Assembly: GCA_045123975.1 (NCBI GenBank)
Contig: JBGVKV010000071.1
Location: 15 to 64,014, forward strand
Direction of reading: 5' to 3'
Length of the DNA stretch: 64,000 bases
DNA from: Eubacteriales bacterium
GTDB lineage: Bacteria > Bacillota > Clostridia > Oscillospirales > CAG-272
In this document: piece after piece, positions 1 to 64,000 of the stretch
How positions within the stretch are numbered: the first letter of the stretch is position 1
How the letters are laid out: each line of letters starts with the position of its first letter
The notes under the pieces: generated by a model
What the model was told of the DNA's origin: nothing
Databases searched by the model: none
Seen by the model: the letters and a program-made list of their open reading frames with translations, nothing else
Made by a program: the position numbers and the translations under genes

Positions 1-1649
1 GTGGGCTTATCCATTTTGTTGATGGCCACAATGATGTCAACGCCTGCGGCCTTGGCGTGGTTAATCGCCTCAACGGTCTGGGGCATAATGCCGTCATCCG
101 CGGCAACAACAAGAATGGCAATATCGGTTGCCTGAGCACCGCGGGCACGCATAGAGGTAAATGCCTCGTGGCCGGGGGTATCCAGGAAGGTAATGTCACG
201 GCCGTCCAGATTCACACGGTAAGCACCGATGTGCTGGGTAATACCGCCGGCCTCGCCGGAGGTTACGCTGGTGTGACGAATCGCGTCAAGCAGAGAGGTC
301 TTACCGTGGTCAACGTGGCCCATTACGCACACAACGGGTGCGCGGGTCTCCAGATCCTCGGTATGCTCCTCGGTCTCGCTGAACAGCTTTTCTTCAATGG
401 TAACAACGACTTCCTTCGTTACCTTGGCGCCGAACTCGTCGGCGATCAGGTAAGCGGTGTCGTAATCGATGACCTGATTGATGGTGGCCATCATGCCGTT
501 CATCATCATCTTCTTGACGACCTCGGCGGCGGTCTTCTTCAGACGGGATGCCAGCTCACCTACGGTGATCTCATCCGGCAGAGTGATCTTGAGAGGCATC
601 TTCTTCAGCTTCTCCAGATTCTCCTTGCGAAGCTTCTCCATAGCCAGACGCTCCTTGTCACGGTTCTTGGCGGAACGCATGTCGCGGGTGTTCTGCTTCT
701 TCAGTTTCTGCTTGTTGGTGGAGGAGTCGGAGAAAGCATCGGGTGCGAACTTATCCAGACGCTCGTCGTACTTGGACAGATCCACGTTGGTGGTACGGGT
801 ATCGATCACGCGGGTGTTACCGGTTCTCTTCTTTTCCACCACGGGCTGCTGAGGCTTCTTGGGCTGAGGCGGACGGGTGGGCTGGAAGGGAGTATTGTTC
901 GCCGGTGCGCCGTTGTTCGGGCGCTGTCCCTGCTGTCCGTTCTGATTGGGACGGAATCCACCCTGCTGTCCCTGCTGGAAGCGGTCGCCCGGGCGGCCGT
1001 TCTGCTGCTGGAAGCGATCATTCGGACGACCGTTCTGCTGGAATCGGTCACTCGGGCGCTGTCCCTGCTGTCCGTTCTGATTGGGGCGGAATCCACCCTG
1101 CTGTCCCTGCTGGAAGCGATCGTTCGGGCGGCCGTTCTGCTGCTGGAAACGATCATTCGGGCGCTGTCCCTGGGGCTGAGCCGGCGCAGGCTTTGCCTCT
1201 GCCTTGGGAGCCTCCGTCTTGGGAGTTTCCACCTTGGGCTCTGCCTTCTTCTCCTCGGATTTGGGCGCGTCAGCCTTGACCTCCGTCTTCACGGGGACCT
1301 CAATTTTCTTTTCCTCGGCCTTGGGTGCTTCCTTCACGGGAGCCTCGGCCTTCTTTTCTTCCTTGATTTCGGGCTTCTTCTCCTCCACAGGTGCCGGAGC
1401 TTCCGCCTTCTTTTCTTCCGCCTTCTTGCGGCAGATCCGGGTCTTACCGCTCAGGTAGCCGTCCAGATCCTTGATCTGATTCTCCCGGGTCAACTCGTCA
1501 AAGAACACGTTGAATTCATCCGGCTCAAGCGTGGCCATATACGACTTCACGCTGACGCCGGAGCTCTCCATCTTCGTGAGAATCTCCTTATTTTTCATTC
1601 CCAGGTCTTTCGCCAACTGATTGACCTTGAACATAGATGCTTGTGCCAT
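1..1649 (-). CDS. infB: translation initiation factor IF-2 (N-terminal ~550 aa; 3' end lies beyond the window start)
   Basis: The minus frame is open from the window edge to the ATG at 1647-1649. It is absent from the ORF track because its stop is outside the window. My translation gives [24 protein letters not shown]... and the G domain [30 protein letters not shown]. The + ORF 57..1835 is its antisense shadow. Confidence 0.9.
917..1175 (-). repeat. in-frame nested tandem repeat inside the infB N-terminal linker
   Basis: TCGGGCGCTGTCCCTGCTGTCC recurs at 917, 1052 (135-nt period) and 1157. It encodes NDRFQQ(Q)NGRP / [17 protein letters not shown] peptide repeats. Confidence 0.75.
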
Positions 1650-1725
1650 CCTTTTTCGTACCCTGCCCGCGCTGGCGGGCCCTTTCTTGATCGAGTATTG
1701 CGGGATTTTCGGTGTGTGATTCAGA

Positions 1726-2064
1726 TCACGGACAACCGGCGAGTGTCCGGATCGCTTTGGCAAATTCGGCGTCGAGCACGGCGCAGGCGGATAATTCCAT
1801 CATACCGCACGCACGGCCCAATTCCTCCTTTGTGAGGGAAACGGGGATCAGATCCACCCCTGCCGTCTCGCACTTATCGGAAAGCTGCTTCCTTGTGCGA
1901 TCCGACGGATCGGATGCCAGAAGGACAATATGGGCACGGCCTGTTTTCAGCGCGTCTTTGATCGTATCGACGCCGCATCCGAGCCGATTTGCGCGCCGGC
2001 ACAAACCGATCATGGACGCCAGGCGGGACCCTGTCTTGCCCGTGGCAGATTGTGTATTCATCAT
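1726..2064 (-). CDS. ylxQ: L7Ae-family RNA-binding protein YlxQ
   Basis: 112-aa ORF in the conserved slot between ylxR and infB. It has an L7Ae-like core ([22 protein letters not shown]) and a 4-nt overlap with ylxR. Confidence 0.75.
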
Positions 2065-2345
2065 GCGTCCGCGCTTTCTTCCGAAATACGGACCTCTTCT
2101 TCCAGTGCATTCAGCACCTCATCGGACACGGCCATCTCCAGAGCGTGGGCAAAACGATTGGCCTTTCTTGCCTTTTTGAAGCAGGTAAGAGAGCGGCACA
2201 CGTACACGCCGCGGCCGGACAGCTTGCCGGTGAAATCCATCTGGACCGTACCGTCGGGGGTGCGAACCACACGGATCAGCTCTTTCTTGGGGAAGGATTC
2301 CCCGCATCCGCAGCAGCGTCTGAGCGGAATCTTTTTCGGTTGCAT
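2061..2345 (-). CDS. ylxR: YlxR/RnpM (DUF448) RNA-binding protein
   Basis: 94 aa with PLRRCCGCGESFPKKELIRVV and GRGVYVC motifs typical of DUF448. It lies directly downstream of nusA. Confidence 0.8.
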   Translation of the reverse strand: MQPKKIPLRRCCGCGESFPKKELIRVVRTPDGTVQMDFTGKLSGRGVYVCRSLTCFKKARKANRFAHALEMAVSDEVLNALEEEVRISEESADA

Positions 2346-2405
2346 CCTGTATCACCTCGGCCGGAGCCGATGCTTTCTTTCAAAATTATATGTGTATAGC
2401 GGGGA

Positions 2406-3467
2406 TTACTTGCGGCTCTTGATATCGATCTTGTAGCCGGTAAGGCGAACGGCCAGGCGGACGTTCTGTCCTTCCTTACCGATGGCCAGAGACAGCTGAT
2501 CGCTGTCCACCCAAACGGTGGCGCTGCGCTCTCCGTCGAAGTCCACGTCCAGAACGGAGGCGGGGGACAGAGCGGCGGCAATGTATTCCTCGGGCTTCTC
2601 GGAGAAGAGAACCACGTCGATCTTCTCACCGCGCAGCTCCTCTACGATTTCGGCGATACGCATACCGCGGTTACCGATGCAGGCACCTACCGCATCCACG
2701 TCGGGATCGCGGGAGATGACGGAAACCTTGGTGCGGGAGCCTGCCTCACGGGCCACGCCCTTCAGGAGAACCACGCCGTCCTGGATCTCGGGAACCACCA
2801 ATTCCATCAGACGGCGGATCATACCCTGGTGGGTACGGGAAAGAGTCACCACAGGGCCGTGGGATTCACGGTGCACCTCGGTAACGAACACCTTCAGACG
2901 GTCGCCTACGGCGAAGTTATCGCCGGGGATCTGCTCGCTTCTCAGAAGAACGGCCTCGCTGGTGCCGGTGTCCACAACCACGTCGCCGGTGTTATCGTCC
3001 ACCTTGGTAACGATGGCGGTGATAACTTCCTCGTGCTTCTTCTCGTATTCGCGGATGATGTTGGAGTGCTCCGCCTCGCGGATACCCTGAATGATCACCT
3101 GCTTGGCAGCCTGGGCGCTCAGACGACCGAAGGCCTTGGTCTTGAGCTCAAACTCCACCACGTCGCCCACGTTGTAGCGGCGGGAGATGGAACGTGCTTC
3201 CTCAAGGGAGATCTGCTCCTTCTCATCCTCAACCACGTCAACAACGGTCTTCTGCTGGTAGATGCGGAAGGTCTTCTTCTCGCCGTCCAGAGCGATGCGC
3301 ACGTTCATGGCACCGGACTCCTTCTTGTAGGCACTCACCAGAGCCGCCTCGATCTTCTCCAGCATATAGGTTCTCGGGATACCCTTGGTAGACTCCAGAA
3401 TATCCACCGCGGCGAAGATCTCCGCGCCCATATTTTCCGATTCTTTTTTGGTCACTGCTTTTTTCAT
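2406..3467 (-). CDS. nusA: transcription termination/antitermination factor NusA
   Basis: ORF 2406..3551 trimmed to the ATG at 3467, which has an AAGGAA RBS; the longer form overlaps rimP. S1 and two KH regions are present (GACIGNRGMRI, LAIGKEGQNVRLA). Confidence 0.9.
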   Translation of the reverse strand: MKKAVTKKESENMGAEIFAAVDILESTKGIPRTYMLEKIEAALVSAYKKESGAMNVRIALDGEKKTFRIYQQKTVVDVVEDEKEQISLEEARSISRRYNVGDVVEFELKTKAFGRLSAQAAKQVIIQGIREAEHSNIIREYEKKHEEVITAIVTKVDDNTGDVVVDTGTSEAVLLRSEQIPGDNFAVGDRLKVFVTEVHRESHGPVVTLSRTHQGMIRRLMELVVPEIQDGVVLLKGVAREAGSRTKVSVISRDPDVDAVGACIGNRGMRIAEIVEELRGEKIDVVLFSEKPEEYIAAALSPASVLDVDFDGERSATVWVDSDQLSLAIGKEGQNVRLAVRLTGYKIDIKSRK

Positions 3468-3504
3468 GACTGTTTTCCTTATCCGTAAAATAATGTGCGT
3501 GCCG

Positions 3505-4023
3505 TTACCAGTTAAACACGGTAGAAACCTTGGCGGCCGCGGATTTTGCAATGGTAATACTTTCCTCGTTCGCCCGTGTCAGGGTGAACTCTTTTTCCTC
3601 GGTGGCAGTGAGGATTCCCCGGAGCGTTTTCTCTCCGTTCAAGGGGGCGTACAGACGCACCTCAATCTCGTCACCGATGCAGGCCTCGAAATGATCGGGC
3701 CGGGTGAGGGGACGCTCCACGCCGGGAGACGTTACCTCGACTTTATAGGAGTTTTCAATGGGATCGGCCTCGTCCAGAATCGGATCGATGGCACGGGAAA
3801 CCCGCTCGCAGTCGTCCAGCGTGATACCCTCGTTGGAATCGATGACCACACGGAGGATCATATCGGCGCCTTCCTTGACGTATTCCACGTCCCACAGATA
3901 GCACTCCTCAGCCAGCACCGTGTCAAAGAGCAGATCCCGCACGCGGTCGGCAATGTTCTTCGGGCGGGGCGGCCGTTTCTTTTCGGCACCCTCGGCGGAG
4001 GTGATTTTTTCTTCCATACTCAT
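3505..4023 (-). CDS. rimP: ribosome maturation factor RimP
   Basis: ORF trimmed to the ATG at 4023 (AAGGAG RBS). RimP-like LWDVEYVKEGADMILRVVID motif. First gene of the rimP-nusA-infB operon. Confidence 0.8.
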   Translation of the reverse strand: MSMEEKITSAEGAEKKRPPRPKNIADRVRDLLFDTVLAEECYLWDVEYVKEGADMILRVVIDSNEGITLDDCERVSRAIDPILDEADPIENSYKVEVTSPGVERPLTRPDHFEACIGDEIEVRLYAPLNGEKTLRGILTATEEKEFTLTRANEESITIAKSAAAKVSTVFNW

Positions 4024-4274
4024 ACGCGATCTCCTTACGGTACTTTCAGTACAAAAATAAAGAGCGGGAACCAAACCCACTCTCCTTAATACTTTATACT
4101 TTAGCGTAGTCAGTATACCATACTTTTCCCCTCATTGCAAGGGGTTATGTGAAAATATTTTCCCGAAAAAACGGGAAAATGCCTTGTTTTGACGGATAAA
4201 TCCGCCACTCCCTTGATTTTTTTGCCCCCTTGTGCTACCATTATACCATCTCAAGAAAAGGCAGGGCAGATCTG

Positions 4275-4832
4275 ATGACAAACGAAGAAATGCGGGAGGT
4301 ACAAATTACCCGCGAGGAAATATACGACGGCATCGTTCTCCACGTCACGAAGGACACCGTCCGTCTGCCGAATGGCGGCACGTCGATCCGCGAGGTGGCC
4401 TGGCACCGGGGTGCGGTGTGCGTGGTCCCCGTCACCGAGGATGGGGAGATCATTTTCGTGGAGCAGTTCCGCTACGCCATGGATCGGGTGCTTCTGGAGA
4501 TCCCGGCAGGCAAGCTGGAGGCCGGTGAGACCGATCGGGCGGCGGCCGCCCGGCGGGAATTGTCCGAGGAGACGGGATACACCGCCGATTCTCTGATCGA
4601 TCTGGGCAAATATTTCGGCTGTCCCGCCCTGATTTCCGAGGACATCAATATGTATCTGGCCACGGGGCTTCATCCCGGTGAGTGCCATCCCGATGAGGAC
4701 GAGTTCCTCAGGATCCGCAGGATCTCCATCCACGATGCCACCGAGATGATTTTGCGGGGTGAGATCCCCGACGGCAAGACCCAATTGGGCATTTTGCGGG
4801 CAAAACTGTGGTGGGAACAAAACCACGGATAA
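4275..4832 (+). CDS. NUDIX hydrolase (ADP-ribose pyrophosphatase-like)
   Basis: Nudix box GKLEAGETDRAAAARRELSEETG. Start moved to the ATG at 4275. Confidence 0.75.
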   Translation: MTNEEMREVQITREEIYDGIVLHVTKDTVRLPNGGTSIREVAWHRGAVCVVPVTEDGEIIFVEQFRYAMDRVLLEIPAGKLEAGETDRAAAARRELSEETGYTADSLIDLGKYFGCPALISEDINMYLATGLHPGECHPDEDEFLRIRRISIHDATEMILRGEIPDGKTQLGILRAKLWWEQNHG

Positions 4833-4866
4833 AACCGTCCTATATTTTTGGAGGAAATACTACTGT

Positions 4867-5751
4867 ATGGCAAAGACTGAATTGGGCATCGCCCTGAACA
4901 CCGCTTTCGGTACAAAAATCGAAGAAAGAATCGCAAACGTGCTGGACGCGGGCTTTACACACGTCAGCATGGTCTGGGGAGAGAATGACGACGAGCATGA
5001 AAAATTCTACCGCCAGGCAAAATATATAAAAGAGAACAAAGTGCCCGTATACTCCGTACACGCACCTCTCTATCCCACCGATTACACCGATCGGGGCGTG
5101 GGCGTTATGTGGGAGGATTCCCCCGCGGCAAAGACCTATCGGGAATTTTTGTGCCGCTGTGCCCGGGAGATCGCCGAGCACACCGACTCGCCTTATATGG
5201 TACTGCACCCCACATTCCATCCTACCATGCCCGCCCCCACCGAGACCGGCGTGGAGAATTTCCGCTACGTGGCGGAATACTGCCGCACCGTGGGCATCAA
5301 GGTGGCTTTGGAGACCATGGAAGTCCCCAGCCATCTGGCCATTCTTCTGAAGGAATTGCCCCCGGATATCGCCGGCGTCTGCTGGGACAGCGGTCACAAT
5401 CTGGCCTACACCCCGGAGGTGGACTGGCCGAGAAAAGCAAAAGGCCGTCTGTTCTGCACCCATCTCCACGACAACGACGGAAAGACCATGGGCCCCATCC
5501 CCAACACCCGCTGTGACACCCATTTTCTGCCCTTCGACGGCGTGCGGGATTGGGAGGACGCTATGGTAAGTCTGGCCGAGAGCGGCTACCGCGGCCCTCT
5601 CACTCTGGAAGTAAAGAAGGGACGGGACGTATGCCGTCAGCTTCCCATCTACGCCGAATGGGGCGAAGCGCGCTTCATGAAGGAAGCCTACGCCCGTGCG
5701 GATCGGCTCCGCACCATTTTTGAGGAGGCATGCCGCCGTCTGGATGGCTGA
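4867..5751 (+). CDS. sugar phosphate isomerase/epimerase (xylose-isomerase-like TIM barrel)
   Basis: Start is the ATG at 4867 with a GGAGG RBS. Metal-ligand-like motifs are spaced as in the AP_endonuc_2 fold: SVHAP, LHPT, LETM, WDSGHN, HLHDNDG, LEV. Confidence 0.6.
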   Translation: MAKTELGIALNTAFGTKIEERIANVLDAGFTHVSMVWGENDDEHEKFYRQAKYIKENKVPVYSVHAPLYPTDYTDRGVGVMWEDSPAAKTYREFLCRCAREIAEHTDSPYMVLHPTFHPTMPAPTETGVENFRYVAEYCRTVGIKVALETMEVPSHLAILLKELPPDIAGVCWDSGHNLAYTPEVDWPRKAKGRLFCTHLHDNDGKTMGPIPNTRCDTHFLPFDGVRDWEDAMVSLAESGYRGPLTLEVKKGRDVCRQLPIYAEWGEARFMKEAYARADRLRTIFEEACRRLDG

Positions 5752-5771
5752 TCCTCATACGGAGGATTTTT

Positions 5772-7622
5772 ATGCTGGAAAACATCCACTCCCCCGCGGA
5801 TATCAAGCATCTGACTCCCGATCAGATCGCCGCCTTGTGCGGGGAAATCCGGGAGGATATACTTACCGCCGTTTCAAAAAACGGCGGTCATCTCTCGTCC
5901 AATCTGGGCATTGTGGAAACCACAGTGGCCCTCCACCGGGTCTTTGACACACCCCGGGACGCCATCGTTTTCGACGTGGGACACCAGTGCTACGCCCACA
6001 AGATCTTGACGGGCCGTCGGGCGGGATTTTCGAATCTGCGGAAGCTGGGCGGACTCTCCGGCTTTCCCCGGAGGGAGGAAAGCGAGTACGATCCCTTCTC
6101 CGCCGGTCATTCGGGCCCTGCCCTCTCCTGTGCCATCGGTATGGCGGAGGCCAACCGGGCAGCGGGACGTGAGGACTGGGTGATTGCCGTCATCGGCGAC
6201 GCATCCTTCGGGTGCGGTATGGTCTACGAGGCACTGCAGAACTGCGCCAAGCAGGGGCTCCGGCTCCTGATCGTCCTCAACGACAACGAGATGTCCATCT
6301 CCAAAAACGTGGGAGCTCTGTCCGATTATTTCACGAAGATCCGCCTGAGCCGGGGCTATTTTGCCTTCAAGCACACGGTGCATAAGATCTGCGCCCGCGT
6401 ACCCCTGTTGGGTCGGGGCGTGATCCGCTGTGCCATCGGGATAAAGGAATTTATCAAGCGGATTCTGAACCGAAAAAACATCTTTGAAAATCTGGGTCTG
6501 GAATATCTGGGCCCCGTGGACGGAAAGCGGGAGGAGGTTCTGGAATACGTATTCCGGGAGGCCATCCGGTGCGACCGCCCCTGCATCGTCCACGTGATCA
6601 CACAAAAAGGACGGGGTTATGCCCGGGCCGAGGAGCATCCGGACCGGTATCACGCTGTATCCCCCTTCGATCCGGCTGCGGGAATCCCCGACGCACCGCC
6701 GAAAATGACCTTTTCCCGCGCCTTCGGTCAGTCCATGTGCCGATTGGCCGGGGAAAACGATACCCTCTGCGCCATCACCGCCGCCATGCGGGACGGCACG
6801 GGGCTTGCGGAATTTGCCGACGCGTTCCCCCGTCGGTTCTACGACGTGGGCATCGCCGAGGAGCACGCCGTCAGCTTTGCCGCCGGTCTTGCCCGGGGTG
6901 GGCAGCAACCTGTTGTGGCGCTGTATTCCACCTTCGCCCAGAGAACCTTCGATCAGGTGCTCCACGACTGCGCTTTGCAGAAGCTGCCTTTGGTATTGGC
7001 TTTGGACCGTGCGGGCATCGTGCCCGGCGACGGCTCCACCCACCAGGGACTCTTTGACGTGGGACTTTTCACACCCGTTCCCGGTGTGGAAATATTCGCC
7101 CCCGAATCCTATGAGGAATTGGACGCTGTGCTGGAAAACGCGATCCGGTCGGATCGCATAAGCGTGATCCGCTATCCCCGGGGCAGCGAGACCGAATACG
7201 ACCGCAGTGTGTGGCAGGAGATTGCCCCCGGCATCACCGCCGCCGATTTCCCGGGAAATACGGCAGGAAAGCCCCTTACGATCCTCACCTACGGCAGGAT
7301 CGCCTACGAAGCCCTGCGTGCAGCGGCGGAAATATTTCTCACCTGTCCCGTGCGGGTGATCCGCCTGAGTAAGATCTATCCTCTCGACAAAGATGCCATT
7401 CTCACCGCTCTGGGCGGTGCGGAAAGATGCCTGATCGTGGAGGAAGGCATGCGCCGGGGCGGCATCGGCGAGATGGTTGCCGCCATCCTCGCGGAAGCGG
7501 GAGCGCCGGCTCGTGTGAAGATCCTGGCGGTATCGGATTTCGTATCCCACGGGGATACGAAATCCCTGACAGCCGCCCTCTCTTTGGATGCGGCGGGCAT
7601 TCTTCGGGAATCCGAATTTTGA
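5772..7622 (+). CDS. dxs: 1-deoxy-D-xylulose-5-phosphate synthase
   Basis: Start is the ATG at 5772 (GGAGGA RBS), 616 aa. Contains GGHLSSNLGIVE, the GDASFGCGMVYEALN TPP motif and the transketolase-like IAEEHAV. Confidence 0.9.
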   Translation: MLENIHSPADIKHLTPDQIAALCGEIREDILTAVSKNGGHLSSNLGIVETTVALHRVFDTPRDAIVFDVGHQCYAHKILTGRRAGFSNLRKLGGLSGFPRREESEYDPFSAGHSGPALSCAIGMAEANRAAGREDWVIAVIGDASFGCGMVYEALQNCAKQGLRLLIVLNDNEMSISKNVGALSDYFTKIRLSRGYFAFKHTVHKICARVPLLGRGVIRCAIGIKEFIKRILNRKNIFENLGLEYLGPVDGKREEVLEYVFREAIRCDRPCIVHVITQKGRGYARAEEHPDRYHAVSPFDPAAGIPDAPPKMTFSRAFGQSMCRLAGENDTLCAITAAMRDGTGLAEFADAFPRRFYDVGIAEEHAVSFAAGLARGGQQPVVALYSTFAQRTFDQVLHDCALQKLPLVLALDRAGIVPGDGSTHQGLFDVGLFTPVPGVEIFAPESYEELDAVLENAIRSDRISVIRYPRGSETEYDRSVWQEIAPGITAADFPGNTAGKPLTILTYGRIAYEALRAAAEIFLTCPVRVIRLSKIYPLDKDAILTALGGAERCLIVEEGMRRGGIGEMVAAILAEAGAPARVKILAVSDFVSHGDTKSLTAALSLDAAGILRESEF

Positions 7623-7630
7623 GAATAAGA

Positions 7631-7662
7631 AAAACCGATCTGTATGACAGATCGGTTTTTTG
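7631..7662 (+). terminator. rho-independent terminator of dxs
   Basis: AAACCGATCTG-TATGA-CAGATCGGTTT followed by a T run. Confidence 0.8.
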
Positions 7663-7684
7663 TGTGTGGTGTATGACGCGGGGA

Positions 7685-7730
7685 CACCCCGCACCCCGCC
7701 ACCTTTTTGAAAAAAGGTGGGCGAAAAACT
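7685..7730 (+). repeat. dispersed repeat, module X copy
   Basis: GCGGGGACACCCCGC hairpin + CGCCACCTTTTTGAAAAAAGGTGGGCGAAAAACTTT. Abuts the HAD gene stop. Confidence 0.8.
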
Positions 7731-8384
7731 TTACAGCTTCGTTATGGTCTCCGTTAGTTCCTCGGGATTGGAAAAAATTCTCTCCGCGCCGGCTTCCCGC
7801 AGGGTTTGGGCCGAGCGGAACCCCCAACTGACCGCCAGGCAGTCCACGCCCGTATTGCGGGCGGTGAGCACGTCCACCTCGGAATCGCCCACGTAGGCGG
7901 CCTCCGCCTTCGTGACGCCCAGGCGGGCAAGGGCGTATTCCACCATATCCGGCGCGGGTTTTTTGGGCATATCCTCCCGCGCGCCCACGGAAACGGGGAT
8001 TACCTCCCCGAAATACCGCTTCACCAGATCCTGCACCGCAAAATCCGCCTTGTTGGACACGATGGCCATCTTTACCCCCGCCCGGGACAATTTCTCCAAG
8101 AGGGCAGGGATTCCCGCATAGGGGGCGGTGGTATCCGCCGAATGGGCGGCGTAATAGGTACAGAATTCGCCGAACACCGCATCGGTAAGGGCGGCATCGG
8201 TGCCGGCGGGCACCGCGTTCTCCACCAGATGGCGGATGCCCCGTCCCACGATGGCACGGATTTCCTCTTTTGTCCTCACGGGCAGGCCGTATTTTTCAAG
8301 GGAATGATTGACCGCGTCCGCCAGATCCTGCAAGGTATCGAGCAAGGTGCCGTCCAGATCCCAAATAATCGCTTTATATCCCAT
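7731..8384 (-). CDS. HAD-superfamily hydrolase (phosphoglycolate phosphatase-like)
   Basis: WDLDGTLLDT (motif I), VSNK (II), YVGDSEVD (III/IV); 217 aa. Confidence 0.8.
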   Translation of the reverse strand: MGYKAIIWDLDGTLLDTLQDLADAVNHSLEKYGLPVRTKEEIRAIVGRGIRHLVENAVPAGTDAALTDAVFGEFCTYYAAHSADTTAPYAGIPALLEKLSRAGVKMAIVSNKADFAVQDLVKRYFGEVIPVSVGAREDMPKKPAPDMVEYALARLGVTKAEAAYVGDSEVDVLTARNTGVDCLAVSWGFRSAQTLREAGAERIFSNPEELTETITKL

Positions 8385-8499
8385 ATGTCAACCTCTTTAT
8401 TTCATTTGTACTATTGTACCACGTTTTTCCCACTTTAGCAAGGCGGGAGACGGCCAAAAACTTCCATAGATCGTTTACATTTGTGTGTGGATTTTCATA

Positions 8500-8528
8500 T
8501 TGACTTTGAATTCCTCATCTGTTATAAT
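8500..8528 (+). promoter_or_regulatory. sigma-A type promoter (TTGACT-17-TATAAT, TG-extended)
   Basis: -35 TTGACT at 8500-8505, 17-nt spacer, TGTTATAAT ending at 8528. Lies ~50 nt upstream of the SBP gene. Confidence 0.5.
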
Positions 8529-8576
8529 AAAGTAGTCTACTCTGTAAAAATTTACTTATAAGAAAGGACAATTATT

Positions 8577-10073
8577 ATGATGAAGCGTATTCTTGCAATG
8601 CTTCTGGCAGTGCTCATGCTGGTTCCGGTTCTCGCATCTTGCACCGAAGATACCCCGGACACCCCTGACACTGATCCCGCATCCGACTCCAAAGTAGAAG
8701 ACACCACCGTTCCCGAGGAAACCGGCCTGACCCTGGACAAGACCGACTTCGGCGGTACCAACCTCCGCATCCTCGGTGTAAGCGAAGACTACAACTTCGG
8801 TTACTACCAGACCGGTGACATTTGGATTGAAACCGAGCAGGCCGATCCCTTCGAGCGCTCCGTTTACATCCGTCTGCAGGATTGTATCAACAAGTACAAT
8901 TTCGGCGTAGAGTACACCTCCAGCACCTCCCCCATCAATGACGTTGCCAGCCTGGTTTCCGGCGGCCTCGATCAGTATGACGTAGTGTTCTCCCAGTGGA
9001 ACCAGATCTGGCAGGGCGCCAGAGGCGGTAACCTTCTGGACATCAACGAGATCGACTCCATCGATCTGAACAACTCCTGGTGGGACCAGAACGCAAACAC
9101 CCAGCTGTCCATCGCCAACCGTATGTTCTACACCACCGGTGACATCACCACCGTTGACGATCGTTGCGCACGCGCTCTGTACTTCAACAAGACTCTGGCA
9201 GCTGCACACGATATGGAAAGCCCCTACGAGCTGGTTCGCAACAACCAGTGGACCCTCGAGAAGTTCGCTGAAATGTGCCGCAGCGTTTACGACGACGTAA
9301 ACGGTGACGGTAACACCGACATCGACGACGTTCTGGGCTTCTTCCGCGAGAGCGGCCAGTTCAACTACCTGATGACCGCTATGGACGAGCACTACAGCGA
9401 GCTGGATGAGAACGGTCTGCCCGTTTACACCTTCATGCAGGATGCAGAAGGCGTTACCAAGATGGAAACCGTTTCTTCCCTCCTCATCGACGAGAAGGTA
9501 AGCTACAACATCCACAACCTGACCGACTTCGGCGGCTACAGCAACCGTTTCGCATACGCCCGCAGCAAGTTCGCTGCCGGTAAGCAGCTGTTCACCATCG
9601 GCGGCGCTCTGGTTATCGCTGAGTTCGCAGACATGGAAGATTCCTTCGGTATCCTGCCCATGCCTAAGTGGAACTCCGATCAGACCCGTTACTACCACAT
9701 TATCGATACTCCCTGCCCGATGATGGGTATTCCCAACACCAAGGCAGATGCAACCGATATCGGTTACATGCTGGAGTACTTCTCCTACGAAGGTCAGCAG
9801 ACCATTTCTCCCACCTTCAAGGACAGAATGCTGAAGAGACGTTATGCACAGGACTCCGATTCCGGTGATATGCTGGACATCATCTATGCAAACAAGTGCT
9901 TCGATCTTGGCTTCGTTGCAAACTGGGGCGGCATTCTCAGCATCGCTGACGGTGCTATCCTGGCCGGCCGTCTGCCCAAGACCAATCAGTACAACCGTCT
10001 TACCAAGTCCATGCCCAAGCTGATCCAGAAGGACTACGATGCCTTCGCAGTTGCAGGTAAGGAAGTTGAGTAA
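8577..10073 (+). CDS. extracellular solute-binding lipoprotein (ABC-transporter SBP family), orphan
   Basis: Lipoprotein signal MMKRILAMLLAVLMLVPVLASC. The size (498 aa) and composition are typical of family-1 sugar SBPs. No permease or ATPase gene is adjacent. Confidence 0.65.
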   Translation: MMKRILAMLLAVLMLVPVLASCTEDTPDTPDTDPASDSKVEDTTVPEETGLTLDKTDFGGTNLRILGVSEDYNFGYYQTGDIWIETEQADPFERSVYIRLQDCINKYNFGVEYTSSTSPINDVASLVSGGLDQYDVVFSQWNQIWQGARGGNLLDINEIDSIDLNNSWWDQNANTQLSIANRMFYTTGDITTVDDRCARALYFNKTLAAAHDMESPYELVRNNQWTLEKFAEMCRSVYDDVNGDGNTDIDDVLGFFRESGQFNYLMTAMDEHYSELDENGLPVYTFMQDAEGVTKMETVSSLLIDEKVSYNIHNLTDFGGYSNRFAYARSKFAAGKQLFTIGGALVIAEFADMEDSFGILPMPKWNSDQTRYYHIIDTPCPMMGIPNTKADATDIGYMLEYFSYEGQQTISPTFKDRMLKRRYAQDSDSGDMLDIIYANKCFDLGFVANWGGILSIADGAILAGRLPKTNQYNRLTKSMPKLIQKDYDAFAVAGKEVE

Positions 10074-10088
10074 TTCTCACCTACATAA

Positions 10089-10117
10089 AGATGCCGCCCG
10101 TCGGGCGGCATCTTTTT
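10089..10117 (+). terminator. rho-independent terminator of the SBP gene
   Basis: GATGCCGCCCG-TC-GGGCGGCATC + TTTTTT. Confidence 0.8.
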
Positions 10118-10135
10118 TGTTTCTCGGCAGCATAA

Positions 10136-10163
10136 TAAAAAACGGCGGTGACCCGCCGTTTTT
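10136..10163 (-). terminator. rho-independent terminator of hemW
   Basis: On the minus strand: ACGGCGG-GTCA-CCGCCGT + TTTTTATTA, directly after the hemW stop. Confidence 0.7.
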
Positions 10164-11408
10164 TTATTTCGTTCCGTTGAAAATATCCAATTGGCCCAGA
10201 TCCTCGAATTCCAGAATGTCGGAGAGAATGTAGTTGCTGACGAACATTCCACGGGGAGTCAGGGCGTACACGCCGTTTTTGTAGGTGGCAAAGCCGTTCT
10301 TCACGTAGGGTGCCATCTTCTTTCCGTACAGATCTTCAAAGGAGAAGCCGAACAGGCGGGCAAAATCCCGGCAGTTGAGTCCCTCGCGAAGGCGGAAACG
10401 GAGCATAATATACTCACCCAGCCGCTCGCGGGGAGACACGGTATCGTTCTGCTCCGTCAGGCGGATGGCGGCGCCGGGCATCTCGAGCCCGTTCATATAC
10501 CGATCCATATGGCGAAGGAAAGAGAACCGATTGCCCCGGAAGAAGGAGTGGGCGGCCACGCCCAATCCCAGATATTCCTCACAGTTCCAGTATTTCAGAT
10601 TGTGACGGCACATATAGCCCGGACGGGCAAAATTGGATACCTCATACTGGGCGTATCCGTTCTGGGCGAGAAATTCCACCGCCGCCAGATACATATCCGC
10701 CTCCTCGTCCTCCGAGGGGAAAGGCAGGGTATGCCGCTGTGCGAACAGTTTTGTGCCCGGCTCCAGGATCAGATCATAGAGGGAGATGTGCTCCGGCCCC
10801 ATCTTCACCACGTAGCGGAGAGTCTTCATCAGGCTTTCCTTCGTCTGGTAGGGAATGCCGAACATGAGATCCACGTTGATATTTTCAATCCGCGCACGTC
10901 GTGCGGCACGAAAGCTTTCGGCAAAATCCTGCCGCCGATGGATGCGGGAGAGCGCGGCCAATTCCTCGTTGTTGGCGCTCTGCAACCCCATACTGAGCCG
11001 GTTGACACCGGCACGGCGGAGCCGCTTCAGCATGGCGGTATTGACGGTGGCGGGATTGGCCTCCACGGTAAACTCCGCCCCTTTGGTAACGGTGAAATTC
11101 TTTCGCACCGCACGGATCAGCCGGACCAGCTGATCGGTGGGCAAAGTCGTGGGCGTGCCGCCGCCGATGAACACCGTATCCACGTAATATTCCTTTGTGC
11201 CCTGCCGGTACGACTGCATATGGGCGATCAGCGCGTTGACGTACCGCTGCACCAGCTCGTCGTTCTGGGGAACCATGGAATAAAAATCGCAGTAGGCACA
11301 CTTGGATCGGCAGAAGGGGATGTGCAGATAGAGTCCCAGCCGCCGCTTGTCGTAGCGGTCGTAGGTGGGATCCTGACTGAAGGTGTCGAACAGCTTTATC
11401 CCGGACAT
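10164..11408 (-). CDS. hemW: radical SAM heme chaperone HemW (HemN-like)
   Basis: HIPFCRSKCAYCDF (CxxxCxxC), 414 aa, AAGGAGG RBS. Lies downstream of lepA as in Bacillus. Confidence 0.85.
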   Translation of the reverse strand: MSGIKLFDTFSQDPTYDRYDKRRLGLYLHIPFCRSKCAYCDFYSMVPQNDELVQRYVNALIAHMQSYRQGTKEYYVDTVFIGGGTPTTLPTDQLVRLIRAVRKNFTVTKGAEFTVEANPATVNTAMLKRLRRAGVNRLSMGLQSANNEELAALSRIHRRQDFAESFRAARRARIENINVDLMFGIPYQTKESLMKTLRYVVKMGPEHISLYDLILEPGTKLFAQRHTLPFPSEDEEADMYLAAVEFLAQNGYAQYEVSNFARPGYMCRHNLKYWNCEEYLGLGVAAHSFFRGNRFSFLRHMDRYMNGLEMPGAAIRLTEQNDTVSPRERLGEYIMLRFRLREGLNCRDFARLFGFSFEDLYGKKMAPYVKNGFATYKNGVYALTPRGMFVSNYILSDILEFEDLGQLDIFNGTK

Positions 11409-11450
11409 ATACAGCCTCCTTTCGGGTATGGTTTTGGTGGGGTGCTTTTC

Positions 11451-11576
11451 GGGCTACGCGCCCGGACCCGCCACCTCCCCAAAAAGGTGGACCAAAACTT
11501 TTATGGAAAATCTTTTAAGGTTTTTGGGGGTGCGGACCCTTTTTGCAAAAAGGGTCTGCGTACTCCTCGCGTCCCC
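11451..11576 (+). repeat. dispersed repeat, full X-spacer-Y composite
   Basis: GGGCTACGCGCCCGGACCCGCCACCTCCCCAAAAAGGTGGACCAAAACTTTT ...TTTTTGGGGGTGCGGACCCTTTTTGCAAAAAGGGTCTGCGTACTCCTCGCGTCCCC. Fills the lepA-hemW intergenic gap. Confidence 0.85.
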
Positions 11577-13394
11577 TTAATTCTCGTCGTCCAGCTTGAG
11601 GACGGCCATGAACGCCTCCGGCGATACCTGCACGGAGCCCAGCTGGCGCATCTTCTTCTTGCCTTCCTTCTGCTTCTCGAGGAGCTTCTTCTTTCTCGTA
11701 ATATCGCCGCCGTAGCACTTGGCAAGCACGTCCTTACGGAGTGCCTTTACGGTCTCACGGGCAATAATCTTGGAGCCGATGGCGGCCTGGATCGGGATCT
11801 CGAAGAGCTGGCGGGGGATATTGTCCTTCAGCTTCTCCGCGATCTTGCGGGCACGGCCGTAGGCCTTTTCCCGATGGACGATGAAGGTCAAGGCGTCCAC
11901 CACCTCGCCGTTCAGCATGATATCCAATTTCACCAGATCGCTTCGCTGATAGCCTTCCAATTCGTAATCCAGGGAGGCGTATCCCTTGGTGCGGCTCTTC
12001 ATGGTGTCAAAGAAATCGTAGATGATCTCGTTCAGGGGAAGTTTGTAGTGCAATTCCGCACGGCCGTCGTCGATGTACTTCATATCGATGAACGTGCCGC
12101 GGCGATCCTGGCACAGCTCCATCACGTTGCCCACAAATTCCGTGGGGGTGATGATATTGGCGGCCACGATGGGCTCGGATGCGTATTCGATCAATTCCGG
12201 CGCCGGATAGTTGGAGGGATTGTCCACCCGCACCACCTCGCCGCCGTGGAGGGTAACCTCATAGATAACGGAGGGGGCGGTGGTAATCAGATCCAGATTG
12301 AACTCCCGCTCCAGTCGCTCCTCGATGATCTCCATATGGAGCAGGCCGAGGAATCCGCAGCGGAAGCCGAATCCCAAAGCAGCCGAGGTCTCCGGCTCGA
12401 AGATCAGCGCGGCGTCGTTGAGCTGCAGTTTTTCCAAAGCGTCCTTCGTTTCGCCGTAGCGGGCGCCGTCGGCGGGATAGATACCGGCGTACACCATGGG
12501 AAGCACGCTCTTGAAGCCGGGCAGCGGCTCCTCCACACCGCCCTCGGCGGTGGTGATGGTATCACCTACACGGGTGTCGGACACGTTCTTGATGGATGCG
12601 GTGATGTAGCCAACGTCGCCGGCGGCCAGGCAGTCTGCCTTGGTCAGACCGAAGGGAGCCATATGGCCCACCTCCACCACGTCGAAGGTGGCACCGGTGC
12701 TCATCAGGCGGATCTTATCACCGGGACGGACGGTGCCGTCCATTACGCGGACGTAGACCACAACGCCCAGATAGCTGTTGTACACGGAGTCGAAGATCAG
12801 GCAGCGCAGGGGCGCATTCTCATCGCCCTGGGGCGGGGGCACGTCCCGTACGATGGCGTCCATCACGGACTGAATATTCAGACCGGTCTTGGCGGACACC
12901 TGGGGACATCCCTCGGCGGGAATGCCGATGATATCCTCGATTTCGTGAATCACCCGATCGGGCTGGGCGGACGCCAGATCCACCTTATTGATGACGGGAA
13001 CGATTTCCAGATTGGCATCCACCGCCAGATAGGCGTTGCCCAGAGTCTGGGCCTGGATGCCCTGGGTAGCGTCCACCACCAAAAGCGCTCCCTCACAGGC
13101 GTTGAGGGAACGGGACACCTCGTAATTGAAGTCCACGTGACCGGGGGTGTCGATCAGATTCAGATGGTACACCTCTCCGTCGGGAGCCTTGTATTCGATA
13201 CGGACGGCGCGGGCCTTGATGGTAATGCCACGCTCCTTTTCCAGATCCATATTGTCCAGCAGCTGTTCTTCCATATCCCGCTTTTCCACGGTGTTGGAAA
13301 ATTCCAGAATACGGTCCGCCAAAGTGGACTTACCGTGGTCAATGTGGGCAATAATGGAAAAATTTCGTATGTGACTCAAGCGTTCGCTCGCCAT
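11577..13394 (-). CDS. lepA: elongation factor 4 (LepA)
   Basis: ORF 11577..13934 trimmed to the ATG at 13394. [36 protein letters not shown]; 605 aa. Confidence 0.9.
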
Positions 13395-13515
13395 GTTGTT
13401 CCAGCCTTTCGATACTTTATCATCGTATATTATAGCAGAACTTGCCCAAAATGAAAAGAGGAAATTACGGATTTGCCCCCATTCGGGGGAAAGTTTTTTC
13501 GATAGGGTATGAATT

Positions 13516-13959
13516 ATGAAAAAAATACGGATGATGGCGGCTTCTTTCGCCGTCCTGTTGGGAATGATCGGCGCCTCGATCCCCGCAAAAGCGGCGGATT
13601 TTCTCCCGCAAACGGAATTGAACCGGGCAGAGGAGTACGCGCTGGCCCGCTTTTGCGCGGCGGAATGCGAGGGGGAGCCCTTTATCTGCCACTTGTCCGT
13701 GGCGGCGGTGATGCTGAATCGGTTAAGTGATCCCCGTTTTCCCGATACGGTGACGGGCATCCTTTCCGACGGAGGATACAAAGCCGCCCCGGTGAGGAAA
13801 ACGGATCTGGCATCCGCCCGCTGGGCGGTGCGGGTGGTACAGATGGGCGTGGATCCCACGGACGGATCCCTGTGGTGGGCCCACACGGATACCGCCGAGG
13901 CGGCGGATCTGATCCCCAAGTTGACCGTAGGCAAGCGGGTTTTTGGGGTGCGAGGATGA
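13516..13959 (+). CDS. secreted cell-wall hydrolase (SleB/CwlJ Hydrolase_2 domain)
   Basis: Signal peptide [26 protein letters not shown]. Contains AECEGEP...[18 protein letters not shown]...GGY, typical of the SleB catalytic domain. Confidence 0.7.
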
Positions 13960-14030
13960 GGGGGCGAGGGGGAAGAACGCGGACCCTTTTTGCAAAAAGG
14001 GTCCGCACCCCCAAAAATCTTTCATAGAAG
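13960..14030 (-). repeat. dispersed repeat, module Y copy
   Basis: GCGGACCCTTTTTGCAAAAAGGGTCCGCACCCCCAAAAATC. The outer arm TTTTTGGGGTGCG (13940-13952) lies in the last codons of the upstream CDS. Confidence 0.8.
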
Positions 14031-14063
14031 GGGATTTTCATCCCCTCTTTTGTTAATTTTTTG

Positions 14064-14092
14064 TTGTAATCCCCGCACGCTTGTGTTATAAT
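14064..14092 (+). promoter_or_regulatory. sigma-A type promoter of asnS (TTGTAA-17-TATAAT, TG-extended)
   Basis: TTGTAA at 14064-14069 and TGTTATAAT ending at 14092. Lies 70 nt upstream of the ATG. Confidence 0.5.
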
Positions 14093-14161
14093 AAGGAATA
14101 ATGGAAGTTTTTCTATACATTTCCTGCGATTTTATCGCAATCTATACACACGAGGTCAATT

Positions 14162-15553
14162 ATGGATCTGATCAACATTCGGCAGTTATTCCGTGAAAGT
14201 GAAAAATTTGACGGTCAGGAAATCACCGTCGGCGGCTGGGTAAAGAACAACCGCGCCTCCAAGAATTTCGGCTTCCTCGTCATCAGCGACGGCACCTTCT
14301 TTGAGCCGCTGCAGATCGTGTACGGAGAAGAGCTCTCCAACTTTGCGGAGCTGTCCAAGTTGAACGTGGGCACCGCTGTGGTTGTCCGCGGTAAGATCGT
14401 TCTTACCCCCGATGCCAAGCAGAAATTGGAAATGCAGGCCATCGAGGCAACGGTAGAGGGCCCCTCTACGCCCGATTATCCCCTTCAGAAGAAGCGCCAC
14501 TCCGCGGAATTCCTTCGCACCATTACCCACCTCCGCCCCAGAACCAATCTGTTCCAGGCGGTATTCCGCATCCGCTCTCTGGCGGCTCACGCCATCCACC
14601 AGTTCTTCCAGGATCGGGATTTTGTGTACGTGCACACTCCGCTGATCACCGGCAGTGACTGCGAGGGCGCCGGCGAGATGTTCCAGGTAACCACACTGGA
14701 TCCCGTTAATTTGCCCAAGGGTGAGAACGGTGAGGTGGATTACGCCCAGGACTTCTTCGGCAAGAAGACCTCTCTGACCGTATCCGGCCAGCTGAACGGC
14801 GAGACCTTCGCCATGGCGTTCAAGAACATCTATACCTTCGGCCCCACCTTCCGTGCCGAGAACTCCAACACCACCCGCCACGCGGCTGAGTTCTGGATGA
14901 TCGAGCCCGAGATCGCTTTCGCCGATCTTGCGGACGATATGGAACTGGCCGAGGATATGATCAAGTACATCATTTCCTACGTGCTGGCCAAGGCTCCCGA
15001 GGAGATGGCGTTCCTCAACCAGTTTGTGGACACCGGCCTGTTGGAGAGACTGAATCACGTAGTGAACAGCGACTTCGGCCGCGTTACCTACACCGAGGCC
15101 ATCAAGCTGCTGGAAGAACACAACGACGAGTTCGACTATAAGGTATCCTGGGGATGTGATCTGCAGACCGAGCACGAGAGATACCTGACGGAGCAGATCT
15201 TCCGTCGTCCCGTATTCGTAACGGACTATCCGAAGGAGATCAAGGCCTTCTATATGAAATTGAATCCCGACGGAAAGACCGTGGCCGCTATGGACTGTCT
15301 GGTGCCCGGCATCGGCGAGATCATCGGCGGTTCCCAGCGTGAGGACGATTTCGATAAGCTGGCTTCCCGTATGGACGAATTGGGCCTGAACCGTGAGGAC
15401 TACGGATTCTATCTGGATCTGCGCCGCTACGGCTCCGCCCGTCACGCAGGCTTCGGCTTGGGCTTTGAGAGATGCGTAATGTATTTGACCGGTGTGTCCA
15501 ACATCCGCGACGTACTTCCCTTCCCGCGTACCGTCGGCACCTGCGAGCTGTAA
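14162..15553 (+). CDS. asnS: asparagine--tRNA ligase
   Basis: 463 aa. N-terminal OB fold followed by a class IIb core: [21 protein letters not shown] and [12 protein letters not shown]. Confidence 0.9.
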
Positions 15554-15568
15554 AATTATACCTACACC

Positions 15569-15603
15569 GAAAGGGCGCGCCGCCGGGCATGCCCTTTCTT
15601 TTG
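15569..15603 (+). terminator. terminator of asnS
   Basis: GAAAGGGC...GCCCTTTC + TTTT. Confidence 0.6.
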
Positions 15604-15610
15604 TGAATTG

Positions 15611-15664
15611 TAAAGTTTTCGTCCACCTTTTTCAAAAGGTGGCGGGGCGCGGGCGCGCAGCCCG
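15611..15664 (-). repeat. dispersed repeat, module X copy
   Basis: AAAGTTTTCGTCCACCTTTTTCAAAAGGTGGCGGGGCGCGGGCGCGCAGCCCG, the reverse orientation of X. Confidence 0.8.
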
Positions 15665-15688
15665 TATCCCCCCCACAAGGAGCACATA

Positions 15689-16207
15689 ATGAAAAACATA
15701 TCCCTCAAGATCACCTCGAAAATGGATGAGGATCGGGTGCCGCCCCGCTGCGGCAATCTGAAGATCTCCCAGGCCGAGGAGGACAGCATACTGAATTCCG
15801 TGGAAGACGCTCTTCCCGAGAACGACGAAGTCGAAGCGGAGGTGTTCTTCACCGAGGCGGTGATGGATATTTCCTCCACGGGAATCTTCACCATCCGCTA
15901 TGAGGAAAGCGAGCTCTCCGGCATGGTGGGCACCACCACCGAGCTGATCTTCTCAAAAAATGAGCCCTCCCTCGTCACCCTTCGCCGTACCGGCACGGTG
16001 CGGTGCGCCATCGTGATGGAGGAGCACCGCCAGCACTCCGGTGTGTACCAAACACCCGTGATGCCCCTGGATCTAACGGTGACCACCCATTCTCTCACGA
16101 ACACCATCACGGAGGATGGCGGTGTGCTGGACGCCTATTATTCCATCCGCTTCGGTACCGTCACCACCACCCGCACCCGACTGAAGGTGGAAGTTACGGT
16201 GCGGTAA
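15689..16207 (+). CDS. DUF1934 (YwiB-like beta-barrel) protein
   Basis: 172 aa with an AAGGAG RBS. The alternating beta-strand pattern (FTIRYEESE..., TTELIFSKNEPSLVTLRRTG, LDAYYSIRFG) recalls DUF1934. The family call is from memory. Confidence 0.5.
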   Translation: MKNISLKITSKMDEDRVPPRCGNLKISQAEEDSILNSVEDALPENDEVEAEVFFTEAVMDISSTGIFTIRYEESELSGMVGTTTELIFSKNEPSLVTLRRTGTVRCAIVMEEHRQHSGVYQTPVMPLDLTVTTHSLTNTITEDGGVLDAYYSIRFGTVTTTRTRLKVEVTVR

Positions 16208-16244
16208 ATCGACAGCACGCAAAAACACCTCAACACCTTTTATC

Positions 16245-16304
16245 AAAGATTTTTGGGGGTGCGGACCCTTTTTGCAAAAAGGGTCTGCATAAATCGCGTC
16301 CCCT
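16245..16304 (+). repeat. dispersed repeat, module Y copy
   Basis: AAGATTTTTGGGGGTGCGGACCCTTTTTGCAAAAAGGGTCTGCATAAATCGCGTCCCC. Confidence 0.8.
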
Positions 16305-16323
16305 CAAAAGGAAAGGAGCCGCT

Positions 16324-17394
16324 ATGACAGAAAGTGAATTTCGCGATCTTCTGAAACAGAATATATCGGGCGGATTCCTTTTTTGGGGGGATGAGGATTA
16401 CCTGAAAAATCACTACCGCAAGGAGTTGTCAAAGGCTGTCCTGGCGGAGTGCCCGCCGGATCTGTACGATTTCAACCACATCCGACTCACCCTGGAGGAC
16501 GGGGATTTTTCCGCCCTCACCACCGCTTTGTCCTCTCTGCCTATGTTTTCGGAGAAAAAGGTGGTGGAGATATCGCCCCCCGATATGAGCAGCTGGCGGG
16601 AATCGGAGAGAAAAGCGCTTCTGGACGCTGTATCCGGCATCGCCGATTCCCCCGACACGGTCCTGGTGCTGATTGCGGCACGGGGCACTTTGGACCCCGG
16701 CACGCGGAAAAAGCCCAATCCCTTTTTCCGCGCGCTGACGAAGATTCTCACCCCCGTGGAATTTCCCTACCAGACCGGCGTCCGTCTGCACCGCTGGGTG
16801 GAGCGCCATTTCGCCCAGGCGGAGCTGACTCTGCCCGAGGAGGCCATGGCCACCCTGCTTGCCCGTTGTCCCCAGGACATGACCGGCTTGTCCGGCGAGA
16901 TCGAGAAGCTGATCGCCTACTGTCTCGGAAACGGTATCCAAGTGATCACGCCGGAGACCGTTATCCACGTCACCGCACCCGCTCTGCGGGAGGATGCGTT
17001 TGCCCTCGCCAACGCCGTTCTGGCCGGCGATCGCACCGCGGCTCTTTCTGCACTGGACGTGTGCCGCAAGCAAAAGGAGGAGCCCATCGTGGTTCTTGCG
17101 TCCCTTGCCCGGGTGATGAGCGATCTGCTCACCGTATCGGTGATGGTGGACGGCGGCGCCGACAAGGCGGAGATCGCACGCTCCCTGAAAATGCACGAAT
17201 ACAAGGCATCCCTCTACATCAAGAGCGCCAAGGGATTCGGCACGCCCCGGCTGGCCGCTTCTCTGAAGCGGTGCCGCGATGCGGATCGAATGATGAAATC
17301 CTCCTACGGCGGGGGATATCTGCCGCTGGAGCGGCTGATCTGCACCATGCCTCAGGGCGGCAAGAGTGCCCCCAAGGGAGGCCGATACGTATGA
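16324..17394 (+). CDS. holA: DNA polymerase III subunit delta
   Basis: ORF 16003.. trimmed to the ATG at 16324 (AAAGGAG RBS), 356 aa. The delta-like N-terminus reads FLFWGDEDYLKNHY. Confidence 0.7.
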   Translation: MTESEFRDLLKQNISGGFLFWGDEDYLKNHYRKELSKAVLAECPPDLYDFNHIRLTLEDGDFSALTTALSSLPMFSEKKVVEISPPDMSSWRESERKALLDAVSGIADSPDTVLVLIAARGTLDPGTRKKPNPFFRALTKILTPVEFPYQTGVRLHRWVERHFAQAELTLPEEAMATLLARCPQDMTGLSGEIEKLIAYCLGNGIQVITPETVIHVTAPALREDAFALANAVLAGDRTAALSALDVCRKQKEEPIVVLASLARVMSDLLTVSVMVDGGADKAEIARSLKMHEYKASLYIKSAKGFGTPRLAASLKRCRDADRMMKSSYGGGYLPLERLICTMPQGGKSAPKGGRYV

Positions 17395-18002
17395 GCAAAG
17401 ATAAACTGCATATTCCCTATCCCGTCATCGTGGAGGGCAAGTACGACAAGATCCGTCTGTCGAACGTGATCGACGGCGTGATCCTCACCACGGCGGGATT
17501 CGGCGTGTTCAATCATAAAGAAAAGCTGGCACTGATACGGAAGCTCTCCGAGCCCGGCGGCGTGATCGTCCTGACGGACAGCGACGGTGCCGGCAAGGTG
17601 ATCCGCTCCCACATCACCTCCGCCCTCCCGAAGGAGAAGGTGCATCATTTGTACATTCCCCAGATCAAGGGAAAAGAAAAGCGGAAATCCGCTCCCTCCA
17701 AGGAGGGCACGCTCGGCGTGGAGGGTATGAGCGACTCCCTTCTGCGGGATCTGTTTGCTCCCTTCGCGGCTGATTCCCCCGTACCGATTCGCCGCGGCGG
17801 CATCACCAAAGCGGATCTTTACGCCCTCTCTCTGACGGGCGTAGACGGTGCCACGGAAAACCGAAACCGGATCGCCGTCCTTCTGGGACTGCCGAAGGAT
17901 ATGACCCCCGGCGCCTTTTTGGACGCGATCAATATTTTATACGACAAAGATTCCTTCACCGAGCTGGTGGAGGGCCATCGCACACAGGAGGAGCCCCAGT
18001 GA
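17391..18002 (+). CDS. Toprim-domain protein (RNase M5-like / DUF4093-like)
   Basis: ATGA overlap with holA. Toprim signature IVEGKYDKIRL...VLTDSDGAGKVIR; 203 aa. Confidence 0.65.
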   Translation: MSKDKLHIPYPVIVEGKYDKIRLSNVIDGVILTTAGFGVFNHKEKLALIRKLSEPGGVIVLTDSDGAGKVIRSHITSALPKEKVHHLYIPQIKGKEKRKSAPSKEGTLGVEGMSDSLLRDLFAPFAADSPVPIRRGGITKADLYALSLTGVDGATENRNRIAVLLGLPKDMTPGAFLDAINILYDKDSFTELVEGHRTQEEPQ

Positions 18003-18481
18003 AAGCCTTACTTGAAAAATACCGGGAGATCCTTCTGTATCTGATCTTCGGTGTCTTGACCACAGCGGTATCCTTCGCCGTATATTTCCTGCTGTTTAAC
18101 GGAGGCGTGGCCCTCCTTGGCGAAGCCTATGCGTGGCACGTCCGGGTGGCCGCCCAGATTCTGCAGTGGGTGGCCGGCGTGCTGTTTGCCTTCTTCACCA
18201 ATAAAAAATACGTGTTCGGCGACCGTAACACGGAAGCCCGCCATATGTGGCGAAAGCTCTGGGAGTTTTCCCTTTCCCGTGTGGCCACGCTGCTTTTGGA
18301 CACCGTCCTCACCTTCGGTGTGGTGGCACTGCTGGGCTATCTCTCCTACGAAGCCGTCCCGCTGCCTGTTGTAAATATCCCCCTCAGCGCGGATCTGATC
18401 GCCAAGTGCGTAGCCGCCCTGTTCGTCATCGTGGGAAATTACCTGATCAGCAAGCTGCTTGTGTTCAGGAAAACCCACTGA
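17999..18481 (+). CDS. GtrA-family membrane protein
   Basis: GTG start overlaps the preceding stop (GTGA). 160 aa with 4 hydrophobic helices in a GtrA-like layout. Confidence 0.65.
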   Translation: MKALLEKYREILLYLIFGVLTTAVSFAVYFLLFNGGVALLGEAYAWHVRVAAQILQWVAGVLFAFFTNKKYVFGDRNTEARHMWRKLWEFSLSRVATLLLDTVLTFGVVALLGYLSYEAVPLPVVNIPLSADLIAKCVAALFVIVGNYLISKLLVFRKTH

Positions 18482-18504
18482 AATCCTCATTCGGAGTAAC
18501 ACAT

Positions 18505-20379
18505 ATGTACGATATTATTGTCATCGGCGCGGGCCACGCGGGCTGCGAAGCCGCCCTGGCCGCTGCCCGTATGGGATGCAAAACCGCTCTGTTTACTTTG
18601 TCCCTGGATGCGGTGGCCAATCTGCCCTGCAATCCCTCCGTGGGCGGCACCGCCAAGGGACATCTGGTCTATGAGATCGACGCCCTGGGCGGCGAGATGG
18701 GCTTTGCGGCCGACGCGGCCACCATCCAATCCCGCACTCTGAATACGGGCAAGGGTGCGGCCGTCCGCTCCAAGCGGGTACAGGCAGACCGAAATCTGTA
18801 CACCACCCATATGAAGCGGGTGCTGGAGGATCAGCCCAATCTCTATCTGATCCAGGCGGAAGTCACCGATATTCTCACCGAAGAATTGCCCGACGGACGA
18901 CGGATCGTCCGCGGCGTTATGGCCTGCCCCGGCGGCGAGTTTTCAGCCCGGGCGGTGATCATCTCCACCGGTACGTATCTGGCGGGACACACCCACGTGG
19001 GCACGGTGCAAAGAGAATCCGGCCCCGACAATTCTTTGCCGGCGGCCTTTCTGTCCGCGTCTCTCCGGGCGGCAGGATTGCCCCTACAGCGGTTCAAGAC
19101 GGGCACACCGCCCCGCATTCACCGCCGCTCCATCGATTTTGACGAGTTGGAGATCCATCCCGGCGACGACTACATCGTCCCCTTCTCCCGCCGCACCGAC
19201 GAGGCGGCACTCAATCGGATCACCCAGATCCCCTGCCACATTACCTACACCAACGAGGAAACCCACCGGATCATTCACGAAAATATCCATCTGTCCCCCA
19301 TGTATTCGGGGCAGATCCACGGCACGGGCCCCCGTTATTGCCCCTCCATCGAGGATAAGATCGTCCGCTTCGCCGAAAAGCCCCGTCATCAGCTCTTCGT
19401 GGAGCCTATGGGACTTTCCACGGACGAGATCTATCTGCAGGGATTTTCCTCCTCCTTGCCGGCGGAGGTACAGTACCGTATGCTTCGATCCCTGAAGGGA
19501 TTCCATCACGCGGAGATCATGCGCTATGCCTACGCCATCGAGTACGACTGCATCGATCCCACCGCACTTCTTCCCACCCTGGAAACGAAAGCGGTGGAGA
19601 ATCTGTACGGCGCAGGCCAGTTCAACGGCACCTCCGGCTACGAGGAGGCCGCCGCCCAGGGACTGATCGCCGCTATCAACGCCTGCGGCAAGCTGCAGGG
19701 ACGACAGCCCCTGATCCTCTCCCGATCTTCCTCCTACATCGGCGTGCTGATTGACGATCTGGTGACCAAGGGCACCGCCGAGCCCTACCGTATGATGACC
19801 TCCCGCTCCGAATTCCGCCTGCTGCTCCGACAGGATAACGCGGAGGAGCGGCTGATCGAGCACGGACGGGAATGCGGGCTGATCAGCGAGGATCGGTACA
19901 GAGAATTTCTCACCCACCGGCAAACCGTGGAAACGGAAAAATCCCGCCTGGCAAGAACACACGTTCGCCCCATCCCCGCAGTAAACGATATTCTCACGGG
20001 AGCGGGCTCCACGCCCTTGTCCACCGGGGCATCCATGGCGGATCTTTTGCGCCGTCCCCAGATCACCTACGACATTCTCACCCCTCTGGATCCCGACCGG
20101 CCGGATCTGCACCGCCGGGAGAGTGATGCGGTGGAGACGGAAATCAAATACGAAGGCTACGTCCGCCGACAGGAGGATGCGGCCCGCCGTATGCGGAAGA
20201 TGGACGACGTGCCGCTGTCCCCCGATCTGGATTATTCCGCCATTGCGGGACTCCGCACCGAGGCCGCCCAAAAGCTCTCGGCCGTACGTCCTTTGAATAT
20301 CGGACAGGCACAGCGTATCTCCGGCGTAAACCCCGCCGATATCACGGTTCTGATGATCTATTTGGGACAGAAGAAATAA
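18505..20379 (+). CDS. mnmG: tRNA uridine 5-carboxymethylaminomethyl modification enzyme MnmG
   Basis: ORF trimmed to the ATG at 18505 (GGAG RBS). YDIIVIGAGHAGCEAALAAARMG; 624 aa. Confidence 0.9.
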   Translation: MYDIIVIGAGHAGCEAALAAARMGCKTALFTLSLDAVANLPCNPSVGGTAKGHLVYEIDALGGEMGFAADAATIQSRTLNTGKGAAVRSKRVQADRNLYTTHMKRVLEDQPNLYLIQAEVTDILTEELPDGRRIVRGVMACPGGEFSARAVIISTGTYLAGHTHVGTVQRESGPDNSLPAAFLSASLRAAGLPLQRFKTGTPPRIHRRSIDFDELEIHPGDDYIVPFSRRTDEAALNRITQIPCHITYTNEETHRIIHENIHLSPMYSGQIHGTGPRYCPSIEDKIVRFAEKPRHQLFVEPMGLSTDEIYLQGFSSSLPAEVQYRMLRSLKGFHHAEIMRYAYAIEYDCIDPTALLPTLETKAVENLYGAGQFNGTSGYEEAAAQGLIAAINACGKLQGRQPLILSRSSSYIGVLIDDLVTKGTAEPYRMMTSRSEFRLLLRQDNAEERLIEHGRECGLISEDRYREFLTHRQTVETEKSRLARTHVRPIPAVNDILTGAGSTPLSTGASMADLLRRPQITYDILTPLDPDRPDLHRRESDAVETEIKYEGYVRRQEDAARRMRKMDDVPLSPDLDYSAIAGLRTEAAQKLSAVRPLNIGQAQRISGVNPADITVLMIYLGQKK

Positions 20380-20488
20380 GTTATGACCGCCGGTGGCGAG
20401 TTGACAAGTGGGCGATCATTTCCTGTACGATCTGTGTGGGAAAGTTAAAATTTGTCCGGATAATTTTCAACTAACAAAAGGAATCAGT

Positions 20489-21226
20489 ATGGAACACCTT
20501 TCTATATACGACGAGATCCTCCGCCGCTATGCGGAGTGCGAATCCGTACCTGCGGCCTATCGCACCGAGGAAATCGGCCGCCGCATGGCCGTCATCGCCG
20601 AGCAGCTTCTCATCGACAACGCCAAATTCAATCTGACCGCCATCACCGACGAGGCGGAGATCTTCCACAAGCACATTCTGGATTCCGTTCTGTGCGCCGC
20701 CGCCCTTGGCGCGGTGGAGGACGGATCTCTGCTCGACGTGGGCAGCGGAGCGGGATTTCCCTCCCTTCCCATTGCGGCGGCACGGCCCGATCTGCGCGTT
20801 ACCGCCATGGACGCCACAGCGAAAAAATGCATGCACATGAACGATACCGCCGCCGCCGGGGAAATTTCCAATTTCCTGGCCGTGTCCGGACGGGCCGAGG
20901 ATTTCTCAAAAACCGCCCTCTATCGGGAAAGTTTTGACTTTGTCACCGCCCGCGCGGTGGCAAGACTGCCCATTCTTTTGGAATTGTGCCTGCCTTTTGT
21001 ACGGGTTGGCGGCTGCTTTATCGCCATGAAGGGCAAATCCGCCCCCGAGGAATTGGCAGATTCCAGGAAATGTTTACAGAAACTGGGAGGAAAAGTGGAA
21101 AACTCTCAGGAGTATTTCGTGCCCGGTGATGAAAATCCCCGCTATCTGCTCACGATCCGCAAAATTTCCCCCACACCTGCCGCGTATCCGCGGCAATATG
21201 CACAGATTGCAAAAAAGCCCCTCTGA
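20489..21226 (+). CDS. rsmG: 16S rRNA (guanine527-N7)-methyltransferase RsmG
   Basis: Trimmed to the ATG at 20489. SAM motif LLDVGSGAGFPSLPIA. Follows mnmG. Confidence 0.85.
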   Translation: MEHLSIYDEILRRYAECESVPAAYRTEEIGRRMAVIAEQLLIDNAKFNLTAITDEAEIFHKHILDSVLCAAALGAVEDGSLLDVGSGAGFPSLPIAAARPDLRVTAMDATAKKCMHMNDTAAAGEISNFLAVSGRAEDFSKTALYRESFDFVTARAVARLPILLELCLPFVRVGGCFIAMKGKSAPEELADSRKCLQKLGGKVENSQEYFVPGDENPRYLLTIRKISPTPAAYPRQYAQIAKKPL

Positions 21227-21382
21227 TAGTCCTTACCTGTCATTGCCGAACCCACGGCGACGGAATAAAATGATTTCGGCCCGCGCAAAGCGAAACATTT
21301 TCCCATTCTCCCTGTGCTACAATATTTCCGCTGACAATTCCCCGAGGAAATGCAGAAGGAAAATTGTAAAGGAGATAGGAAA

Positions 21383-22336
21383 ATGTTTTTTTATTCCACG
21401 GAAAATACGCAGAATGAATCTTCACTGGGTCTGCCCCGATACGCTTCGACAAAAACCGACAAAATGATCCGTTTCGGGCGCCAGCAGAGGGGGATTCCCG
21501 AGGGCGCCGCCATCAAACTGCTGCCCTTGGCAGATATTTCTCCCAATCCCAGCCAGCCCCGACGATTCTTTGAGGCAGAAGCCATCGCTTCCCTGGCGGA
21601 CAGCATCCGCCAGTACGGAATCATCCAGCCCTTGACGGTGCGGCATTTGATCCACGGAGACAAATACGAGCTGATCGCCGGAGAACGGCGGCTCCGCGCT
21701 GCGGCGCTGATCGGCATGGAGACTGTTCCCTGCGTGATTCTGGAAACGGACGAGACGGAATCCGCCGCATTGGCCATTATTGAGAATCTGCAGCGGGAAA
21801 ACCTGAACATATTCGAGCAGGCGGAGGCCATATCCTCCCTGATCCGCATGTACGAGCTGACACAGGAGGATATCGCGCGGAAATTGTCCGTCAGCCAATC
21901 CTTTGTGGCCAATAAACTGCGGCTATTGCGGTATTCGCCCGAGGAGAGGACGCTGATTCTGTCCTCCGCTTTGACGGAGCGGCACGCACGTGCCCTTCTG
22001 CGCCTTTCCGGTGAGGACAGGCATGCCGCCCTGCGGCAGGTGATTGAGAATCACTGGAACGTGGCGGAAACGGAGGAATACGTGGAAGACGTGCTGCACC
22101 CCAAGGAGGAAAAGGCGCAAAAGGATCCGGAAATGCCCAAGATGCGGCAAAAATGGGTGGTGCGTGACGTGCGGCTGTTCGTTAACTCCATCCACCACGC
22201 GGTGGACGTGATGCGGCAGGCCGGAATCCATGCGGTAACCTCCCGCACAGACACGGAGGAGGAATTGGAGATTCGGATACGGATCCCGAAAAAATCGAAT
22301 GTTTCACGTGAAACAATGACGGTCGGCGCGAAATAA
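21383..22336 (+). CDS. ParB/Noc-like partition-family protein (first ParB paralog)
   Basis: ATG at 21383 with an AAAGGAG RBS. ISPNPSQPRR, IAGERRLRAA and an HTH are present. It occupies the rsmG-noc-soj-spo0J slot. The 3' end contains parS. Confidence 0.8.
   Translation: MFFYSTENTQNESSLGLPRYASTKTDKMIRFGRQQRGIPEGAAIKLLPLADISPNPSQPRRFFEAEAIASLADSIRQYGIIQPLTVRHLIHGDKYELIAGERRLRAAALIGMETVPCVILETDETESAALAIIENLQRENLNIFEQAEAISSLIRMYELTQEDIARKLSVSQSFVANKLRLLRYSPEERTLILSSALTERHARALLRLSGEDRHAALRQVIENHWNVAETEEYVEDVLHPKEEKAQKDPEMPKMRQKWVVRDVRLFVNSIHHAVDVMRQAGIHAVTSRTDTEEELEIRIRIPKKSNVSRETMTVGAK
22300..22315. promoter_or_regulatory. parS site (perfect palindrome TGTTTCACGTGAAACA)
   Basis: 16/16 palindrome. 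It differs from the Bacillus consensus TGTTCCACGTGAAACA only by being fully symmetric. It lies in the last codons of the ParB-like gene. Confidence 0.85.
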
Positions 22337-22347
22337 TGTAAAAAGAT

Positions 22348-22363
22348 TGTTTCACGTGAAACA
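22348..22363. promoter_or_regulatory. parS site (second identical copy)
   Basis: Identical TGTTTCACGTGAAACA, 48 bp (centre to centre) from the first copy and just after the stop codon. Confidence 0.85.
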
Positions 22364-22473
22364 ATCCGTTGAAATCGCACCAAAAGCATATAGCACACCT
22401 ATATATGCTTGCCGCTTTTTCTTTGGAACCGCAAGCGCAAAGAAAAAGCTAACAAAAAGAAACGCGGTCGCTT

Positions 22474-22525
22474 GGGCTACGCGCCCAAACCGCGCCACCT
22501 CCCCAAAAAGGTGGACGAAAACCTA
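22474..22525 (+). repeat. dispersed repeat, module X copy
   Basis: TTGGGCTACGCGCCCAAACCGCGCCACCTCCCCAAAAAGGTGGACGAAAAC. Confidence 0.8.
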
Positions 22526-22562
22526 CAGAAAACTGTAAAATCGCATTATTTACATTCTCGCC

Positions 22563-22591
22563 TTGATTTCCCGGCACAAAAATGCTATACT
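22563..22591 (+). promoter_or_regulatory. sigma-A type promoter of parA (TTGATT-17-TATACT, TG-extended)
   Basis: TTGATT at 22563-22568 and TGCTATACT ending at 22591. Confidence 0.45.
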
Positions 22592-22618
22592 ATATCCATA
22601 AAACCATAGGGGGAAATC

Positions 22619-23389
22619 ATGACACATACGGTTGTAATTGCGTTTGCAAATCAGAAAGGCGGCGTAGGAAAGACCACCTCCGCTGTGAACGTGGCGGCAT
22701 CGGTGGCACAATTGGGCAAAAAAGTTCTGCTTATCGACGCCGATCCCCAGGGAAATGCCTCCAGCGGTGTGGGAATCTCCCGAAAAGGCCTGAAAAAATC
22801 TCTGTACGGGGTTTTGAACGGCGATTATCCCGCGGCGGACGCCGTTGTGGAAACAGAATACAAAAATCTCTCCGTATTGCCCACCACCATCGATCTGGCA
22901 GGCGCGGAGTTCGATCTGATCACCCGGGAACGGCATTTTGCCGCAATGAAAGACGCAATTGAGCCTTTGAAGGGCGTGTACGACGTGATTTTCATCGACT
23001 GTCCCCCCTCCCTCGGCATGCTGACGGTGAACGCACTGTCCGCCTCGGACGGCATCGTGATCCCCATGCAGTGCGAATATTACTCCCTGGAGGGACTTTC
23101 CCAGCTGATGATGACGGTACGGCGGGTGAAAAACCAGTTCAATCCCGCCTTGGGCATTTTGGGTATTCTGATCACCATGTACGACGGACGGCTGAATCTC
23201 AGCGCGCAGGTGCTCACCGAACTGAAGAAATACTACGCCGACAAGCTGTTCCGCACCATGATTCCGCGGAACGTAAAGCTGTCCGAGGCTCCCAGCTTCG
23301 GCGCGCCGGTGTATTATCACGATAAGTACTCCCGGGGCAGTCTGGCCTACATTGACGTGGCAAAAGAGCTTCTGGACCGCATCTTCTGA
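22619..23389 (+). CDS. parA: chromosome partitioning ATPase ParA/Soj
   Basis: Deviant Walker A KGGVGKTT, DADPQGN; 256 aa. Confidence 0.9.
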   Translation: MTHTVVIAFANQKGGVGKTTSAVNVAASVAQLGKKVLLIDADPQGNASSGVGISRKGLKKSLYGVLNGDYPAADAVVETEYKNLSVLPTTIDLAGAEFDLITRERHFAAMKDAIEPLKGVYDVIFIDCPPSLGMLTVNALSASDGIVIPMQCEYYSLEGLSQLMMTVRRVKNQFNPALGILGILITMYDGRLNLSAQVLTELKKYYADKLFRTMIPRNVKLSEAPSFGAPVYYHDKYSRGSLAYIDVAKELLDRIF

Positions 23390-23405
23390 CGAGAAAGGAT
23401 ATAGT

Positions 23406-24290
23406 ATGGCAAAAAAAATGAGTTTGGGCCGAGGACTGGACAGTATTTTCGGCGATAATGAGATAGAAACCAAGGATTCCCAGGTACAAAAGGTACGGAT
23501 CGGCATGATCGAGCCCAAGGCGGATCAGCCCCGACAGCATTTCGATAACGAGGCACTCTCCCAGTTGGCGGATTCCATCGCCATCCACGGCGTGCTCCAG
23601 CCCATTCTGGTGCGTCCGTCCTCCCGCGCGGGATTTTATCAGATCATCGCCGGTGAGCGCCGTTGGCGCGCTTCCAAGCTGGCGGGACTTTCCGAGGTGC
23701 CCGTGATCGTGGTGGATGCGGATGAACTGCAGACCGCCCAGTTCGCGCTGATCGAGAATCTGCAGAGAGAAGATCTGGACGCATGGGAAGAAGGCGCGGC
23801 CTACAGCCGCCTGATGCGGGATTTCGGCCTGACGCAGGAGGAAGTATCCGTGAAGTTGGGCAAGAGCCGCAGTGCGGTAGCCAATTCTCTCCGTCTGCTG
23901 GATCTGCCGGAGGAAGTGGTGGAACTGCTTCGCTCCAAGCAGCTGAGTGCCGGTCACTGCCGCGCTCTGTTGGGACTCAGGGATAAAGAACAGATGTTCG
24001 CACTGGCCAATCGGGCGGTGCTGCGGAATCTCTCCGTGAGAGAGGTGGAGGCTGCCGTCAAGGCCGCCAACCGGACCGCCACCGTGCTGCACACCCCGCC
24101 GGAGATCGACTCGGGCGTACACGTAGACTATCTGGCAGAGCTGGAAAAGCGGGCTACGTCCATGATCGGCCGCCGGGTAGCTATCCAGTCCGGCAAACGG
24201 AAGAAGATCCTGACGGTGGAATACCAGACCAACGAGGATCTGGAGGAGCTTCTCGTGAAGCTCTGCGGTAACGAGATCATCGAGCAGTAA
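23406..24290 (+). CDS. parB: chromosome partitioning protein ParB/Spo0J
   Basis: Trimmed to the ATG at 23406. MAKKMSLGRGLDSIFG, QPRQHF, IAGERRWRASKLAG; 294 aa. Confidence 0.9.
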   Translation: MAKKMSLGRGLDSIFGDNEIETKDSQVQKVRIGMIEPKADQPRQHFDNEALSQLADSIAIHGVLQPILVRPSSRAGFYQIIAGERRWRASKLAGLSEVPVIVVDADELQTAQFALIENLQREDLDAWEEGAAYSRLMRDFGLTQEEVSVKLGKSRSAVANSLRLLDLPEEVVELLRSKQLSAGHCRALLGLRDKEQMFALANRAVLRNLSVREVEAAVKAANRTATVLHTPPEIDSGVHVDYLAELEKRATSMIGRRVAIQSGKRKKILTVEYQTNEDLEELLVKLCGNEIIEQ

Positions 24291-24300
24291 AGGACAGAAT

Positions 24301-24870
24301 ATGAGCGGATTATATATCTTAACGTCGGATCTGATGTACGAATTGGGGGAGTTGAACCCCCTTATGTCCCTGGAGGTGATCGTATGGTGCCTGTGCGGCG
24401 GCTTGATTCTGGGCGCGCTGGGCTCCTATTTCACCCGCCGGGATGCGTCCATCCTCATCCATAAGCTGATCGAGGGAGAATATTTCACTCCCGATCGTGC
24501 CATCACCCTGGAGGAGTTGGGACTGGCCGCCAATCTGCCCCTGCGGCTGTCTCTGCGGACGGGAAAGCCCCTCCGCCGGCTCCTCACTTGCGTGAATGAG
24601 GAAGAATTTCCAAAGAAAAAATGCTCCTTTTCCCGCCGCTTCTTCACGGGCGAGGGGGAGATTGTACAAACCGATTTCAAAACCGCCCGTTTTTATCTCC
24701 CCGAGGAGATGAAATACCGGGCCGAGACCCGCTACAACGTGAAAAACGTGACCCCGCTGGATCTGCTTCTGTCCGTGATCATCCTGATCGCGGCCGGCTT
24801 TGTGGCTATCTACGCGGCTCCCAAGCTGGTGGAGTTCCTCGGCGGATTTCTTTCATCCTTTTCATCCTAA
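24301..24870 (+). CDS. hypothetical membrane protein (one N-terminal and one C-terminal TM helix)
   Basis: AAAGGA RBS, 189 aa. Hydrophobic segments VIVWCLCGGLILGALGSYF and LLLSVIILIAAGFVAIYAAP. No family recognised. Confidence 0.5.
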   Translation: MSGLYILTSDLMYELGELNPLMSLEVIVWCLCGGLILGALGSYFTRRDASILIHKLIEGEYFTPDRAITLEELGLAANLPLRLSLRTGKPLRRLLTCVNEEEFPKKKCSFSRRFFTGEGEIVQTDFKTARFYLPEEMKYRAETRYNVKNVTPLDLLLSVIILIAAGFVAIYAAPKLVEFLGGFLSSFSS

Positions 24871-24882
24871 AGGAGGATAGTT

Positions 24883-25701
24883 ATGAACAGAACGTATAGA
24901 AAGCATCGCAGCACCGCGTCCATTCTCCTCACCATCACCGCCATCGCTTTGGCGGTACTGATCGCGGCGGCCGCCTTCATCTATTTTGCGGGCATCCGCT
25001 ATATCCGCTACAACTATGAGGACGGATACGTAAAATATTTCGGTCGGGTGGATGACAACGGCGATCCCCTCTCCGGTGCGCTGGTATACGAATCCGGCGT
25101 GCGGGCCAAGGTGAATCTGGAAAAGACGGAGATCTCCTACTCCAACGGCGATCTGTACGAGGGTCCCCTGAAGAATCTGCGCCGTCACGGCTATGGCCGT
25201 CTGATCTACAAAAACGGCGACGTATACGAGGGCGAATTTGCGGAGGATAAAATTTCCGGCACGGGCAAATACTCCTTCGTCAGCGGCGACGTGTACGAAG
25301 GCCAGTTCAAAAACGGACTGATGGACGGCACGGGCACTTATACCTGGCAGAACGGAAGCGTCTACACCGGCGGATTCCGTGAGGGAAAGAAGGACGGCGA
25401 AGGCACTTTCGTGTGGAACTACGGCGATCGGTACGAGGGAAGCTACCGTATGGATCAGAAATCCGGTTACGGCGTGTACACCTGGAAAAACGGCGACACC
25501 TACGCGGGTGAGTACGCGGAGGATGTCCGCAGCGGTCAGGGTGTGTACACCTGGGCCAACGGGGAAAAGTACGAGGGCTCCTTCAAGAACAACGTCATGT
25601 GGGGTGAGGGCACCTATACATGGCCCTCCGGCCGTGTGTACACGGGATATTTTGAAAACGGCGTCATCGTCCGCGTTGTGGGCGAGGAAGATACCGAATA
25701 A
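24883..25701 (+). CDS. membrane-anchored MORN-repeat protein
   Basis: AGGAGG RBS. An N-terminal TM helix is followed by 8 or more tandem ~23-aa MORN units (Y.G....G...G.G.Y....G). Confidence 0.8.
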   Translation: MNRTYRKHRSTASILLTITAIALAVLIAAAAFIYFAGIRYIRYNYEDGYVKYFGRVDDNGDPLSGALVYESGVRAKVNLEKTEISYSNGDLYEGPLKNLRRHGYGRLIYKNGDVYEGEFAEDKISGTGKYSFVSGDVYEGQFKNGLMDGTGTYTWQNGSVYTGGFREGKKDGEGTFVWNYGDRYEGSYRMDQKSGYGVYTWKNGDTYAGEYAEDVRSGQGVYTWANGEKYEGSFKNNVMWGEGTYTWPSGRVYTGYFENGVIVRVVGEEDTE

Positions 25702-25710
25702 ACAAAGAAA

Positions 25711-25744
25711 AACACCGCAGGAATGGCGGGTTCTCATAAGGAAG
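25711..25744 (+). repeat. left inverted arm of the AT-rich cassette
   Basis: AACACCGCAGGAATGGCGGGTTCTCATAAGGAAG compared with the reverse complement of 26733-26767, AACACCGCAGGATTAGGCTCGTTCTCATAAGGATG. Confidence 0.75.
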
Positions 25745-25758
25745 TTTGATATTGTTTT

Positions 25759-25806
25759 GTAGGGGCGTTCATCGAACGCCCGCGGGCGACCAATGGTCGC
25801 CCCTAC
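25759..25806. repeat. GTAG-type REP doublet (head-to-head)
   Basis: GTAGGGGCGTTCATCGAACGCCC (25759-25781, +) and GGGCGACCAATGGTCGCCCCTAC (25784-25806, -). Confidence 0.85.
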
Positions 25807-25841
25807 GGATAAACAAATCTGATCCGCAGAAAACAAAGATT

Positions 25842-25875
25842 AACCCCGACAGATTTTTGAATGTCTGTCGGGGTT
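25842..25875 (-). terminator. cassette terminator hairpin, CCCCGACAGA family
   Basis: AACCCCGACAGA-loop-TCTGTCGGGGTT, T-rich downstream on the minus strand. The same stem is present at 54885 and 63777. Confidence 0.65.
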
Positions 25876-25880
25876 AAGTA

Positions 25881-26378
25881 TTAATTCAATGAAATGCCCT
25901 CTGCATTGATTCGAATTGAGTAAAACAAATTAAAAACTTCCTCTTTAGGATTTAACGTGCGATACATATTTATCAATCTTCTTTTTCCAACTCTTCGATC
26001 AAGTATGGCGAAAATACGAACAATCATGTTTTCACTGTTCATACTTTCCTCAATGCTTTGATTGTCAAATTCTTCAAAAGCTTGATAGAAGGTATGCGGA
26101 CTGAATATGCCTAATTTTAGTGCTGTATCGTCCATATATGCGTAATTTTCTGTCATTCGCTTTTCGTATGTTTCATTATGTGGAAATAAGTGAGCTTTGC
26201 TCCAGTTGTTCCAGTAGCAACCGCTGATCAATTCTTTGCCATCTAACCGTATGGATGCTCTGCCGTGATGGTCAGGACTTTTGCTGTAAGAAGTGCAATA
26301 ATACTGAATATGTCCTCGTAATGATTCTGCAAGATACTCGTTTTCAAGTTTATGCCTAATACCGCTCCAAGTTGACAT
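25881..26378 (-). CDS. hypothetical protein (AT-rich cassette cargo)
   Basis: Start is the ATG at 26378 (GGAGG 6 nt upstream), 165 aa. GC is far below the flanks. The tail ...IFAILDRRVGKRRLINMY recalls a widespread uncharacterised family, but that is memory only. Confidence 0.6.
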   Translation of the reverse strand: MSTWSGIRHKLENEYLAESLRGHIQYYCTSYSKSPDHHGRASIRLDGKELISGCYWNNWSKAHLFPHNETYEKRMTENYAYMDDTALKLGIFSPHTFYQAFEEFDNQSIEESMNSENMIVRIFAILDRRVGKRRLINMYRTLNPKEEVFNLFYSIRINAEGISLN

Positions 26379-26395
26379 AGTCATCCTCCTGTTCT

Positions 26396-26425
26396 ATTTA
26401 TCGCCAGTTTCGCCTTTGTATTACA
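26396..26425 (-). other. conserved leader block shared with the cassette at 55263-55292
   Basis: ATTTATCGCCAGTTTCGCCTTTGTATTACA versus ATTTATCGCCGGTTTCGACTTTGTATCACA (27/30 identical), in both cases just 5' of the cargo ORF. Confidence 0.7.
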
Positions 26426-26473
26426 AAGGTACAGGGCTAAGCCCATACCCCTATTGTTGAGCGCATCCAAAGG

Positions 26474-26591
26474 CTCCCTTGTGTAAAGGGAGCTGTCACC
26501 GCAGGTGACTGAGGGATTGTGTTTCGTTGCTCTTTGTTTTTACAATCCCTCCGCCTCACATTCGTTCGGCACCTCCCTTTACACAAGGGAG
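26474..26591. repeat. hairpin-rich 118-bp insert bounded by exact 19-bp inverted repeats
   Basis: CTCCCTTGTGTAAAGGGAG (26474-26492) is the exact reverse complement of CTCCCTTTACACAAGGGAG (26573-26591). Internal hairpins are GTCACC-GCA-GGTGAC and GAGGGATTGT..ACAATCCCTC. The insert is absent from the homologous leader at 55293-55307. Confidence 0.7.
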
Positions 26592-26608
26592 GTTTTTTCG
26601 TTAGTCCC

Positions 26609-26617
26609 ATTATAACA
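26609..26617 (-). promoter_or_regulatory. extended -10 (TGTTATAAT) of cassette promoter
   Basis: The minus strand reads TGTTATAAT. The same 9-mer sits at the equivalent position of the second cassette (55308-55316). Confidence 0.45.
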
Positions 26618-26621
26618 TAAA

Positions 26622-26649
26622 TCGGCAGAGAAAAAAATATCTCTGCCGA
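26622..26649 (+). terminator. boundary hairpin upstream of cassette promoter
   Basis: TCGGCAGAG-AAAAAAATAT-CTCTGCCGA. The counterpart at 55322-55342 is CCGCAGA-AAATCAA-TCTGCGG. Confidence 0.3.
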
Positions 26650-26658
26650 AATCTGTTT

Positions 26659-26727
26659 GTAGGGGCGACCATTGGTCGCCCGTTTTGGTTTTGCGGTTAT
26701 TTGCGGGCGATCAATGATCGCCCCTAC
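26659..26727. repeat. GTAG-type REP doublet (head-to-head, 23-nt spacer)
   Basis: GTAGGGGCGACCATTGGTCGCCC (26659-26681, +) and GGGCGATCAATGATCGCCCCTAC (26705-26727, -). Confidence 0.85.
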
Positions 26728-26732
26728 GATAA

Positions 26733-26767
26733 CATCCTTATGAGAACGAGCCTAATCCTGCGGTGTT
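26733..26767 (-). repeat. right inverted arm of the AT-rich cassette
   Basis: See 25711-25744. Ends 16 bp from the RAYT stop codon. Confidence 0.75.
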
Positions 26768-26782
26768 TTGTTGTGTGGCGGC

Positions 26783-27283
26783 TCATTCTTCGCTGTACAA
26801 CTCGTCGTATTGCCAGCGAACAGGATTTTCACAGATATATCTTACGTGTTTTTCGTAATCCTCCCGATCACGGATAACGTGATCGTAAAAGGATTTTTGC
26901 CAAATGGATTTGCCAATTTGCTTTGAAACGTATCCTTTCAGTTGTTGTACAACCCGTGACACGGTAGGGGCGACCATTGGTCGCCCGTCCTCATCGGCAC
27001 AAACTCTCAACAACAGGTGTATGTGATTGGGCATAATCACATACCAATCCGCCATGAATGCAGGGTATGTAGATGAAATGTTTTGGATTGCCTTGCTTAC
27101 GATTTCACCGCCAGAGGATAATTCTATATTTTCCGGGCGATCAATGATCGCCCCTACATTTTCCCAAAAATAATTTCGCCTGTCCTCGGTACATATTGTA
27201 ATAAAATACGCTCCACAGGAGGAGTAATCATACGTATCTAAACGATTCTTTTTTCTTTTTGGAAATTCGTTTTCCTTTTTCAC
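26783..27283 (-). CDS. REP-associated tyrosine transposase (RAYT; IS200/IS605 Y1 family)
   Basis: GTG start (AAGAGG RBS), 166 aa. HUH motif MPNHIHLLL and the C-terminal WQKSFYDHVIRD...Y..NP Tyr region. AT-rich except for two embedded GC-rich palindromes. Confidence 0.75.
   Translation of the reverse strand: MKKENEFPKRKKNRLDTYDYSSCGAYFITICTEDRRNYFWENVGAIIDRPENIELSSGGEIVSKAIQNISSTYPAFMADWYVIMPNHIHLLLRVCADEDGRPMVAPTVSRVVQQLKGYVSKQIGKSIWQKSFYDHVIRDREDYEKHVRYICENPVRWQYDELYSEE
26964..26986 (+). repeat. REP copy inside the RAYT ORF
   Basis: GTAGGGGCGACCATTGGTCGCCC, 23/23 identical to 26659-26681. Read on the gene strand it encodes DGRPMVAPT. Confidence 0.85.
27135..27157 (-). repeat. REP copy inside the RAYT ORF
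   Basis: GGGCGATCAATGATCGCCCCTAC, 23/23 identical to 26705-26727. On the gene strand GTA GGG GCG ATC ATT GAT CGC CCG encodes VGAIIDRP. Confidence 0.85.
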
Positions 27284-27342
27284 TGCGTACCTCTTATTAC
27301 AAAATCGGCAGGGGATTTCTCCCCTGCCGGAATGTGTGTATT

Positions 27343-29286
27343 TTATCTCTTCTTCGTAGCGATCTCCATAAGGGCCTTGGCCATGAAGTCTTCCACCTTC
27401 ATGACACCGCCGTCTTCCTCTTTACGGGCACGGACAGCCACGGTGCCGTCGGTCTTTTCCTTCTCACCCACTACCAGCATGTAGGGGATCTTGTCCAGCT
27501 GTGCCTCGCGGATGCGGTACTTCAGAGTCTCGTTGCGATCATCCAGCTTGGCGCGGATGCCGGCAGCCTTCAGCTTCTCGGTAACCTCTGCGGCGTAGGG
27601 CGCGAAATCCTCGGCCAGCGGGATTACCACGGCCTGGGTATCGGCCAGCCACAAGGGGAACGCACCGGCATACTTCTCGGTCAGCAGCGCCAGCGTACGC
27701 TCGTAGCAGCCCAGGGAGGTGCGGTGAATGATATAAGGCAGCTTCTGCTGATTGTCCCGGTCGGTGTAGTACATACCGAACTTGGCGGCCAGAAGCATAT
27801 CGATCTGGATGGTAACGATGGTGTCTTCCTTACCGAATACGTTCTTGCACTGGATATCCAGCTTGGGACCGTAGAAGGCGGCCTCGTCGATACCGATCTT
27901 GTACTCCAGACCCAGATTGTCCAGAATCTTCTTCATGACGCTCTGCGCCTCTTCCCACTGCTCGGCGGTACCCTCGTACTTATCGGTACGCTTGGGATCC
28001 CACTGGGAGAAGCGGAAGGTGCAGTCCTCCAAGAGGCCCACGGTATCCAGAACGTGCTTGGCCAGCTCCAGGCATCCACGGAATTCTTCCTCCAGCTGAT
28101 CGGGGCGGAGCACCAGATGACCTTCGGAGATGGTGAACTGTCTTACACGGATCAGACCGTGCATCTCACCGGAATCCTCGTTGCGGAACAGAGTAGAAGT
28201 CTCACCCAAACGCATGGGCAATTCACGGTAGGAGCGTTTCTTATTCAGATATACCTGATACTGGAAGGGGCAGGTCATGGGACGGAGGGCGAAGCACTCT
28301 TTCGTCTCATCGTGGGGATCGCCCAGGATGAACATGCCGTCCAGATAGTGATCCCAGTGACCGGAAATCTTGTACAGCTCACGCTTCGCCATCAGCGGCG
28401 TCTTGGTGAGCAGATAGCCCCGCTTTTCTTCCTCGTCCTCGATCCACCGCTGCAAACGCTGGATCAGGCGGGCACCCTTGGGCAAAAGGATGGGCAGACC
28501 CTGGCCGATCTCGTCCACGGTGGTGAACAATTCCAGCTCACGGCCGATCTTGTTGTGGTCGCGCTTGCGGGCCTCCTCGCGGGCGGCCAAAAAGTCGTTC
28601 ATCTCCGTCTTGGAGGGGAACGCGGTGCCGTATACTCTCTGCAGCATCTTGTTGTCGGACTTGCCTTCCCAGTACGCGCCGGTGCAGGAGGTCAGCTTCA
28701 GTGCCTTTACGGCGCCGGTGGCAAACAGATGGGGGCCGGCACACAGGTCCACGAAATCACCCATCTTATAGAAGGAGATCTCCTCGCCCTCGGGAACGCG
28801 GTCGATGAGGAGCACCTTATAGGGCTCGCCCTTCTCCTCCATCAGCTTCTTTGCTTCGTCGCGGGGAAGGGTGAACCGCTCCAGCTTCTGATTTTCCTTG
28901 ACGATCTTCTTCATCTCCGCCTCGATCTGGTCGAGGATCTCGGGGGTGAAGGACACCTCGGAATCGAAATCGTAGTAGAATCCGTCGTCAATGGCGGGAC
29001 CGATGGTCAACTTGGCCTCGGGGTACAGTCTCTTTACAGCCTCGGCCAGAATGTGGGAGGCGGTGTGACGGAAGGTGCGGCGGGCACCGTCGTCATCGGG
29101 ATCGGCGAAGGTGAGCAGCTTTACGTCGCAGTCGGCCTGGGGCACGTAGGTCATGTCCACCAGCTCGCCGTTCACACGGGCGCAGAGGATCTCACGGGAG
29201 ATAATGCCGGCGCCGGCAGCGGCGTCGTATACGGATACGGGGGATTCGGCGACAAATTCTTCGCCGGTGGAGAAACGGTAGATCAT
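27343..29286 (-). CDS. thrS: threonine--tRNA ligase
   Basis: Trimmed to the ATG at 29286 (GGAGG RBS), 647 aa. TGS N-terminus, HTASHILAEA, class II core. Confidence 0.9.
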   Translation of the reverse strand: MIYRFSTGEEFVAESPVSVYDAAAGAGIISREILCARVNGELVDMTYVPQADCDVKLLTFADPDDDGARRTFRHTASHILAEAVKRLYPEAKLTIGPAIDDGFYYDFDSEVSFTPEILDQIEAEMKKIVKENQKLERFTLPRDEAKKLMEEKGEPYKVLLIDRVPEGEEISFYKMGDFVDLCAGPHLFATGAVKALKLTSCTGAYWEGKSDNKMLQRVYGTAFPSKTEMNDFLAAREEARKRDHNKIGRELELFTTVDEIGQGLPILLPKGARLIQRLQRWIEDEEEKRGYLLTKTPLMAKRELYKISGHWDHYLDGMFILGDPHDETKECFALRPMTCPFQYQVYLNKKRSYRELPMRLGETSTLFRNEDSGEMHGLIRVRQFTISEGHLVLRPDQLEEEFRGCLELAKHVLDTVGLLEDCTFRFSQWDPKRTDKYEGTAEQWEEAQSVMKKILDNLGLEYKIGIDEAAFYGPKLDIQCKNVFGKEDTIVTIQIDMLLAAKFGMYYTDRDNQQKLPYIIHRTSLGCYERTLALLTEKYAGAFPLWLADTQAVVIPLAEDFAPYAAEVTEKLKAAGIRAKLDDRNETLKYRIREAQLDKIPYMLVVGEKEKTDGTVAVRARKEEDGGVMKVEDFMAKALMEIATKKR

Positions 29287-29299
29287 AAAAACCTCCATA

Positions 29300-29540
29300 A
29301 AAAGATAAAGAGTGGATTGCCGCGGCCGGAAAACAAAAAATCCCGACACGCAGCGGATAACTGCGTTCGGGGTGCGGCGTACCGCACGGTTCCACCCGAG
29401 CTTTTCACTCATTGGTATTCACTTATTCCGTAAACATACGGCACGGGCGGTACCCGGGCGACTCCTCCTCTGTGCTTCCACCACGCCCATCGGCGGCACA
29501 GTTCTCTTGCGGCGATTTTCGCACGGACATATTCCGTTAC
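29300..29540 (-). promoter_or_regulatory. T-box riboswitch leader of thrS
   Basis: Minus strand: AGAGA box (29503-29507), candidate ACC Thr specifier (29449-29451), T-box sequence AGCTCGGGTGGAACCGTGCGG (about 29381-29402), then the terminator CCCCGAACGCAG..CTGCGTGTCGGGA + TTTTTT (29335-29372). Confidence 0.8.
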
Positions 29541-29544
29541 AGTA

Positions 29545-29573
29545 AGTATAAACCCAAACGGGGTTTTTGTCAA
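29545..29573 (-). promoter_or_regulatory. sigma-A type promoter of the thrS leader (TTGACA-17-TATACT)
   Basis: The minus strand reads TTGACA (29568-29573), 17 nt, TATACT (29545-29550). Confidence 0.55.
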
Positions 29574-29841
29574 GGGGGAAATTGATGGGGGTGTATTCGG
29601 CGGCCTATTCCATCTCCCCTCAATTTATGCATACCTGATAAAATTTTCGTGCGCCGGTATCCCCCTTTTCCCGTCATCCCCCGTCGGGTATCGCACGGGA
29701 AACGCCTCCGCCCATACAATCTCACGCCGTCCCGTCATCCCCGGTCATTCCCCGCCAAAATACTGCCCCCATCCTTTTCGTTTTTTTGCGTTTCCGGCGG
29801 TGTACAATGATGCCACAAACAAAACACAGGAAGGCATCACA

Positions 29842-32364
29842 ATGAACTCCGAAAACAGAAACAAAAGAATCTCCCTCCCCGCCCGCATCCGCTCGGCGGC
29901 TTTGGCACAGGACGTGCCCTACGCCCGATTTCTCCGACTGATCGCCGTGTTTCTGACGGCGGCGGTGGTCGCGGGAGCGTCCCTGTTCGGCATCGCCCGT
30001 CCCTTCGGTTTATCCTTTATCGCCGCCGCGGGCGGGATCGGAATGAGCATCGCCGCCGCCCTGGGCTGTGTGATCGGCTCCGTTGGCCGGGGGGATTTTC
30101 TCTCCGTGACCGTCTCGTCCGTGCTTCTCCTACTGGCACGGATTTTCCTCGGGGCCCTGATCGCCCCCGCCGATCCTCCCGATAAGAATCCTTTCCATAA
30201 CGCCAAAAAGGATCCTCCCCCGGGAGAAATCGTGAGACGGACTCGCTCTCCCACGGAATCGCTCCCGCCGATGCCGCCGGGGATCCTCCAAAAAATCCGC
30301 TGCGGCGGTGCCACGGAGAGCATCTGGCTTCGGGCGGCCTTCTCCGCCACCGCCGCCATGATCGCCGGAGCCATCCGCATGGTGGGCGGCAATGCCTACT
30401 CCACGGGGGAACTTCTGTCCGTATTTTTCCTCGCTTTGGCAGTGCCCCTGATCACCTTGTCCTTCTGCACCCTGACAGAGCGGCAATTGCGGGTCACCTC
30501 CGCACGGGATGCGGGTGTGCTCACCCTTCTCTTTGCTCTCACCCGTGCCATGCGGGACGTGCGTGGCCTTCCCTTCAACGCCGGGGTGATCTGCGCCTTC
30601 GGCTTGTCCCTGATCGCCGCCAGAGGCCTGGGGGATAAGGCCCATCTTCACACCGATTCCCGTCGGATCACCTACGCCGCCGTGTGCGGTCTGGTCTGCG
30701 GCCTTGCCATCGATCCGGGCGGAGCCCCCATGTACGCCGCCGCCGCCCTCATCGCTGCCGTCATTTTCCCCTTATCGGCGGCGGGTGCCGTATGCGGCGG
30801 CTGGATGACCGCCATCGCCATCTCCTTTGCGGGAGGAGGGCTGGCCTCTTTCGCATCCGTTATGCCCGAATTGACGGTGACGGGAGCGGCCATGATTCCC
30901 CTTATCCATTTTCGGGTGATACCCGACGCACTGCCTCTGCCCCGGCCCGTGATCACCCCGTCCAAATCCAAGGCGGAGGCAGTGGAGCAGGCAGTGATGG
31001 CCTCCGCCCGGGCGGATGCGGGAATGAGCCGCATGAACAACCTATCCGACGCGCTTTATAAGATTTCCGGAATCTTTGCGGCCGTGTCGGCGAAGATGCG
31101 GCGTCCTGCCCTGCCGGATCTGAAGCAGTTGTGCGAAACGGCGCTGGACCGACAGTGCGAGGGATGCGGAAACTACGCCCTTTGCCGGGAGAGAGAATAC
31201 GCCGCTACCACGGATACTTTGTGCCGTATGACGGCGGAATTACATAAGAACGGCCGGGTATCGGCTTCGGTGATCCCGCCCCACCTGGCATCCCGATGCC
31301 ATAAAATGAACGATATCCTGGACGAGGTGAACGAGGGATGCGCGAAATACGCCCGCGTGGCTGTCACAGCCGATAAGAGCGATGTGTTCGCCGATGATTT
31401 TAAGGCGTTTTCCTCCCTCATCTCCCAGATCGCCCGGGATACGGAAAGCGAATTCACCCTGAACGAGGAGTTGTCCCGCAAGCTGCAGCGCTCGCTGAAG
31501 TATATGGATTTTTACGCGGGGAACGTCACCGTGTACGGGGATCGCCGCAAGCGGATCATGGCACGGGATCTGGATATGACGAGAGTCCGTATGGGATCGG
31601 AGGACATCCGACGCGCCTTTGAGAAGATGACGGGGGACCATTTTTCCCCGCCGGAGTACCGCCTGGACGGAGAGACGGTATCAATGATCATGGAAAGTGC
31701 CCCCTGTATCACGGCGGAGTCGGGGGAAGCTACCCGCGCGGCGGGGGACACGGGGAAAAAGGATCATTTTCCCCCCAACGGGGACGCCATCACCCGATTC
31801 GAGTGCACGGACGGTCGGTATTACGTCCTCATCTGCGACGGAATGGGCACGGGCGGGGAGGCATCCCTCACCTCACGGATCTGTTCTTCCTTTTTGGAGG
31901 AGATTTTGCAGGCAGGAGCGGATATGACGGTGGCGCTGACGATGCTGAACAATTATATGCGCTCCCGCTCTATGGAATGCTCCGCCGGCATCGATCTGAT
32001 GGAGATCGATCGGTACACGGGGGAGGCCCGGTTTGTGAAGAGCGGCGCGGCGCCCTCCTTCGTGATCCGGGAGGGGCGGCTGTTCCGCCTTTGCTCCAAG
32101 ACGGTACCCATCGGGATTCTCAGAGCACTGGATGCGGAGATGATCCGCTTCACCTTGGAAAAAGGGGACATCATCGTGATGCTGTCCGACGGGGTAACGG
32201 AGAATTTCGAGGATTCGGCGTGGCTGTGCGATATGCTGTCCACCCGTTCGGTGACGGACGCGTCCCCAACGGAGATAGCCCAGCGGATCGTGGCAGCGGC
32301 ACGTGTGGGCGTGGATCCCGCACGGCGGGACGACGTAAGCGCCGCCGTGATGAAGATCGCGTAA
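29842..32364 (+). CDS. spoIIE: stage II sporulation protein E (PP2C phosphatase, polytopic)
   Basis: ATG at 29842 (AGGAAGG RBS). Roughly 10 hydrophobic segments are followed by a PP2C domain: LICDGMGTGGEAS ... IIVMLSDGV. Confidence 0.85.
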   Translation: MNSENRNKRISLPARIRSAALAQDVPYARFLRLIAVFLTAAVVAGASLFGIARPFGLSFIAAAGGIGMSIAAALGCVIGSVGRGDFLSVTVSSVLLLLARIFLGALIAPADPPDKNPFHNAKKDPPPGEIVRRTRSPTESLPPMPPGILQKIRCGGATESIWLRAAFSATAAMIAGAIRMVGGNAYSTGELLSVFFLALAVPLITLSFCTLTERQLRVTSARDAGVLTLLFALTRAMRDVRGLPFNAGVICAFGLSLIAARGLGDKAHLHTDSRRITYAAVCGLVCGLAIDPGGAPMYAAAALIAAVIFPLSAAGAVCGGWMTAIAISFAGGGLASFASVMPELTVTGAAMIPLIHFRVIPDALPLPRPVITPSKSKAEAVEQAVMASARADAGMSRMNNLSDALYKISGIFAAVSAKMRRPALPDLKQLCETALDRQCEGCGNYALCREREYAATTDTLCRMTAELHKNGRVSASVIPPHLASRCHKMNDILDEVNEGCAKYARVAVTADKSDVFADDFKAFSSLISQIARDTESEFTLNEELSRKLQRSLKYMDFYAGNVTVYGDRRKRIMARDLDMTRVRMGSEDIRRAFEKMTGDHFSPPEYRLDGETVSMIMESAPCITAESGEATRAAGDTGKKDHFPPNGDAITRFECTDGRYYVLICDGMGTGGEASLTSRICSSFLEEILQAGADMTVALTMLNNYMRSRSMECSAGIDLMEIDRYTGEARFVKSGAAPSFVIREGRLFRLCSKTVPIGILRALDAEMIRFTLEKGDIIVMLSDGVTENFEDSAWLCDMLSTRSVTDASPTEIAQRIVAAARVGVDPARRDDVSAAVMKIA

Positions 32365-32393
32365 AGGAGGGGAAAATTATCGGAATAACGAAA

Positions 32394-32428
32394 AAGGGAT
32401 CGGGGCGACGGCCACGATCCTTTTTGTT
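32394..32428 (+). terminator. terminator of spoIIE
   Basis: GGGATCG...CGATCC + TTTTTGTTTT. Confidence 0.6.
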
Positions 32429-32445
32429 TTGATTTTTATTTTGTT

Positions 32446-32699
32446 GTATGGCGGGGGCTTGCTCCCGCCGCAACGTGAGGTTTTTGATTTACTTAGCGGA
32501 CGACCGCGCGAGTTCGCGAAACGAACTCGAGTCGCCCCTACCGGGAATGCGACTTCGGCGCATCGAGTTGGTGAACCAACTCGGAACGTCGCCCATAGCC
32601 TTCCCCAGCGGGGGAAGGTGGTATCCGCAAGGATACCGGATGAGGTGTTTCGTGCGGCTTTGGATTCCAAAAAACGGGAGGAGCAAGCCCCTCCCCTAC
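32446..32699. repeat. cluster of six palindromic units (BIME-like) between convergent spoIIE and cinA
   Basis: Units at 32446-32469 (+), 32497-32541 (-), 32549-32598 (-), 32599-32618, 32620-32637 and 32675-32699 (-). The outer two belong to the GTA(G/T)GG-GGGGCTTGCTCC family. Confidence 0.8.
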
Positions 32700-32720
32700 C
32701 GAGAAATGTGGAGGTCTATG

Positions 32721-33245
32721 TTATCTTGTAGGGGGCGGGACTTGGCAAAGCCAATGTCCACCTACCGCTCCCAACACCAATTCCAGGGCGTAGGCTGCGG
32801 CCATGCCGCAGATCTCCTCCCTCTCGGCTGTGGGATCAAACTGCATCCGCACGGAGGTCACTTCCCCCGAATTCCGCAAAGCAAGGCCGAAGCACACCGT
32901 GCCCACAGGGCACTCGGCACTGCCGCCGCCGGGGCCGGCCACGCCTGTTGCGGACACAGCCACGTCTGCTTCGGTGATGCGAAGGACACCGGACGCCATC
33001 TCCCGGGCGGTCTGCTCGGACACGGCACCGTACTTTTCCAACGTGTCCGCCTTTACGCCCAAGGCAGACTGCTTCGTTTCGCAGGAATAGGACACCATGG
33101 ATCCGCTGAACACGTCCGACGCGCCGGGCACGGCGGTGATCCGCTGGGCGATGCGGCCGCCGGTGCAGCTTTCCGCCGCGGCCATTCTCCATCCCCTTTT
33201 CCGCAGTGCGTCAATGAGTTCCTGTGCCATGTTCTTTTCGTCCAT
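32721..33245 (-). CDS. CinA-family nicotinamide-nucleotide amidohydrolase (PncC domain)
   Basis: AAAESCTGGRIAQRI, VSYSCETK, ATGVAGPGGG; 174 aa; GGAGG RBS. Confidence 0.8.
   Translation of the reverse strand: MDEKNMAQELIDALRKRGWRMAAAESCTGGRIAQRITAVPGASDVFSGSMVSYSCETKQSALGVKADTLEKYGAVSEQTAREMASGVLRITEADVAVSATGVAGPGGGSAECPVGTVCFGLALRNSGEVTSVRMQFDPTAEREEICGMAAAYALELVLGAVGGHWLCQVPPPTR
32728..32765 (-). repeat. REP-like nested palindrome forming the last 13 codons of cinA/pncC
   Basis: The gene strand reads GTAGGTGGAC-ATTGGCTTTGCCAA-GTCCCGCCCCCTAC and encodes VGGHWLCQVPPPT. Confidence 0.6.
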
Positions 33246-33402
33246 AACGGTACCTCCCGCGATCTTGATCTTTATGATGAAATTCTATCACCGGGGCGTG
33301 GTTTTGTCAAGGGATTTCCCTTGCGCGGGTGTGCCTTATGGGGTATAATAGAGGGAGGTACGAGAACAGACTTTTTTGTAACTCCAATTTTCGCACAATA
33401 TG

Positions 33403-33537
33403 GTAGGGGAGGGGCTTGCTCCTCCCGCTATTATGGATTACTGAAATTTCGCACCGGAAGTCTATACCCACGCTGTATCTTCCGCCGTTCCGTTTGTATG
33501 AACCATTTACCTCGGGAGGAGCAAGCCCCTCCCCTAC
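33403..33537. repeat. REPIN-like inverted REP pair in the traX leader
   Basis: GTAGGGGAGGGGCTTGCTCCTCCCG (33403-33427, +) and its exact reverse complement (33513-33537), separated by 85 nt. Confidence 0.85.
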
Positions 33538-33595
33538 CGGTTACACCTTGATTCATCGTTTTTCTCTTTATCGGCAATACAAGGTCCAATTAGAA

Positions 33596-33627
33596 CTTTT
33601 ATAAAAAGGGTCCGCACCCCCAAAAAC
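33596..33627 (-). repeat. dispersed repeat, half copy of module Y
   Basis: AAAAAGGGTCCGCACCCCCAAAAACC. Confidence 0.7.
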
Positions 33628-33650
33628 CATCCGCCAACCAAGGAGATTCT

Positions 33651-34337
33651 ATGTCCGCATTTGTACTAAAACTGCTGGCGGCAGCCTGCATGCTCATCGA
33701 CCACGCGGGACTTCTGTTGTTTCCCTCCCAGATCTGGATGCGTGCCGTGGGCCGGCTGGCCTTCCCCATCTTTGCCTATTTCATCGGCGAGGGATTTTAT
33801 TACACAAAAAACCGCCTGAAATATTTTCTGCGCATCTTTCTTTTGGGCATTGCCTGCCAGATCCCCTACGCGGTGGTTGGCTATCCCCTTGAATTGGGGA
33901 TCCTCATCACCTTCTCGATCTCCCTTTGCCTGATGGCGCTGCTTACTCGGGCACAAACGGGATTCCGCGAGAAAAACGAGGGCGCCGTCTGGCTCATCGC
34001 CTTCACCATGGCGGTGGTGTGTGCCGGATTTTTGTGCTATCACGTGAGTGTGGATTACGGATTCTTCGGCATTCTTCTGCCCGTGTGGATGTGCCCCTTT
34101 GAGAAAAAATCCCATCGGCTGGCCGCCTTCTCGGCGGGACTCATCGCCCTGTGCGCCTATTATGCCTATCCCTCCCTGTGGGATCTGCAGAATCTGTGCC
34201 TGCTGTCCATCCCCCTTCTGCTCCTCTATAACGGCAAGCCGGGCAAATACCGCCTGAAGCAGTTTTTCTATATCTTCTATCCCGCCCATCTGGCGGTGTT
34301 GTGGGGCATCGATTGGCTGACAGCCCGCTTCTTTTAA
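33651..34337 (+). CDS. TraX-family membrane protein
   Basis: LKLLAAACMLIDHAG..., RLAFPIFAYFIGEG; polytopic, 228 aa. Confidence 0.75.
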   Translation: MSAFVLKLLAAACMLIDHAGLLLFPSQIWMRAVGRLAFPIFAYFIGEGFYYTKNRLKYFLRIFLLGIACQIPYAVVGYPLELGILITFSISLCLMALLTRAQTGFREKNEGAVWLIAFTMAVVCAGFLCYHVSVDYGFFGILLPVWMCPFEKKSHRLAAFSAGLIALCAYYAYPSLWDLQNLCLLSIPLLLLYNGKPGKYRLKQFFYIFYPAHLAVLWGIDWLTARFF

Positions 34338-34430
34338 GGGAAATTTTTCGCCAAATTCTTTACATCCCCCACGCGGGGTGATATAATATTGATAATCATA
34401 TATTATCTTCATTTGGAAAGGATACATATC

Positions 34431-35006
34431 ATGGCAAATAAAGTTTTGGTAGAAACCTCCGCCCGTCACGTACACCTCACCGAGGAGCATATCGAGATCC
34501 TGTTCGGTAAGGGTCACACCCTCACCCACAAGAAGGATCTGAGCCAGCCCGGCCAGTTCGCTTGCGAGGAGAGAGTTACCGTTGTGGGCCCCAAGAAGTC
34601 CATCGCCAACGTAATCGTTCTCGGTCCCGCAAGACCTGCTTCTCAGGTTGAGGTTTCCCTCACCGATGCCCGCACCCTGGGCGTTGAGGCTCCCGTTCGC
34701 GAGAGCGGCGACGTTGCCGGCTCCGGTGCCTGCAAGCTGGTTGGACCTGAGGGTGAAGTTGAGCTCACCGAGGGCGTAATCGCTGCTAAGCGTCACATTC
34801 ACCTGACCCCCGCTGACGCAGAAGGCTTTGGCGTTGCGGACAAGGAAATCGTAAACGTTAAGGTAGAGAGCGCAGACCGCAGCCTGATCTTCGGCGACGT
34901 AGTCGTTCGTGTCAGCCCCAAGTTCGCTGCCGCTATGCACATCGACACCGACGAATCCAACGCAATGCACGCTTGCGGCGTTGTTTACGGCGAGATCCTG
35001 AAGTAA
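34431..35006 (+). CDS. pduL: phosphate propanoyltransferase/acyltransferase PduL
   Basis: Trimmed to the ATG at 34431. Duplicated PduL halves with SARHVHL and AKRHIHL motifs; 191 aa. Confidence 0.85.
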   Translation: MANKVLVETSARHVHLTEEHIEILFGKGHTLTHKKDLSQPGQFACEERVTVVGPKKSIANVIVLGPARPASQVEVSLTDARTLGVEAPVRESGDVAGSGACKLVGPEGEVELTEGVIAAKRHIHLTPADAEGFGVADKEIVNVKVESADRSLIFGDVVVRVSPKFAAAMHIDTDESNAMHACGVVYGEILK

Positions 35007-35016
35007 TTCCAATAAG

Positions 35017-35046
35017 AAAATCCGCCCATCCGGGCGGATTTTTTTG
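35017..35046 (+). terminator. terminator of pduL
   Basis: AAAATCCGCCC-ATC-CGGGCGGATTTTTTT. Confidence 0.85.
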
Positions 35047-35094
35047 TTGGACGCACCGAGCCAGAGAGAATCTATAAATGTTTTGAAGAAGAAT

Positions 35095-35248
35095 AAAAGG
35101 GGAGACCGCTCCGTAGGTCTCCCCTTTTCATCCCCACATGGGCTCGGGGAGATCCCCGAGACCCCCAGATCGACGAACAGCAAAACGGGCGAGCCAGCAT
35201 AGACGCGTTCGTTTTTGAACGCACTCCTGCGGAGTGCGAGGGATAGCG
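35095..35248 (-). repeat. structured ~155-nt unit, copy A (inverted relative to copy B)
   Basis: Its reverse complement aligns along its whole length with 35467-35625. Shared features are a GCACTCC/GGAGTGC hairpin, CTCGGGG..CCCCGAG hairpin, CCCATG.GGGGAT and a terminal GGGGAGACC..GGTCTCCCC hairpin + TTTT. Confidence 0.7.
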
Positions 35249-35348
35249 TATATTGGAGACAACGGAGGATGAATCGTTTCATAAACTAACTTCCTCGTTC
35301 CCTTCCGTCAATCTAAGAGGTAAGCATTACTCCTAACTGTACTTAATG

Positions 35349-35373
35349 ATGCCGCCGATGGCGGCATTTTTTT
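35349..35373 (+). terminator. isolated intrinsic-terminator-like hairpin
   Basis: ATGCCGCC-GAT-GGCGGCAT + TTTTTTT. No annotated gene lies upstream of it. Confidence 0.5.
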
Positions 35374-35466
35374 ATGTTGGGTAGGAGAAGTGGTTTGGTT
35401 TAGGATAACGGAACTGTTCGTTGAATTTGGATAAAGGACCGTCGAGGACGCCAATCCCTACGATTT

Positions 35467-35625
35467 CGTCTACCCTTTGCGCATCGAAGATGCGCATTCA
35501 AAAAGCGATGGCGTTTTTGATACCTGCATCGTATCGATACACTTCGTTCCGGGGGTCTCGGGGGTGTCCCCCCGAGCCCATGAGGGGATATAAAGGGGAG
35601 ATTTGCGGGGAGCAATCTCCCCTTT
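35467..35625 (+). repeat. structured ~155-nt unit, copy B
   Basis: GCGCATC-GAA-GATGCGC, CTCGGGGG-TGT-CCCCCGAG, CCCATGAGGGGAT, GGGGAGATT..AATCTCCCC + TTTG. Stems differ from copy A by compensatory changes. Confidence 0.7.
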
Positions 35626-35652
35626 GATCGTTTGGCGAGAAGTTTCGCGAAA

Positions 35653-35670
35653 CGGGACGCCTGTCCCTAC
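35653..35670 (-). repeat. GTAG-type REP variant
   Basis: The minus strand reads GTAGGGACAGGCGTCCCG (GTAG + GGGAC-AGGC-GTCCC). Confidence 0.6.
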
Positions 35671-35697
35671 AACTTTTTATATTCTAAATCCCACCAA

Positions 35698-35731
35698 ACA
35701 AAAAAACGGCTATTGCTTCTGCAATAGCCGC
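35698..35731 (-). terminator. strong intrinsic terminator on the minus strand
   Basis: The minus strand reads GCGGCTATTGC-AGAA-GCAATAGCCG + TTTTTTT. Confidence 0.75.
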
Positions 35732-35959
35732 TTTGATTTGCAATATAAAACCCGCCGTGCCGTGTGAGCGAGAAGATAGGAACCCTGCTCTCGCAAGGTG
35801 GTGCCCTCTCTTTTGTTTTGTGCTCCCAACGTCCTCAAAACCGGTCAAAGGAGCGGCAGTGAGGGAGGTCTGCATCCCGCAAAATGAAGTCCGGGCTCCA
35901 AGTATCTGTTGTGGGTCCACGAAATCGCCCATCACCAACACCGCAGGCTGACAGCGAAT
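35732..35959 (-). ncRNA. candidate structured sRNA or long 3' UTR downstream of the DUF1292 gene (unclassified)
   Basis: A ~230-nt GC-rich segment with no convincing ORF lies between the DUF1292 stop (35960) and the terminator at 35698-35731. The 5' CCTGCGGTG... and 3' ...CACGGCACGGCGGG ends can pair. I could not assign a family. Confidence 0.25.
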
Positions 35960-36265
35960 TCAGTTGTCGTAATCGATGTCGGAGAACTGGTCGTCGAAGA
36001 AGTCGGCTACCTTGTCGAATTCCTCGTCGTCGTCGATGGAAACGAGAATATCCTCGTCGCCTTCGCTCTCCACGCGGAGAACCACGTACTCGTCGCTGAT
36101 CTGATTGCCTTCCTCATCCAGCTCCGTCAGTGCGTAGTAGGTATTGCCGTCGATCTCGGCTTCGCCAATCAGCTCGAACTGGCTCTCATTGCCCTCTTCG
36201 TCGGTCAGGGTGTAGTACTCGATCTCTTCCATTTCGGTTTCGGGGATCATCTTATCGTCTGCCAT
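35960..36265 (-). CDS. DUF1292 domain protein
   Basis: 101 aa, very acidic. YYTLTDEEGNESQFELIGEAEIDGNTYYAL is typical of DUF1292. GGAGG RBS. Confidence 0.8.
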   Translation of the reverse strand: MADDKMIPETEMEEIEYYTLTDEEGNESQFELIGEAEIDGNTYYALTELDEEGNQISDEYVVLRVESEGDEDILVSIDDDEEFDKVADFFDDQFSDIDYDN

Positions 36266-36323
36266 AATAGCCTCCGGTTATGTCATATATTTTTTATCAT
36301 TGTACACAATTTTGCTCGGTTTG

Positions 36324-36923
36324 TCAATAGGTAGGTGAATCCAGCCGCCAGCCGTCCGCCGTTTTGACGAGGGTCAGTTTCACGTTGACCGACGGTTCTC
36401 CGTTCACAGAAGTGGGGAAGGAAGCCACGATGCGGCTGCCGTTCTGATTCAGTATATCCATGGAATCCAGATCGTATACGCGGCCCATAGGCAGAGCCTC
36501 GTCGGCCAGATCGATCCGCACGGTGAGAATCTCGCTTTGCTCGATATACCGGGCGTACACCACGGTTTCATCGTCCCCGGTGCTCATTCCCTCGAAAGCA
36601 AGAATGAAAAGATGATCGCACATCGGCTGGGAGAACACGGCCAAGGTAGCCTCACGGATCTCGGCCTCAGACTGGAAGGGGGCGGATTTATCCACAGGCA
36701 TATAACTGAAACGGGAGATGGCACCGGCCAGGGCAGCCATCGTTTCGGGATCGTTGACGAAGGGGAGGCCGTCGCCGTAGTAGACGTCGTTGAGAACGTA
36801 GGATGCCTCGATCAGATCGGCGTAGATATCCCGGATCGCATCGTCACTCAATCCGCTGCCGCCGCAGGATGCCAGGGAAAAGAGCAGCACCGCGGTGAGA
36901 AGAAAGGATAGTATCCGTTTCAT
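36324..36923 (-). CDS. hypothetical lipoprotein
   Basis: MKRILSFLLTAVLLFSLASC lipobox; AGGAG RBS; 199 aa. Confidence 0.65.
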   Translation of the reverse strand: MKRILSFLLTAVLLFSLASCGGSGLSDDAIRDIYADLIEASYVLNDVYYGDGLPFVNDPETMAALAGAISRFSYMPVDKSAPFQSEAEIREATLAVFSQPMCDHLFILAFEGMSTGDDETVVYARYIEQSEILTVRIDLADEALPMGRVYDLDSMDILNQNGSRIVASFPTSVNGEPSVNVKLTLVKTADGWRLDSPTY

Positions 36924-36974
36924 AGTATATTCTCCTGATTACCTAAATATTATCATAAAACATTTTTTTCACTA

Positions 36975-37023
36975 GGGGGAGGGTAAGAACCATCTCAGAC
37001 GCCGAAGTTTCTTACCCTCCCCC
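36975..37023 (-). repeat. 15-bp-stem hairpin with conserved 19-nt loop (copy 1)
   Basis: GGGGGAGGGTAAGAA-CCATCTCAGACGCCGAAGT-TTCTTACCCTCCCCC. Lies 51 nt upstream of the lipoprotein ATG. The partner is at 42747-42795. Confidence 0.8.
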
Positions 37024-37042
37024 GTCCCAAGGGACTCCCCTA
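37023..37042 (-). repeat. GTAG-type REP variant
   Basis: The minus strand reads GTAGGGGAGTCCCTTGGGAC. Confidence 0.55.
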
Positions 37043-37160
37043 CCTAATCTCCTTGGCTCCCGCCAAAGTTAGAGGGGGTAATTTTTTATTCTTTTAAGGT
37101 TTTTGCGGAGCTTTTCGACTTCCCTTCCAGGGAATGTCGCATAAAGCGACCGTTTCCCTC

Positions 37161-39662
37161 TTACTCCTCGCCCTCGGGAATCTCGTCCGCATCCTCTTTC
37201 TGAGCGGCGAGAGCGAAGTTGCAGATCTTATCTCCCTCGCTGAGGCGCATCACAATTACGCCGCCGGCGGTTCTGCCGTAGGCGGGAATACCGGATACGG
37301 GCGTACGGATCACCGTACCGGAGGAGGTGATCATCATCACGTCATCCGTATCGGTCACCACGGCGATGCCCGTCAGATCACCGGTCTTGTCGGACAGGTT
37401 GTGACAGGTAACACCCATGATGGCACGTCCCTTAGGCTCAAAGGAGCGAGGATCCATCCGCTTACCGAAGCCGTTTTCCGTAATGGTCATCAGCTGATGG
37501 GCGTCGTTCCATTCCGCGTCGCGGTACAGCGTAGCGGCACCGACCACGTAGTCGTCGCCCGTCAGGCGAACGCCGATCACACCGCCGGCGGTACGGCCCA
37601 TCACGCGGACACGATCTTCCGCAAAGCGGGCGGCCTGGCCGTGGCGGGTCGCAATGATCACGTCGGAATCACCCTCGGTGCAGGCAACGAAGATCAATTC
37701 GTCTCCCTCGTCCAGAGTAAGCGCGATCTTACCTCCCTTACGGGTAGGACGGTACTCGGCAAGATTGGTACGCTTGATGATACCGCCCTTCGTTACCATG
37801 ATCAGATTCTTCTCTTCGCTGAAATCGTCGTCCACAGTGATCATGGCGGTGACGCATTCACCCGGCTCGAAGTCCAGAAGATTTACAATATTGGTACCCT
37901 TGGCGGTACGTCCCGCCTCGGGGATCAAATAAGACTTTCTCGCGTACACACGTCCCAGATTGGTGAACATGAGCAAGGTAGCGTGGCTGTGTACCACGGC
38001 GATCTTCTCGATGAAGTCGTCCTCCTTGGTGGTCATGCCGATGATGCCCTTGCCGCCGCGGTTCTGGGCGGTATAGGTATCGGCGGGCAGACGCTTAATA
38101 TAGCCGGCGCGGGTCAGAGTGACCACGCAGTCCTGTCTTTCGATCAGATCCTCGTACACGATATCGTCGGCGGCCTCTTCAATGCCGGTCAGACGGTCAT
38201 CGCCGTAGCGGTCGCGGATATCCGTCATCTCATCCTTGATGATCTGGGCGATCTTGCCCTCGTCAGCCAAAATGGCACGGAATTCCTCGATGCTCTTGTA
38301 GAGTTCCGCCAGGCGGGACTCGATCTTCTGCCGCTCCATACCGGACAGACGGCCGAGAGTCATAGCCACGATGGCGGCGGACTGCTCCTCGGAGAGGCCG
38401 AAGGCGTTCTGCAGATTGATCTTGGCGTCGCTTACGTCCGCGGAGGCACGGATAATACGGATCACCTCGTCGATGTTGTCCACGGCGATCTTGTATCCCT
38501 CGTAAATGTGGGCTTCACGGAGTGCCTTGTCCAGATCGAATTTTACGCGGCGGGTGATCACTTCCTTCTGGAAGTTGATATACTCCGTCAGCATCTGCTT
38601 CAGATTGAGGATCTTCGGCTCACCCCGTACCAGGGACAGCATATTGATGGCGCAGGTATCCTGCAGCTGGGTATACTTATAGAGCTGATTCAGAATCAAA
38701 GTTCCGTTGGCGTCGCGGCGGTATTCGATGACGATCTTCATGCCGTCACGGCCGGACTCGTCACGGATATCCGTGATACCCTCGATCCGCTTGTTCTTCA
38801 CCTGCTCGGCCATAGCCGCTACCAGCATGGATTTGTTCACCTGGTAGGGAATCTCGGTGATGATGATGCGGTGCTTTTCCTCCTGGATCTCCGCCTTGGC
38901 ACGAACCATCACGCGGCCGTGACCGGTCATATACGCCTCGTAAATGCCGGCGGTGCCGTGGATCGTAGCGGCGGTGGGGAAATCGGGACCCTTGATGTAC
39001 TGCATCAGATCGGGAATGGTGCAATCGGGATTCTCCATCAGATAGATGGTACCGTCGATCACCTCACGGAGATTGTGGGGTGGGATATTGGTAGCCATAC
39101 CGACGGCAATACCCACGGATCCGTTCACCAAAAGATTGGGGAAGCGGGAGGGGAGCACGGCCGGCTCGTCTCTCGTATTATCGAAGTTGCGGTTCCAGTT
39201 GACCACGTTCTTCTCGATATCCCGCATCATCTCGTCGGCCAGACGGGACATTCTCGCCTCGGTATAACGGTAAGCGGCGGCTCCGTCGCCGTCGATGTTA
39301 CCGAAGTTACCCTGACCTTCGATCAGGGTATAGCGGAGGGAGAAGGGCTGTGCCATACGGACCATGGTGCCGTACACGGCGGCGTCGCCGTGGGGATGGT
39401 ACCGACCCAGCACGTTACCGACGGTGGTCGCGGACTTACGGAAGCTGTTTTTATGGGTCAGATTATCCTCGTACATCGCGTAGAGGATACGGCGCTGACC
39501 GGGCTTCATACCGTCGCGCACGTCGGGCAGTGCACGGGACACGATAACGGACATGGAATACTCAATGAAGGACTTGCGTACCTCCTTTTCCATATCCACA
39601 TCTATAATTTTCTGCTCGGGAAACTCCAGAGGATGGGGGGTATTCGGATTGATCTTTTCCAA
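37161..39662 (-). CDS. gyrA: DNA gyrase subunit A
   Basis: TTG start at 39662 with an AAAGGAG RBS, 833 aa. SVIVSRALPDVRDGMKPGQRR and the active-site AAAYRYTEARM. Confidence 0.9.
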   Translation of the reverse strand: MEKINPNTPHPLEFPEQKIIDVDMEKEVRKSFIEYSMSVIVSRALPDVRDGMKPGQRRILYAMYEDNLTHKNSFRKSATTVGNVLGRYHPHGDAAVYGTMVRMAQPFSLRYTLIEGQGNFGNIDGDGAAAYRYTEARMSRLADEMMRDIEKNVVNWNRNFDNTRDEPAVLPSRFPNLLVNGSVGIAVGMATNIPPHNLREVIDGTIYLMENPDCTIPDLMQYIKGPDFPTAATIHGTAGIYEAYMTGHGRVMVRAKAEIQEEKHRIIITEIPYQVNKSMLVAAMAEQVKNKRIEGITDIRDESGRDGMKIVIEYRRDANGTLILNQLYKYTQLQDTCAINMLSLVRGEPKILNLKQMLTEYINFQKEVITRRVKFDLDKALREAHIYEGYKIAVDNIDEVIRIIRASADVSDAKINLQNAFGLSEEQSAAIVAMTLGRLSGMERQKIESRLAELYKSIEEFRAILADEGKIAQIIKDEMTDIRDRYGDDRLTGIEEAADDIVYEDLIERQDCVVTLTRAGYIKRLPADTYTAQNRGGKGIIGMTTKEDDFIEKIAVVHSHATLLMFTNLGRVYARKSYLIPEAGRTAKGTNIVNLLDFEPGECVTAMITVDDDFSEEKNLIMVTKGGIIKRTNLAEYRPTRKGGKIALTLDEGDELIFVACTEGDSDVIIATRHGQAARFAEDRVRVMGRTAGGVIGVRLTGDDYVVGAATLYRDAEWNDAHQLMTITENGFGKRMDPRSFEPKGRAIMGVTCHNLSDKTGDLTGIAVVTDTDDVMMITSSGTVIRTPVSGIPAYGRTAGGVIVMRLSEGDKICNFALAAQKEDADEIPEGEE

Positions 39663-39699
39663 AACGTTTCTCCTTTCGGGAAAATCGTGTTATGTATGA

Positions 39700-40698
39700 T
39701 TAGACAGCGGCGGTGAGCTCGGGATACCGTCCGCCTTCGGTGGCGATCTTCTTGGAAGCCACGCGGGCTGCGGCAGCGAGGGATTTTTTCTCATCCATAC
39801 CGCAATCGTATTTTGCGTAGAGGTAGGCAGCCAGGAAGGTATCTCCCGCTCCCTTGGGAGTCAGCACCCGTTCCACGGGAACGCTGGCCATGTGCTTGAT
39901 GTCGTGACCCTTCACCAGATAGGCACCGAGGGAACCGGCGGTGGCCAGTACCGTGGTCTCACAGTCGGTGGTCACGCTGATTTCCGATGCGGCAACGCCG
40001 ATCTGATCTCTGAGGATCCGTCTCTCGCTGAGCTGGGTCAATTCATCCAGATTGGGCTTGATGTAGTCGGGATGTGCCGCCAAAGCGTAACGGAGAGCAT
40101 CGCCGTCGCAGTCGCAGACGGTGAGAGCACCCCTCTCCCGACAGTAACGGATCAGTGCCGCATAGGTATTCTGGGGCATATCCGGAGGAATGGATCCGGC
40201 AAAAATGACGGTGGTAGGCTCTTCCCCGTTCTGATCCAGCAGCTTTTTGAGGAGGATGTTCACTTTTTTGAGGATCTCGGCGGTTTCCTCCGCGGGACGG
40301 ATGCCCGCGTTCTTACCGGACAGGAAATCCTTATCCAGTGTCGCTTCCTCACCCTGTACGGGAGGATTGTTGATCTCGCACTGCTTTCCGCTGAAGGTGT
40401 AATCCGGGGACATAATGGAAATATTCACCCGGGTATCGGCGGTGGAGGAGATGGCGCGGACACTTACGCCCTCGCTCATCAGCATACTCTTCACCTTTGC
40501 CCCGGTAAATCCGCCTAAAATGCAGATGGCGTCACTGTCACAGCCCAGTGCACGCAAGGTACGGGATACGTTGATCCCTTTTCCTCCGGGGGAAAATGAT
40601 GCTCCCACAGAACGGTTCAACCCCTCTGTGGCGAGAGGACCGGACAGAGCAATATTCATATCCAGTGCAGGATTCAACGTAACGGTAATGTATTTCAT
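39700..40698 (-). CDS. PfkB-family sugar kinase (1-phosphofructokinase/tagatose-6-P kinase-like)
   Basis: MKYITVTLNPALD, GGKGINVSR and a C-terminal GAGDTF; 332 aa. Confidence 0.75.
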   Translation of the reverse strand: MKYITVTLNPALDMNIALSGPLATEGLNRSVGASFSPGGKGINVSRTLRALGCDSDAICILGGFTGAKVKSMLMSEGVSVRAISSTADTRVNISIMSPDYTFSGKQCEINNPPVQGEEATLDKDFLSGKNAGIRPAEETAEILKKVNILLKKLLDQNGEEPTTVIFAGSIPPDMPQNTYAALIRYCRERGALTVCDCDGDALRYALAAHPDYIKPNLDELTQLSERRILRDQIGVAASEISVTTDCETTVLATAGSLGAYLVKGHDIKHMASVPVERVLTPKGAGDTFLAAYLYAKYDCGMDEKKSLAAAARVASKKIATEGGRYPELTAAV

Positions 40699-40730
40699 AA
40701 CTGCGTGCCTTTCCTATTCAGGGAGCGGAC

Positions 40731-42698
40731 TTATACGTCCAGATACTCCGCATATTTTGCGTTTTTAGCAATAAATTCGCGGCGGGGCTCTACTTTATCT
40801 CCCATCAGCAGGGAGAAAATTTCATCACAGGATGACGCATCTTCAATCGTTACAAGCTTCAAAGTGCGGGTTGTGGGGTCCATAGTGGTCTCCCACAGCT
40901 GATCCGCATTCATTTCACCAAGACCTTTATAGCGGTCGGTTTCCACGTTGACCCCGCCCAGTTCTTCGATGTACTTGTTCTTTTCCGCATCGTTGAAGGC
41001 GTACAGGATCTTCTTGGAATTCTTTTTATAAACTTTATAAAGAGGGGGCATAGCCAGATATACGTGGCCCTGCTCAATGAGGGGCTTCATATGGCGGAAG
41101 AAGAAGGTGAGGAGCAAAACCTGAATATGGGAGCCGTCCACGTCCGCATCGCTCATGATGACGATCTTGCCGTAGCGAAGCTTGGCAATATCGAGTTCGT
41201 CACCAAGACCGCAGCCGAGAGCCTGAATGATCGGAATCAGGGATTCGGTGGAGTACACCTTATCCAGTCGTGCCTTTTCCACGTTCAGAACCTTACCGCG
41301 GAGGGGAAGGATCGCCTGGAAGCGGCTGTCGCGGCAGGATTTTGCGGTACCGCCTGCGGAATCTCCCTCTACCAGGTAGAGTTCCGTCAGATCCGCACGG
41401 CGCTCGTTGCAGTCCGCCAGCTTGCCGGGCAGAGTGAGGGAGGTGGAAAGCGCACTCTTTCTTTCTCTTTCTCTTGCCAGACGGGCTTTTTCCCGGGCCA
41501 CGTACGCAAGCACGGATTTATCCATGATCAACTTGGCGGTGGCGGGATTTTCCTCAAGGAATTCCTTCAGCTTGGCCGTTACCACCGTTTCCACGATGGT
41601 ACGGATCTCGGAGTTACCCAGCTTCGCCTTGGTCTGGGATTCAAACTGGGCGTCGGGCAGCTTTACGGAAACGACGGCGCAAAGACCCTCGCGCACGTCC
41701 TCACCGGAGAGATTCTTATCCTTTTCCTTGAGTGCGCCCTTCTTGCGGGCGTACTCGTTGATGACCTTCGTCAGCGCGGCTTTGAATCCGGTCTCGTGGG
41801 TACCGCCGTCGATGGTGGACATATTGTTGGCGAAGGTAACGATGTTCTCGTTATAGGAATCGTTATACTGCATTGCCACCTCAGCGGTGATGTCCCCCTT
41901 CTCCGCCTTCATGTAGATCACGTCGGGATGGATCGCATCGCAGCCCTTGGCCATGTTCATATGCTCCACGAAGGAACGGATACCGCCCTCGTAGCACAGA
42001 TCGTCCACACGGGGCACCATATTGCCATTCTCGTCTTCCACGAACTGACTGGGACGCTCATCCCGCATGGTAATGCGGACACCGGCGTTGAGGAACGCCT
42101 GCTCACGCATACGCTTGAGAAGGTAATCGTAATCGAATTCGATGGATTCACGGAAGATCTCACTGTCCGGCTTGAAGCGGACGTACAGACCGTGCTGTCC
42201 GTTTGAGTCGCCCTCGCAGGTGAAGGGACGGGTGATCTCACCACGTTCCATACGGAGGGTGTAAGCCTTGCCCTCATGGCAGTTGCGCACCTCCATCCAT
42301 TCGGACAGAGCGTTAACAACGGAGGCACCTACGCCGTGCAGACCGCCGGAGATCTTATATCCGCCGCCGCCGAACTTACCGCCGGCGTGGAGGATCATAA
42401 ATACGACCTCCAGAGTGGGGCGGTTCTCCTCCGCGTTGAAGCCGGAGGGAACGCCGCGGCCGTTATCCTGTACGGATACGCTGCCATCCTCGTGGATGGT
42501 CAGGGTGATAGTGTCGCACCGTCCGGCCATAGCCTCGTCGATGGAATTGTCCACGATTTCGTACACCAGGTGGTGCAGACCGCGGGTACTGGTAGTACCG
42601 ATATACATACCGGGACGTTTTCTTACTGCATCAAGACCCTTGAGCACCTGTATTTGCTCGTCTTCGTAATGATCCAGCATCTCATTCTGATTCTGCAT
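40731..42698 (-). CDS. gyrB: DNA gyrase subunit B
   Basis: ORF trimmed to the ATG at 42698, 655 aa. GLHHLVYEIVDNSIDEA, Toprim EGDSAGG, PLRGKVLNVE. Confidence 0.9.
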   Translation of the reverse strand: MQNQNEMLDHYEDEQIQVLKGLDAVRKRPGMYIGTTSTRGLHHLVYEIVDNSIDEAMAGRCDTITLTIHEDGSVSVQDNGRGVPSGFNAEENRPTLEVVFMILHAGGKFGGGGYKISGGLHGVGASVVNALSEWMEVRNCHEGKAYTLRMERGEITRPFTCEGDSNGQHGLYVRFKPDSEIFRESIEFDYDYLLKRMREQAFLNAGVRITMRDERPSQFVEDENGNMVPRVDDLCYEGGIRSFVEHMNMAKGCDAIHPDVIYMKAEKGDITAEVAMQYNDSYNENIVTFANNMSTIDGGTHETGFKAALTKVINEYARKKGALKEKDKNLSGEDVREGLCAVVSVKLPDAQFESQTKAKLGNSEIRTIVETVVTAKLKEFLEENPATAKLIMDKSVLAYVAREKARLARERERKSALSTSLTLPGKLADCNERRADLTELYLVEGDSAGGTAKSCRDSRFQAILPLRGKVLNVEKARLDKVYSTESLIPIIQALGCGLGDELDIAKLRYGKIVIMSDADVDGSHIQVLLLTFFFRHMKPLIEQGHVYLAMPPLYKVYKKNSKKILYAFNDAEKNKYIEELGGVNVETDRYKGLGEMNADQLWETTMDPTTRTLKLVTIEDASSCDEIFSLLMGDKVEPRREFIAKNAKYAEYLDV

Positions 42699-42746
42699 GA
42701 GATCTTCCCTTCTTTGTGTGATGTTCGTTAACAAAAGTTTTTTCTC

Positions 42747-42795
42747 TGCAGGAGGAGGAAACCATCTCAAACGCCGAAGTTTTCCTCCTCCTGCA
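42747..42795 (-). repeat. 15-bp-stem hairpin with conserved 19-nt loop (copy 2)
   Basis: TGCAGGAGGAGGAAA-CCATCTCAAACGCCGAAGT-TTTCCTCCTCCTGCA. Lies 48 nt upstream of the gyrB ATG. The loop is 18/19 identical to copy 1 while the stem is entirely different. Confidence 0.8.
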
Positions 42796-42850
42796 CCACC
42801 TCCATCCTTGGCTCTTGCATGAGAAATATGGAGGGTATAAAAATATTTTT

Positions 42851-42911
42851 TATAAAGTTTTTTGGGGTGCGGACCTTTTTTGGGGGAAAGGTCCGCATTT
42901 TCGTACTCCCC
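42851..42911 (+). repeat. dispersed repeat, module Y copy
   Basis: TTTTTTGGGGTGCGGACCTTTTTTGGGGGAAAGGTCCGCATTTTCGTACTCCCC. Confidence 0.8.
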
Positions 42912-42937
42912 ATCTATTCTCCCCAAAAATTACCGAT

Positions 42938-43222
42938 TTATATCAGGGATACAGAGGCGCGGCCGCCCAAAGCGGAGGTGGACAGATGGGATAAGATCAC
43001 CCGATGTCGTCCCACGCGGCGGGGCCGTTTCTTTTTCTTATTCGGCACGGATACGATAAAGCATTTGGGCAGATCCTCCCCCGCCAGCTCGGCGATGCGA
43101 TCCTTCTCCGCCCGGCGGAGAAAATCGGCGGTATCCGCCGTGGTGATCTTTCCGTCCAGATCGAAGATCCCCACGATATCCGCTCCCCGTACTACGGTGC
43201 CTGCTCCTGCGTGCAGAAACAT
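42938..43222 (-). CDS. DUF370 (RemB-like) protein
   Basis: 94 aa. The start lies 1 nt after the dnaN stop. The pattern G.VVRGADIVGIFDLD...RVILSHLS resembles DUF370, which occupies the recF-gyrB neighbourhood in Bacillus. Confidence 0.6.
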   Translation of the reverse strand: MFLHAGAGTVVRGADIVGIFDLDGKITTADTADFLRRAEKDRIAELAGEDLPKCFIVSVPNKKKKRPRRVGRHRVILSHLSTSALGGRASVSLI

Positions 43223-43223
43223 A

Positions 43224-44411
43224 TTACTTATTCATGCGGGTAGGCATGATGAAGTCAAGGAATACTTCCTTGAAATCGTCGTCCGCCTGTCTCTCACAGC
43301 CGGGAACGTAGGATCCGGTGCCGCTGCCGGCAGCCTCCTCCACGGTCATTCCCATGAGAGGATTGTTCAGACCCAGCCGCAGCTGGCTGACGGAGTCGGG
43401 CATATTGCGGAGTGCTTCCACCAGCAGACGGCAGTTGAAGCCGATGACCATATCGCCGCCGGTCTTTGCCACGGGGATCTCGTCGTAGAAGGATCCGCCG
43501 GAGGAAACGGAGGACATCTTCAGAATATTGCCCTCAAACTCCAGCTTGATGAACGGCTTGTAATTGCCGCCCAGCTTATCCTCGGTGACGAGAAGCGCAC
43601 GCTCCAGGGCACTGCGGAGAATATCCGCGCCCACGAATACTTCCGTCTCGTGGGTCTTGGGCAGCACTCTTGCATAATTGAAATACTCACCCTCGATCAG
43701 GCGGGTAAAGTAGGTGTATTCACCGATGCGGAAAATGATGTGCTTGCGAGCCAGGGTCACGGTGATATCGTCCTCCGTGTCCTTGATCATACGGAGCACC
43801 TCGTTGAGAAGACGTCCCGGCACGATCACAGCCGCCTCGGGATTGTCCTCACCGGGCAGATCCACGTGGGAAATAGCCACACGGGCACCGTCGCATCCCA
43901 CCACCAGCAGCTTATCGTTCTCAATCTTGAAGAAGGCACCGTTGAATACGGCACGCTGATCGTTTACGCCTACGGCGTAGATGGTGCGATTGATTACGTC
44001 CCGGAACATGTACTGAGGCATGGTATAATTCCGATCACCTGCCAGAAGGGGCAGCTGAGGGAAATTGTCGCCGGGCATAACGGCGATCTCAAAGGAGCTC
44101 TTTCCCTGGGAAATGGTGGCACGCCAGTTTTCGTCCACGGTGATCTCGATCTCACCCTCTCCCAGCGCGCGGATGATCTGCAGAAGATTCTGTGCCTTCA
44201 CGATCACCTTGCCGCCCTCGTGTACGGTGCAGGGGATGGTGGTAACCAGACCGGCCATATCGTAAGCAGTGATGCGGCAGGTGTTTTCCATCTCACCGGG
44301 ACATTCCAGAAGGATTCCCTCAATGGAGGAGGACGTATTCTTAATGGAAGCGATGCCGGCGGCAGGGATCGCCGCAGCGATCAGCGTATCGCGGTCAAAG
44401 GAAACTTTCAT
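43224..44411 (-). CDS. dnaN: DNA polymerase III subunit beta
   Basis: 395 aa. MKVSFDRDTLIAA..., three-domain clamp length, directly downstream of dnaA/oriC. Confidence 0.9.
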   Translation of the reverse strand: MKVSFDRDTLIAAAIPAAGIASIKNTSSSIEGILLECPGEMENTCRITAYDMAGLVTTIPCTVHEGGKVIVKAQNLLQIIRALGEGEIEITVDENWRATISQGKSSFEIAVMPGDNFPQLPLLAGDRNYTMPQYMFRDVINRTIYAVGVNDQRAVFNGAFFKIENDKLLVVGCDGARVAISHVDLPGEDNPEAAVIVPGRLLNEVLRMIKDTEDDITVTLARKHIIFRIGEYTYFTRLIEGEYFNYARVLPKTHETEVFVGADILRSALERALLVTEDKLGGNYKPFIKLEFEGNILKMSSVSSGGSFYDEIPVAKTGGDMVIGFNCRLLVEALRNMPDSVSQLRLGLNNPLMGMTVEEAAGSGTGSYVPGCERQADDDFKEVFLDFIMPTRMNK

Positions 44412-44427
44412 GATCTTGTCCTTTCGG

Positions 44428-44460
44428 TATAAATAAATAGATAAATATATTATATTATTC
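44428..44460. other. AT-rich DNA-unwinding element candidate
   Basis: TATAAATAAATAGATAAATATATTATATTATTC is nearly pure A/T in a ~60% GC genome. Confidence 0.6.
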
Positions 44461-44481
44461 AGCAGTAGCCGCAGTAGGGGG
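44460..44481 (+). promoter_or_regulatory. DnaA-trio-like tract + GC cluster
   Basis: CAG CAG TAG CCG CAG TAG then GGGGG, immediately followed by the box TGTGGAAAC. The middle A is conserved in 5 of 6 triplets. Confidence 0.35.
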
Positions 44482-44490
44482 TGTGGAAAC
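44482..44490 (-). promoter_or_regulatory. DnaA box (GTTTCCACA, 2 mismatches)
   Basis: The + strand reads TGTGGAAAC, adjacent to the trio-like tract. Confidence 0.5.
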
Positions 44491-44629
44491 GTTGGAAAAG
44501 TGGATTTTGTCCCATACTATCCGTCTGTTTCCTTGCGGTGCCGTTTTTGGAGTACTCTTATTTTGCTGTTTGCGGATTTTGGAAAAGTTGTCGCTTATCC
44601 CAGATTTTTGCCGTTTTCGTGTCGAAAAT

Positions 44630-44636
44630 GGGGAAC
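44630..44636 (+). promoter_or_regulatory. Spo0A-box-like heptamer TGTCGAA
   Basis: Exact match to the Bacillus 0A-box consensus, inside oriC. Confidence 0.3.
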
Positions 44637-44643
44637 GGGGATT

Positions 44644-44689
44644 TTTTCCACCGTTTTTCCACCGGGAAAAGTGGGGGAGTTTTTCCACA
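44644..44689 (+). promoter_or_regulatory. three direct DnaA boxes
   Basis: TTTTCCACC (44644-44652), TTTTCCACC (44655-44663), TTTTCCACA (44681-44689). Confidence 0.6.
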
Positions 44690-44715
44690 TGAGGGAAAAC
44701 AGGAAAGTGTCCCGT

Positions 44716-44722
44716 TGTCGAA
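44716..44722 (+). promoter_or_regulatory. Spo0A-box-like heptamer TGTCGAA (within palindrome GTCGAAAAATCGAC)
   Basis: Exact 0A-box match. Part of a 14-bp inverted repeat. Confidence 0.3.
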
Positions 44723-44809
44723 AAATCGACTTTTCCAAGTAGGTGTTACTTTTATTTTTCCACTCTCCCAAACGTGATGTTTTCGGGGGAATTTTATACA
44801 TTTTGGGAA

Positions 44810-44818
44810 TTATCCACA
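44810..44818 (+). promoter_or_regulatory. perfect consensus DnaA box TTATCCACA
   Basis: Exact 9/9 match. Confidence 0.8.
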
Positions 44819-44842
44819 GAAAGTCTGATGGAAAATCATTAC

Positions 44843-44875
44843 TTTTCCACAAGGTAATCCACATACTGTGGAAAA
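44843..44875. promoter_or_regulatory. three closely spaced DnaA boxes
   Basis: TTTTCCACA (44843-44851, +), TAATCCACA (44855-44863, +), TGTGGAAAA (44867-44875, which is TTTTCCACA on the minus strand). Confidence 0.7.
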
Positions 44876-44890
44876 ACCGGTGAGAAGATG

Positions 44891-45010
44891 GGGAGAACGA
44901 CGCAGACCTTTTTGAAAAAAGGTCCGCACCCCAAAAACTTTTAATCTATAAAAAGTTTTCGTCCACCTTTTTGGGGAGGTGGCGGGTATAAGGGCAGCGC
45001 CCTTGTCCCG
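44891..45010 (-). repeat. dispersed repeat, full X-spacer-Y composite inside oriC
   Basis: GACGCAGACCTTTTTGAAAAAAGGTCCGCACCCCAAAAAC ... AAAAGTTTTCGTCCACCTTTTTGGGGAGGTGGCGGGTATAAGGGCAGCGCCCTT. This is the reverse orientation of the 11451-11576 element. Confidence 0.85.
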
Positions 45011-45032
45011 GCGTTTCTTTTTGATAACTTTT

Positions 45033-46478
45033 TTACTTCTTGATCTCCCGACGGATGTCGGCGATCTCGCTGTCCAGGGCGGTATCGGTCTTCAGCTGCT
45101 TTTCCACCGCAGTGATGTTGGAGTGAATGGTGGAGTGATCCCGGTCGAACATCACGCCGATGGAATTCAGGGACAGATCCGTCACCTGACGGATGATGTA
45201 CATAGCCAGATTTCGCGCGGTCTTGATATCCTTGGTGCGTTTCACGCCCAGAATATCCTCGCTGCTTACGCCGTAACGCTTGGCAACGGCGGCGATGATC
45301 TTGTCCGCCGTCTCGCCCACCGGCTCCGTATCCTGCTGGAACATGGGAACGAGAGACCGTACCAGATCCATATTGATCTGGGCACCGTCCAACAGATGGG
45401 TGGCGGAGATCCGCTTGATGATACCCTCCAGCTGACGGATATTGGAGTGAAGCTTTTCGGCGATGTAGGAGAGCACGTCGTCCTCGATCAGAAGATTCAT
45501 GGACTGTGCCTTGTTTTTCAGAATGGCCAGACGGAGCTCGTAGTCCGGCTGGTGGATATCCACGATCAGACCCTGCTCAAAGCGGGAGCGGATCCGATCC
45601 TCCAGAGTGATCATTTCCTTGGGAGGACGGTCGGAGGTTAGAATGATCTGCTTATGATCGCTGTACAGCGCGTTGAAGGTGTGGAAAAATTCTTCCTGAG
45701 TGGATTCCTTACCGGCGATGAACTGGATATCGTCGATCAGCAGAATATCCGCCTTGCGGTATTTTTCACGGAAAGCGGCGTTCTCCCGATGGGAGATGGA
45801 TTCGATCAGCTGATTGGTGAAATCCTCACCGTTGATGTAGATGGCGTTCAGATTGGGAGAACTCTCAAAGAGCTTGTTGGTGATGGCGTACATCAGGTGG
45901 GTCTTGCCCAAGCCGGAGGGGCCGTACAAAAACAGAGGATTGTAGGTGGATGCGGGATTGTTGGCTACCGCCAAAGCCGCCGCGTGGGCGAACTTGTTGG
46001 AGTTACCGACGATGAAGTTATCGAAGGTGTATTCCGGATTATACGTCAGACGCTGTTCCCCGCCGCCGGCCTGATTCTTTTGGCGTGCCGCCTGATCCAC
46101 GGCCAGAAAGGGAGGGAGATTTTCTTCCTTCTCCCGCTTTTTCTCAATCTCGATCTCCTTGGCGCGGGAAAGAGGAGAGTTCACTCTGCCCTCGCCCTCC
46201 AAAGGCTGGGGTTTGATTTTCTCTACGATAAATTCGATGGTGGGATCGCCGCCCACAACGGAGGCGGTGCAATCGGCAAGCACCCGGGCATACCGCTCCA
46301 GGATATTATCTTTTTTGAGTTCATTCTCCACGGAGAAAACAACGGACGCATCGTCGATGTAAACGATCTTCACGTTGCGGAACCAGAAATCGAGAGCGGT
46401 GGTGGAGAGTTCTCCGCTTTCCTTGACGGCGTCCAGGATGGAGTCCCAAACGCGGCCGTATTCAGAGGGTGAAAACAT
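45033..46478 (-). CDS. dnaA: chromosomal replication initiator protein DnaA
   Basis: 481 aa. GPSGLGKTHL Walker A, the box VII region and the C-terminal MYIIRQVTDLSLNSIGVMFDRDHSTI. Confidence 0.92.
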   Translation of the reverse strand: MFSPSEYGRVWDSILDAVKESGELSTTALDFWFRNVKIVYIDDASVVFSVENELKKDNILERYARVLADCTASVVGGDPTIEFIVEKIKPQPLEGEGRVNSPLSRAKEIEIEKKREKEENLPPFLAVDQAARQKNQAGGGEQRLTYNPEYTFDNFIVGNSNKFAHAAALAVANNPASTYNPLFLYGPSGLGKTHLMYAITNKLFESSPNLNAIYINGEDFTNQLIESISHRENAAFREKYRKADILLIDDIQFIAGKESTQEEFFHTFNALYSDHKQIILTSDRPPKEMITLEDRIRSRFEQGLIVDIHQPDYELRLAILKNKAQSMNLLIEDDVLSYIAEKLHSNIRQLEGIIKRISATHLLDGAQINMDLVRSLVPMFQQDTEPVGETADKIIAAVAKRYGVSSEDILGVKRTKDIKTARNLAMYIIRQVTDLSLNSIGVMFDRDHSTIHSNITAVEKQLKTDTALDSEIADIRREIKK

Positions 46479-46564
46479 AGATTTTACGCCGCGCCGTACA
46501 CGTTGGCGCGTCCTTTCTGTATGTAAATTTCAGAGTAAAAAATCGACATAATTATATTCATATA

Positions 46565-46593
46565 ATTATACCATAAAATAAAAGAAAAAACAA
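46565..46593 (-). promoter_or_regulatory. candidate dnaA promoter (TTGTTT-17-TATAAT, TG-extended)
   Basis: The minus strand reads TTGTTT (46588-46593), 17 nt, TGGTATAAT (TATAAT is 46565-46570). Confidence 0.4.
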
Positions 46594-46667
46594 GAGAATT
46601 GCAGTGTATATAATATATAAAGTAGGAAAGTTTTTCTTGTGCATTTTGTCCCCAATCGGTTTTTTAA

Positions 46668-46699
46668 GAAAAAAACCGCAGGTCACATGACCTGCGGTT
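46668..46699 (-). terminator. terminator of the DUF975 gene
   Basis: The minus strand reads ACCGCAGGTCA-TG-TGACCTGCGGT + TTTTTTT. Confidence 0.8.
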
Positions 46700-46714
46700 T
46701 CCGTTTTATGAAGT

Positions 46715-47458
46715 TTATGCCTCGGGGGATTGTGCGATTTCGGGGGCGTTTTCATTGGCTTCCTCACCGGGGAGGACCACCGTGGTGGATACCTCCCGGT
46801 AGAAATCGGTGATGGCGGCTTTCTGATAAGGAATCAGCCACAGATAACCGATACCTAAAGTAAGTGTGCAAAGAATTTCCCAGCCGATAAAGCTTATAAG
46901 CAAACAGAACAGACGCCACTTGTTTCCGTACATCATCACCTTGGAGAGGCGGAGTGCCTCACGGATGGGAATATCGGGATATTCCGCCAGTATGTAGGTG
47001 GTCATGGAATAGCTGTACGTAGCAATAATACCGGGTACGATCAGAAGAAGGGACCACAGGAAGATGTAAAGATTACGCAAAAAGCAGGTGCCGATGGCCT
47101 TCAGCCAATGGGGGAAGAAGGAAACCAGCTGACCGATCTTCACTATTTTTCCGTCGATCAGATTCAGATTGAAACGGTTGTAGCCCACTTCAATCACGCT
47201 GCCGATAATGAAATGAATAAACCCGACGACGGCCATAACGGCAAGGGTCATAATCAGCATAGATAACATAATTTGCTTGACCAGGGGATTATTTATTTCT
47301 TTCAGTTCGGAAAAATCAAAACTGATGCTACTGCCTGAGCCTGTGTTCATGCCCAGACCCCCCAACAGGGACGCGATAAATCCGGCTAAAATGGCAATAC
47401 CCCATCTTCCGCTCAAGGATTTTCTTGCGGTATAGCGAAAATCACTTGCTCTTTTCAT
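46715..47458 (-). CDS. DUF975-family membrane protein
   Basis: Trimmed to the ATG at 47458 (AAGGAG RBS). MKRASDFRYTARKSLSGRWGIAILAGFIASLLGG is typical of DUF975. Confidence 0.7.
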   Translation of the reverse strand: MKRASDFRYTARKSLSGRWGIAILAGFIASLLGGLGMNTGSGSSISFDFSELKEINNPLVKQIMLSMLIMTLAVMAVVGFIHFIIGSVIEVGYNRFNLNLIDGKIVKIGQLVSFFPHWLKAIGTCFLRNLYIFLWSLLLIVPGIIATYSYSMTTYILAEYPDIPIREALRLSKVMMYGNKWRLFCLLISFIGWEILCTLTLGIGYLWLIPYQKAAITDFYREVSTTVVLPGEEANENAPEIAQSPEA

Positions 47459-47666
47459 ATAAATCTCCTTTTGCAAAAAATATTGTTGGGTAAAGTATAC
47501 CATATGAACGAACGAGAGTCAAATATTACTACAGATTTTTCCCGTTTTTTCGCGCAGCCGGGGTTTTGACGTGCGAAAATTGTTTTTTCTCCGCCCGAAA
47601 TTCCAAAATTTCCCCGAAAAACTGCGTTTTTTGTGAAAAATCCCGGGATAAAATTTGAAAAATCCC

Positions 47667-47696
47667 TTGACAATGGCTCCTATCATCGATTATAAT
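47667..47696 (+). promoter_or_regulatory. sigma-A promoter of rpmH (TTGACA-18-TATAAT)
   Basis: TTGACA at 47667-47672 and TATAAT at 47691-47696. Confidence 0.6.
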
Positions 47697-47749
47697 AATA
47701 CGTGCTATGCGGATAATTAACCTCATAATCGAGTAAGGAGGGTGTAAAA

Positions 47750-47884
47750 ATGCTGAGAACCTACCAGCCGAAGAAGAGACAGAGAAGCAAAGAACACGGC
47801 TTCCGTAAAAGAATGAAGACCGCCAACGGCAGAAAAGTACTGAAGAGACGCCGTGCCAAAGGCCGCGTGCGTCTGACTCACTGA
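47750..47884 (+). CDS. rpmH: 50S ribosomal protein L34
   Basis: 44 aa: [44 protein letters not shown]. Too short for the ORF track. AAGGAGG RBS. Confidence 0.92.
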
Positions 47885-47924
47885 TTCCGACCGAACGCGT
47901 GCAGGACGAGAATATGAATTCGTA

Positions 47925-47973
47925 ACCTCCGATGTAATCGGGCACTTTTGTCCGCTGCGATCGGAGGTTTCTT
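47925..47973 (+). terminator. hairpin/attenuator between rpmH and rnpA
   Basis: ACCTCCGAT...ATCGGAGGT + TTCTTCGT. Confidence 0.4.
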
Positions 47974-48021
47974 CGTATTATCGCCAAGCGATCCCCATTC
48001 GTCAAACGAAGGGAAACATCT

Positions 48022-48417
48022 ATGAAATTTCAAGCGATCCGAGAAAACCATTTGTTTGTCAAAGCCTATACGGGCGGAAGACGGGCCCCCGCCAAGAGCT
48101 GTACGGTATACGTGCTGAAGGACCGACAGGCCAGGCGGATCATGAAAAGCCGTCCCGACAAGCAATATATCAACCGCATCGGTATCACAGCCTCAAAGAA
48201 GATCGGAGGCGCTGTTCAGCGCAACCGTGCGAAAAGAGTGATCCGTGAGGCACTCCGGCTTATTATGCAGGAGTACACCCTCAAAACCGGTCACCTTATC
48301 GTCATAGCCGCACGGGAAAAGGCAACAGTATGTAAAATGCAGGACGTAAAACGTGACTTGCAGGCCGCCTTGATGCGTGTTTCCATGATCGTACCCGAAA
48401 ACGAGAGCCATGATTGA
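48022..48417 (+). CDS. rnpA: ribonuclease P protein component
   Basis: KKIGGAVQRNRAKRVIREA RNase P protein motif; 131 aa. Follows rpmH. Confidence 0.88.
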   Translation: MKFQAIRENHLFVKAYTGGRRAPAKSCTVYVLKDRQARRIMKSRPDKQYINRIGITASKKIGGAVQRNRAKRVIREALRLIMQEYTLKTGHLIVIAAREKATVCKMQDVKRDLQAALMRVSMIVPENESHD

Positions 48418-48709
48418 TTTTGTAAAGAAAATCGTGGGAATCCTATCCCGTGCCGCCGTGGCGGTGCTCTCGTTCCCGATACGCCTGTATCGGAAATTTA
48501 TCTCTCCCATAAAACCCCGGTGCTGCCGATTTACCCCATCCTGCTCCCAGTACGCCCTTGAGGCACTGAGGGAATGGGGCGTTTTTCGCGGCTCCGCTTT
48601 GGCCCTTTGGCGCATACTCCGGTGCAATCCCTTCGGGGGCTGCGGTGAGGATCCCGTGCCGAAACGGACGTACAAAAAGATCGATCCCTTGAAGGATCGC
48701 AAAAAATGA
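48410..48709 (+). CDS. yidD: membrane protein insertion efficiency factor YidD
   Basis: YRKFISPIKPRCCRFTPSCSQYALEAL...RCNPFGGCGEDPVP. Confidence 0.88.
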   Translation: MIDFVKKIVGILSRAAVAVLSFPIRLYRKFISPIKPRCCRFTPSCSQYALEALREWGVFRGSALALWRILRCNPFGGCGEDPVPKRTYKKIDPLKDRKK

Positions 48710-48823
48710 GAGAGATTTTTCAGGCGTCACTGTAAGGTGACAGAAACAGTGACGTATCCCCCGCGCAAAATTTAAGGAAAGTATATGCGATCCCATTCGG
48801 TGACCGTATAATCGGTAAGAAGT

Positions 48824-50053
48824 ATGCTTGACTTTATCGCTATCCCCCTGGGATGGATTATCAAGGTATGTTATTCTTTGGTAAATAACTATTTCCTGGC
48901 GCTGCTCCTTTTTGCCATCGTTATGCAGATCGTCCTTCTGCCCTTCAGCATCAAACAGCAGAAGAACAACGTGCAGCAGGCAAAGCTGGCGCCGAAAACC
49001 GCGGCGATCCGTAAGAAATACGCCGGCCGCAACGACGCGCAGACCCAGCAGAAGATGCAGCAGGAGCTGCAGGAAATGTATCAGAAAGAAAAGTACAGCC
49101 CCTTCGGCGGCTGCCTGCCCCTTCTGATCCAGATGCCTATCCTGTTCGCGCTGTATAACGTGGTAATGAATCCCCTGCGTTATATCACCGGTATCTCCAA
49201 GGAGACCATCGCGCAGATCCAGACCCACATGACGGACGATCTGGGTATCGTCCTCAATCCCCGCGGTCTCTACATCGACATGATGAACCATATCCGCGAC
49301 GATATGGCGTATTACGTGGAGAAGTTCACCGAGTTGGCGGACAAGACCCTGCCGGATCTTACCTTCTTCGGTACGGATCTGTCCCTGATCCCCACCCCCA
49401 CCTTCCAGCCCTTCGATTGGCTGATGCTGGTGCCGATCCTCACCTTCGTATTTATGCTTCTGACCCAGAAGATCACCCGTATGTTCACCTACCAGTCCCC
49501 CGAGGCCATCGAGGCACAGAAGAGCCCCTCCATGAAGATCATGAACTGGTCTATGCCCCTTCTGTCCGTGTGGATCGCGTTCAGCGTTCCCGCCGCCATC
49601 GGCCTGTACTGGATCTTCCGTAACATCATCTCCTGTATCCAGCAGATCATTCTCGCCAACGTGATCCCCGCTCCCCGCTTCACCGAGGAGGATTACAAGC
49701 AGGCGGAGCGCGAGCTGAAATCCTCCGGCAAATCCACCTCCCACCGCCCTGTCAGCAAGACGCCTCCCAAATCCCTCCATCACATCGATGATGAGGAATA
49801 TCAGGCCAAGCTGGACGCCGCGTGGCAGAAGGCAAAAGATGAGGAGAAGAAAGCGGCCGCCCCTGCTTTGAAAGAGGAAAAGGCAGAGGAAGCTCCCGCT
49901 GAGGAAGCCGAGGTAAAGGCCGACGAGGCTCCCATCCTCAAAGAAGATGAGGCTCCCATCCTTAAAGAGGATGAGAGGGTAAAATACGAGAAAAAAGTAA
50001 CCCCCACATCCGGTCCCAAGTACAATAAGACCGGCAAAAATTATAAGAAATAA
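48824..50053 (+). CDS. yidC: YidC/Oxa1-family membrane insertase with long charged C-terminal tail
   Basis: Core region QKMQQELQEMYQKEKYSPFGGCLPLLIQMPILFALY; 409 aa. The last ~125 aa are Lys/Glu/Ala-rich with a duplicated EAPILKED. Confidence 0.85.
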   Translation: MLDFIAIPLGWIIKVCYSLVNNYFLALLLFAIVMQIVLLPFSIKQQKNNVQQAKLAPKTAAIRKKYAGRNDAQTQQKMQQELQEMYQKEKYSPFGGCLPLLIQMPILFALYNVVMNPLRYITGISKETIAQIQTHMTDDLGIVLNPRGLYIDMMNHIRDDMAYYVEKFTELADKTLPDLTFFGTDLSLIPTPTFQPFDWLMLVPILTFVFMLLTQKITRMFTYQSPEAIEAQKSPSMKIMNWSMPLLSVWIAFSVPAAIGLYWIFRNIISCIQQIILANVIPAPRFTEEDYKQAERELKSSGKSTSHRPVSKTPPKSLHHIDDEEYQAKLDAAWQKAKDEEKKAAAPALKEEKAEEAPAEEAEVKADEAPILKEDEAPILKEDERVKYEKKVTPTSGPKYNKTGKNYKK

Positions 50054-50067
50054 GTGACGGGATCTAT

Positions 50068-51588
50068 ATGAAAAACGAAGTAATTATCACGGCCAAAACC
50101 GTGGATGAGGCCATGGCCCAGGCTCGCCGGGACTATTCCTCCTCCGAGAACGAACTGGCCTTTGAAATTCTGGAAATGCCCAAGAAGGGCTTCCTCGGAT
50201 TCGGATCTACTCCCGCTAAGGTAAAGGTTACCATCACCAAGGCTCTCGGTGACGTGGATCTGTCCGATCTGGTTTCCTCCATCCGTAATATGAAGATCAC
50301 CACCGACCGGGTTGGTGAGGAGGAAAAGAAGCCTCATAACAAAGAGAATAAGAAGCACAATCACCAGAGCGGCAAGCCCCAGCAGCAGAATAAGCCGCAG
50401 AATCAGAATCAGAAGGCACAGCAGCCGAAACCGGCACAGCCCCAGCAGCAGCCCAAGGCGGCCGCACCCGCTGCTTCCGTAAAGGAAGAAAAGCCCGCTG
50501 TCAACGAAAACGATCTGCCCGCTGCTCTGCGCCGTCCGGTGAATAAGAATCAGACAAAGCAGCAGAACAATAAGAAGCCCCAGAAGAAGGAGCGCCCCGC
50601 CCAGACCGAGCGTCCCGGCGAGGAAAAGAAGCAGGATCTGCTCTCCGCCGTTATGGGAATCAAGGCACCGGAAATGCCCGCTAACGCGCCCGCGGTAACG
50701 GTTACCCCCGTCCACGTGGAAAAGAAGAAGCAGGAGAAAAAGCCCGCACAGCCGAAGCAGGAAGCTCCCGCACCCCAGCCCGAGAAGAAGAAGGAAAGAG
50801 CGCCCCGTGAGGAAAAGCCCCACGTGGAATTCGTTACCCCCGAGGAAATGAATTTCGCTCTGGACTTCACGAACACCCTGCTCAAGAATATGGAGCTTTC
50901 CGCCACCGCCAAGGCAGAACCCGCTCCCGCGGATCTGAGTGTGCCGGAGGGTATGGTCTACGCCAAGATCGTCATCGAGGGGGATGATACCGGTATCCTG
51001 ATCGGCCACCACGGTGATACTTTGGATGCGATCCAGTACCTGGCTAATCTGTGCGCCAGCCGCAACAGCGGCAGCGGCAAAAAGGAATTCGTCAAGATCG
51101 TCGTCGATATTGAGAATTACCGCGCAAAGCGTGAGGAGACCCTCCGCGCGCTGGCTCGCCGCATGAGCGCCAAGGCAGTGAAGTACAAGCGGAATTTCGT
51201 TCTGGAGCCCATGAATCCCTACGAGAGACGGATCATCCACTCCGAGGTACAGGGTATGGAGAACGTGTCCACCCACTCCGTGGGCAGTGACGAGAACCGT
51301 AAGATCGTCATCACCTACGAAGGCCCCGATAAGGTAAATCACTCCCGCAAGTCCCGGGATAAGAAAAAGAATAACCAGCCCCGTCATCAGCTGCCTAAGC
51401 TGAGCCGGGAGGAGATCGAGGCAAGAGAAAAGGATCTGGCCGAATACCGTGCGGAGCGTGAGACCGCACAGAAGCCCGTGCGCGCCAAGTCCATCGACGA
51501 TATCCGCATCGATCTGAGCGAAGATTCCACTCTGACCTTCGGCTCCATCGGTAAAGACGAGGCCGAGGAGAATTTGAGAGAATTCTGA
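50068..51588 (+). CDS. jag: Jag/KhpB RNA-binding protein (Jag_N, KH, R3H) with ~170-aa low-complexity insert
   Basis: N-terminal Jag_N (ITAKTVDEAMAQA), C-terminal KH (IGHHGDTLDAIQYLANL) and R3H (EPMNPYERRIIH); 506 aa. Confidence 0.8.
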   Translation: MKNEVIITAKTVDEAMAQARRDYSSSENELAFEILEMPKKGFLGFGSTPAKVKVTITKALGDVDLSDLVSSIRNMKITTDRVGEEEKKPHNKENKKHNHQSGKPQQQNKPQNQNQKAQQPKPAQPQQQPKAAAPAASVKEEKPAVNENDLPAALRRPVNKNQTKQQNNKKPQKKERPAQTERPGEEKKQDLLSAVMGIKAPEMPANAPAVTVTPVHVEKKKQEKKPAQPKQEAPAPQPEKKKERAPREEKPHVEFVTPEEMNFALDFTNTLLKNMELSATAKAEPAPADLSVPEGMVYAKIVIEGDDTGILIGHHGDTLDAIQYLANLCASRNSGSGKKEFVKIVVDIENYRAKREETLRALARRMSAKAVKYKRNFVLEPMNPYERRIIHSEVQGMENVSTHSVGSDENRKIVITYEGPDKVNHSRKSRDKKKNNQPRHQLPKLSREEIEAREKDLAEYRAERETAQKPVRAKSIDDIRIDLSEDSTLTFGSIGKDEAEENLREF

Positions 51589-51602
51589 AAAGCATAAAAA
51601 AT

Positions 51603-51636
51603 TCCCGCAGACCCTTTGGTTTGCGGGATTTTTTGT
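51603..51636 (+). terminator. terminator of jag
   Basis: CCCGCA...TGCGGG + ATTTTTTGTTTT. Confidence 0.7.
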
Positions 51637-51658
51637 TTTGGCGGGTGTTATTTTTACC

Positions 51659-51683
51659 GTAGGGGAGGGGCTTGCTCCTCCCG
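51659..51683 (+). repeat. solo REP of the GTAGGGGAGGGGCTTGCTCCTCCCG family
   Basis: 25/25 identical to 33403-33427. Confidence 0.85.
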
Positions 51684-51795
51684 CCGCGAAAGGCTAAAAG
51701 CGTGTTTTCCAAAAAATTTCCCCGCTCCTATTGTGCGTCGGCGGATTCTGTGCTATATTGATGATATATTTTTATGATCCGGGAGAAACCGACTC

Positions 51796-53511
51796 ATGTA
51801 CACCGTGGAATGCAGCGAGAATTTTACTATCAACCACACCGTTAAAAAAGAGGGAGAGATCACCTATATCGATCTTACCGCCCGTGCGGTGGATGCCCCG
51901 GGCAAGCTGAACCTATCTGTCAAGTGGAATTACCCCCTCATCGGTGCCCACATGACGTGGAGCCCCATTCCCTATGCGGTGCGGGGCGTCACCCCCACCT
52001 GGGGCGTGGACAAAACCGAATCCTACGCCATGCGCAGTGCTCCTGTGCGCTCCTACGTGGCGTATGACGATAAAAACGGCATCACCGTGGCCTGCTCCGA
52101 CGCGAAAAACAACGTCTGCATCCAGATGGGACTGAGAGAATCCTGCGCCTGCCTGGCCTGCGGCGTGTTCATCCGGGTGGATTGCGATATTGCGGAGTAT
52201 TCCGCCCGCATCCGCATCGATGAGAGAAGACTTCCCTTCAGCGAGTGTATTGAGGACGTGGCAAAATGGTGGGAAGGCTTTGAGGGATACGAGCCTGCGC
52301 CCGTGCCCGATGCTGCCAGACGGCCCCTGTATTCCACCTGGTATTCCTATCACCAGGGCATCACCCCCGAGGCGCTTCTTCATGAATGCGAATACTTCCA
52401 CGAATTGGGGTGCGATACCATCATCGTGGACGACGGATGGCACACTGCCGTCAAGGGCGGCGTGTACAGCACCTGCGGTGACTGGATCCCCTCGGCGGAA
52501 AAATTCCCCGATATGCGGGCCTTTGCGGATCAGGTCCACAAAATCGGTATGAAGATCATGCTGTGGTACACCGTTCCCTTTATGGGGGAGAACACCATGT
52601 GCTACGAGCATTTCAAGGATAAGATGCTCAAGCCCTACGGCAATCACAAAACCTGGATTCTGGACCCCCGCTATCCCGAAGTCCGGGAATACATCATCGG
52701 CAAATACCGCTCCGCCCTGACGGATTGGGGCATCGACGGCCTCAAATTGGACTTCATCGACAGCTTCGCCCAAAGTGATGTCGTCAAGGACGGCATGGAT
52801 TTCGTGTCCGTCTACGACGCGGTGGATCGGTTGATGAAGGACGTGCTCAAAGAGCTCCGCGCCGTCCGTCCCGACGTGCTGATCGAGTTCCGTCAGACCT
52901 ATATCGGTCCCCTGATGCGTACCTTCGGTAATATGTTCCGCTCCAGCGATACCCCCAACGACAGCTTCGGCAACCGGCTGAACGTGCTCCATCTCCGCCA
53001 GATGAGCGGAAATACCGCCGTCCATTCCGATATGACCATGTGGCATCCCGAGGAATCCGTGGAGAGCGCCGCCTTCCAGCTGACGGGCGTGCTCTTCTCC
53101 GTGCCTCAGATCTCCGTCCGTGAGAGCGGAATCCCGGAGGATCACAAGGCCATGATAAAGGAGTATCTGTCCTTCTGGAATCGCTACCGGGAGGTAATCC
53201 TGGACGGCAAAATGACCTACAAAAACTTCCACGCCAACTATACCTACGTGTCCGCCCGATTGGGCAATACCCAGGTGGGCGCGGTCTACGGCGGCCGTGT
53301 GGCCTATCTGGATGTAATGACGGAGGAGATCGTCCTCGTCAACGCGTCCATGGAGAAAACCATGTGGCTGGACGCCCGTTTCTTCGGAAAATATACCTGT
53401 GTTGTGAAGGATTGCATGGGACAGGAGTGCGGCACGTACGACGTAGTGTTGGGCGAGCCCGCCCGCATCCCCGTCCCCGTCAACGGATACGTCTATATGA
53501 TGAGAAAATAA
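51796..53511 (+). CDS. alpha-galactosidase-like glycoside hydrolase (GH36-type)
   Basis: TIIVDDGWH, GMKIMLWYTVPF and GIDGLKLDFIDSF are spaced as in melibiase-fold enzymes; 571 aa. Confidence 0.65.
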   Translation: MYTVECSENFTINHTVKKEGEITYIDLTARAVDAPGKLNLSVKWNYPLIGAHMTWSPIPYAVRGVTPTWGVDKTESYAMRSAPVRSYVAYDDKNGITVACSDAKNNVCIQMGLRESCACLACGVFIRVDCDIAEYSARIRIDERRLPFSECIEDVAKWWEGFEGYEPAPVPDAARRPLYSTWYSYHQGITPEALLHECEYFHELGCDTIIVDDGWHTAVKGGVYSTCGDWIPSAEKFPDMRAFADQVHKIGMKIMLWYTVPFMGENTMCYEHFKDKMLKPYGNHKTWILDPRYPEVREYIIGKYRSALTDWGIDGLKLDFIDSFAQSDVVKDGMDFVSVYDAVDRLMKDVLKELRAVRPDVLIEFRQTYIGPLMRTFGNMFRSSDTPNDSFGNRLNVLHLRQMSGNTAVHSDMTMWHPEESVESAAFQLTGVLFSVPQISVRESGIPEDHKAMIKEYLSFWNRYREVILDGKMTYKNFHANYTYVSARLGNTQVGAVYGGRVAYLDVMTEEIVLVNASMEKTMWLDARFFGKYTCVVKDCMGQECGTYDVVLGEPARIPVPVNGYVYMMRK

Positions 53512-53537
53512 TCCTCCACTCAGAAAGGAGTTCACTT

Positions 53538-54857
53538 ATGAAAATTACGTTTATGGGTGCGGGAAGTACCGTCTTTTCCAAAAACGTGCTGGGAGATACC
53601 ATGCTGTGCGATTTGTTCCACGACGTGGAAATAGCCCTGTACGACATCGACGCCCAGCGTCTGGAGGATTCCTATCGCCTTATTACGGCGATGAATCGAA
53701 GCATCAACGAAAACCGGGCCACGGTGAAGAAATATCTGGGCGTGGATAACCGGAGGGAGGCTCTTCGCGGGGCGGATTTCGTGGTGAACGCCATTCAGGT
53801 GGGTTTGTACGATCCCTGCACCATCATCGATTTTGAGATTCCCAAAAAATACGGCCTCCGTCAGACCATTGCCGATACGTTGGGCATCGGCGGTATCTTC
53901 CGCGGTCTGCGTACCATCCACGTGATGAAGGATTTCGCACGGGATATAGAGGCGGTATGCCCCAACGCGTGGCTGCTTAACTATACCAATCCCATGGCCA
54001 TCCTCTCGGGATATATGCAGCGGTACACCGGCGTCAAGACCGTGGGACTGTGCCACAGCGTGCAGGTGTGCGCCAAATCTCTTCTGAAGGGAGTGGGAAT
54101 GGAGGAATACCTCCCCGGATGCGTGACAAAGATTGCCGGCATCAACCATATGGCGTGGCTGCTGGAAATCTGCGATAAGGACGGACGGGATCTGTATCCC
54201 GAGATCCGCCGCCGTGCCAGGGAGAAGAATGCCACAGAGAAGCATAGCGATATGGTTCGCTTCGACTATATCGAGAAATTGGGCTACTACTGCACGGAAA
54301 GCAGCGAGCACAACGCGGAATACAATCCCTTCTACATCAAGGCGGGACGGGAGGATCTGATTGAGAAGTTCAACATTCCCCTGGACGAATATCCCCGCCG
54401 CTGTGTGAAGCATATCGAGCGCTGGGCGGCACAGAGAGAAGAATTGATGAACGGGGGCGACGTGCAGCACACCCGCTCCAAGGAGTATGCCTCCCGCATT
54501 ATGGAGGCCATCACCACCGGCAAACCCATCAAGATCGGCGGCAACGTGATCAATCACGGATGCATTTCCAATCTGCCCCCCGAGGCTTGCGTGGAGGTGC
54601 CCTGTATCGTGGATAAAAACGGCATTACGCCCACCTACGTGGGGGATCTGCCCCTGCAGCTGGCGGCTATGAACGCCTCCAATATCTATCCCCAGCTCCT
54701 CACCATTGAGGCGGCCCGCACCGGAAAGATGGAGTACGTATACCAGGCCGCCATGATGGATCCCCACACCGGCGCCCAGCTTTCCACCGACGAGATCGTT
54801 TCCCTGTGCAACGATCTGCGGGAAGCCCACGAGGCGGCCGGATATCCGGTATTTTAA
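53538..54857 (+). CDS. melA: GH4 alpha-galactosidase/alpha-glucosidase (NAD/Mn-dependent)
   Basis: Trimmed to the ATG at 53538 (AAAGGAG RBS). MKITFMGAGSTVF Rossmann N-terminus, GLCHSVQ, INHMAW; 439 aa. Confidence 0.8.
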   Translation: MKITFMGAGSTVFSKNVLGDTMLCDLFHDVEIALYDIDAQRLEDSYRLITAMNRSINENRATVKKYLGVDNRREALRGADFVVNAIQVGLYDPCTIIDFEIPKKYGLRQTIADTLGIGGIFRGLRTIHVMKDFARDIEAVCPNAWLLNYTNPMAILSGYMQRYTGVKTVGLCHSVQVCAKSLLKGVGMEEYLPGCVTKIAGINHMAWLLEICDKDGRDLYPEIRRRAREKNATEKHSDMVRFDYIEKLGYYCTESSEHNAEYNPFYIKAGREDLIEKFNIPLDEYPRRCVKHIERWAAQREELMNGGDVQHTRSKEYASRIMEAITTGKPIKIGGNVINHGCISNLPPEACVEVPCIVDKNGITPTYVGDLPLQLAAMNASNIYPQLLTIEAARTGKMEYVYQAAMMDPHTGAQLSTDEIVSLCNDLREAHEAAGYPVF

Positions 54858-54884
54858 AATTTGCTCCGCAGTAAACAAATAATT

Positions 54885-54917
54885 AACGCCGACAGACTTT
54901 AAAAATCTGTCGGCGTT
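54885..54917 (-). terminator. cassette terminator hairpin, CCGACAGA family
   Basis: AACGCCGACAGA-CTTTAAAAA-TCTGTCGGCGTT, preceded by TCCGCAGTAAACAAATAATT as at 25823-25841. Confidence 0.65.
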
Positions 54918-54947
54918 CGCTATTTGATAAATTGGGATTGGTCTGTT

Positions 54948-55226
54948 TTAGTGTTGTCTGACTTCGTCATAGTATTTTTGGAAACGTTCTTTGTTGAATA
55001 TAAGAATTTTATATTTTTGTCCGTTCTTCATATGGAATGTTGCAATAGGGAATACAACCCATTTCCACGTGAGTTCGGAGATTTCATCAAGCGGTAATAT
55101 AAGATTCCTGTATGCTTTATCTACTGTGAGTTTATTCGTCTTATAAGTAACCGAATTTTCGTCAAGATATAAAGCACCGCCTAATATTCCATTATGGCAT
55201 AGGCTACATATAAATGTTTTTCTCAT
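54948..55226 (-). CDS. hypothetical small protein (AT-rich cassette cargo)
   Basis: 92 aa with GC far below the flanks. No motif recognised. Confidence 0.55.
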   Translation of the reverse strand: MRKTFICSLCHNGILGGALYLDENSVTYKTNKLTVDKAYRNLILPLDEISELTWKWVVFPIATFHMKNGQKYKILIFNKERFQKYYDEVRQH

Positions 55227-55262
55227 ATGAATGACCTCGTCAAATTCTAATGTATCATTCGG

Positions 55263-55292
55263 ATTTATCGCCGGTTTCGACTTTGTATCACA
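55263..55292 (-). other. conserved leader block shared with 26396-26425
   Basis: ATTTATCGCCGGTTTCGACTTTGTATCACA followed by GCTAAGC, as in the other cassette. Confidence 0.7.
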
Positions 55293-55307
55293 GCTAAGCT
55301 ACACCTT

Positions 55308-55316
55308 ATTATAACA
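55308..55316 (-). promoter_or_regulatory. extended -10 (TGTTATAAT) of cassette promoter
   Basis: The same 9-mer at the same relative position as 26609-26617. Confidence 0.45.
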
Positions 55317-55321
55317 CAATT

Positions 55322-55342
55322 CCGCAGAAAATCAATCTGCGG
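55322..55342 (+). terminator. boundary hairpin upstream of cassette promoter
   Basis: CCGCAGA-AAATCAA-TCTGCGG + TTTCTTATTT. Confidence 0.35.
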
Positions 55343-55449
55343 TTTCTTATTTACTGTTTTTTTCTTGTTCACACCTTATGTATTGTTTTCCCACAAAATT
55401 TCCTATATAATGATATCATCCATTCTTATACGATAAAAAGGGTTTGCCA

Positions 55450-58398
55450 ATGAAATACATACATCCAGCCCGCGCCCTGTCTGCGGCTCTGGCGTCCTTC
55501 CTTCTTCTGACGCCCGCAGCCTCTTCCCTGCAGGGATATTCCCCCACCGTCACCGTGATGGTGGATACGGACGGCACCGACGCCGCCTCCCTTCTCTCCC
55601 ATCTCACCGGGGCGGAATTACTGAATGAATACAGCATCATCGATACCTTTGCCGCCACGGTGCGGGAGGATCAGCTGCCTTTGCTGAACTCGCTTCCCGG
55701 GGTTTTGTCTGTCAGCCCGGAAACCACCTTCACCGCACCCCGGGCATCGGGAAAATCCCTCTACGGCCCCGCCGATATCGATATGCGGGATCAGGTGATC
55801 CGCGCGGAGGATCCTCACACGGGCGAGGGATCGGTGATCGCTATTCTGGATACGGGATTTGACGTAACGCACCCCTCCTTTGCGATGCCCAAGGGGATTT
55901 CCCCCGCCATTGAAAAAGAGGATATCCCCACCCTGGCGAAGGACACCTACGTGATCTTCCGGCAAACGAGGGAGAAAATCGAGGAGACCTACGTATCGGC
56001 GAAGATTCCCTTTGCCTACGACTACGCCGACACGGATACGGACGTATACAGCGATCAGAATCACGGCACCCACGTGGCGGCCACCGCCGCCGGATCGGGA
56101 GATTTGTACGGTGCCGCACCCGGCGCACAGCTTCTTCTGATGAAGGTGTTCGCCGACGATACGAATACCTGCGACGAGCAGACCCTTTTGATGGCCATCG
56201 AGGACGCCGTCAAACTGGGCGCTGACGTGATCAATCTCAGCCTGGGCACCATATCCATGTCCTCCACCTATCTGGGAATGGGACGGCTGGCCGGTGCCAT
56301 TCGGGGCGCCCAGAGCAAGGGCGTTACCGTGATCTGTGCCGTGGGCAACGACGGCCGTGCAGGCTCGGGCGGTGCCGCATCGGATTTCTTCCGTGCCACC
56401 GATCCGGATTACGGTCTTCTCAGTGAGCCCGCCGTCATCGACGGCACCGTGGCCGTAGGAGCCGCCGTCAACCGCATTATCTATGCGGGATACGTGGAAT
56501 TGGGCGGCCGGAAAATGGTCTACGATTACTCAAACGAAATGAGTCTGGGACAGATTCCCACCTTCTCGGACGTATTGGGAGGACTCAGCCTGCCCCTGAC
56601 GGTGGTGGGCGGTGTAGGCCGGGAATCCGATTACGAAAATTTGTCCGTCCGCGGACACATCGTGCTGATCCGCCGCGGCGAGATCACCTTTGAGGAGAAG
56701 ATCAAGATCGCCGCCAAGCGGGGTGCCATCGGTGCCATCATCTACGATCCGAATAAGGGAGGAGATTCCTTCCTCATGCAGGTAGGCGCCGATTCTCCCA
56801 TTCCCGCCGTATCCGTGGGATACGCAGACGGCGAGTATCTGTCAAGGCAGAACGGCAAGCGCATCACCGTGTCGGAAAAAGAGGGCGCCTTCCCTGCCGC
56901 GGCCCGCGGCGTGGCGTCTTATTCCGCCTGGGGTTCTTCCTCCGACTTGACTCTAAAGCCGGATATCTCCGCCGTGGGATCCTACGTGATCTCCGCGGCC
57001 GTGGGCGGCGGCTACTCCGTGATGAGCGGTACCTCCATGGCTACACCCCAGATCACCGGTATGGCGGCGGCCTTTATCGCCGAAAATCGGGAAATGATCA
57101 GCGAAATGGACAAGAGCGAGCGTCCCGGCTTTGTAAAAGCGGCGCTGATGTCCCGTGCCGAGCCCCTTCTGTATGAAGACGATATTCCCTATTCCCCGCG
57201 GGGACAGGGGGCCGGTGTGCTCCGCACCCTGCCGGGGGACGTGCTCCTCACCGCTGAGGACGGACGGGGCTCTCTCGTCTTCGGAGATCAGAATACGGGC
57301 GTATTCCCGCTGGCTCTTACCTTGCTGAATCGGGGAGATACGACAAAAACCCTTACCCTGCGCTGTGAAACCGTCACCGATCACGCCATCGAGCGGGACG
57401 GAGTTTGGTACGTGGACGGCACACCGGAGCGTGTGCCCGCCACCACCCGTGTGGAGTTGAACGACCATATCGCCATGGACGAGAGCGGAAATATTCTCTG
57501 CACCCTGGATGCGGGCGAAAGCACGACCGTGTATTTGGAAATCACCGTCGATCCCGCCTATATGGAAAGCCACGGTAAGATTTTCACAAACGGATTTTAT
57601 CTGGAGGGCTACGTTATCGCCGAGGAGGACGGTGTCCACGAAGCCTCCGTTCCCTTCCTCTCCTTTGCGGGAGACTGGACGGCGGCTCCCGCCGTGGACG
57701 GCGGAGATTGGGACGGATACGAGAGCTACTACGGCAATCAGAATATCCACCAGGAGATGACGGGTCCCTCCGTGATCGCCGGACTGACGGACGAGGGCGT
57801 TTTGTCCGAGTTGTTCATGTTCTCCCCCGATGGGGACGGCGATGCGGACCGGATCTTCTGGACGGTATATCCGCTCCGCCATATTGAGAAGTGCGCCGTT
57901 ACCGTATACGGCGAGGGCGGCGATAAGGTCTACGAAAACGAGTCCTATACCCTGCCCAAGAGTTACGTGGATGACGGAAATCTTCTGCATATCATGCTCC
58001 ATTTGTGGGACGGATCCGACGGCTTCAATGAAAAATTCATCTGGCAGGACGGCCGTTACGTGATCGAGGTAAAACTGACCACCTTCAGCGGCGGTACGCA
58101 GACGGTGTCCATTCCCATGCAGATCGATACCGAAAAGCCCCGAATCACCTCCCTTGTGGAGGAGGACGGCGTCCTTTACGCCGCCGTGTCCGATAACGGA
58201 TACTTGCGGGAAGTGAGAATCTATTTGCCTACGGGCTCCGACAGCTACGCTGTCAACGAGATTCTGACCCCCGACTACGATAAAAACGTACATACCGCCG
58301 AAATAGCGGCAGAGCTTCCCACGGATGCGGAATACGTCTACGTCCGGGCGGAGGATTACGCCGGAAACGTGACGGTGGTCCGTCATTATTTGCGATAA
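55450..58398 (+). CDS. secreted S8 subtilisin-family peptidase with PA-domain insert (C5a-peptidase/lactocepin-like)
   Basis: Signal peptide. Catalytic Asp in AILDTGFDVTHPSF, His in HGTHVAATAAG, Ser in SGTSMATPQITG. The ATG at 55450 is preferred over the TTG at 55444. Confidence 0.85.
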   Translation: MKYIHPARALSAALASFLLLTPAASSLQGYSPTVTVMVDTDGTDAASLLSHLTGAELLNEYSIIDTFAATVREDQLPLLNSLPGVLSVSPETTFTAPRASGKSLYGPADIDMRDQVIRAEDPHTGEGSVIAILDTGFDVTHPSFAMPKGISPAIEKEDIPTLAKDTYVIFRQTREKIEETYVSAKIPFAYDYADTDTDVYSDQNHGTHVAATAAGSGDLYGAAPGAQLLLMKVFADDTNTCDEQTLLMAIEDAVKLGADVINLSLGTISMSSTYLGMGRLAGAIRGAQSKGVTVICAVGNDGRAGSGGAASDFFRATDPDYGLLSEPAVIDGTVAVGAAVNRIIYAGYVELGGRKMVYDYSNEMSLGQIPTFSDVLGGLSLPLTVVGGVGRESDYENLSVRGHIVLIRRGEITFEEKIKIAAKRGAIGAIIYDPNKGGDSFLMQVGADSPIPAVSVGYADGEYLSRQNGKRITVSEKEGAFPAAARGVASYSAWGSSSDLTLKPDISAVGSYVISAAVGGGYSVMSGTSMATPQITGMAAAFIAENREMISEMDKSERPGFVKAALMSRAEPLLYEDDIPYSPRGQGAGVLRTLPGDVLLTAEDGRGSLVFGDQNTGVFPLALTLLNRGDTTKTLTLRCETVTDHAIERDGVWYVDGTPERVPATTRVELNDHIAMDESGNILCTLDAGESTTVYLEITVDPAYMESHGKIFTNGFYLEGYVIAEEDGVHEASVPFLSFAGDWTAAPAVDGGDWDGYESYYGNQNIHQEMTGPSVIAGLTDEGVLSELFMFSPDGDGDADRIFWTVYPLRHIEKCAVTVYGEGGDKVYENESYTLPKSYVDDGNLLHIMLHLWDGSDGFNEKFIWQDGRYVIEVKLTTFSGGTQTVSIPMQIDTEKPRITSLVEEDGVLYAAVSDNGYLREVRIYLPTGSDSYAVNEILTPDYDKNVHTAEIAAELPTDAEYVYVRAEDYAGNVTVVRHYLR

Positions 58399-58413
58399 GG
58401 AGGAAGAAAGCGT

Positions 58414-61158
58414 ATGAAAAAACGTACCTGGCTCAGCTTTATTTTGGCCGCCGCTCTTCTTCTTTCCTCCATTCCCGTTCTCTCCGCCGATGAAGGCCTG
58501 GGCGAGTGGATCTTCTACCGGAATCGGGAGGATACGGAGGGGAAAATCTCCTATAATTTGTCAGATTATACAGGAAAAGGAACCTCCGTTGCCGTGATCG
58601 ACGCGGGATTTGACGTGACCCACCCGGTCTTTTCCGCTGCACCCGCGGGGGCCTATCTGCATGAAAATATCATCATCCGCCTGATGGGCGAGGGCCGATA
58701 CGTGTCCGAAAAGATCCCCTTCGCCTGGGATTACGCGGACGGCGACGGCGACGTTTTGAATATTTCCGGTCACGGCACCTCCGCCGCATCTGTGGCGGCG
58801 GGCACGTATATCGGTGCCGGGGATATCAAGCAGGAGGACGGAACGGTCCTCCACGAATCCTCCTTTTACGGATCCGCACCCGACGCCCAGCTTCTTCTGA
58901 TGAAGGCGGCGACGAACGGCTCGGCGAAAATGGACGCGAGGGCGGTCGCCGAGGCTATCCTGGACGCACTCCGTCTGGATGCCTCTGCCATCGTGGTGAA
59001 TACCTACGGCCTTGAAGCCCATAAGGATCTGGCCGAAGCCATTTCCCGTGCCAATGAAATCGGCGTGCCCGTCTTCGCCGGGGCAGGGGATACCTCCCTG
59101 AAATCGCAGGAATTGTCCGTATTGTATACGGATCGAAGCACCCTCACCGCCGCGGCGGATCTTTCCGGCCTTACCCTGATCGGTGCCGTGGGCGATCCCT
59201 ACCGCTACGTGATCCAGTTTGACGTGTACGTGGACGATAACGAGCCCGTGCCGGTAGCCTTCGTGGACTCCTGCGGGGATTATTTCGGCAAATATTTCAC
59301 GGAGTTTTTCGCCGGTCAGGAGATTCCCACCGTGTGGATCCGCGGCTTTGGCTATCCCGAGGAATACGATGGCATTGACGTGGAGGGAAAGCTGGCCGTG
59401 GTAAAACGGGGCGAGATTTCCTTTACGGATAAGGCGAAAAACGCCGCCGAAGCCGGCGCCGTAGGATTGATCGTGGTGGACGCCGGAGACGGCGTATCCC
59501 GTATGGCCCTGGAGGGCGCACCTATTCCCGCCGTAATGGTGGAGGCCGAGCCCGGCGTCATCTTCTCCGACGGCGGTGCCGTTCGCGTGGTGTTCCCCGA
59601 GGGGAAAACCACCGTGGCTTCGTTCTCCGCCTCCGGTATGAATACCAATCTGCGTAACACCGTGTCGTTTTTGTGCGACGGCGAGGGAATCTCCGCCGCC
59701 GTTCACGCGGCCCTCTCCGACGGGCGTAATTTCGCCGAGGTGAAGGGTACCGATTACGCCGCCGCCAAGGCAGCGGGATATGCGGCATGCGTGGCACAGT
59801 ACTGCTACAGCTATGAATTGCAGCCCCGGGACGTTCTGCCGCTGCTCACCGCCGCCGCCGCCCCTCTCACCGATGAGGATGGGGATCGGCTGTCTCCCCG
59901 CCTGGCCGGCGCGGGATACGTACATGGGGAATGTGTGATCCCCCGGGTGTACGTGGTCAGCGATACCGGCCGTCCTGTGTCCGCCGTGGGCAATCCCGCC
60001 TACGGAACCGCCTATGCGGATCTGATCATCCGCCAGCCGGGTGAGGAAAGCGAAAAGTATACCCTCAGCGGTATCGTTTTCGGCGACGGATGGGAAGAGA
60101 AGGAGGGCGTGACGCGCCTGACGGGGGATGTGGATCCCCTCGCGCAGGCGGAATTGTCCCTGAGCGACTCCCGACGGAATATGAATACTGCTTCGGAGAA
60201 CGCGCAACCCGTCACCTTCACGGTGGAAGGGGAGGAGCGGATCGCCATCAGTATCCGCTTGCCCAGGGAAGCAACGGAAGAGTATGAATCCGTGTTCTCG
60301 TGCGGCTATTATCTGGATGCCTTCGTGATCCTGACGGACGGGGAAGGGAAGGAGATCATCCATCCCATCACCGCCTTTGTGGGCGATTGGGGTGCATCTC
60401 CTCTGATGGATTTTACCGTATATGACGATACACCCGCATTGCGGCAGAAGACGTATTTGTCCGTGCTTTCCATCAATGGAGAAACGGATATTCCCATCGG
60501 CGTGGACGATCCCACCCGTTTCCCCGGGCAGATCTACGATACCGCCTACAATATTATCCCCGCCGACGGCAGTACCCTCGTTTTGTCCCTTTCCGCCCTG
60601 AGAGATATCGATCGGATGTATCTTACCGTCACCGATTCCGAGGGCAGGGTGATCCTTTCGCGGGAAATGGACGGAGTGAGCCGCTCCGCCGATAAGAATC
60701 ATACCGTACCCCTGTGGGATTTCATCGCCGAGGATAACGACGAGTACGTATTCCCCGATGGAGAATATACGGTGGAGATCAAAGCCAAAACCTCCTTCGG
60801 TGAGCTGGGAAATGGGGAAAATGTGATGAAATTCCCCGTGGTACTGGACAGCTGCCGCCCCGGTGTGGTATCCTATACCGTAGCAAAGGATAAAAACGGC
60901 ACGCCCTATCTGTCCGTTGCGGCACAGGACGACGTGCGTCTGGCCACCGTCTTCGCCTACGACGGCGCCTATTCCTATATTCCCGCCGAGGGAATGTGGG
61001 GCTTTACCGATACGGATTCCGTTACCGCAAAAATAGACATCAGCGGATACGATTATCTGGATCCCCTGTACATTCACGTCAGCGATTACGCCGGCAATAC
61101 GACCATCCTTCGCCTTACCTCCGAGTATGTCCGTGCCGCCCTGGGCGGGGAGGAGTGA
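58414..61158 (+). CDS. S8-like paralog lacking the catalytic serine (predicted inactive)
   Basis: Signal peptide. VAVIDAGFDVTHPVF and GHGTSAAS are retained, but the Ser motif reads KGTDYAAAKAAG, with an Asp codon at 59752-59754 where GTS is expected. Confidence 0.75.
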   Translation: MKKRTWLSFILAAALLLSSIPVLSADEGLGEWIFYRNREDTEGKISYNLSDYTGKGTSVAVIDAGFDVTHPVFSAAPAGAYLHENIIIRLMGEGRYVSEKIPFAWDYADGDGDVLNISGHGTSAASVAAGTYIGAGDIKQEDGTVLHESSFYGSAPDAQLLLMKAATNGSAKMDARAVAEAILDALRLDASAIVVNTYGLEAHKDLAEAISRANEIGVPVFAGAGDTSLKSQELSVLYTDRSTLTAAADLSGLTLIGAVGDPYRYVIQFDVYVDDNEPVPVAFVDSCGDYFGKYFTEFFAGQEIPTVWIRGFGYPEEYDGIDVEGKLAVVKRGEISFTDKAKNAAEAGAVGLIVVDAGDGVSRMALEGAPIPAVMVEAEPGVIFSDGGAVRVVFPEGKTTVASFSASGMNTNLRNTVSFLCDGEGISAAVHAALSDGRNFAEVKGTDYAAAKAAGYAACVAQYCYSYELQPRDVLPLLTAAAAPLTDEDGDRLSPRLAGAGYVHGECVIPRVYVVSDTGRPVSAVGNPAYGTAYADLIIRQPGEESEKYTLSGIVFGDGWEEKEGVTRLTGDVDPLAQAELSLSDSRRNMNTASENAQPVTFTVEGEERIAISIRLPREATEEYESVFSCGYYLDAFVILTDGEGKEIIHPITAFVGDWGASPLMDFTVYDDTPALRQKTYLSVLSINGETDIPIGVDDPTRFPGQIYDTAYNIIPADGSTLVLSLSALRDIDRMYLTVTDSEGRVILSREMDGVSRSADKNHTVPLWDFIAEDNDEYVFPDGEYTVEIKAKTSFGELGNGENVMKFPVVLDSCRPGVVSYTVAKDKNGTPYLSVAAQDDVRLATVFAYDGAYSYIPAEGMWGFTDTDSVTAKIDISGYDYLDPLYIHVSDYAGNTTILRLTSEYVRAALGGEE

Positions 61159-61162
61159 TCCT

Positions 61163-62026
61163 ATGGGATGTACCAGGTGTCCCCGCCGCTGCGGGGCAGA
61201 CCGTGCGATGGGTGAGATCGGCTATTGCGGAGCCGGGAACGGCATCCGCGTGGCCAAGGTGATGCTTCATCCCTGGGAGGAGCCCTGCCTGATCAGCGGC
61301 CCCGGTGCCGGTGCCATCTTCTTTGGCGGATGCCCCCTCAAGTGCGTCTACTGTCAGAATAAGGCCATCTCCCACGGGGACGTGGGGGAGATCTGGGACA
61401 GAGCCCGCCTGGAAAACGAGATCCTTCACCTGCAAGAGGAAGGTGCGTCCTGCATCGATCTGGTGTCCCCCACCCAATACGCGGAGGATATACTGTGTGC
61501 CCTTGGGGCCGTAAAGGATCGCATAAAAATCCCCGTGGTGTGGAACACCGGCGGGTACGAAACCGTGGATACAGTGCGGGCGTGCCGGGGATTGGTGGAC
61601 GTGTTCCTCACGGATTTCAAGTACGGCACGGCGGAGCCGGCGGAAAAATACAGCGCCGCCCCCGATTACGTCGCGGTGGCAAAGGAAGCCCTCACCGCCA
61701 TGGTGGAGGTGGCAGGGAAGCCCACGTGGCAGGGCGATCGCCTGACAGGCGGTGTGAACCTCCGCCATGTGGTATTCCCCGGCGGCCGCCGGGACAGCGA
61801 AGCCGCCCTTACGGCGGCAGCCGAAGCGGTGGATCCCGATTCCGTGATCCTTTCCCTGATGCGGCAGTACACCCCCGATTTTGCCCCCGAGGAATTTTCC
61901 GCCCTGCGCCGCCGCGTGACCACCTTCGAGTACGAGTACGTCCGCGATGCGGCTATCCGTTTGGGCTTCAGTGGCTATTCCCAGGATGCGGAATCCGCCA
62001 CCGCCGATTATACTCCGAAGTTTTAG
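61163..62026 (+). CDS. radical SAM protein, PflX-like (pyruvate formate-lyase activase homolog)
   Basis: ATG at 61163 (GGAGG RBS), 4 nt after the preceding stop. N-terminal Cys cluster CTRCPRRCGADR...GYCG, followed by GGCPLKCVYCQN. Confidence 0.75.
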   Translation: MGCTRCPRRCGADRAMGEIGYCGAGNGIRVAKVMLHPWEEPCLISGPGAGAIFFGGCPLKCVYCQNKAISHGDVGEIWDRARLENEILHLQEEGASCIDLVSPTQYAEDILCALGAVKDRIKIPVVWNTGGYETVDTVRACRGLVDVFLTDFKYGTAEPAEKYSAAPDYVAVAKEALTAMVEVAGKPTWQGDRLTGGVNLRHVVFPGGRRDSEAALTAAAEAVDPDSVILSLMRQYTPDFAPEEFSALRRRVTTFEYEYVRDAAIRLGFSGYSQDAESATADYTPKF

Positions 62027-62061
62027 AACAAACTACATTTCCAAATAAGAGAGGTTCCGTA

Positions 62062-62595
62062 ATGAAAACATCGACAAAAATCCTGTGCGCCCTGCTGGCG
62101 ATTTTGTGCCTTGGCCTTTGCGCCTGTCAGACGACTCCCACCGAGGTGGACGTGCCTCACGGCATGATGCTGGCTTCCTCCGACATCGTGGACTATTATC
62201 TGTTCGTTCCCGAGGGATGGCGTGTGGATATGTCCGGCGGCATGGTTTCCGCCTATAAATCCGCCGAGGATCCCACCAGCGTGTCCGTGATGACCTGGGA
62301 GACTCCCTATGCGGACGATACCCCCGCCGACGTGTGGGAGATGTATAAGGGTGAATTTGGGAGCGTCTTCGCCGATTTCACCGTGGAATCCTCCACCACC
62401 ATGCTTCTGGACGGCGCCGCCGCCGAGAAGTACGTGTACACCGGCAAGCTGGCGAACAACACCTTCCGTTATACCCAGGTGATTACCGTCCGCCACAGCG
62501 CCGCCTATCTGATCACGGTTACGGAGATCACCACCTCCAATGCGGATCACACCGAGGATATCACCGCCATTCTGGACAACTTCCGCTGGAAATAA
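62062..62595 (+). CDS. hypothetical lipoprotein
   Basis: MKTSTKILCALLAILCLGLCAC lipobox; 177 aa. Confidence 0.6.
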   Translation: MKTSTKILCALLAILCLGLCACQTTPTEVDVPHGMMLASSDIVDYYLFVPEGWRVDMSGGMVSAYKSAEDPTSVSVMTWETPYADDTPADVWEMYKGEFGSVFADFTVESSTTMLLDGAAAEKYVYTGKLANNTFRYTQVITVRHSAAYLITVTEITTSNADHTEDITAILDNFRWK

Positions 62596-63770
62596 TGGAT
62601 ATGATCTATTTTGATAACAGCGCCACCACGGCGCCCTATCCTTCCGTCATTGAGGAGATGACCCGCACCCTGACGGAGGAGTGGGGAAATCCCTCTTCCG
62701 TCCACACCGTGGGCATTCACGCCCGATCTGTGCTGGACGAGAGCCGCCGCCGTGTGGCCCGTGCATTGGGCATCCGCCGGGAAGAGGAGGGCAGGGTGAT
62801 CTTCACCTCCTCAGGAACCGAGGCGGATCAGCTGGCCATTCTGGGATCGGTTTACGCCAAACGCCGTCCCGAAAGAAACGGCAGCCGGGGCAAGATCCTC
62901 ACCACGGACAGCGAGCATCCCGCCGTGGAGGAATGTATGAAACGGCTGGAGGCCGACGGCTTCACCGTTTGCCGTGTGCCCACCCGGGGCGGCATCCTTG
63001 ATATGAATTTCATCCGGGAAAACGCCGACGGCGCCATTCTCGCCAGCTTTATGCTGGTCAATAACGAAAGCGGCGCCCATTACGACGTGAAAACCGCCTT
63101 TTCCTTCGTGCGGGCGTTGTCCCCCGATTGCGTAACCCATACGGACGCCGTCCAGGGATTCGGCAAGGTCCGCTTCACCCCCGCTATGCTGGGAGCGGAT
63201 ATGGTCACCGTCAGTGCCCATAAGATCGGCGGTCCCAAAGGGATCGGCGCACTCTTTGTGGCGGCCCCCATCTTCAAAGCACGCCGCCTGATCGCCATGA
63301 CCCCCGGCGGGGGCCAGGAGGGCGGATTCCGCTGCGGCACGGAGAATATGCCCGGCATTGCGGGCTTCGGCGAGGCCTGCCGATTGCTTACGGAAAATGC
63401 CGCCGACAACGCCGAAAAGGTGAAAGCCGTGAGAGAAGCGATCCTTCAGGGCCTTGCCCCCTACGGGGACGCGGTGCGTGTCAATCAGCCTGCGCGCGGC
63501 ATCGATCATATCATCAGCCTGACCGTCCCCGGCATACGGAGCGAAACGCTCCTCAATTTCTTCTCCGAGCGCGGCATCTGCATCTCCGCCGGATCGGCCT
63601 GCTCCGCACGGTCGCGGAACATCAGCCGTGCCATGACGGCTTTCGGACTTACCGATAAGGAAGCGGACGCCACCGTCCGCGTCAGCCTGTCCCCGCGGAA
63701 TACCGTGGAGGAAGCGAAAATCTTCACCGATGCCATGGCCGACGCATTGCAATTACAGCATTTTTCGTGA
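62595..63770 (+). CDS. nifS: cysteine desulfurase (NifS/IscS class V aminotransferase)
   Basis: IYFDNSATT, PLP-Lys SAHKIGGPKG and the active-site loop SAGSACS; 391 aa. Confidence 0.85.
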   Translation: MDMIYFDNSATTAPYPSVIEEMTRTLTEEWGNPSSVHTVGIHARSVLDESRRRVARALGIRREEEGRVIFTSSGTEADQLAILGSVYAKRRPERNGSRGKILTTDSEHPAVEECMKRLEADGFTVCRVPTRGGILDMNFIRENADGAILASFMLVNNESGAHYDVKTAFSFVRALSPDCVTHTDAVQGFGKVRFTPAMLGADMVTVSAHKIGGPKGIGALFVAAPIFKARRLIAMTPGGGQEGGFRCGTENMPGIAGFGEACRLLTENAADNAEKVKAVREAILQGLAPYGDAVRVNQPARGIDHIISLTVPGIRSETLLNFFSERGICISAGSACSARSRNISRAMTAFGLTDKEADATVRVSLSPRNTVEEAKIFTDAMADALQLQHFS

Positions 63771-63776
63771 AAAACA

Positions 63777-63805
63777 CCCCGACAGATTTTTTAAGTCTGT
63801 CGGGG
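63777..63805 (-). terminator. cassette terminator hairpin, CCCCGACAGA family
   Basis: CCCCGACAGA-TTTTTTAAG-TCTGTCGGGG, with TGTTTTT downstream on the minus strand. Confidence 0.65.
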
Positions 63806-63815
63806 CAATTTTGTA

Positions 63816-64000
63816 CTACTCATATATTTTTCCCATATATAGGATTCTCGCTATTACGGAGTAATCGATTTTATTCCAATCAATATCGTTATATTGGCAT
63901 TTCGAGAAATCATTAACCCATGCTATCATCGCGTCTAAATATTCATCAATAGAATCACGTTCCCATTCCTGCGAATTTTCCCGATAATCATTAATAAGCA
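63816..64000 (-). CDS. hypothetical protein, C-terminal 60 aa (5' end beyond the window)
   Basis: The minus frame is open to the window edge: ...DYRENSQEWERDSIDEYLDAMIAWVNDFSKCQYNDIDWNKIDYSVIARILYMGKIYE*. AT-rich, and resembles small immunity-like orphan proteins (memory only). Confidence 0.5.
   Translation of the reverse strand, partial: LINDYRENSQEWERDSIDEYLDAMIAWVNDFSKCQYNDIDWNKIDYSVIARILYMGKIYE

Follow-up and report, generated by a model that had tools for sequence, protein, structure and literature searches.

Classic IS200/IS605 elements such as IS608 and ISDra2 have no TIRs, carry hairpins that both lie on the same strand, encode tnpB as their second gene if there is one, and do not target hairpin loops. 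Mobile insertion cassettes (MICs), exemplified by MIC231 of Bacillus cereus, derive from DDE insertion sequences (IS231, of the IS4 family) and make ordinary target duplications. Stem-loops are used as landing sites by other elements: bacterial class C group II introns land downstream of intrinsic terminators, and IS1397 and ISKpn1 in the loops of REPs. RAYTs are usually viewed as domesticated, single-copy enzymes that mobilise short, non-coding REP doublets at most.

REP DNA in single-stranded form is bound and cleaved by the E. coli enzyme TnpA-REP, which requires a 5′ GTAG, and a RAYT/TnpA-REP gene bordered by REP/BIME sequences, as at the E. coli yafM locus, constitutes a REPtron; transposition of whole REPtrons reportedly does not occur in E. 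coli (Ton-Hoang et al. 2012, PMC3333891). REPINs are doublets of REPs that RAYTs mobilise (Bertels and Rainey 2011, PMC3116915), and TIRtrons, or TIRYTs, are RAYT-like genes flanked by long TIRs (Di Nocera et al. 2013, PMC3733652).

Our analysis of a window of 64,000 nucleotides, the whole stretch of DNA under study, identifies positions 25724-26753 as a non-autonomous transposable gene cassette that occupies the loop of the intrinsic terminator common to a RAYT and a MORN gene. We call it non-autonomous because no Y1 transposase is encoded within it. Its mobility and its membership in a family are well supported, and its modules follow the order TIR-REP-promoter-slot-spacer-cargo-terminator-REP-TIR. 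Its ends and their surroundings, defined in part by comparison with two related loci, L130 and L009, are as follows.

25706 to 25720, unstranded: one half of the host terminator, an A-run and the stem AACACCGCAG; target DNA split by the insertion
25722 to 25723, minus strand: TT, first copy of the direct repeat (AA on the plus strand), next to the terminator-side end and forming the overlap of the L130 BLAST breakpoints
25724 to 26753, minus strand: the inserted cassette, 1,030 bp, missing from L130 and L009, with the L130 flanks collinear on both sides
25724 to 25749, minus strand: terminator-side TIR, reading inward TGGCGGG TTCTCATAAGG AAGTTTGA
25759 to 25806, unstranded: terminator-side GTAG REP doublet, head-to-head, spacer 0
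26659 to 26727, unstranded: promoter-side GTAG REP doublet, head-to-head, 21-nt spacer
26728 to 26753, minus strand: promoter-side TIR, on the sense strand AGGCTCG TTCTCATAAGG ATGTTATC
26754 to 26755, minus strand: TT, second copy of the direct repeat, abutting the promoter-side end; placed by the L130 breakpoints
26758 to 26772, unstranded: the other half of the host terminator, CTGCGGTGTT and a T-run, as read from the empty sites L009 and L130

L130 and L009 keep the RAYT and lack the entire segment, and where it would lie each has one intact hairpin, AACACCGCAG-(G/A)TTTC-CTGCGGTGTT, with predicted DNA folding energies of -14.5 and -16.0 kcal/mol. L130 reads thrS-RAYT-terminator-MORN with no insert, its RAYT and MORN genes being 97.6% and 88.8% identical to those of the window, and its BLAST breakpoints fall at window positions 26754 and 25723 with a 2-nt overlap, TT. 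In L009, where this hairpin is likewise intact, identity over thrS-RAYT is 93.8%. Since the loop sequence of the empty sites does not occur in the filled allele, assembly errors are an unlikely source of them. A prior sequence-only reading of this DNA had proposed a search for an empty MORN-thrS junction; the empty site exists, and the junction concerned is RAYT-MORN. The TT duplication is ambiguous, as it could consist of a target dinucleotide at the left flank and the element's own dinucleotide at its right end.

That reading had described an AT-rich segment with a single minus-strand ORF, bracketed by inverted arms with REP doublets, and this is confirmed, with some corrections. Between the MORN stop at 25701 and the RAYT stop at 26783 there is a single minus-strand ORF (25881-26384), and GC content is 42.1% for the element and 36.5% for the cargo ORF, against 55.6% for the 64-kb window. 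Formal alignment, which it had suggested as a check, shows that the ends of 25703-26775 are inverted copies of each other: local alignment of 25703-25839 with the reverse complement of 26650-26775 scores 95, compared with 15.6 +/- 2.4 for 1000 shuffles (z = 33), and the outer, non-REP portion of the arms scores 51 against 11.6 +/- 2.1 (z = 19). The outermost 10 nt on each side (25711-25720 and 26758-26767) do not belong to the arms; they are halves of the host terminator, because the empty sites show one intact hairpin. In the inner AAACA.ATCTG..CSGCAGA block only AAACAnAT aligns, the remaining similarity being weak. The head-to-head GTAG doublets are present as claimed, 5-14 nt inward of the TIR core at both ends. 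The proposal of a RAYT-delimited or mobilisable cargo element is supported, with the correction that its limits are set by the 26-nt TIRs and TT and not by the REP doublets. Within the window the exact TIR core, TTCTCATAAGG, occurs solely in the terminator-side TIR and at 26735-26747.

We give almost no credence to the view that there is no composite element here and that two independent REP-doublet (REPIN/MITE) insertions around a resident gene, or chance similarity, produced the arms. REPs do cluster near RAYT genes in known REPtrons (PMC3333891), and a scaffold-free, MITE-like form exists (L044), but the strength of the arm alignment, the presence or absence of 1,030 bp as one piece, and the recurrence of the same collinear architecture with other cargo at more than 100 loci refute both versions.

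Between the two REP doublets lies an expression scaffold with the following parts.

25840 to 25877, minus strand: cargo terminator hairpin, TTAACCCCGACAGA...TCTGTCGGGGTTAA, found by a terminator scan; a conserved scaffold module
25881 to 26384, minus strand: cargo ORF of the SF0329 family (PF25753, E = 1.3e-47; NF049912, E = 1.2e-44)
26392 to 26458, minus strand: conserved spacer / 5′ UTR, GGGGTATGGGCTTAGCCC...TTTGTAATACAAAGGCGAAACTGGCGATAAATAG, followed by the RBS GGAGG
26469 to 26596, unstranded: slot hairpin, a nested inverted doublet whose 27-nt arms are 89% complementary
26609 to 26617, minus strand: putative extended -10 promoter, TGTTATAAT, read from the sequence
26622 to 26649, unstranded: promoter-proximal hairpin, TCGGCAGAGA...TCTCTGCCGA, terminator-like on both strands

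The second ATG, at 26378, is the probable start of the cargo protein and gives 165 aa, as in its homologs. These number 1272; the protein has no PADLOC match and no PDB sequence match, its AlphaFold model (pLDDT 90.4) has no PDB fold match at E <= 0.001, and the SF0329 family is not mentioned in the literature searched. More distant homologs (77-82% aa identity; L001-L005) lie in ordinary surroundings without arms or REPs, and the SF0329 gene is therefore not always cassette-borne. The promoter motif TCTCTGCCGATTTGTGTTATAATG is conserved across the family; a sigma-70 scan, which demands a -35 element, did not call the promoter at 26609-26617. The adjacent hairpin probably shields the cassette from read-through. 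It is 89% identical to the stretch directly 5′ of the RAYT in locus L010, and the spacer is 83.6% identical to the stretch directly 3′ of that same RAYT; the spacer is found upstream of cargo in most loci containing that part of the cassette. The cargo terminator module, CCCCGACAGA..TCTGTCGGGG, adjoins the terminator-side end in most family loci. The segment at 26469-26596, earlier taken for a leader, proved on comparison of 46 leaders to be a nested inverted-doublet repeat in a variable slot, which other cassettes leave empty or fill with a RAYT gene, a GTAG REP doublet or a different hairpin variant. That comparison rules out a conserved riboregulator, and a known RNA is ruled out by an Rfam search of 25500-27500 (E <= 1) that returned sub-threshold chance matches only.

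The arm pattern occurs at a minimum of 119 loci in MAGs of Oscillospiraceae and other Clostridia, and all of the matches listed are in Clostridia MAGs. At every locus the order is the same: TT, 26-nt TIR, GTAG REP(s), hairpin and TGTTATAAT promoter, slot, spacer, cargo, terminator, REP, TIR and TT, with complementary terminator half-stems on either side. The TIRs share the 26-nt form AGGCTSS-TTCTCATAAGG-AWGTTT, with the consensus AAAGGCTGnTTCTCATAAGGAAGTTT on the terminator side (60 ends) and TTAGGCTnnTTCTCATAAGGATGTTTAC on the promoter side (49 ends). Eighteen cassettes are complete, measuring 498-1361 bp between TIR cores; 17 of them fall between 796 and 1361 bp, and the shortest, L129, has no cargo. 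The same arms with other cargo, which the sequence-only reading had suggested looking for, are thus abundant: we count 41 distinct cargo ORFs in 29 protein clusters, mostly small proteins of unknown function together with GNAT, HD, S51 and M24 enzymes. A MITE-like form, L044, lacks the scaffold. In L030, cassettes lie in tandem with one RE-TT-LE junction, an arrangement that does not discriminate between modes of transposition. Cassettes are found at many contig ends and therefore probably break metagenome assemblies. Among 2.9 million viral contigs of IMG/VR there was one spurious match to the arm pattern, and plasmid and phage collections yielded weak ORF-level or fragmentary matches with no sign of cassette carriage. 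In the literature searched, the coverage of which was incomplete, we found no description of the family and nothing relevant on cargo-carrying RAYT units, REPs within RAYT genes or HUH targeting of terminator loops.

Species-level MAGs with no BLAST match between the cassette flanks share cargo modules at 90-99.3% identity. The SF0329 module of the window is 97.9% identical to that of MAG SIG657, where the slot hairpin, the REP and the flanks all differ; L084 and L103 share arm, promoter, RAYT and spacer at 90% identity and carry different cargo. Such mosaics would be expected if the scaffolds were old and fixed between genes and their contents alone spread by homologous recombination. Cassette exchange of this kind accounts for shuffling but not for the arrival of scaffolds at new terminators, where the flanking stems differ at every site, and L130 and L009 lack the whole scaffold, TIRs included, leaving a clean 5-nt loop. 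The two empty sites contradict exchange as the sole explanation, which we regard as improbable; as a process additional to transposition it is likely.

The terminator loop appears to be the target throughout the family. The two flanks of a cassette are mutually complementary, with a mean longest run of 13.7 nt compared with 6.5 (maximum 12) when left and right flanks are taken from different cassettes. TT is found 5′ of the promoter-side end in 46/49 and 45/49 cases for its two positions, and on the same strand at the terminator side in 56/60 and 56/60, and the TIRs are consistently asymmetric (GGATG versus GGAAG). Insertion is thus oriented.

The RAYT (REP-associated Y1 tyrosine transposase) gene next to the cassette contains a further pair of REPs.

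26783 to 27283, minus strand: RAYT, outside the cassette, which lies within the gene's own terminator
26964 to 26987, unstranded: RAYT-internal REP, coding for GRPMVAPT
27134 to 27157, unstranded: RAYT-internal REP, inverted, coding for VGAIIDRP

Its product scores 79.1 bits against NF047646 (REP_Tyr_transpos; cutoff 80, E = 3e-22), just 15.3 bits against the IS200 model, and 20.8 against Pfam Y1_Tnp (cutoff 23); two sources name its homologs 'REP element-mobilizing transposase RayT'. An exact look-up of the protein gave no record, and the RAYT has no PADLOC match. H87 and H89 (HUH, NHIHLLL) and Y149 (YIxENP), the last of which we take to be the catalytic tyrosine from what is known of RAYT motifs, are invariant in an alignment of 31 sequences. 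The sequence-only reading had called this the only Y1 transposase of the window; tblastn with the RAYT shows no second copy there. The gene is a resident: it has no TIRs of its own, it holds the same thrS-proximal position in L009 and L130, and each of its homologs P0110, P0057 and P0102 has a fixed context of its own. P0110 has a degenerate TIR and promoter upstream and, downstream, an REP array whose length varies among samples from 174 to 489 nt. The GTAG doublets 56 nt 3′ of the window RAYT stop are part of the inserted cassette, and the empty-site relatives have no extragenic REP beside the RAYT.

We think it fairly likely that the cassette family is moved by a RAYT-type transposase and that the window copy is a non-autonomous member inserted by such an enzyme into a terminator loop; the evidence for RAYT catalysis is circumstantial. 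Around nine of about 120 loci have a RAYT in the slot or beside the arms: in L010, L072, L084 and L117 it separates the promoter module from the spacer module, and in L051, L057, L103, L115 and L125 it adjoins the arms. Because a RAYT is enclosed by the same two types of arm in relatives (complete in L084; partial in L051, L057, L072, L103, L115, L117 and L125), RAYT is the only candidate transposase of the family. L084, with its RAYT, terminator flanks and both TIRs intact, looks autonomous because both ends are preserved around the RAYT, and the window cassette has the same TIRs, promoter, spacer and terminator. The REPs provide a second link. Arm REPs of the window are identical to REPs within the adjacent RAYT: 25783-25806 is complementary at 24/24 positions to both 26659-26682 and 26964-26987, and the REPs of the promoter-side doublet match the two in the RAYT ORF at 25/25 and 27/28 positions. 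In 64 kb the expected number of GTAGGGGCGAnCAnTGnTCGCCC motifs is 0; there are six, every one of them at the cassette/RAYT locus. Across the family, the REP types embedded in RAYT ORFs are the two most frequent in arms (43 and 62 of 136), and the RAYT-internal pair co-varies as reverse complements across RAYT subfamilies.

Several observations run against RAYT as the enzyme, and they suggest that another transposase, encoded elsewhere, might recognise the 26-nt TIRs and make a 2-bp TT duplication, with RAYT as a passenger and the REPs as secondary colonists. Long TIRs with an apparent 2-nt duplication at both ends are atypical of IS200/IS605 and would fit a cut-and-paste enzyme too, and the TIR core hardly varies, in contrast to the divergent REPs and RAYTs. 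Genomes contain mixtures of REP types: arm REP type is common to 25 of 71 pairs (35%) within a MAG and to 31% of pairs between MAGs, which gives no support to adaptation of arm REPs to the resident RAYT, and in L072, L103 and L117 the arm REP is unlike that within the RAYT. Most cassettes have no RAYT, some element RAYTs are pseudogenes (stop codons in L103 and L072, a deletion in L125), and the slot also accepts unrelated palindromic repeats. The reported immobility of whole E. coli REPtrons (PMC3333891) also counts against RAYT, as do the window RAYT's score just short of its NCBIfam cutoff and its lack of TIRs. We nevertheless consider another enzyme unlikely, although it is the most serious alternative. 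No other transposase-like gene was seen in or beside the arms examined; RAYT, when present, is always the first gene past the element promoter, the position expected of a transposase; and insertion targets the loop of a hairpin, which is a single-strand structure. Moreover, TT is non-palindromic and yet element orientation is tied to the TT strand in ~93% of ends, as expected for strand-specific single-strand insertion and not for a staggered double-strand cut.

If a RAYT is responsible, a trans-acting enzyme, plausibly the product of the adjacent resident gene, would cut single-stranded DNA 3′ of TT at both ends of the cassette, whose TIRs could pair, together with the terminator half-stems, into one long stem. 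The enzyme would free the unit and rejoin it on the 3′ side of a TT that the loop of a GC-rich terminator exposes, the target hairpin resembling an REP hairpin. Autonomous members would carry the Y1 (HUH) RAYT in the slot, where the window copy has the nested palindromic repeat. Landing in terminator loops would spare genes, and the cassette's own hairpin, promoter and terminator would allow insulated expression of the passenger, while recombination between conserved scaffold segments may shuffle cargo, slot content and REPs among cassettes.

The cassette family places RAYT genes and RAYT-less derivatives within a defined, repeatedly transposed unit with coding cargo. More tentatively, and as something we hold to be possible but short of probable, the RAYTs of gut Clostridia may be active, or recently active, transposases of a modular expression-cassette transposon that inserts into terminator loops as a single strand and spreads accessory genes across species. 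RAYT-internal REPs would then act in cis, resident, armless RAYTs with REP arrays, the window RAYT among them, would be domesticated descendants, and the family would represent a living intermediate between IS200/IS605 and REP/RAYT systems. Should RAYT prove to be the enzyme, the transposon origin of REP/RAYT systems could be tested directly, uncultured gut Oscillospirales would be seen to exchange genes by a new route, and the natural use of terminator loops as harmless sites for insulated units would be of interest for genome engineering.

Of the systems described, REPtrons resemble the cassette family in their RAYT-clade Y1 HUH transposase and inverted GTAG palindromes, and resident RAYTs occupy fixed positions beside REP arrays of variable length (window; L132-L137). 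REPtrons differ in having no passenger gene; the cassettes add 26-nt TIRs beyond the REPs, a promoter, a terminator and a cargo slot, occur at many unrelated sites with a RAYT-less majority, and have REPs within the RAYT ORF as well. TIRtrons share a RAYT-like tyrosine transposase and long inverted repeats, which in addition make up repeat families of moderate abundance. The published account treats those repeats as unrelated to GTAG REPs, whereas the cassettes combine both, and neither cargo genes, nor terminator-loop targeting, nor non-autonomous gene cassettes are described for them (PMC3733652); the examples given there are not from Clostridia, neither 'Clostrid' nor 'Firmicutes' being matched in PMC3733652. 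REPINs have the same head-to-head GTAG doublets, the association with RAYT, and symmetric ends able to form a single long hairpin when the DNA is single-stranded. Each of the two doublets consists of two inverted REPs with a short spacer, but REPINs are non-coding, ~100 bp long and present in tens to hundreds of copies, whereas here the doublets are subterminal in a coding unit of 1 kb; we do not class the cassette as a REPIN because it is 1,030 bp long and protein-coding and its REP has no further copy in the 64-kb window.

The IS200/IS605 family offers a Y1 HUH transposase, subterminal hairpins, small size, orientation-specific insertion at a short sequence (TT in the cassettes) and a short motif that recurs at the left flank and right end. 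The window cassette has the hairpins at both ends and the oriented insertion; it encodes no Y1 transposase of its own, which L084 and others carry in the slot, and it departs from the family in its 26-nt TIRs with TT at both junctions, its hairpin-loop target, and its variable passenger with its own promoter and terminator. Like MICs and cargo-carrying MITEs, it is non-autonomous and has the ends of an autonomous element, no transposase, a passenger (SF0329) and a presumed mobilisation in trans. It differs from MICs in its link to a Y1 RAYT, its standard expression scaffold and its terminator-loop target. Integron cassettes are likewise a standard vehicle for single, diverse, mostly uncharacterised small ORFs and form tandems, as in L030. 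An integron gene cassette was rejected as a classification, however: TIRs replace attC, there is no attI and no integrase in the neighbourhoods examined, and the units have their own promoter and terminator and are scattered in terminators, not stacked. Class C introns and IS1397/ISKpn1 use unrelated enzymes, a reverse transcriptase and a DDE transposase, and have no cargo scaffold; what they share with the cassette family is the GC-rich stem-loop 3′ of genes as a harmless landing site.

The AT-rich stretch separating the MORN gene from the RAYT-like gene (for REP-associated Y1 tyrosine transposase) carries a single minus-strand ORF.

Features of the locus
24883-25701, plus strand: MORN-repeat gene (PF02493, E = 8e-43)
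25881-26384, minus strand: cargo ORF, SF0329-family protein (PF25753, E = 1e-47; NF049912)
26783-27283, minus strand: RAYT-like gene (NCBIfam REP_Tyr_transpos, 79.1 bits; cutoff 80)
26964-26987 and 27134-27157: inverted pair of REPs in the RAYT ORF

The two ends of the stretch had been described, from the sequence alone, as inverted copies of each other, and this is borne out when 25703-25839 is aligned locally to the reverse complement of 26650-26775 (score 95; shuffles 15.6 +/- 2.4, z = 33; z = 19 for the outer part without palindromes). The GTAG-headed palindrome GTAGGGGCGAnCAnTGnTCGCCC occurs at six sites in 64 kb, where none is expected. The sites pair head to head at 25759/25784, at 26659/26705 and, within the RAYT coding sequence, at 26964/27135. 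Two empty sites redraw the boundaries. In one contig (L009), whose RAYT protein P0001 is 98% identical to that of the window and whose DNA is 93.8% identical across thrS-RAYT, the RAYT stop is followed by a plain terminator hairpin, GCCGCCACACAACAAAACACCGCAG-ATTTC-CTGCGGTGTTTTT, and then by a different convergent gene. The other (L130), the sole contig matched in a metagenome scan with the 25-mer adjoining the window RAYT stop, carries in order thrS (88.6%), RAYT (97.6%), a hairpin AACACCGCAG-GTTTC-CTGCGGTGTT and the MORN gene (88.8%), and its alignment to the window jumps from 26754 to 25723 with a TT overlap of 2 nt. Since both contigs show one intact hairpin, of the form AACACCGCAGGTTTCCTGCGGTGTT at this site, the outermost 10 nt assigned to the arms in the sequence-only reading (25711-25720, 26758-26767) are, by this comparison, the two halves of the host terminator stem. 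The inverted ends thus stand, and the element itself contracts to an insert at 25724-26753 (1,030 bp) plus one additional TT. GC content is 42.1% in this insert, 36.5% in the cargo ORF and 55.6% in the window; the RAYT is likewise AT-rich (41.9%). Removal of the insert predicts the loop GATTC, which at 5 nt equals the observed loops in length and is one base off GTTTC. Assembly collapse was rejected as an explanation of the empty contigs because the filled allele does not contain their loop sequence.

The first sign of a wider family came from homologs of the cargo module at L008 (94% aa) and L006/L007 (82% aa), which lie in other contexts and whose DNA is 79-83% identical over the promoter hairpin, leader, ORF and terminator; on just one side, each has the motif TTCTCATAAGG together with a GTAG palindrome. 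A pattern derived from this motif, TTCTCRTAAGGNNGTT-N1-20-GTAGGG, matched at least 119 genomic stretches in a species-representative genome collection. The matches listed are all MAGs from human, ruminant and chicken guts, assigned to Oscillospiraceae, Acutalibacteraceae, 'Eubacteriales' or 'Clostridia'; among 2.9 million viral contigs the same pattern gave one match, which was spurious. Many of the listed matches lie at contig ends and single MAGs hold at least 3-4 loci, as fits a dispersed repeat. In every listed locus with enough sequence, the order of modules is identical.

Order of modules in the cassette scaffold
1: inverted end
2: GTAG REP(s)
3: hairpin TCGGCAGAGA..TCTCTGCCGA with TTGTGTTATAATG
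4: slot, a stretch of variable content
5: spacer GGGTATGGGCTTTGCCC..TTTGTAATACAAAGGCGAAA
6: ORF
7: terminator CCCCGACAGA..TCTGTCGGGG
8: REP(s)
9: inverted end

Among the loci listed, 18 complete cassettes measure 498-1361 bp between the cores of their terminal inverted repeats (TIRs), 17 of them 796-1361 bp; the shortest (L129, 620-1110; 498 bp) is a complete scaffold without cargo. A MITE-like form of about 110 bp (L044, 1390-1520), comprising an inverted end, a REP doublet and a degenerate inverted end, lies within a terminator. Hairpins of the cassette-terminator type (CCGACAGA...TCTGTCGG) also occur at 54889-54916 and 63776-63803, remote from any cassette, and could be ordinary terminators of the lineage or cassette remnants.

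Logos built from 49 promoter-side and 60 terminator-side unique ends show conservation that breaks off sharply at the element boundary, one end reading flank-TT|AGGCTSS TTCTCATAAGG ATGTTTAC... and the other ...AAACTTCC TTATGAGAA SSAGCCT|TT-flank, with a consistent asymmetry between them (GGATG vs GGAAG). Written as a single strand, the cassette ends are flank-TT|AGGCTCGTTCTCATAAGGATGTTATC-GTAG REP and REP-...CTTCCTTATGAGAACCCGCCA|TT-flank. At either end the TT occupies one and the same strand (46/49 and 45/49 on the promoter side, 56/60 and 56/60 on the terminator side), which makes it a direct repeat outside the inverted repeat. Beyond it, one flank has only an A-run with a stem, the other only a stem with a T-run; the flanking stems are site-specific yet mutually complementary, with a mean longest run of 13.7 nt vs 6.5 (maximum 12) for mismatched pairs. 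Same-strand TT and complementary, site-specific stems together argue that the target of the family is the loop of an intrinsic terminator, entered in a single orientation with respect to a TT. As single-stranded DNA, the window junctions are predicted to form a single long stem, the terminator stem running into the paired inverted ends (-31 kcal/mol). The circle junction expected for the cassette is GAGAASSAGCCT-TT-AGGCTSSTTCTC. At L030 (3600-4560) two cassettes stand head to tail as ...CTTCCTTATGAGAACCGGCCT-TT-AGGAGCGTTCTCATAAGG... (right end-TT-left end), the first lacking REPs and the promoter-side end; this junction is that expected of a circle, or of insertion beside the TT at another element's end.

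Copies of the same cargo module with 90-99.3% DNA identity are found in separate species-level MAGs (L085/L108, 99.3%; L077/L122, 94.6%) whose flanks gave no BLAST hit. The SF0329 module of the window is 97.9% identical to one in the MAG SIG657, where the slot hairpin and the flanks differ from those of the window and the REP is a single one of a different kind. Taken with the two empty sites, these near-identical modules argue that whole units reach new terminators. Cassette parts are reshuffled as well, for which recombination between conserved scaffold segments is the simplest explanation. The 44 spacer-to-terminator modules among the loci listed encode 41 distinct ORFs in 29 clusters; 7 of the 28 non-SF0329 cluster representatives match Pfam (three GNAT acetyltransferases, HD_3, peptidase S51, peptidase M24 and HTH_3), 21 have no Pfam match, and several products look like lipoproteins or membrane proteins. 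SF0329 also exists as a plain chromosomal gene: homologs with 77-82% aa identity (L001-L005) occur in ordinary operon-like settings that lack arms, REPs and scaffold.

Contents of the slot
Essentially empty: 58-59 nt
GTAG REP doublet: about a dozen loci
Inverted-doublet hairpin of the kind in the window: 175-256 nt, about 27 loci
RAYT gene: promoter-to-spacer distance 536-578 nt, at L010, L072, L084 and L117

A second GTAG REP family in the window (GTAGGGGAGGGGCTTGCTCCTCCC; 32446-32471, 32675-32699, 33403-33427, 33513-33537 and 51659-51683) includes one doublet with an 85-nt spacer, and its copies flank a CinA-C-like ORF (32721-33245, minus strand); related doublets occupy the slot in about a dozen cassettes of other loci. 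The window also holds two more families of intergenic hairpin repeats with 4-6 copies each, GCGGACCCTTTTTGCAAAAAGGGTCCGCACCCCCAAAAA (11517, 13964, 16246, 33575, 42854, 44887) and CGCCACCTCCCCAAAAAGGTGGACGAAAAC (11466, 15612, 22493, 44951), and a 56-nt inverted repeat (35111-35166/35553-35608) that is 77% complementary with arms 386 nt apart.

RAYT is the only transposase-like gene seen inside the arms of the loci examined and, where present in an element, is the first gene 3′ of the element promoter. One element, L084, is complete with RAYT, cargo, both inverted ends and terminator flanks (1361 bp between TIR cores), and further RAYTs adjoin arms at L051, L057, L103, L115 and L125. RAYT ORFs carry an inverted pair of GTAG REPs at two fixed positions either side of the HUH motif, seen also at L010, L051, L057, L072, L084, L103 and L117 with the REPs 132-180 nt apart. 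In the window RAYT subfamily the pair encodes VGA(I/T)I(D/G)RP and GRP(M/L)VAPT, nearly invariant in 31 sequences (e.g. VGAIIDRP/GRPMVAPT); in other subfamilies the peptides are VGTGVLDCP/GQSRTPVPT, VGVDVLGDP/GSPRTSTPT and VGADSISAR/RADMESAPT, and they covary across five REP types. A change at one position is matched at the other by its reverse complement: among 11 genes compared, 10 have 22-26 of 26 nt complementary, and L115 has 16 of 26. This covariation argues for selection on DNA or RNA hairpins. We found no description of REPs embedded in RAYT ORFs in the literature searched, coverage of which was incomplete.

The two REP types most frequent in the arms (43 and 62 of 136 arms) are also those most often found inside RAYT ORFs; in the window, the adjacent RAYT, in whose own terminator the cassette is located, has internal REPs that match both arm doublets (25/25 and 27/28). 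Against a simple cognate relationship count REP types no more uniform within MAGs than between them (35% vs 31% shared), elements with a RAYT of one REP type and arms of another, and several element-internal RAYT pseudogenes. Resident RAYTs look like decayed elements: that of L010 retains promoter, spacer and terminator without inverted ends, and homolog P0110 (L132-L137, MetH-RAYT-sulfatase, six samples) is preceded by a promoter and a degenerate inverted end. P0110 is followed by a tandem REP array of sample-dependent length, the gap to the next gene being 174-489 nt, which suggests ongoing local REP amplification. At L125 (1300-2450, reverse strand) a REP-bounded internal RAYT segment of about 200 nt is duplicated downstream of the gene, which has itself lost the second REP; the REP-bounded piece thus appears capable of independent movement or recombination. 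About 2.5 kb separates the window RAYT from parA/parB-like genes (22619-24290), and homolog P0102 (L140/L141) adjoins gidB and dnaN; these contexts suggest an origin-proximal chromosome region, which may matter for an enzyme dependent on single-stranded DNA.

We propose that a RAYT dimer would act on single-stranded DNA in which REP hairpins and paired inverted ends are exposed, cutting 3′ of TT at both ends to free a unit that could be rejoined 3′ of a TT within a GC-rich hairpin loop. Strand-specific single-strand chemistry is favored because orientation is strictly coupled to a non-palindromic dinucleotide, the target is a hairpin loop and the hairpins are subterminal; we infer both this chemistry and the identity of the enzyme. 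That a different transposase moves the cassettes is a serious if improbable rival, since neither inverted ends of such length nor an apparent duplication of 2 nt is typical of IS200/IS605. E. coli TnpA-REP binds and cleaves single-stranded REPs in a GTAG-dependent manner, cutting on either side of the REP (PMC3333891), and by analogy these data are compatible with RAYT action here, of which they are no proof.

The earlier proposal of a RAYT-associated mobile cargo element is supported. Mobility, family membership and terminator-loop targeting each rest on direct sequence comparisons, with RAYT the presumed enzyme: the window element is a Y1/RAYT-linked transposable cassette. Its length of 1 kb, its coding content and its lack of local abundance set it apart from a REPIN, and an integron cassette identity was also rejected; functionally, it is a mobile insertion cassette with a Y1-linked parent. 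No description of the family was found in the literature searched, coverage again being incomplete. Among described entities, those closest to it are REPtrons, in which REPs border a RAYT gene and which are stated not to transpose as units (PMC3333891), and TIRtrons/TIRYTs, in which the RAYT gene is bordered by long inverted repeats (PMC3733652). For neither have cargo, non-autonomous gene cassettes or terminator-loop insertion been described. The cassette family runs counter to the view of RAYTs as immobile, and offers a testable candidate for an intermediate between transposons and REP systems.

Follow-up and report, generated by a model that had tools for sequence, protein, structure and literature searches.

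A clostridial RAYT gene carrying two in-frame REP elements as an inverted pair around its HUH core

The 64-kb window analysed here, that is, the whole stretch of DNA under study, contains a RAYT (TnpA-REP) gene, two REP elements that lie in frame within it and two extragenic REP dimers close by (Table 1). The preliminary description had taken the ORF for a RAYT, and this identification is borne out by its HUH and tyrosine motifs, by its sequence match and by the fold of its model. E. coli TnpA-REP (4ER8) was the top sequence match in a phmmer search against the PDB (E=2e-7), with an identity of only ~26%, and a Foldseek search with the AF2 model (pLDDT 79) also placed 4er8_A first (TM 0.62, E 2e-7), with IS200/IS605 transposases ranking lower. 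Scores against the NCBIfam profile NF047646 (REP_Tyr_transpos; 79.1 bits, cutoff 80) and the Pfam profile Y1_Tnp (PF01797; 20.8, cutoff 23) fell just below threshold, probably because of two inserted loops. We found 5670 homologues of the protein, and across 30 that were aligned, H87, H89 and Y149 were invariant and matched the corresponding motifs of 4ER8. The catalytic tyrosine had previously been placed in WQKSFYDH; that position is occupied by H, Y or F in homologues, and the alignment to 4ER8 points instead to Y149. Its counterpart in the DYIYINP motif of 4ER8 is, by our own residue count, presumably Y115.

Table 1. RAYT gene, motif codons and REP copies in the window
Feature	Position	Strand	Basis and remarks
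RAYT / TnpA-REP gene, 166 aa	26783..27283	-	Profiles, 4ER8 match, AF2 model, homologues, dN/dS
HUH motif codons H87-I-H89 (CAC ATA CAC)	27017..27025	-	Read off the sequence; H87 and H89 invariant in the homologue alignment
Predicted catalytic tyrosine Y149 codon (HVRYICENP)	26837..26839	-	Aligns to DYIYINP of 4ER8; invariant in the homologue alignment
Site 1, intragenic REP variant B	27135..27157	-	Exact match; GTAG on coding strand; V43-P50 (VGAIIDRP), modelled β1-αB loop
Site 2, intragenic REP variant A	26964..26986	+	Exact match; GTAG on template strand; coding strand G100-T107 (GRPMVAPT), modelled β3(HUH)-αC loop
Extragenic REP dimer, 55 nt past RAYT stop codon	26659..26727	.	A 26659-26681 (+, exact), 23-nt spacer, B 26705-26727 (-, exact)
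Second REP dimer, ~1 kb from RAYT gene	25759..25806	.	Variant C 25759-25781 (+), 2-nt spacer, A 25784-25806 (-, exact)

A pseudogene is rejected, since the ORFs are uninterrupted, the catalytic residues do not vary and dN/dS values of 0.11–0.29 for the RAYT genes indicate purifying selection. The protein stops 12 residues past the NP of its Y motif. The gene has a GC content of 41.9% in a window of 55.6%, and its GC content is 39.6% once the REPs are removed, so that the REPs are GC-rich islands, as had been noted before. No second RAYT was found in the 64-kb window.

A pattern search recovered three exact copies of variant A (GTAGGGGCGACCATTGGTCGCCC) and two of variant B (GTAGGGGCGATCATTGATCGCCC), which are a single compensatory stem pair apart (C..G in one, T..A in the other). 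Variant C, the sixth copy, has three mismatches. A match with three mismatches at 26968-26990 (-) is not a separate copy, as it is the near-palindromic hairpin at 26964-26986 read on its other strand. The REP pattern had no match in 100 dinucleotide-preserving shuffles, and no copies are expected by chance. Two statements of the preliminary description hold at this level. Each intragenic REP is identical at 23 of 23 positions to one half of the dimer downstream of the gene, and the two, inverted relative to each other with GTAG outward, enclose the HUH region, with H87-I-H89 in the 148 nt between them. On the coding strand, B forward is followed by A reverse, and the same order is seen in the dimer next to the gene; the spacer of this dimer has no convincing homology to the gene interior or to the gene flanks.

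Site 1 is predicted to pair with site 2 in single-stranded DNA (ΔG about -42 kcal/mol, z -4.9). The intragenic pair shares with the REPINs of the REPIN-RAYT system (Bertels and Rainey 2011) two inverted, GTAG-outward, mutually pairing REPs, and with that system as a whole a single-copy RAYT accompanied by a dispersed REP population. It differs from a REPIN in lacking a short non-coding spacer and many dispersed copies: the 'spacer' is here 148 nt of essential coding sequence, compared with tens of non-coding bases, and the 194-nt unit made up of both REPs and the DNA between them was not seen dispersed.

In the AF2 model, site 1 falls within a loop of low pLDDT between β1 (residues 25-32) and a long helix (57-72), and site 2 within the loop that connects the HUH strand (87-94) to the helix after it (108-123). 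When the protein is aligned to E. coli TnpA-REP, a gap of 6 residues falls at site 2. Both REP sites are, according to the model, surface loops (β1-αB and β3-αC). In genes that have lost the REP at one of the sites, the loop has drifted and the ORF is intact; the octapeptides are therefore dispensable.

We compared 81 homologous genes, the window gene and those of 80 fetched loci, with amino acid identities of 42–93%. The 80 loci belong largely to Oscillospiraceae and other Clostridia, with isolates such as Gemmiger formicilis, Fonticella tunisiensis and a Sporanaerobacter chromosome among them. A GTAG-tagged hairpin was present at both sites, with GTAG outward, in 68 of the 81 genes (84%). 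Nearly all of the 120 closest protein clusters (64–98% identity) carried both octapeptides, and the variants found among them, VGAIIDRP, VGATIGRP, VGATSGRP and VGASIARP at site 1 and GRPMVAPT, GRPLVAPT and GRSMIAPT at site 2, are exactly those that preserve the hairpin. The heterotypic B/A state is stable in ~60 of these 120 clusters. A REP pair is also present in a RAYT copy from Monoglobus (Clostridia), and paralogs with 36–41% identity at three loci each have their own. The REP-pair arrangement is inherited across a Clostridia-centred clade. The earlier suggestion that REPINs had inserted in frame and were tolerated thus survives in part. Tolerance is supported by the intact ORF and the dN/dS values, and a recent, strain-specific insertion is rejected by the 81-gene comparison, with both sites occupied down to 42% identity and in the more distant paralogs too. 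The internal pair is not a universal feature of RAYTs either, since it was absent from ten distant RAYTs (≤35% identity) of Bacteroidota, Chloroflexota, Cyanobacteria and Proteobacteria, namely those of Spirosoma, Leptolinea, Fulvitalea, Kovacikia, Gloeocapsa, E. coli, a Chloroflexota bacterium, P. aeruginosa, Chromobacterium and Bernardetia, in which the visible hairpins lie just outside the gene.

The intragenic REPs are conserved as DNA and not as peptide. Synonymous-codon identity, the fraction of cases in which the same codon is used where two genes share a residue, was 0.94 for V43, 0.94 for G44 and 0.90 for A45 at site 1, and 0.86 for A105 and 0.85 for P106 at site 2, compared with 0.42 for the remainder of the gene. 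For T107, the third base of whose codon lies outside the REP, it was 0.37. The residue encoded immediately 5' of site 2 varies (11 amino acids), yet its codon ends in C in 65 of 73 genes, and this C complements the G that follows the REP in 87–92% of copies, both intragenic and extragenic. In the gene pair Q and L002, the REPs match at 23/23 and 22/23 positions despite a dS of about 1.2.

The same holds for the stems. Four Watson-Crick types occur at each of the stem pairs 10-18, 11-17 and 12-16, and mispairs are almost absent. The variable stem triplets include ACC/GGT, ATC/GAT, AGC/GCT, TGC/GCA, CGC/GCG, GAT/ATC, AAC/GTT, CCC/GGG and GCC/GGC, and further stem types among the genomes include a 26-nt element (GTAGGGGGCGACGTCCTCGACGCCCC) and GTAGGGGAGGGG...CCCCTCCC. 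Peptides track these stems and switch wholesale with them, VGASIARP being found with GRAMLAPT, VGADIIRP with GRIISAPT, VGANIVRP with GRTMFAPT and VGGDVLDAP with GASRTSPPT. The preliminary description had considered a coincidental resemblance, in which homologues would encode the same peptides by unrelated nucleotides. We observed the opposite, the same REP nucleotides with a peptide that changes with the stem.

VGAxxxRP and GRxxxAPT are nearly invariant in the 120 closest homologues, and this might be read as conservation of the octapeptides for protein function, with the palindromes being incidental. Alternatively, the hairpins might act in the mRNA, on its stability or translation, given that both the decay of mRNA and its translation are known to be influenced by REPs in E. 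coli (cited in PMC6006769). We regard this pair of readings as highly improbable. Forward REPs are in frame 0 in 70 cases, in frame 1 in five and never in frame 2, in which the TAG would end translation; the frame-1 DNA gives a different peptide, RRGELRSP, in three genes (L035, L045 and L051) and yet another in L069. Synonymous positions are fixed, peptides change together with the stems, and genes without a REP keep a drifted loop. The sole recurrent non-canonical stem pair is G·T on the GTAG strand, found at both sites, and A·C never occurs. At site 2, this wobble lies on the template strand and would be an A·C mismatch in the mRNA, which favours an oriented DNA element over a hairpin in the mRNA. 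Both forms of the reading are largely refuted by the frame-shifted copies together with this strand asymmetry. Chance or incidental peptide conservation is rejected by the shuffles, the synonymous-site figures, the frame-1 copies and the C-ending codon before site 2, and a function of the hairpin in mRNA is disfavoured by the asymmetry of the wobble.

Sites 1 and 2 evolve in concert with each other and with the extragenic REPs close by. When site 1 is compared with the reverse complement of site 2, the mean number of mismatches is 1.29 within a genome and 5.43 between genomes; 22 of the within-genome pairs are identical and 23 have one mismatch. Searching ±6 kb with the intragenic REPs of the same genome (≤1 mismatch) returned 38 extragenic copies in 22 of 71 loci, compared with 0.7 copies when the REPs of other genomes served as query. 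An extragenic REP was present within ±6 kb at only about half of the loci, often directly beside the gene, in the + orientation upstream and in the - orientation downstream. In metagenomes, 83 of the 87 exact 23-mers among the matches listed (80 loci) lie outside any RAYT gene, and variant A predominates in the REP population among these matches. The 80 metagenome loci listed contain 0.61 GTAG hairpins per kb, mostly arranged as GTAG-outward dimers with spacers of 20–60 nt (mode 56–57), and the dimers often combine two stem variants, for instance AGC with ACC at a 56–57-nt spacer.

The genome-by-genome match between intragenic and nearby extragenic REPs could indicate that the gene-borne REPs are master copies that seed the dispersed family, the second explanation offered in the preliminary description; the enzyme would then never be separated from its REP. 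The dimer next to the window gene, with its B-forward, A-reverse order shared with the gene, would fit such a source, as would a gene composition distinct from that of the host in 80 of 81 loci. However, the same order in one dimer could be due to chance, and the extragenic copies have no gene-derived flanks or spacer. No copy or deletion product of the 194-nt unit was seen outside RAYT genes among the 80 metagenome loci listed. Moreover, the common extragenic dimers among these loci pair variants that are absent from the gene (AGC with ACC), and among distant RAYTs, abundant REPs occur together with genes that contain none. We therefore consider seeding from the gene very unlikely.

REPs within genes are not new to RAYTs. 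Quentin, Siguier, Chandler and Fichant (2018, BMC Genomics 19:475; PMC6006769) described the insertion of REPs within the genes themselves as unique to tnpA-REP subclass 2.4 (group 4 of Bertels et al. 2017), with the frame unbroken and the insertions 'generally' located between HuH and Y, and judged them peripheral and probably of little effect on activity. The motifs of this subclass are NH[IFV]H, WQ and YIxNNP, and Table 1 of that paper lists no tail domain for it. The window protein has NHIH, WQ and, as its Y motif, YICENP (YIxENP or YIxNNP in relatives). Judged by motifs and features, subclass 2.4 is the best fit for the window RAYT, because of NHIH, WQ, the absence of a tail and the three G-C pairs at the foot of the REP stem. 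The likeness extends to GT[AG]G-tagged REPs that have the same three G-C pairs at the stem foot, flank the gene and also lie in frame between the HuH strand and αC, as well as to repetitive insertions of variable length. Site 2 has the same position, orientation, ...GCC CCT AC frame and stem (GGGGCGACC/GGTCGCCCC) as the classical REP encoding RGDRPVAPT, and is therefore the known hallmark of the subclass. In two classical members (L212 and L213), the in-gene DNA is a double-foot REP, GTAGGGGCGACCGGCCGGTCGCCCCTAC, with the stem and frame of site 2.

Three differences separate the window gene and its clade from the classical members. The first is an additional fixed site, located in the β1-αB loop, where the classical members examined have nothing. 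The 120 closest relatives of the Leptolinea protein, to which the window protein is 30% identical, carry RGDRPVAPT, VGAHGRAPL, VGATGRSPL and arrays only after the HUH strand, and none has a REP at site 1. Second, the REPs of the window clade are single-foot, the feet being split around the HUH core as an inverted pair, unlike the double-foot REPs or arrays of classical members. The third is the Y motif, YICENP in the window protein and YIxNNP in the published description. The in-gene REPs of RAYTs were thus already published in 2018 (PMC6006769), and the window locus is a further, detailed example; the second site, the split inverted pair, its orientation, the covariation at the DNA level and the concerted evolution are absent from the text of that paper and appear undescribed.

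Within the genes, the REP sites show changes typical of REPs. Tandem or duplicated REPs occur at one site in three loci (L025, L053 and L079), and a paralog in L053 has three tandem copies. Many of the 150 representatives of 50%-identity clusters have long REP-peptide insertions exactly at the two loops. Examples are P0171, with a GRLIIAPT x4 array, and P0156, P0219 and P0229, each with whole REP dimers. On the Sporanaerobacter chromosome (L060), homology of two 5'-truncated gene copies starts at AA|GTAG of site 1, and L025 contains an internally shortened, REP-bounded partial copy of the gene.

We consider it probable, at roughly 60%, that the window gene is a RAYT of the subclass known for in-gene REPs, in which two genuine members of the dispersed family sit in permissive loops and are kept there by REP turnover or gene conversion. 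The two 23-nt segments would then belong to the GTAG-tagged REP family dispersed in the genome, held in frame in two tolerant loops as a REPIN-like inverted pair with the HUH core encoded in its 148-nt 'spacer'. The REP machinery would treat the intragenic copies like any other REP, with duplication, accretion of REPs or dimers beside an existing REP, and breakpoints at GTAG as the likely events. Uniformity could be maintained by REP turnover, or by template switching or gene conversion between the inverted copies. Selection at the protein level would demand just an open frame and a sequence-tolerant loop. Such passive tolerance is favoured by the variability of the arrays and by the occasional losses. 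The stable heterotypic B/A state, on the other hand, leans the other way, since it fits purifying selection acting directly on the DNA better than it fits frequent overwriting by a population dominated by variant A.

It is this last observation that brings in regulation; self-cleavage or autoregulation had already been raised as a possibility in the preliminary description. The RAYT might bind, or cut and reseal, the extruded hairpins in its own gene, limiting its own expression or activity; the strand read would be the non-template one at site 1 and the template one at site 2. In addition to the stable B/A state, a DNA conservation that outlasts synonymous saturation, the fixed GTAG-outward orientation and the presence of both sites in 84% of genes would be expected of selected cis-regulatory sites. 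The G·T wobble is found, at both sites, on the GTAG-bearing strand, which is the one recognised by TnpA-REP (PMC8266576). Autoregulation is also plausible because the window clade, whose protein ends soon after the Y motif, is devoid of the C-terminal tail that autoinhibits E. coli TnpA-REP (PMC3479197), and the sites could replace control by the tail. Nevertheless, ORFs are intact in several genes from which site 1 or site 2 has been lost, classical subclass 2.4 genes have just the post-HUH site, and REP numbers in the loops differ greatly, a pattern that resembles passive accretion more than a tuned operator. Cis-regulatory use of the intragenic REPs by the RAYT on its own gene is possible, but that they are selected sites of this kind seems to us unlikely. 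Quite unlikely, too, is the more general notion that the catalytic core is the cargo of a REPIN-like pair selected as a working cis element, be it for autoregulation, reversible self-inactivation or REP seeding. If true, the same nucleotides would serve as substrate hairpin and as code for a loop beside the DNA-binding helix, and enzyme and substrate would be coupled in evolution.

The E. coli REPtron (Ton-Hoang 2012; Messing 2012, PDB 4ER8; Corneloup 2021) resembles the window locus in the fold and catalytic residues of its protein, in the GTAG-tagged hairpin and in the REPs beside the gene. It differs in that no REP lies inside rayT, in the bulge carried by its hairpins and in a C-terminal extension of ~45 aa with the autoinhibitory tail, which the window protein does not have. 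In-frame palindromes tolerated in loops or linkers are also known from intragenic REPs in unrelated genes (Di Nocera et al. 2013, PMC3733652) and from the Rickettsia palindromic elements. Those insertions are mostly lineage-specific and missing from orthologs, whereas here the host gene encodes the REP enzyme and the sites are conserved in a deep clade. Among domesticated or long-lived transposases that coexist with a population of tiny repeats, the RAYT with its REPs is a leading example, and in the window locus and its 80 relatives, which represent one large clade, such a repeat is held inside the reading frame of its own enzyme, conserved as DNA and in step with the dispersed copies. On a practical level, the insertions push these genes just under curated HMM thresholds, and the repetitive peptides can mislead annotation.

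With the REPs excluded, the RAYT genes of 81 loci (that of the window and 80 homologous loci, L001-L080) have a mean GC of 0.37 against 0.49 in their flanks, 12 GC points lower, and the gene falls below its flanks in 80 of the 81. Despite this lower content, RAYT gene GC tracks host GC (r = 0.75, 81 loci). In the window, the neighbouring SF0329-family ORF also has a low GC (30-40%) and is flanked by two REP dimers, one on each side; RAYT and this ORF thus form an AT-rich islet adjoining thrS. Between the SF0329-family gene and a REP dimer lies a perfect inverted repeat, CTCCCTTGTGTAAAGGGAG, which occurs only once in the window.

Features of the window and of other RAYT loci
Feature	Location	Strand	Remark
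SF0329-family ORF, RAYT neighbour	window 25881-26384	-	167 aa, Pfam PF25753
Inverted repeat CTCCCTTGTGTAAAGGGAG	window 26474-26591		perfect, 19 nt; arms separated by 80 nt
GTAGGGGAGGGGCTTGCTCCTCCC REP	window 32676-32699	-	exact
GTAGGGGAGGGGCTTGCTCCTCCC REP	window 33403-33426	+	exact
GTAGGGGAGGGGCTTGCTCCTCCC REP	window 33514-33537	-	exact
GTAGGGGAGGGGCTTGCTCCTCCC REP	window 51659-51682	+	exact
Single GTAG-tagged hairpins, other types	window 35461, 35670, 32541, 37043	-
5'-truncated RAYT copies	L060 166-528, 5011-5367		Sporanaerobacter chromosome NZ_CP181252.1
Full-length RAYT gene	L060 5998-6480		Sporanaerobacter chromosome NZ_CP181252.1
RAYT genes, classical subclass 2.4 and Monoglobus	L212 3001-3753; L213 3001-3561; L086 2001-2474

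A second GTAG-tagged REP family, GTAGGGGAGGGGCTTGCTCCTCCC, is present in four exact copies, and its GTAG-bearing strand shows a G·T wobble; no RAYT matching this family was found within the window. Similar REPs occur within the RAYT genes of three homologous loci (L054, L066 and L073). Single GTAG-tagged hairpins of other types were also detected, one of which, GTAGGGATTGGCGTCCTCGACGGTCC, aligns with the intragenic REP of the L053 paralog with 2 mismatches. These single hairpins suggest that the genome has additional REP families and RAYT paralogs outside the window.

In the Sporanaerobacter locus L060, both truncated RAYT copies are homologous to the full gene from precisely the GTAG of its site 1 REP onwards, which places a putative rearrangement breakpoint at the intragenic REP. 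Upstream of this point the truncated copies have another sequence, of which 20 nt are common to both.

Among loci L212, L213 and L086, classical RAYT genes of subclass 2.4 (Quentin et al. 2018) are housed in type I restriction-modification operons (hsdM-hsdS-RAYT-...-hsdR), and a Monoglobus RAYT copy is flanked on either side by a DNA methyltransferase gene (two in all).

Follow-up and report, generated by a model that had tools for sequence, protein, structure and literature searches.

A mobile, non-autonomous family of promoter–cargo–terminator cassettes in gut Clostridia, with complete members in the loops of host terminators

Three AT-rich inserts built from shared modules

Locus A (54857–55356) is an AT-rich insert between melA (GH4) and S8 in the window, the 64,000-nt stretch of DNA analysed here. 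All of its features are on the minus strand, and its END3 block adjoins the melA stop codon (54855–54857).

54859–54881, minus strand: END3 block, TATTTGTTTACTGCGGAGCAAAT on the gene strand
54885–54917, minus strand: TERM, a family-specific intrinsic terminator, AACGCCGACAGA-loop-TCTGTCGGCGTT, then a T-rich tail
54948–55226, minus strand: cargo gene, 92 amino acids
55227–55303, minus strand: 5' UTR, a shortened LEAD
55308–55342, minus strand: PROM, with hairpin CCGCAGA-loop-TCTGCGG at 55322–55342
55343–55356, minus strand: 5' edge, CAGTAAATAAGAAA on the gene strand

The –35 element of PROM (TTGATT) lies inside the hairpin loop and is followed by an extended –10 element, TGtTATAAT (TATAAT at 55308–55313). 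The same promoter was called independently (TTGATT-16-TGtTATAAT at 55335–55308, minus strand; 10 of 12 consensus positions), and a separate scan of locus A called an intrinsic terminator at 54917–54885 on the minus strand, where the TERM RNA fold has an energy of –31.9 kcal/mol (z = –6.45). The 5' UTR contains the conserved LEAD core GTCGAAACCGGCGATAAAT (55263–55281) and a remnant of P1, GCTTAGC, at about 55292–55300. LEAD was also considered as an internal promoter, but TTGTAA-17-CGATAA fails the consensus criteria and none was called there in A. The cargo has a weak Pfam match to GRAM and belongs to a protein family of 202 clusters. Its AlphaFold2 model has a pLDDT of 95 and matches PH and PH-GRAM domains in Foldseek, and the cargo is thus predicted to be a real, folded protein with a PH/GRAM-like fold.

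CAGTAAATAAGAAA, at the 5' edge of cassette A, repeats CAGTAAACAAATAA (54868–54881) in inverted orientation with 12 of 14 positions matching, such that END3 holds one arm of a 14-nt inverted repeat. Strain variants of site A split exactly at 55356/55357. This inner repeat is the only one at copy A, which lacks the outer TIRs and split terminator described below for other copies. No transposase or integrase was seen among the ORFs around A, which were read by eye; the same had been noted from the sequence alone.

Locus B contains a complete, TIR-bounded element.

25713–25724, no strand: left arm of the putative split host terminator, CACCGCAGG (25713–25721) and AAT (25722–25724)
25725–26753, minus strand: element B, 1029 bp
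25725–25747 and 26731–26753: TIRs
25759–25806 and 26659–26727: REPINs
25817–25839: END3
25842–25875: TERM
25881–26384, minus strand: cargo gene, SF0329 family, 167 amino acids
26396–26453: LEAD
26473–26592: GC-rich inverted-repeat insert
26609–26648: PROM
26754–26765, no strand: right arm of the putative split host terminator, AAT (26754–26756) and CCTGCGGTG (26757–26765), then TTTT
26783–27283, minus strand: RAYT-like (REP-associated tyrosine transposase) gene, just outside element B

Without the element, the arms at locus B rebuild a 9-bp stem with no mismatch around a loop of 3 nt, and AAT is duplicated. Judged by the empty sites demonstrated directly below for other elements, it is probably a split host terminator with a 3-bp AAT target duplication. 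The MORN-repeat neighbour and the RAYT protein that would identify an empty B site are not on record, the closest MORN homologs being 50% identical or fragments. The RAYT-like gene, 30 nt outside the element, runs in the same direction as the cargo, is preceded by a PROM-like hairpin (27306–27330), and contains in-frame REP sequences (26964–26986 and 27135–27157). The sequence-only reading had given cargo ORFs of 92 and 165 amino acids; the first holds, whereas the second begins at a later Met of the full 167-amino acid ORF.

A third copy, cassette C, begins at 63777, its TERM lying 7 nt past the stop codon (63770) of a nifS-like gene.

63777–63805, minus strand: TERM, CCCCGACAGA-loop-TCTGTCGGGG
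63816–64000, minus strand: C-terminal part of the cargo, DUF7660 (full length 83 amino acids)

Strain contigs carry cassette C beyond the end of the window, with LEAD directly preceded by a second RAYT-like gene; five of five such contigs are filled at this site, and none is empty. The GC contents of A, B, and C are 0.395, 0.405, and 0.402, respectively, versus 0.556 for the whole window.

The terminator, leader, and promoter-plus-hairpin blocks that the sequence-only reading saw in both A and B are where it placed them, at frequencies far above chance. In local alignments, boundary and terminator hairpin are 78% identical (69 nt; 54857–54924 and 25815–25882), the leader 83% (41 nt; 55263–55303 and 26396–26433), and the –10 element with its hairpin 83% (24 nt; 55308–55331 and 26609–26632). 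The 30-mer leader pattern occurs exactly twice in the window (0 expected, 100 shuffles), the hairpin CCGACAGA..TCTGTCGG three times (25846, 54889, and 63779; 0 expected), and TCCGCAGWAAACAAA with up to two mismatches three times (25823, 54865, and 55321; 0.14 expected). Within the window, the modules are confined to the three AT-rich inserts. LEAD, TERM, and PROM had no match in 1.1 Mb of control loci, which include 462 kb of loci that encode melA-protein relatives; END3, B2, and the 5' half of LEAD had one near-match each, none beside a cassette. The modules are exclusive to the cassettes and are not generic signals.

One proposal did not survive. The 11-mer TCCGCAG(T/A)AAA, found at both edges of A and taken for a duplicated core or target site, belongs to two related internal modules: one copy is an arm of the promoter hairpin and the other is part of END3, the conserved block that follows the terminator. 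As the promoter arm is mostly CTCTGCCGA in the family, this direct repeat is particular to A.

Family members, their ends, and their targets

A scan of genome collections yielded at least 33 true loci from about 29 Clostridia/Oscillospiraceae gut MAGs, all with LEAD upstream of a cargo ORF and all from Clostridia; the counts are lower bounds from loci picked with an exact 3' LEAD pattern, so that family size and conservation are biased. Among the loci listed, 17 copies of TERM and 14 of END3 lie downstream of the cargo, and the END3 consensus TAATTATTTGTTTWCTGCGGATCAAAT is seen again in other species. Roughly 24 unrelated small cargos occur among the matches listed, including SF0329, the PH-like protein, GNATs, a kinase-like P-loop protein, small membrane proteins, DUF7660, DUF3885, DUF4279, and DUF2750. 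Each cassette has its own TGnTATAAT promoter. The modules are >90% identical over 60–100 nt, and the stems of PROM and TERM have CGRCAGA in common. The sequence-only reading, in which mobile promoter-plus-cargo cassettes form a family and have inserted behind convergent core genes, is supported, and many further cassettes with many different cargos exist.

The SF0329 cassette has copies in four other species (98.2%, 95.2%, 90.3%, and 87.5% identity). Homology stops at the cassette edges, and the flanks are unrelated between species. The LEAD–SF0329–TERM core is joined to five different upstream modules across species. Viral contigs had no matches to LEAD or to the TIRs, and plasmid and phage collections had only distant, unannotated SF0329 homologs. 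Literature searches found nothing on the cassettes or on SF0329 as a gene family, and the cassette family in gut Clostridia is apparently undescribed so far.

Read 5' to 3' on the gene strand, a complete element starts with an outer TIR, (GGCTSS)TTCTCATAAGGAWGTTT or the diverged CTTAGCGGAGAA, followed by PROM, which resembles a terminator hairpin (TTTCGGCAGAG..CTCTGCCGA) and has the –35 and extended –10 elements in its loop and tail. An optional first gene (DUF559, RAYT, or a four-helix-bundle protein) or its remnant comes next. LEAD, a conserved 5' UTR of roughly 60 nt with GGCGATAAAT as its last bases, precedes the small AT-rich cargo gene, and the element closes with the TERM hairpin (CCCCGACAGA..TCTGTCGGGG), END3, and the outer TIR in inverse orientation. 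Passenger genes take the place of a transposase, the exception being some copies with a RAYT-like gene.

In complete copies the TIRs are about 17–25 nt in length, and the copy as a whole lies within the loop of a bidirectional host terminator. Two sequence types occur in the family, GGCTSSTTCTCATAAGGAWGT and CTTAGCGGAGAA. Element B and copies L028, L114, and L116 have TTCTCATAAGGAWGTT inversely oriented at both ends; L011 pairs a TTCTCATAAGGAWGTT end with a diverged B1-type right end, and L047 is of the CTTAGCGGAGAA type. Agreement between the two TIRs is poor over their outermost 6 nt (TGCTGG versus GCGGAC in L114). GATTTCTCCGATAAGAACATCAC could pass for the end of a conserved gene next door, but the genes beside it differ, and we assign it as a diverged TIR. 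In six elements the TIRs are accompanied by complementary outer arms beside runs of A and T. These arms are not part of the element, since they are locus-specific and are intact in empty sites.

Filled and empty states were found at orthologous sites both between sister species and within one species. In two sister species, the ROK–tktB intergenic region is 39–47 nt and holds an intact hairpin, AAGCCAAACGC-tttc-GCGTTTGGCTT; in L011, this region is 674 nt and holds a 612-nt element, and the hairpin is split. Within a single species, some contigs that encode an identical acyltransferase carry the element and others lack it. The sequence of the empty allele is TGCGTTCTTTTAAGAACGCA and that of the filled allele ..GTTCT[TTTA]TGCTGGTTCTCATAAGGA....TCCTTATGAGAAGTCCGC[TTTA]AGAAC.., a 4-bp TTTA duplication (L225 versus empty L227 and L230). 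The other duplications (AAT in element B, TTT in L011, TTG in L116, and ATT in L047) are reconstructed from arm complementarity or from cross-species comparison, in which the neighbouring protein differs by ~11–17%, and that of L114/L225 is the one demonstrated within a species. The true target duplications are 3–4 A/T-rich loop nucleotides outside the outer TIRs. All comparison sequences are metagenome assemblies or MAGs, in which repeats can be misassembled; filled and empty alleles are each backed by several independent contigs.

Complete elements lie in terminator loops, flanked by a duplication of 3–4 loop bases, and both strains and sister species differ in whether they carry them; a given cassette can be near-identical in different species, and the modules are cassette-exclusive. 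The cassettes are a real, mobile, non-autonomous family of the cargo-carrying MITE/MIC type. No transposase with matching ends was found, and none was seen among the 33 loci listed, so that the TIRs and the target duplication are the sole guide to the enzyme and its class. A transposase acting in trans would insert the elements, recognizing the hairpin loop and cutting with a short stagger; it is possibly a DDE-type enzyme like those of the REP-loop-targeting IS1397 and ISKpn1. Recombination between near-identical LEAD, TERM/END3, and PROM modules could then give rise to cargo diversity and to arrays such as that at melA–S8. PROM, LEAD, and TERM would make each cargo an insulated, self-sufficient transcription unit, and might also restore termination for both host genes of a split terminator.

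Origin of cassette A and competing explanations

The melA–S8 site has one, two, or three cassettes in different strains, with one sharp common left junction. Together with the filled and empty alleles of two complete members, this bears out the expected insertion polymorphism. An empty melA–S8 junction, by contrast, was not found: every contig with an identical melA protein carries a cassette, and metagenome relatives of this protein are at most 77% identical, the closest already having lost synteny. Cassette A probably belongs, as a core-only member, to a family of small mobile expression cassettes that are non-autonomous and occur in gut Clostridia (Oscillospiraceae/Eubacteriales MAGs). It most likely reached its site, or was remodelled there, through module-level recombination or through decay of a complete element.

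Alternatively, copy A might be moved by no dedicated enzyme: homologous recombination alone, with incoming DNA pairing at the conserved LEAD, PROM, and TERM/END3 modules, might have produced both A and the melA–S8 arrays, with transposition restricted to the TIR-bounded relatives. We regard this as possible, if somewhat unlikely. It would account for the missing outer TIRs and split terminator in A and for three array states sharing one left junction. Leader copies also recur within the array, and the leader in the window is a mosaic of two leader copies in L003. The single SF0329 core with its five upstream modules and the high identity of the modules point the same way. However, recombination leaves the first cassette between melA and S8 unexplained, as no homology would have existed at that position, and A is delimited by its own 14-nt inverted repeat right where the strains diverge, which hints at a defined end.

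The cassettes show a strong association with REPINs and RAYT genes. A RAYT-like gene directly adjoins LEAD in L016, L047, L081, L094, and cassette C, and the genome of the window has at least two such genes. The RAYT genes of L047 and L094 each follow PROM and a left-end TIR, and L047 also has a matching right-end TIR. Cassette spans have a 12 times higher density of REP-like seeds than the remainder of the loci they lie in, and all ten REP matches in the window are in locus B, which has GTAG-tagged REP doublets along with its RAYT gene. These associations raise the possibility, which we judge to be unlikely, that RAYT (HUH/Y1) enzymes move the cassettes as single-stranded DNA, with PROM, TERM, the small TIR palindromes, and the REPINs as recognition structures, in a cargo-carrying extension of the REPIN–RAYT system. 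The CGRCAGA motif common to the PROM and TERM stems would fit such recognition, as would a target that is a hairpin loop, which forms in single-stranded DNA. On the other hand, Y1 transposases of the IS200/IS605 type work without TIRs and leave no target duplication, whereas both are present here, even around the RAYT-bearing element of L047 (ATT). About 28 of 34 cassettes lack a nearby RAYT, and copy A is free of both RAYT genes and REPINs. The REPINs occupy symmetric positions within the TIR regions and look like secondary insertions, and a complete element free of REPINs exists (L114). The RAYT gene could simply be one more passenger.

A broader, speculative version is about as doubtful. 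The cassettes, REPINs, and RAYT-like genes might form one system, a Firmicute counterpart of the integron, in which a domesticated HUH/Y1 enzyme or the DUF559 nuclease (the apparent ancestral first gene) inserts promoter-equipped cassettes in single-stranded terminator loops and shuffles their cargos, and in which RAYT genes spread horizontally as passengers or drivers.

It is improbable that LEAD is conserved as a structured cis-regulatory RNA (riboswitch or ribozyme), with mobility secondary. Two helices can be drawn, P1 (GGGC-loop-GCCC, with variable loops) and P2 (GCCTTTGT-AAT-ACAAAGGC), with 92% pairing over 28 sequences, and one variant has an extra hairpin inserted in P2. Yet none of the 12 pairs has a compensatory change, in a set of near-alike sequences chosen by exact pattern, and folding energies are not better than those of shuffled sequences (z = +0.22, the value for the 5' UTR of A, and –1.39). 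Searches of Rfam 15 with gathering thresholds (window) and E-value thresholds (six loci) found nothing at the modules, and the downstream genes are functionally unrelated, unlike those of a riboswitch regulon.

Capture by an integron-like site-specific recombinase at a folded attC-like site is very unlikely. Arrays of small, co-oriented cassettes with unrelated cargos and conserved intergenic hairpins do recall integrons, and a hairpin is involved in targeting. However, neither the window nor the module-and-ORF maps of eight loci (ORFs read by eye) showed an integrase, and the hairpins are perfect terminator stems (in TERM, a 10-bp stem with a T-rich tail), with neither an R''/L''–L'/R' organization nor extrahelical bases. 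Attempts to identify attC-like features around TERM were rejected, the flanking AAC/GTT-like bases not being conserved. Every cassette also has its own promoter, and individual elements are dispersed over different terminators and have TIRs plus variable 3–4-bp duplications rather than a fixed crossover core. Finally, that the shared blocks are ordinary regulatory sequences used by many genes of this genome, at loci unrelated to mobility, is hardly credible, even though they include a functional-looking promoter and terminator: no other gene in the 64-kb window uses them, and the control scan, the near-identical cassettes with unrelated flanks across species, and the filled and empty alleles refute it.

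Relation to known elements

Mobile insertion cassettes (MICs) such as MIC231 of Bacillus cereus, and ORF-carrying MITEs, are small, non-autonomous, TIR-bounded elements with passenger genes in place of a transposase; MIC231-type elements are flanked by short target duplications, and their mobilization is presumed to occur in trans. The cassettes resemble these in TIRs, short duplication, and passenger genes. They differ in having a standardized promoter–leader–terminator chassis with interchangeable cargos, in targeting terminator loops, in forming arrays, and in spanning many Clostridia species. Correia elements of Neisseria are likewise small intergenic TIR elements that bring promoter and terminator activity, but they have no ORF, duplicate TA, and are not located in terminator loops.

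With integron cassettes and the recombinase-associated orphan-immunity arrays (rAIDs) of Bacteroidales, the cassettes share co-oriented arrays, small unrelated accessory genes, and conserved intergenic sequence; several cargo families are presumably of the kind listed as immunity-like proteins. Unlike those systems, they have no visible integrase or recombinase and no attC, one promoter per cassette, and dispersed single copies at terminators with TIRs and target duplications. The cassettes resemble REPIN–RAYT systems (REPtrons) in that REP doublets with a GTAG tag, as well as RAYT genes, are physically interwoven with them. REPINs are gene-free and, by existing descriptions, pass vertically together with a single-copy RAYT, whereas the RAYT genes here are inside or beside TIR-bounded cassettes that spread horizontally. 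Group 1 RAYTs are known from Clostridia, where REPs are reported to be few and horizontal transfer to be possible (PMC5581495). The TIRs and the variable-sequence 3–4-bp duplication also set the cassettes apart from elements of the IS200/IS605 type and from PATEs, their gene-less derivatives, which have subterminal hairpins and insert on the 3' side of a constant tetra- or pentanucleotide.

The family is a vehicle for small accessory genes that is widespread among uncultured gut Clostridia; its boundaries and empty sites are defined at the sequence level, and each cargo travels with a ready-made promoter, leader, and terminator. Terminator loops stand behind most operons, and landing there need not disrupt genes, which would explain "orphan" AT-rich genes between convergent core genes. 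The conserved modules offer a simple signature for cataloguing such cargos in metagenomes, and the mobile, multi-copy context of the RAYT genes bears on whether RAYTs and REPINs are strictly vertical. The compact promoter–leader–terminator chassis could also serve as an expression cassette in genetically intractable Oscillospiraceae.

Both IS1397 and ISKpn1 are said, from work by Clement in 1999 and Wilde in 2001, to insert specifically into a hairpin loop with a 3–4-bp duplication. The likeness of the cassettes to these members of the IS3 family is one of mode of insertion, not of family membership. Those elements are autonomous and target REP/PU repeats, and the IS3 type is marked by an orfAB transposase with a frameshift and TG...CA ends, whereas the cassettes are without a transposase and target ordinary gene terminators with locus-specific stems. 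Extragenic palindromes have been described as insertion targets of IS1397 and ISKpn1, the choice being attributed to the transposase (Tobes and Pareja 2006, PMC1525189). As for the termini of the cassettes, the left end of L114 begins with TG and its right end finishes with GC, and the ends of other copies differ.

Modules shared by the AT-rich inserts

The window contains three AT-rich inserts, A (54857–55356), B (25725–26753), and C (from 63777), with a GC content of 39.5–40.5% versus 55.6% for the window. The sequence-only reading had proposed A and B as members of a family of mobile promoter-plus-cargo cassettes. All of its shared blocks were confirmed when both loci were read and then aligned locally.

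Blocks shared by A and B (local alignment)
Boundary plus terminator: A 54857–54924, B 25815–25882; 78% identity over 69 nt
Leader: A 55263–55303, B 26396–26433; 83% identity over 41 nt
-10 element plus hairpin: A 55308–55331, B 26609–26632; 83% identity over 24 nt

The cargo ORFs located between these blocks (92 aa in A, 167 aa in B), both on the minus strand, are unrelated. A hairpin pattern search of the window revealed a third copy at 63779–63803, in C, followed by an AT-rich minus-strand ORF that continues past the window end. Shuffled-sequence controls gave an expectation of zero matches for the leader 30-mer and the hairpin pattern. On the cargo strand of A, an independent consensus scan found a strong extended -10 promoter (TTGATT-16-TGtTATAAT, 55335–55308) and an intrinsic terminator (54917–54885).

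Six modules were defined: the promoter hairpin (PROM), 5' leader (LEAD), terminator hairpin (TERM), 3' end block (END3), and boundary blocks B1 and B2. Within the window these are confined to the three inserts, and the other genes are without them. The control DNA (1.1 Mb), composed of 80 loci encoding melA-protein relatives (462 kb) and 87 chance pattern matches (640 kb), lacks matches to LEAD, TERM, PROM, and B1; END3, B2, and the 5' half of LEAD had one near-match each there, none beside a cassette. The modules are found together in at least 33 true loci. The cassette blocks are thus not generic signals, the alternative to which the proposal had been exposed.

The family was sampled by scanning species-representative genomes with the exact LEAD 3' core GNCGAAACNGGCGATAAAT, which yielded at least 119 stretches, as compared with ~70 chance matches expected for 17 fixed bases. 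The whole leader is common to 33 of the at least 119 matches listed. All of these 33 are gut MAGs, of human or animal origin, that carry the label Eubacteriales, Oscillospiraceae, or Clostridia; all comparison sequences are metagenome assemblies. Read along the gene strand, LEAD has the consensus TAGGGGTATGGGCTTTGCCC-nnn-GCCTTTGTAATACAAAGGCGAAACTGGCGATAAAT, followed by 6–50 variable nt with a ribosome-binding site and then the start codon. Many cargos are followed 3' by (A)CCCCGACAGA-loop-TCTGTCGGGG and then TAATTATTTGTTTWCTGCGGATCAAAT, with 17 copies of TERM and 14 of END3 among the 33 listed loci. As had been anticipated, searching relatives for the leader block uncovered further cassettes, with ~24 unrelated small cargo proteins at the 33 or more loci. 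These include the SF0329 family, two GNAT acetyltransferases, a P-loop kinase-like protein, DUF7660, DUF3885, DUF4279, DUF2750, and several small membrane proteins. Of these cargos, the 92-aa protein of A belongs to a genuine protein family (202 clusters at E ≤ 1e-3) and is confidently predicted to adopt a PH/GRAM-like fold (pLDDT 95); the top PDB matches of the model are the PH domains of GRK2, MTMR6, Rtt106/SSRP1, and Lam6.

Insertion into terminator loops

The SF0329 cassette of B is present in four other species representatives, with unrelated flanks and homology ending at the cassette edges.

SF0329 cassettes in other species (comparison loci), DNA identity to B
L057: 98.2% over 567 nt
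L121: 95.2% over 650 nt
L093: 90.3% over 874 nt
L100: 87.5% over 617 nt

Like cassettes with other cargos repeat this pattern (for example, L018/L038, L058/L087, L016/L047, and L089/L112). In different species, one and the same LEAD-cargo-TERM core follows a promoter (bare, with a REPIN, or with a GC-rich inverted-repeat element) or the end of a different gene.

Module mapping showed that complete copies have an extra block outside PROM and END3, inversely oriented at the two ends (TIRs), of type TTCTCATAAGGAWGTTT or diverged CTTAGCGGAGAA/GATTTCTCCGMTAAGAACATCAC. Outside the TIRs, a given element has mutually complementary flanks that lie next to a run of A and a run of T, and whose sequence varies by element.

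Outer arms
B: AAAACACCGCAGG
L116: AAAAAGGCACTGT
L011: AAAAAGCCAAACG
L114: AAAAAATGCGTTC
L047: AAAAAAGCAATGCC

We read these arms as a host bidirectional terminator split by insertion of the element, and tested this with empty sites. Between species, contigs encoding relatives (89% and 83% identical) of the ROK regulator beside the L011 element, with the same gene order aminotransferase-ROK-tktB-tktA, have a ROK-tktB spacer of 39–47 nt made up of an intact hairpin, AAGCCAAACGC-tttc-GCGTTTGGCTT. The spacer of L011 is 674 nt and holds a 612-nt element, with the two hairpin arms at its outer ends. Within a species, the acyltransferase adjoining the L114 element is identically encoded on 14 contigs, of which two are filled (L225 and one similar place) and at least 11 empty. 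The empty allele is AAAAAATGCGTTCTTTTAAGAACGCATTTTTT and the filled allele ...GCGTTCT[TTTA]TGCTGGTTCTCATAAGGACG...CTTCCTTATGAGAAGTCCGC[TTTA]AGAACGC.... The L114-type insertion is clean, occurring into the hairpin loop with a 4-bp target duplication, TTTA; this is the only case (L114/L225) of a duplication demonstrated within a species. Duplications reconstructed elsewhere are TTT (L011), TTG (L116), and ATT (L047). The proposed mobility is therefore upheld, both by near-identical cassettes in different species with unrelated flanks and by filled and empty alleles for the L011 and L114 elements.

The empty acyltransferase-PMI terminator itself has two forms (L226, L228, and L229 versus L227 and L230; ~position 3245 in L226), TGCGTTC-TTTTAA-GAACGCA and TGCGTTC-TTAAAA-GAACGCA. 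These are an exact loop inversion, which could be due to hairpin template-switching or be a footprint of insertion/excision.

Non-autonomous transposons with passenger genes (MIC or MITE-like) are defined by TIRs, a target duplication that is short and variable, the lack of a transposase, and presence/absence polymorphism. The elements share these features and behave as do mobile insertion cassettes or MITEs that carry cargo. Integron cassettes, IS200/IS605 derivatives, and a riboswitch regulon were rejected, as tests for one or more defining features of each came out negative. Some insertion sequences are known to insert into hairpin loops (PMC1525189), and the present elements similarly land in terminator loops. 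A literature search found no description of this cassette family. What appears to be new is the combination of a conserved promoter-leader-terminator chassis having interchangeable cargos with terminator-loop targeting, arrays, RAYT/REPIN entanglement, and wide occurrence in uncultured gut Clostridia.

PROM, a hairpin resembling a terminator and holding the -35 element in its loop, would block upstream read-through and restart transcription. The symmetric TERM hairpin could end transcription of the cargo as well as of the convergent host gene, which would make up for the splitting of the host's own terminator. Two small hairpins can be drawn in LEAD, but the closely similar sequences sampled with the exact 3' core show no covariation, and LEAD has no significant folding energy or Rfam family match; it may serve as a uniform 5' end and context for translation initiation, or as a handle for recombination.

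Loci B and A

The limits of B were reconstructed by the logic of the L011 and L114 empty sites.

Reconstructed features of B
25713–25721: left arm of host terminator, CACCGCAGG
25722–25724: first target duplication, AAT
25725–26753: element
26754–26756: second target duplication, AAT
26757–26765: right arm of host terminator, CCTGCGGTG

The rebuilt target has a 9-bp stem and 3-nt loop, and lies between a convergent MORN-repeat gene and the RAYT/thrS genes. Two REPINs of the GTAGGGGCGACCATTGGTCGCCC type flank B inside its TIRs, and a RAYT-like gene (NCBIfam REP_Tyr_transpos, 79 bits versus a cutoff of 80) is 30 nt outside. A GC-rich inverted-repeat insert of ~120 nt (26473–26592; arms GCTCCCTTGTGTAAAGGGAGC / CCTCCCTTTACACAAGGGAGG) is located between the B promoter and leader. 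In L003, a hairpin of this kind forms the terminator that follows DUF2750, and in other copies a related GC-rich stretch at this position is what remains of the 3' part of a DUF559 gene. A search of 5.8 billion proteins gave no close relative of the adjacent MORN-repeat protein (24883–25701; top full-length match 50–53% identical), indicating that the host species is poorly sampled.

Copy A, at the convergent melA-S8 junction, consists of just the inner core: PROM, LEAD in shortened form, cargo, TERM, and END3. END3 adjoins the melA stop codon, the outer TIR and split hairpin are both absent, and the 5' edge CAGTAAATAAGAAA (55343–55356) repeats a portion of END3 (54868–54881) in inverse orientation. 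The 11-mer at both edges, suggested earlier to be a duplicated core or target site, instead belongs to two related sequences, an arm of the promoter hairpin and END3. The promoter arm in most family members is CTCTGCCGA, and thus the repeat is neither general nor a target duplication. No empty site was found for A, B, or C among the comparison data, all metagenome assemblies.

melA-S8 spacer states in same-species strain contigs
497–501 nt: only A
1113 nt: a DUF559 cassette and A, the latter lacking a PROM of its own
1718 nt: DUF2750, DUF559, and A

The three states part from the S8 flank at one nucleotide (55356/55357). The leader is doubled in the three-cassette state, and that of the window resembles a mosaic of both copies; from these sequences we think that the array was remodelled through recombination between common modules.

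RAYT genes and other neighbors

Strain contigs complete cassette C as RAYT-LEAD-DUF7660-TERM, with the RAYT stop codon overlapping the first bases of LEAD. RAYT also abuts LEAD in L016, L047, L081, and L094, and follows PROM and a left-end TIR in L047 and L094. Many copies have a DUF559 gene, or just its GC-rich 3' remnant, between PROM and LEAD, and two have a four-helix-bundle gene (TIGR02436) there. The placement of these genes points to PROM-first gene-LEAD-cargo as the ancestral order. The density of REP-like seeds is 12-fold higher within cassette spans than in the remainder of the same loci. RAYT is more likely a passenger than the driver of the cassettes, since the RAYT-bearing L047 element also has TIRs, including a matching right-end one, and a reconstructed duplication.

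Both RAYT-like genes of the window species contain an inverted REP pair in frame, at homologous positions bracketing the HUH motif (window 26964–26986 and 27135–27157, inside the RAYT ORF 26783–27283; second RAYT, L214 reverse-complement coordinates 2230–2253 and 2400–2423). The REP class differs between the two, GTAGGGGCGATCATTGATCGCCC versus GTAGGGGAGGGGCTTGCTCCTCCC. Either the REPs inserted in tolerated protein loops or REPs are gene-derived. A PROM-like hairpin, CCGGCAGGGG-agaaat-CCCCTGCCG then ATTTTGTAATAAG (27306–27330), is located between the thrS stop and RAYT start, which makes the window RAYT, too, resemble an insertion of the cassette type behind thrS. L116 too has a complete element directly behind thrS.

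A tandem-unit element occurs upstream in L121 (2450–2620) and L112 (6860–7030), and likewise 5' of cassettes in L038, L057, L089, and L099. Its unit is AATATCACT plus a 5–6-bp hairpin with a tetraloop, the spacer being conserved and the stems varying by unit, and it is followed by a predicted TTGACT-17-TATAAT promoter for the four-helix-bundle gene or cassette.

The 609-nt contig L236 encodes a GC-rich homolog (59% identical) of the A cargo, with only faint likeness to LEAD (..TGTACAACCCGCAGCAAATGATAAATCTCGA.. 5' of the ribosome-binding site) and, 3' of the stop, to a hairpin module (CGGACAGAG..CCTGCCG). To judge from this contig, chassis and cargo may be diverging together in other lineages. 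No tRNA genes were found in the window, and the sole Rfam family above gathering score there is 6S RNA (RF00013, 57.4 bits; 35745–35952, minus strand).
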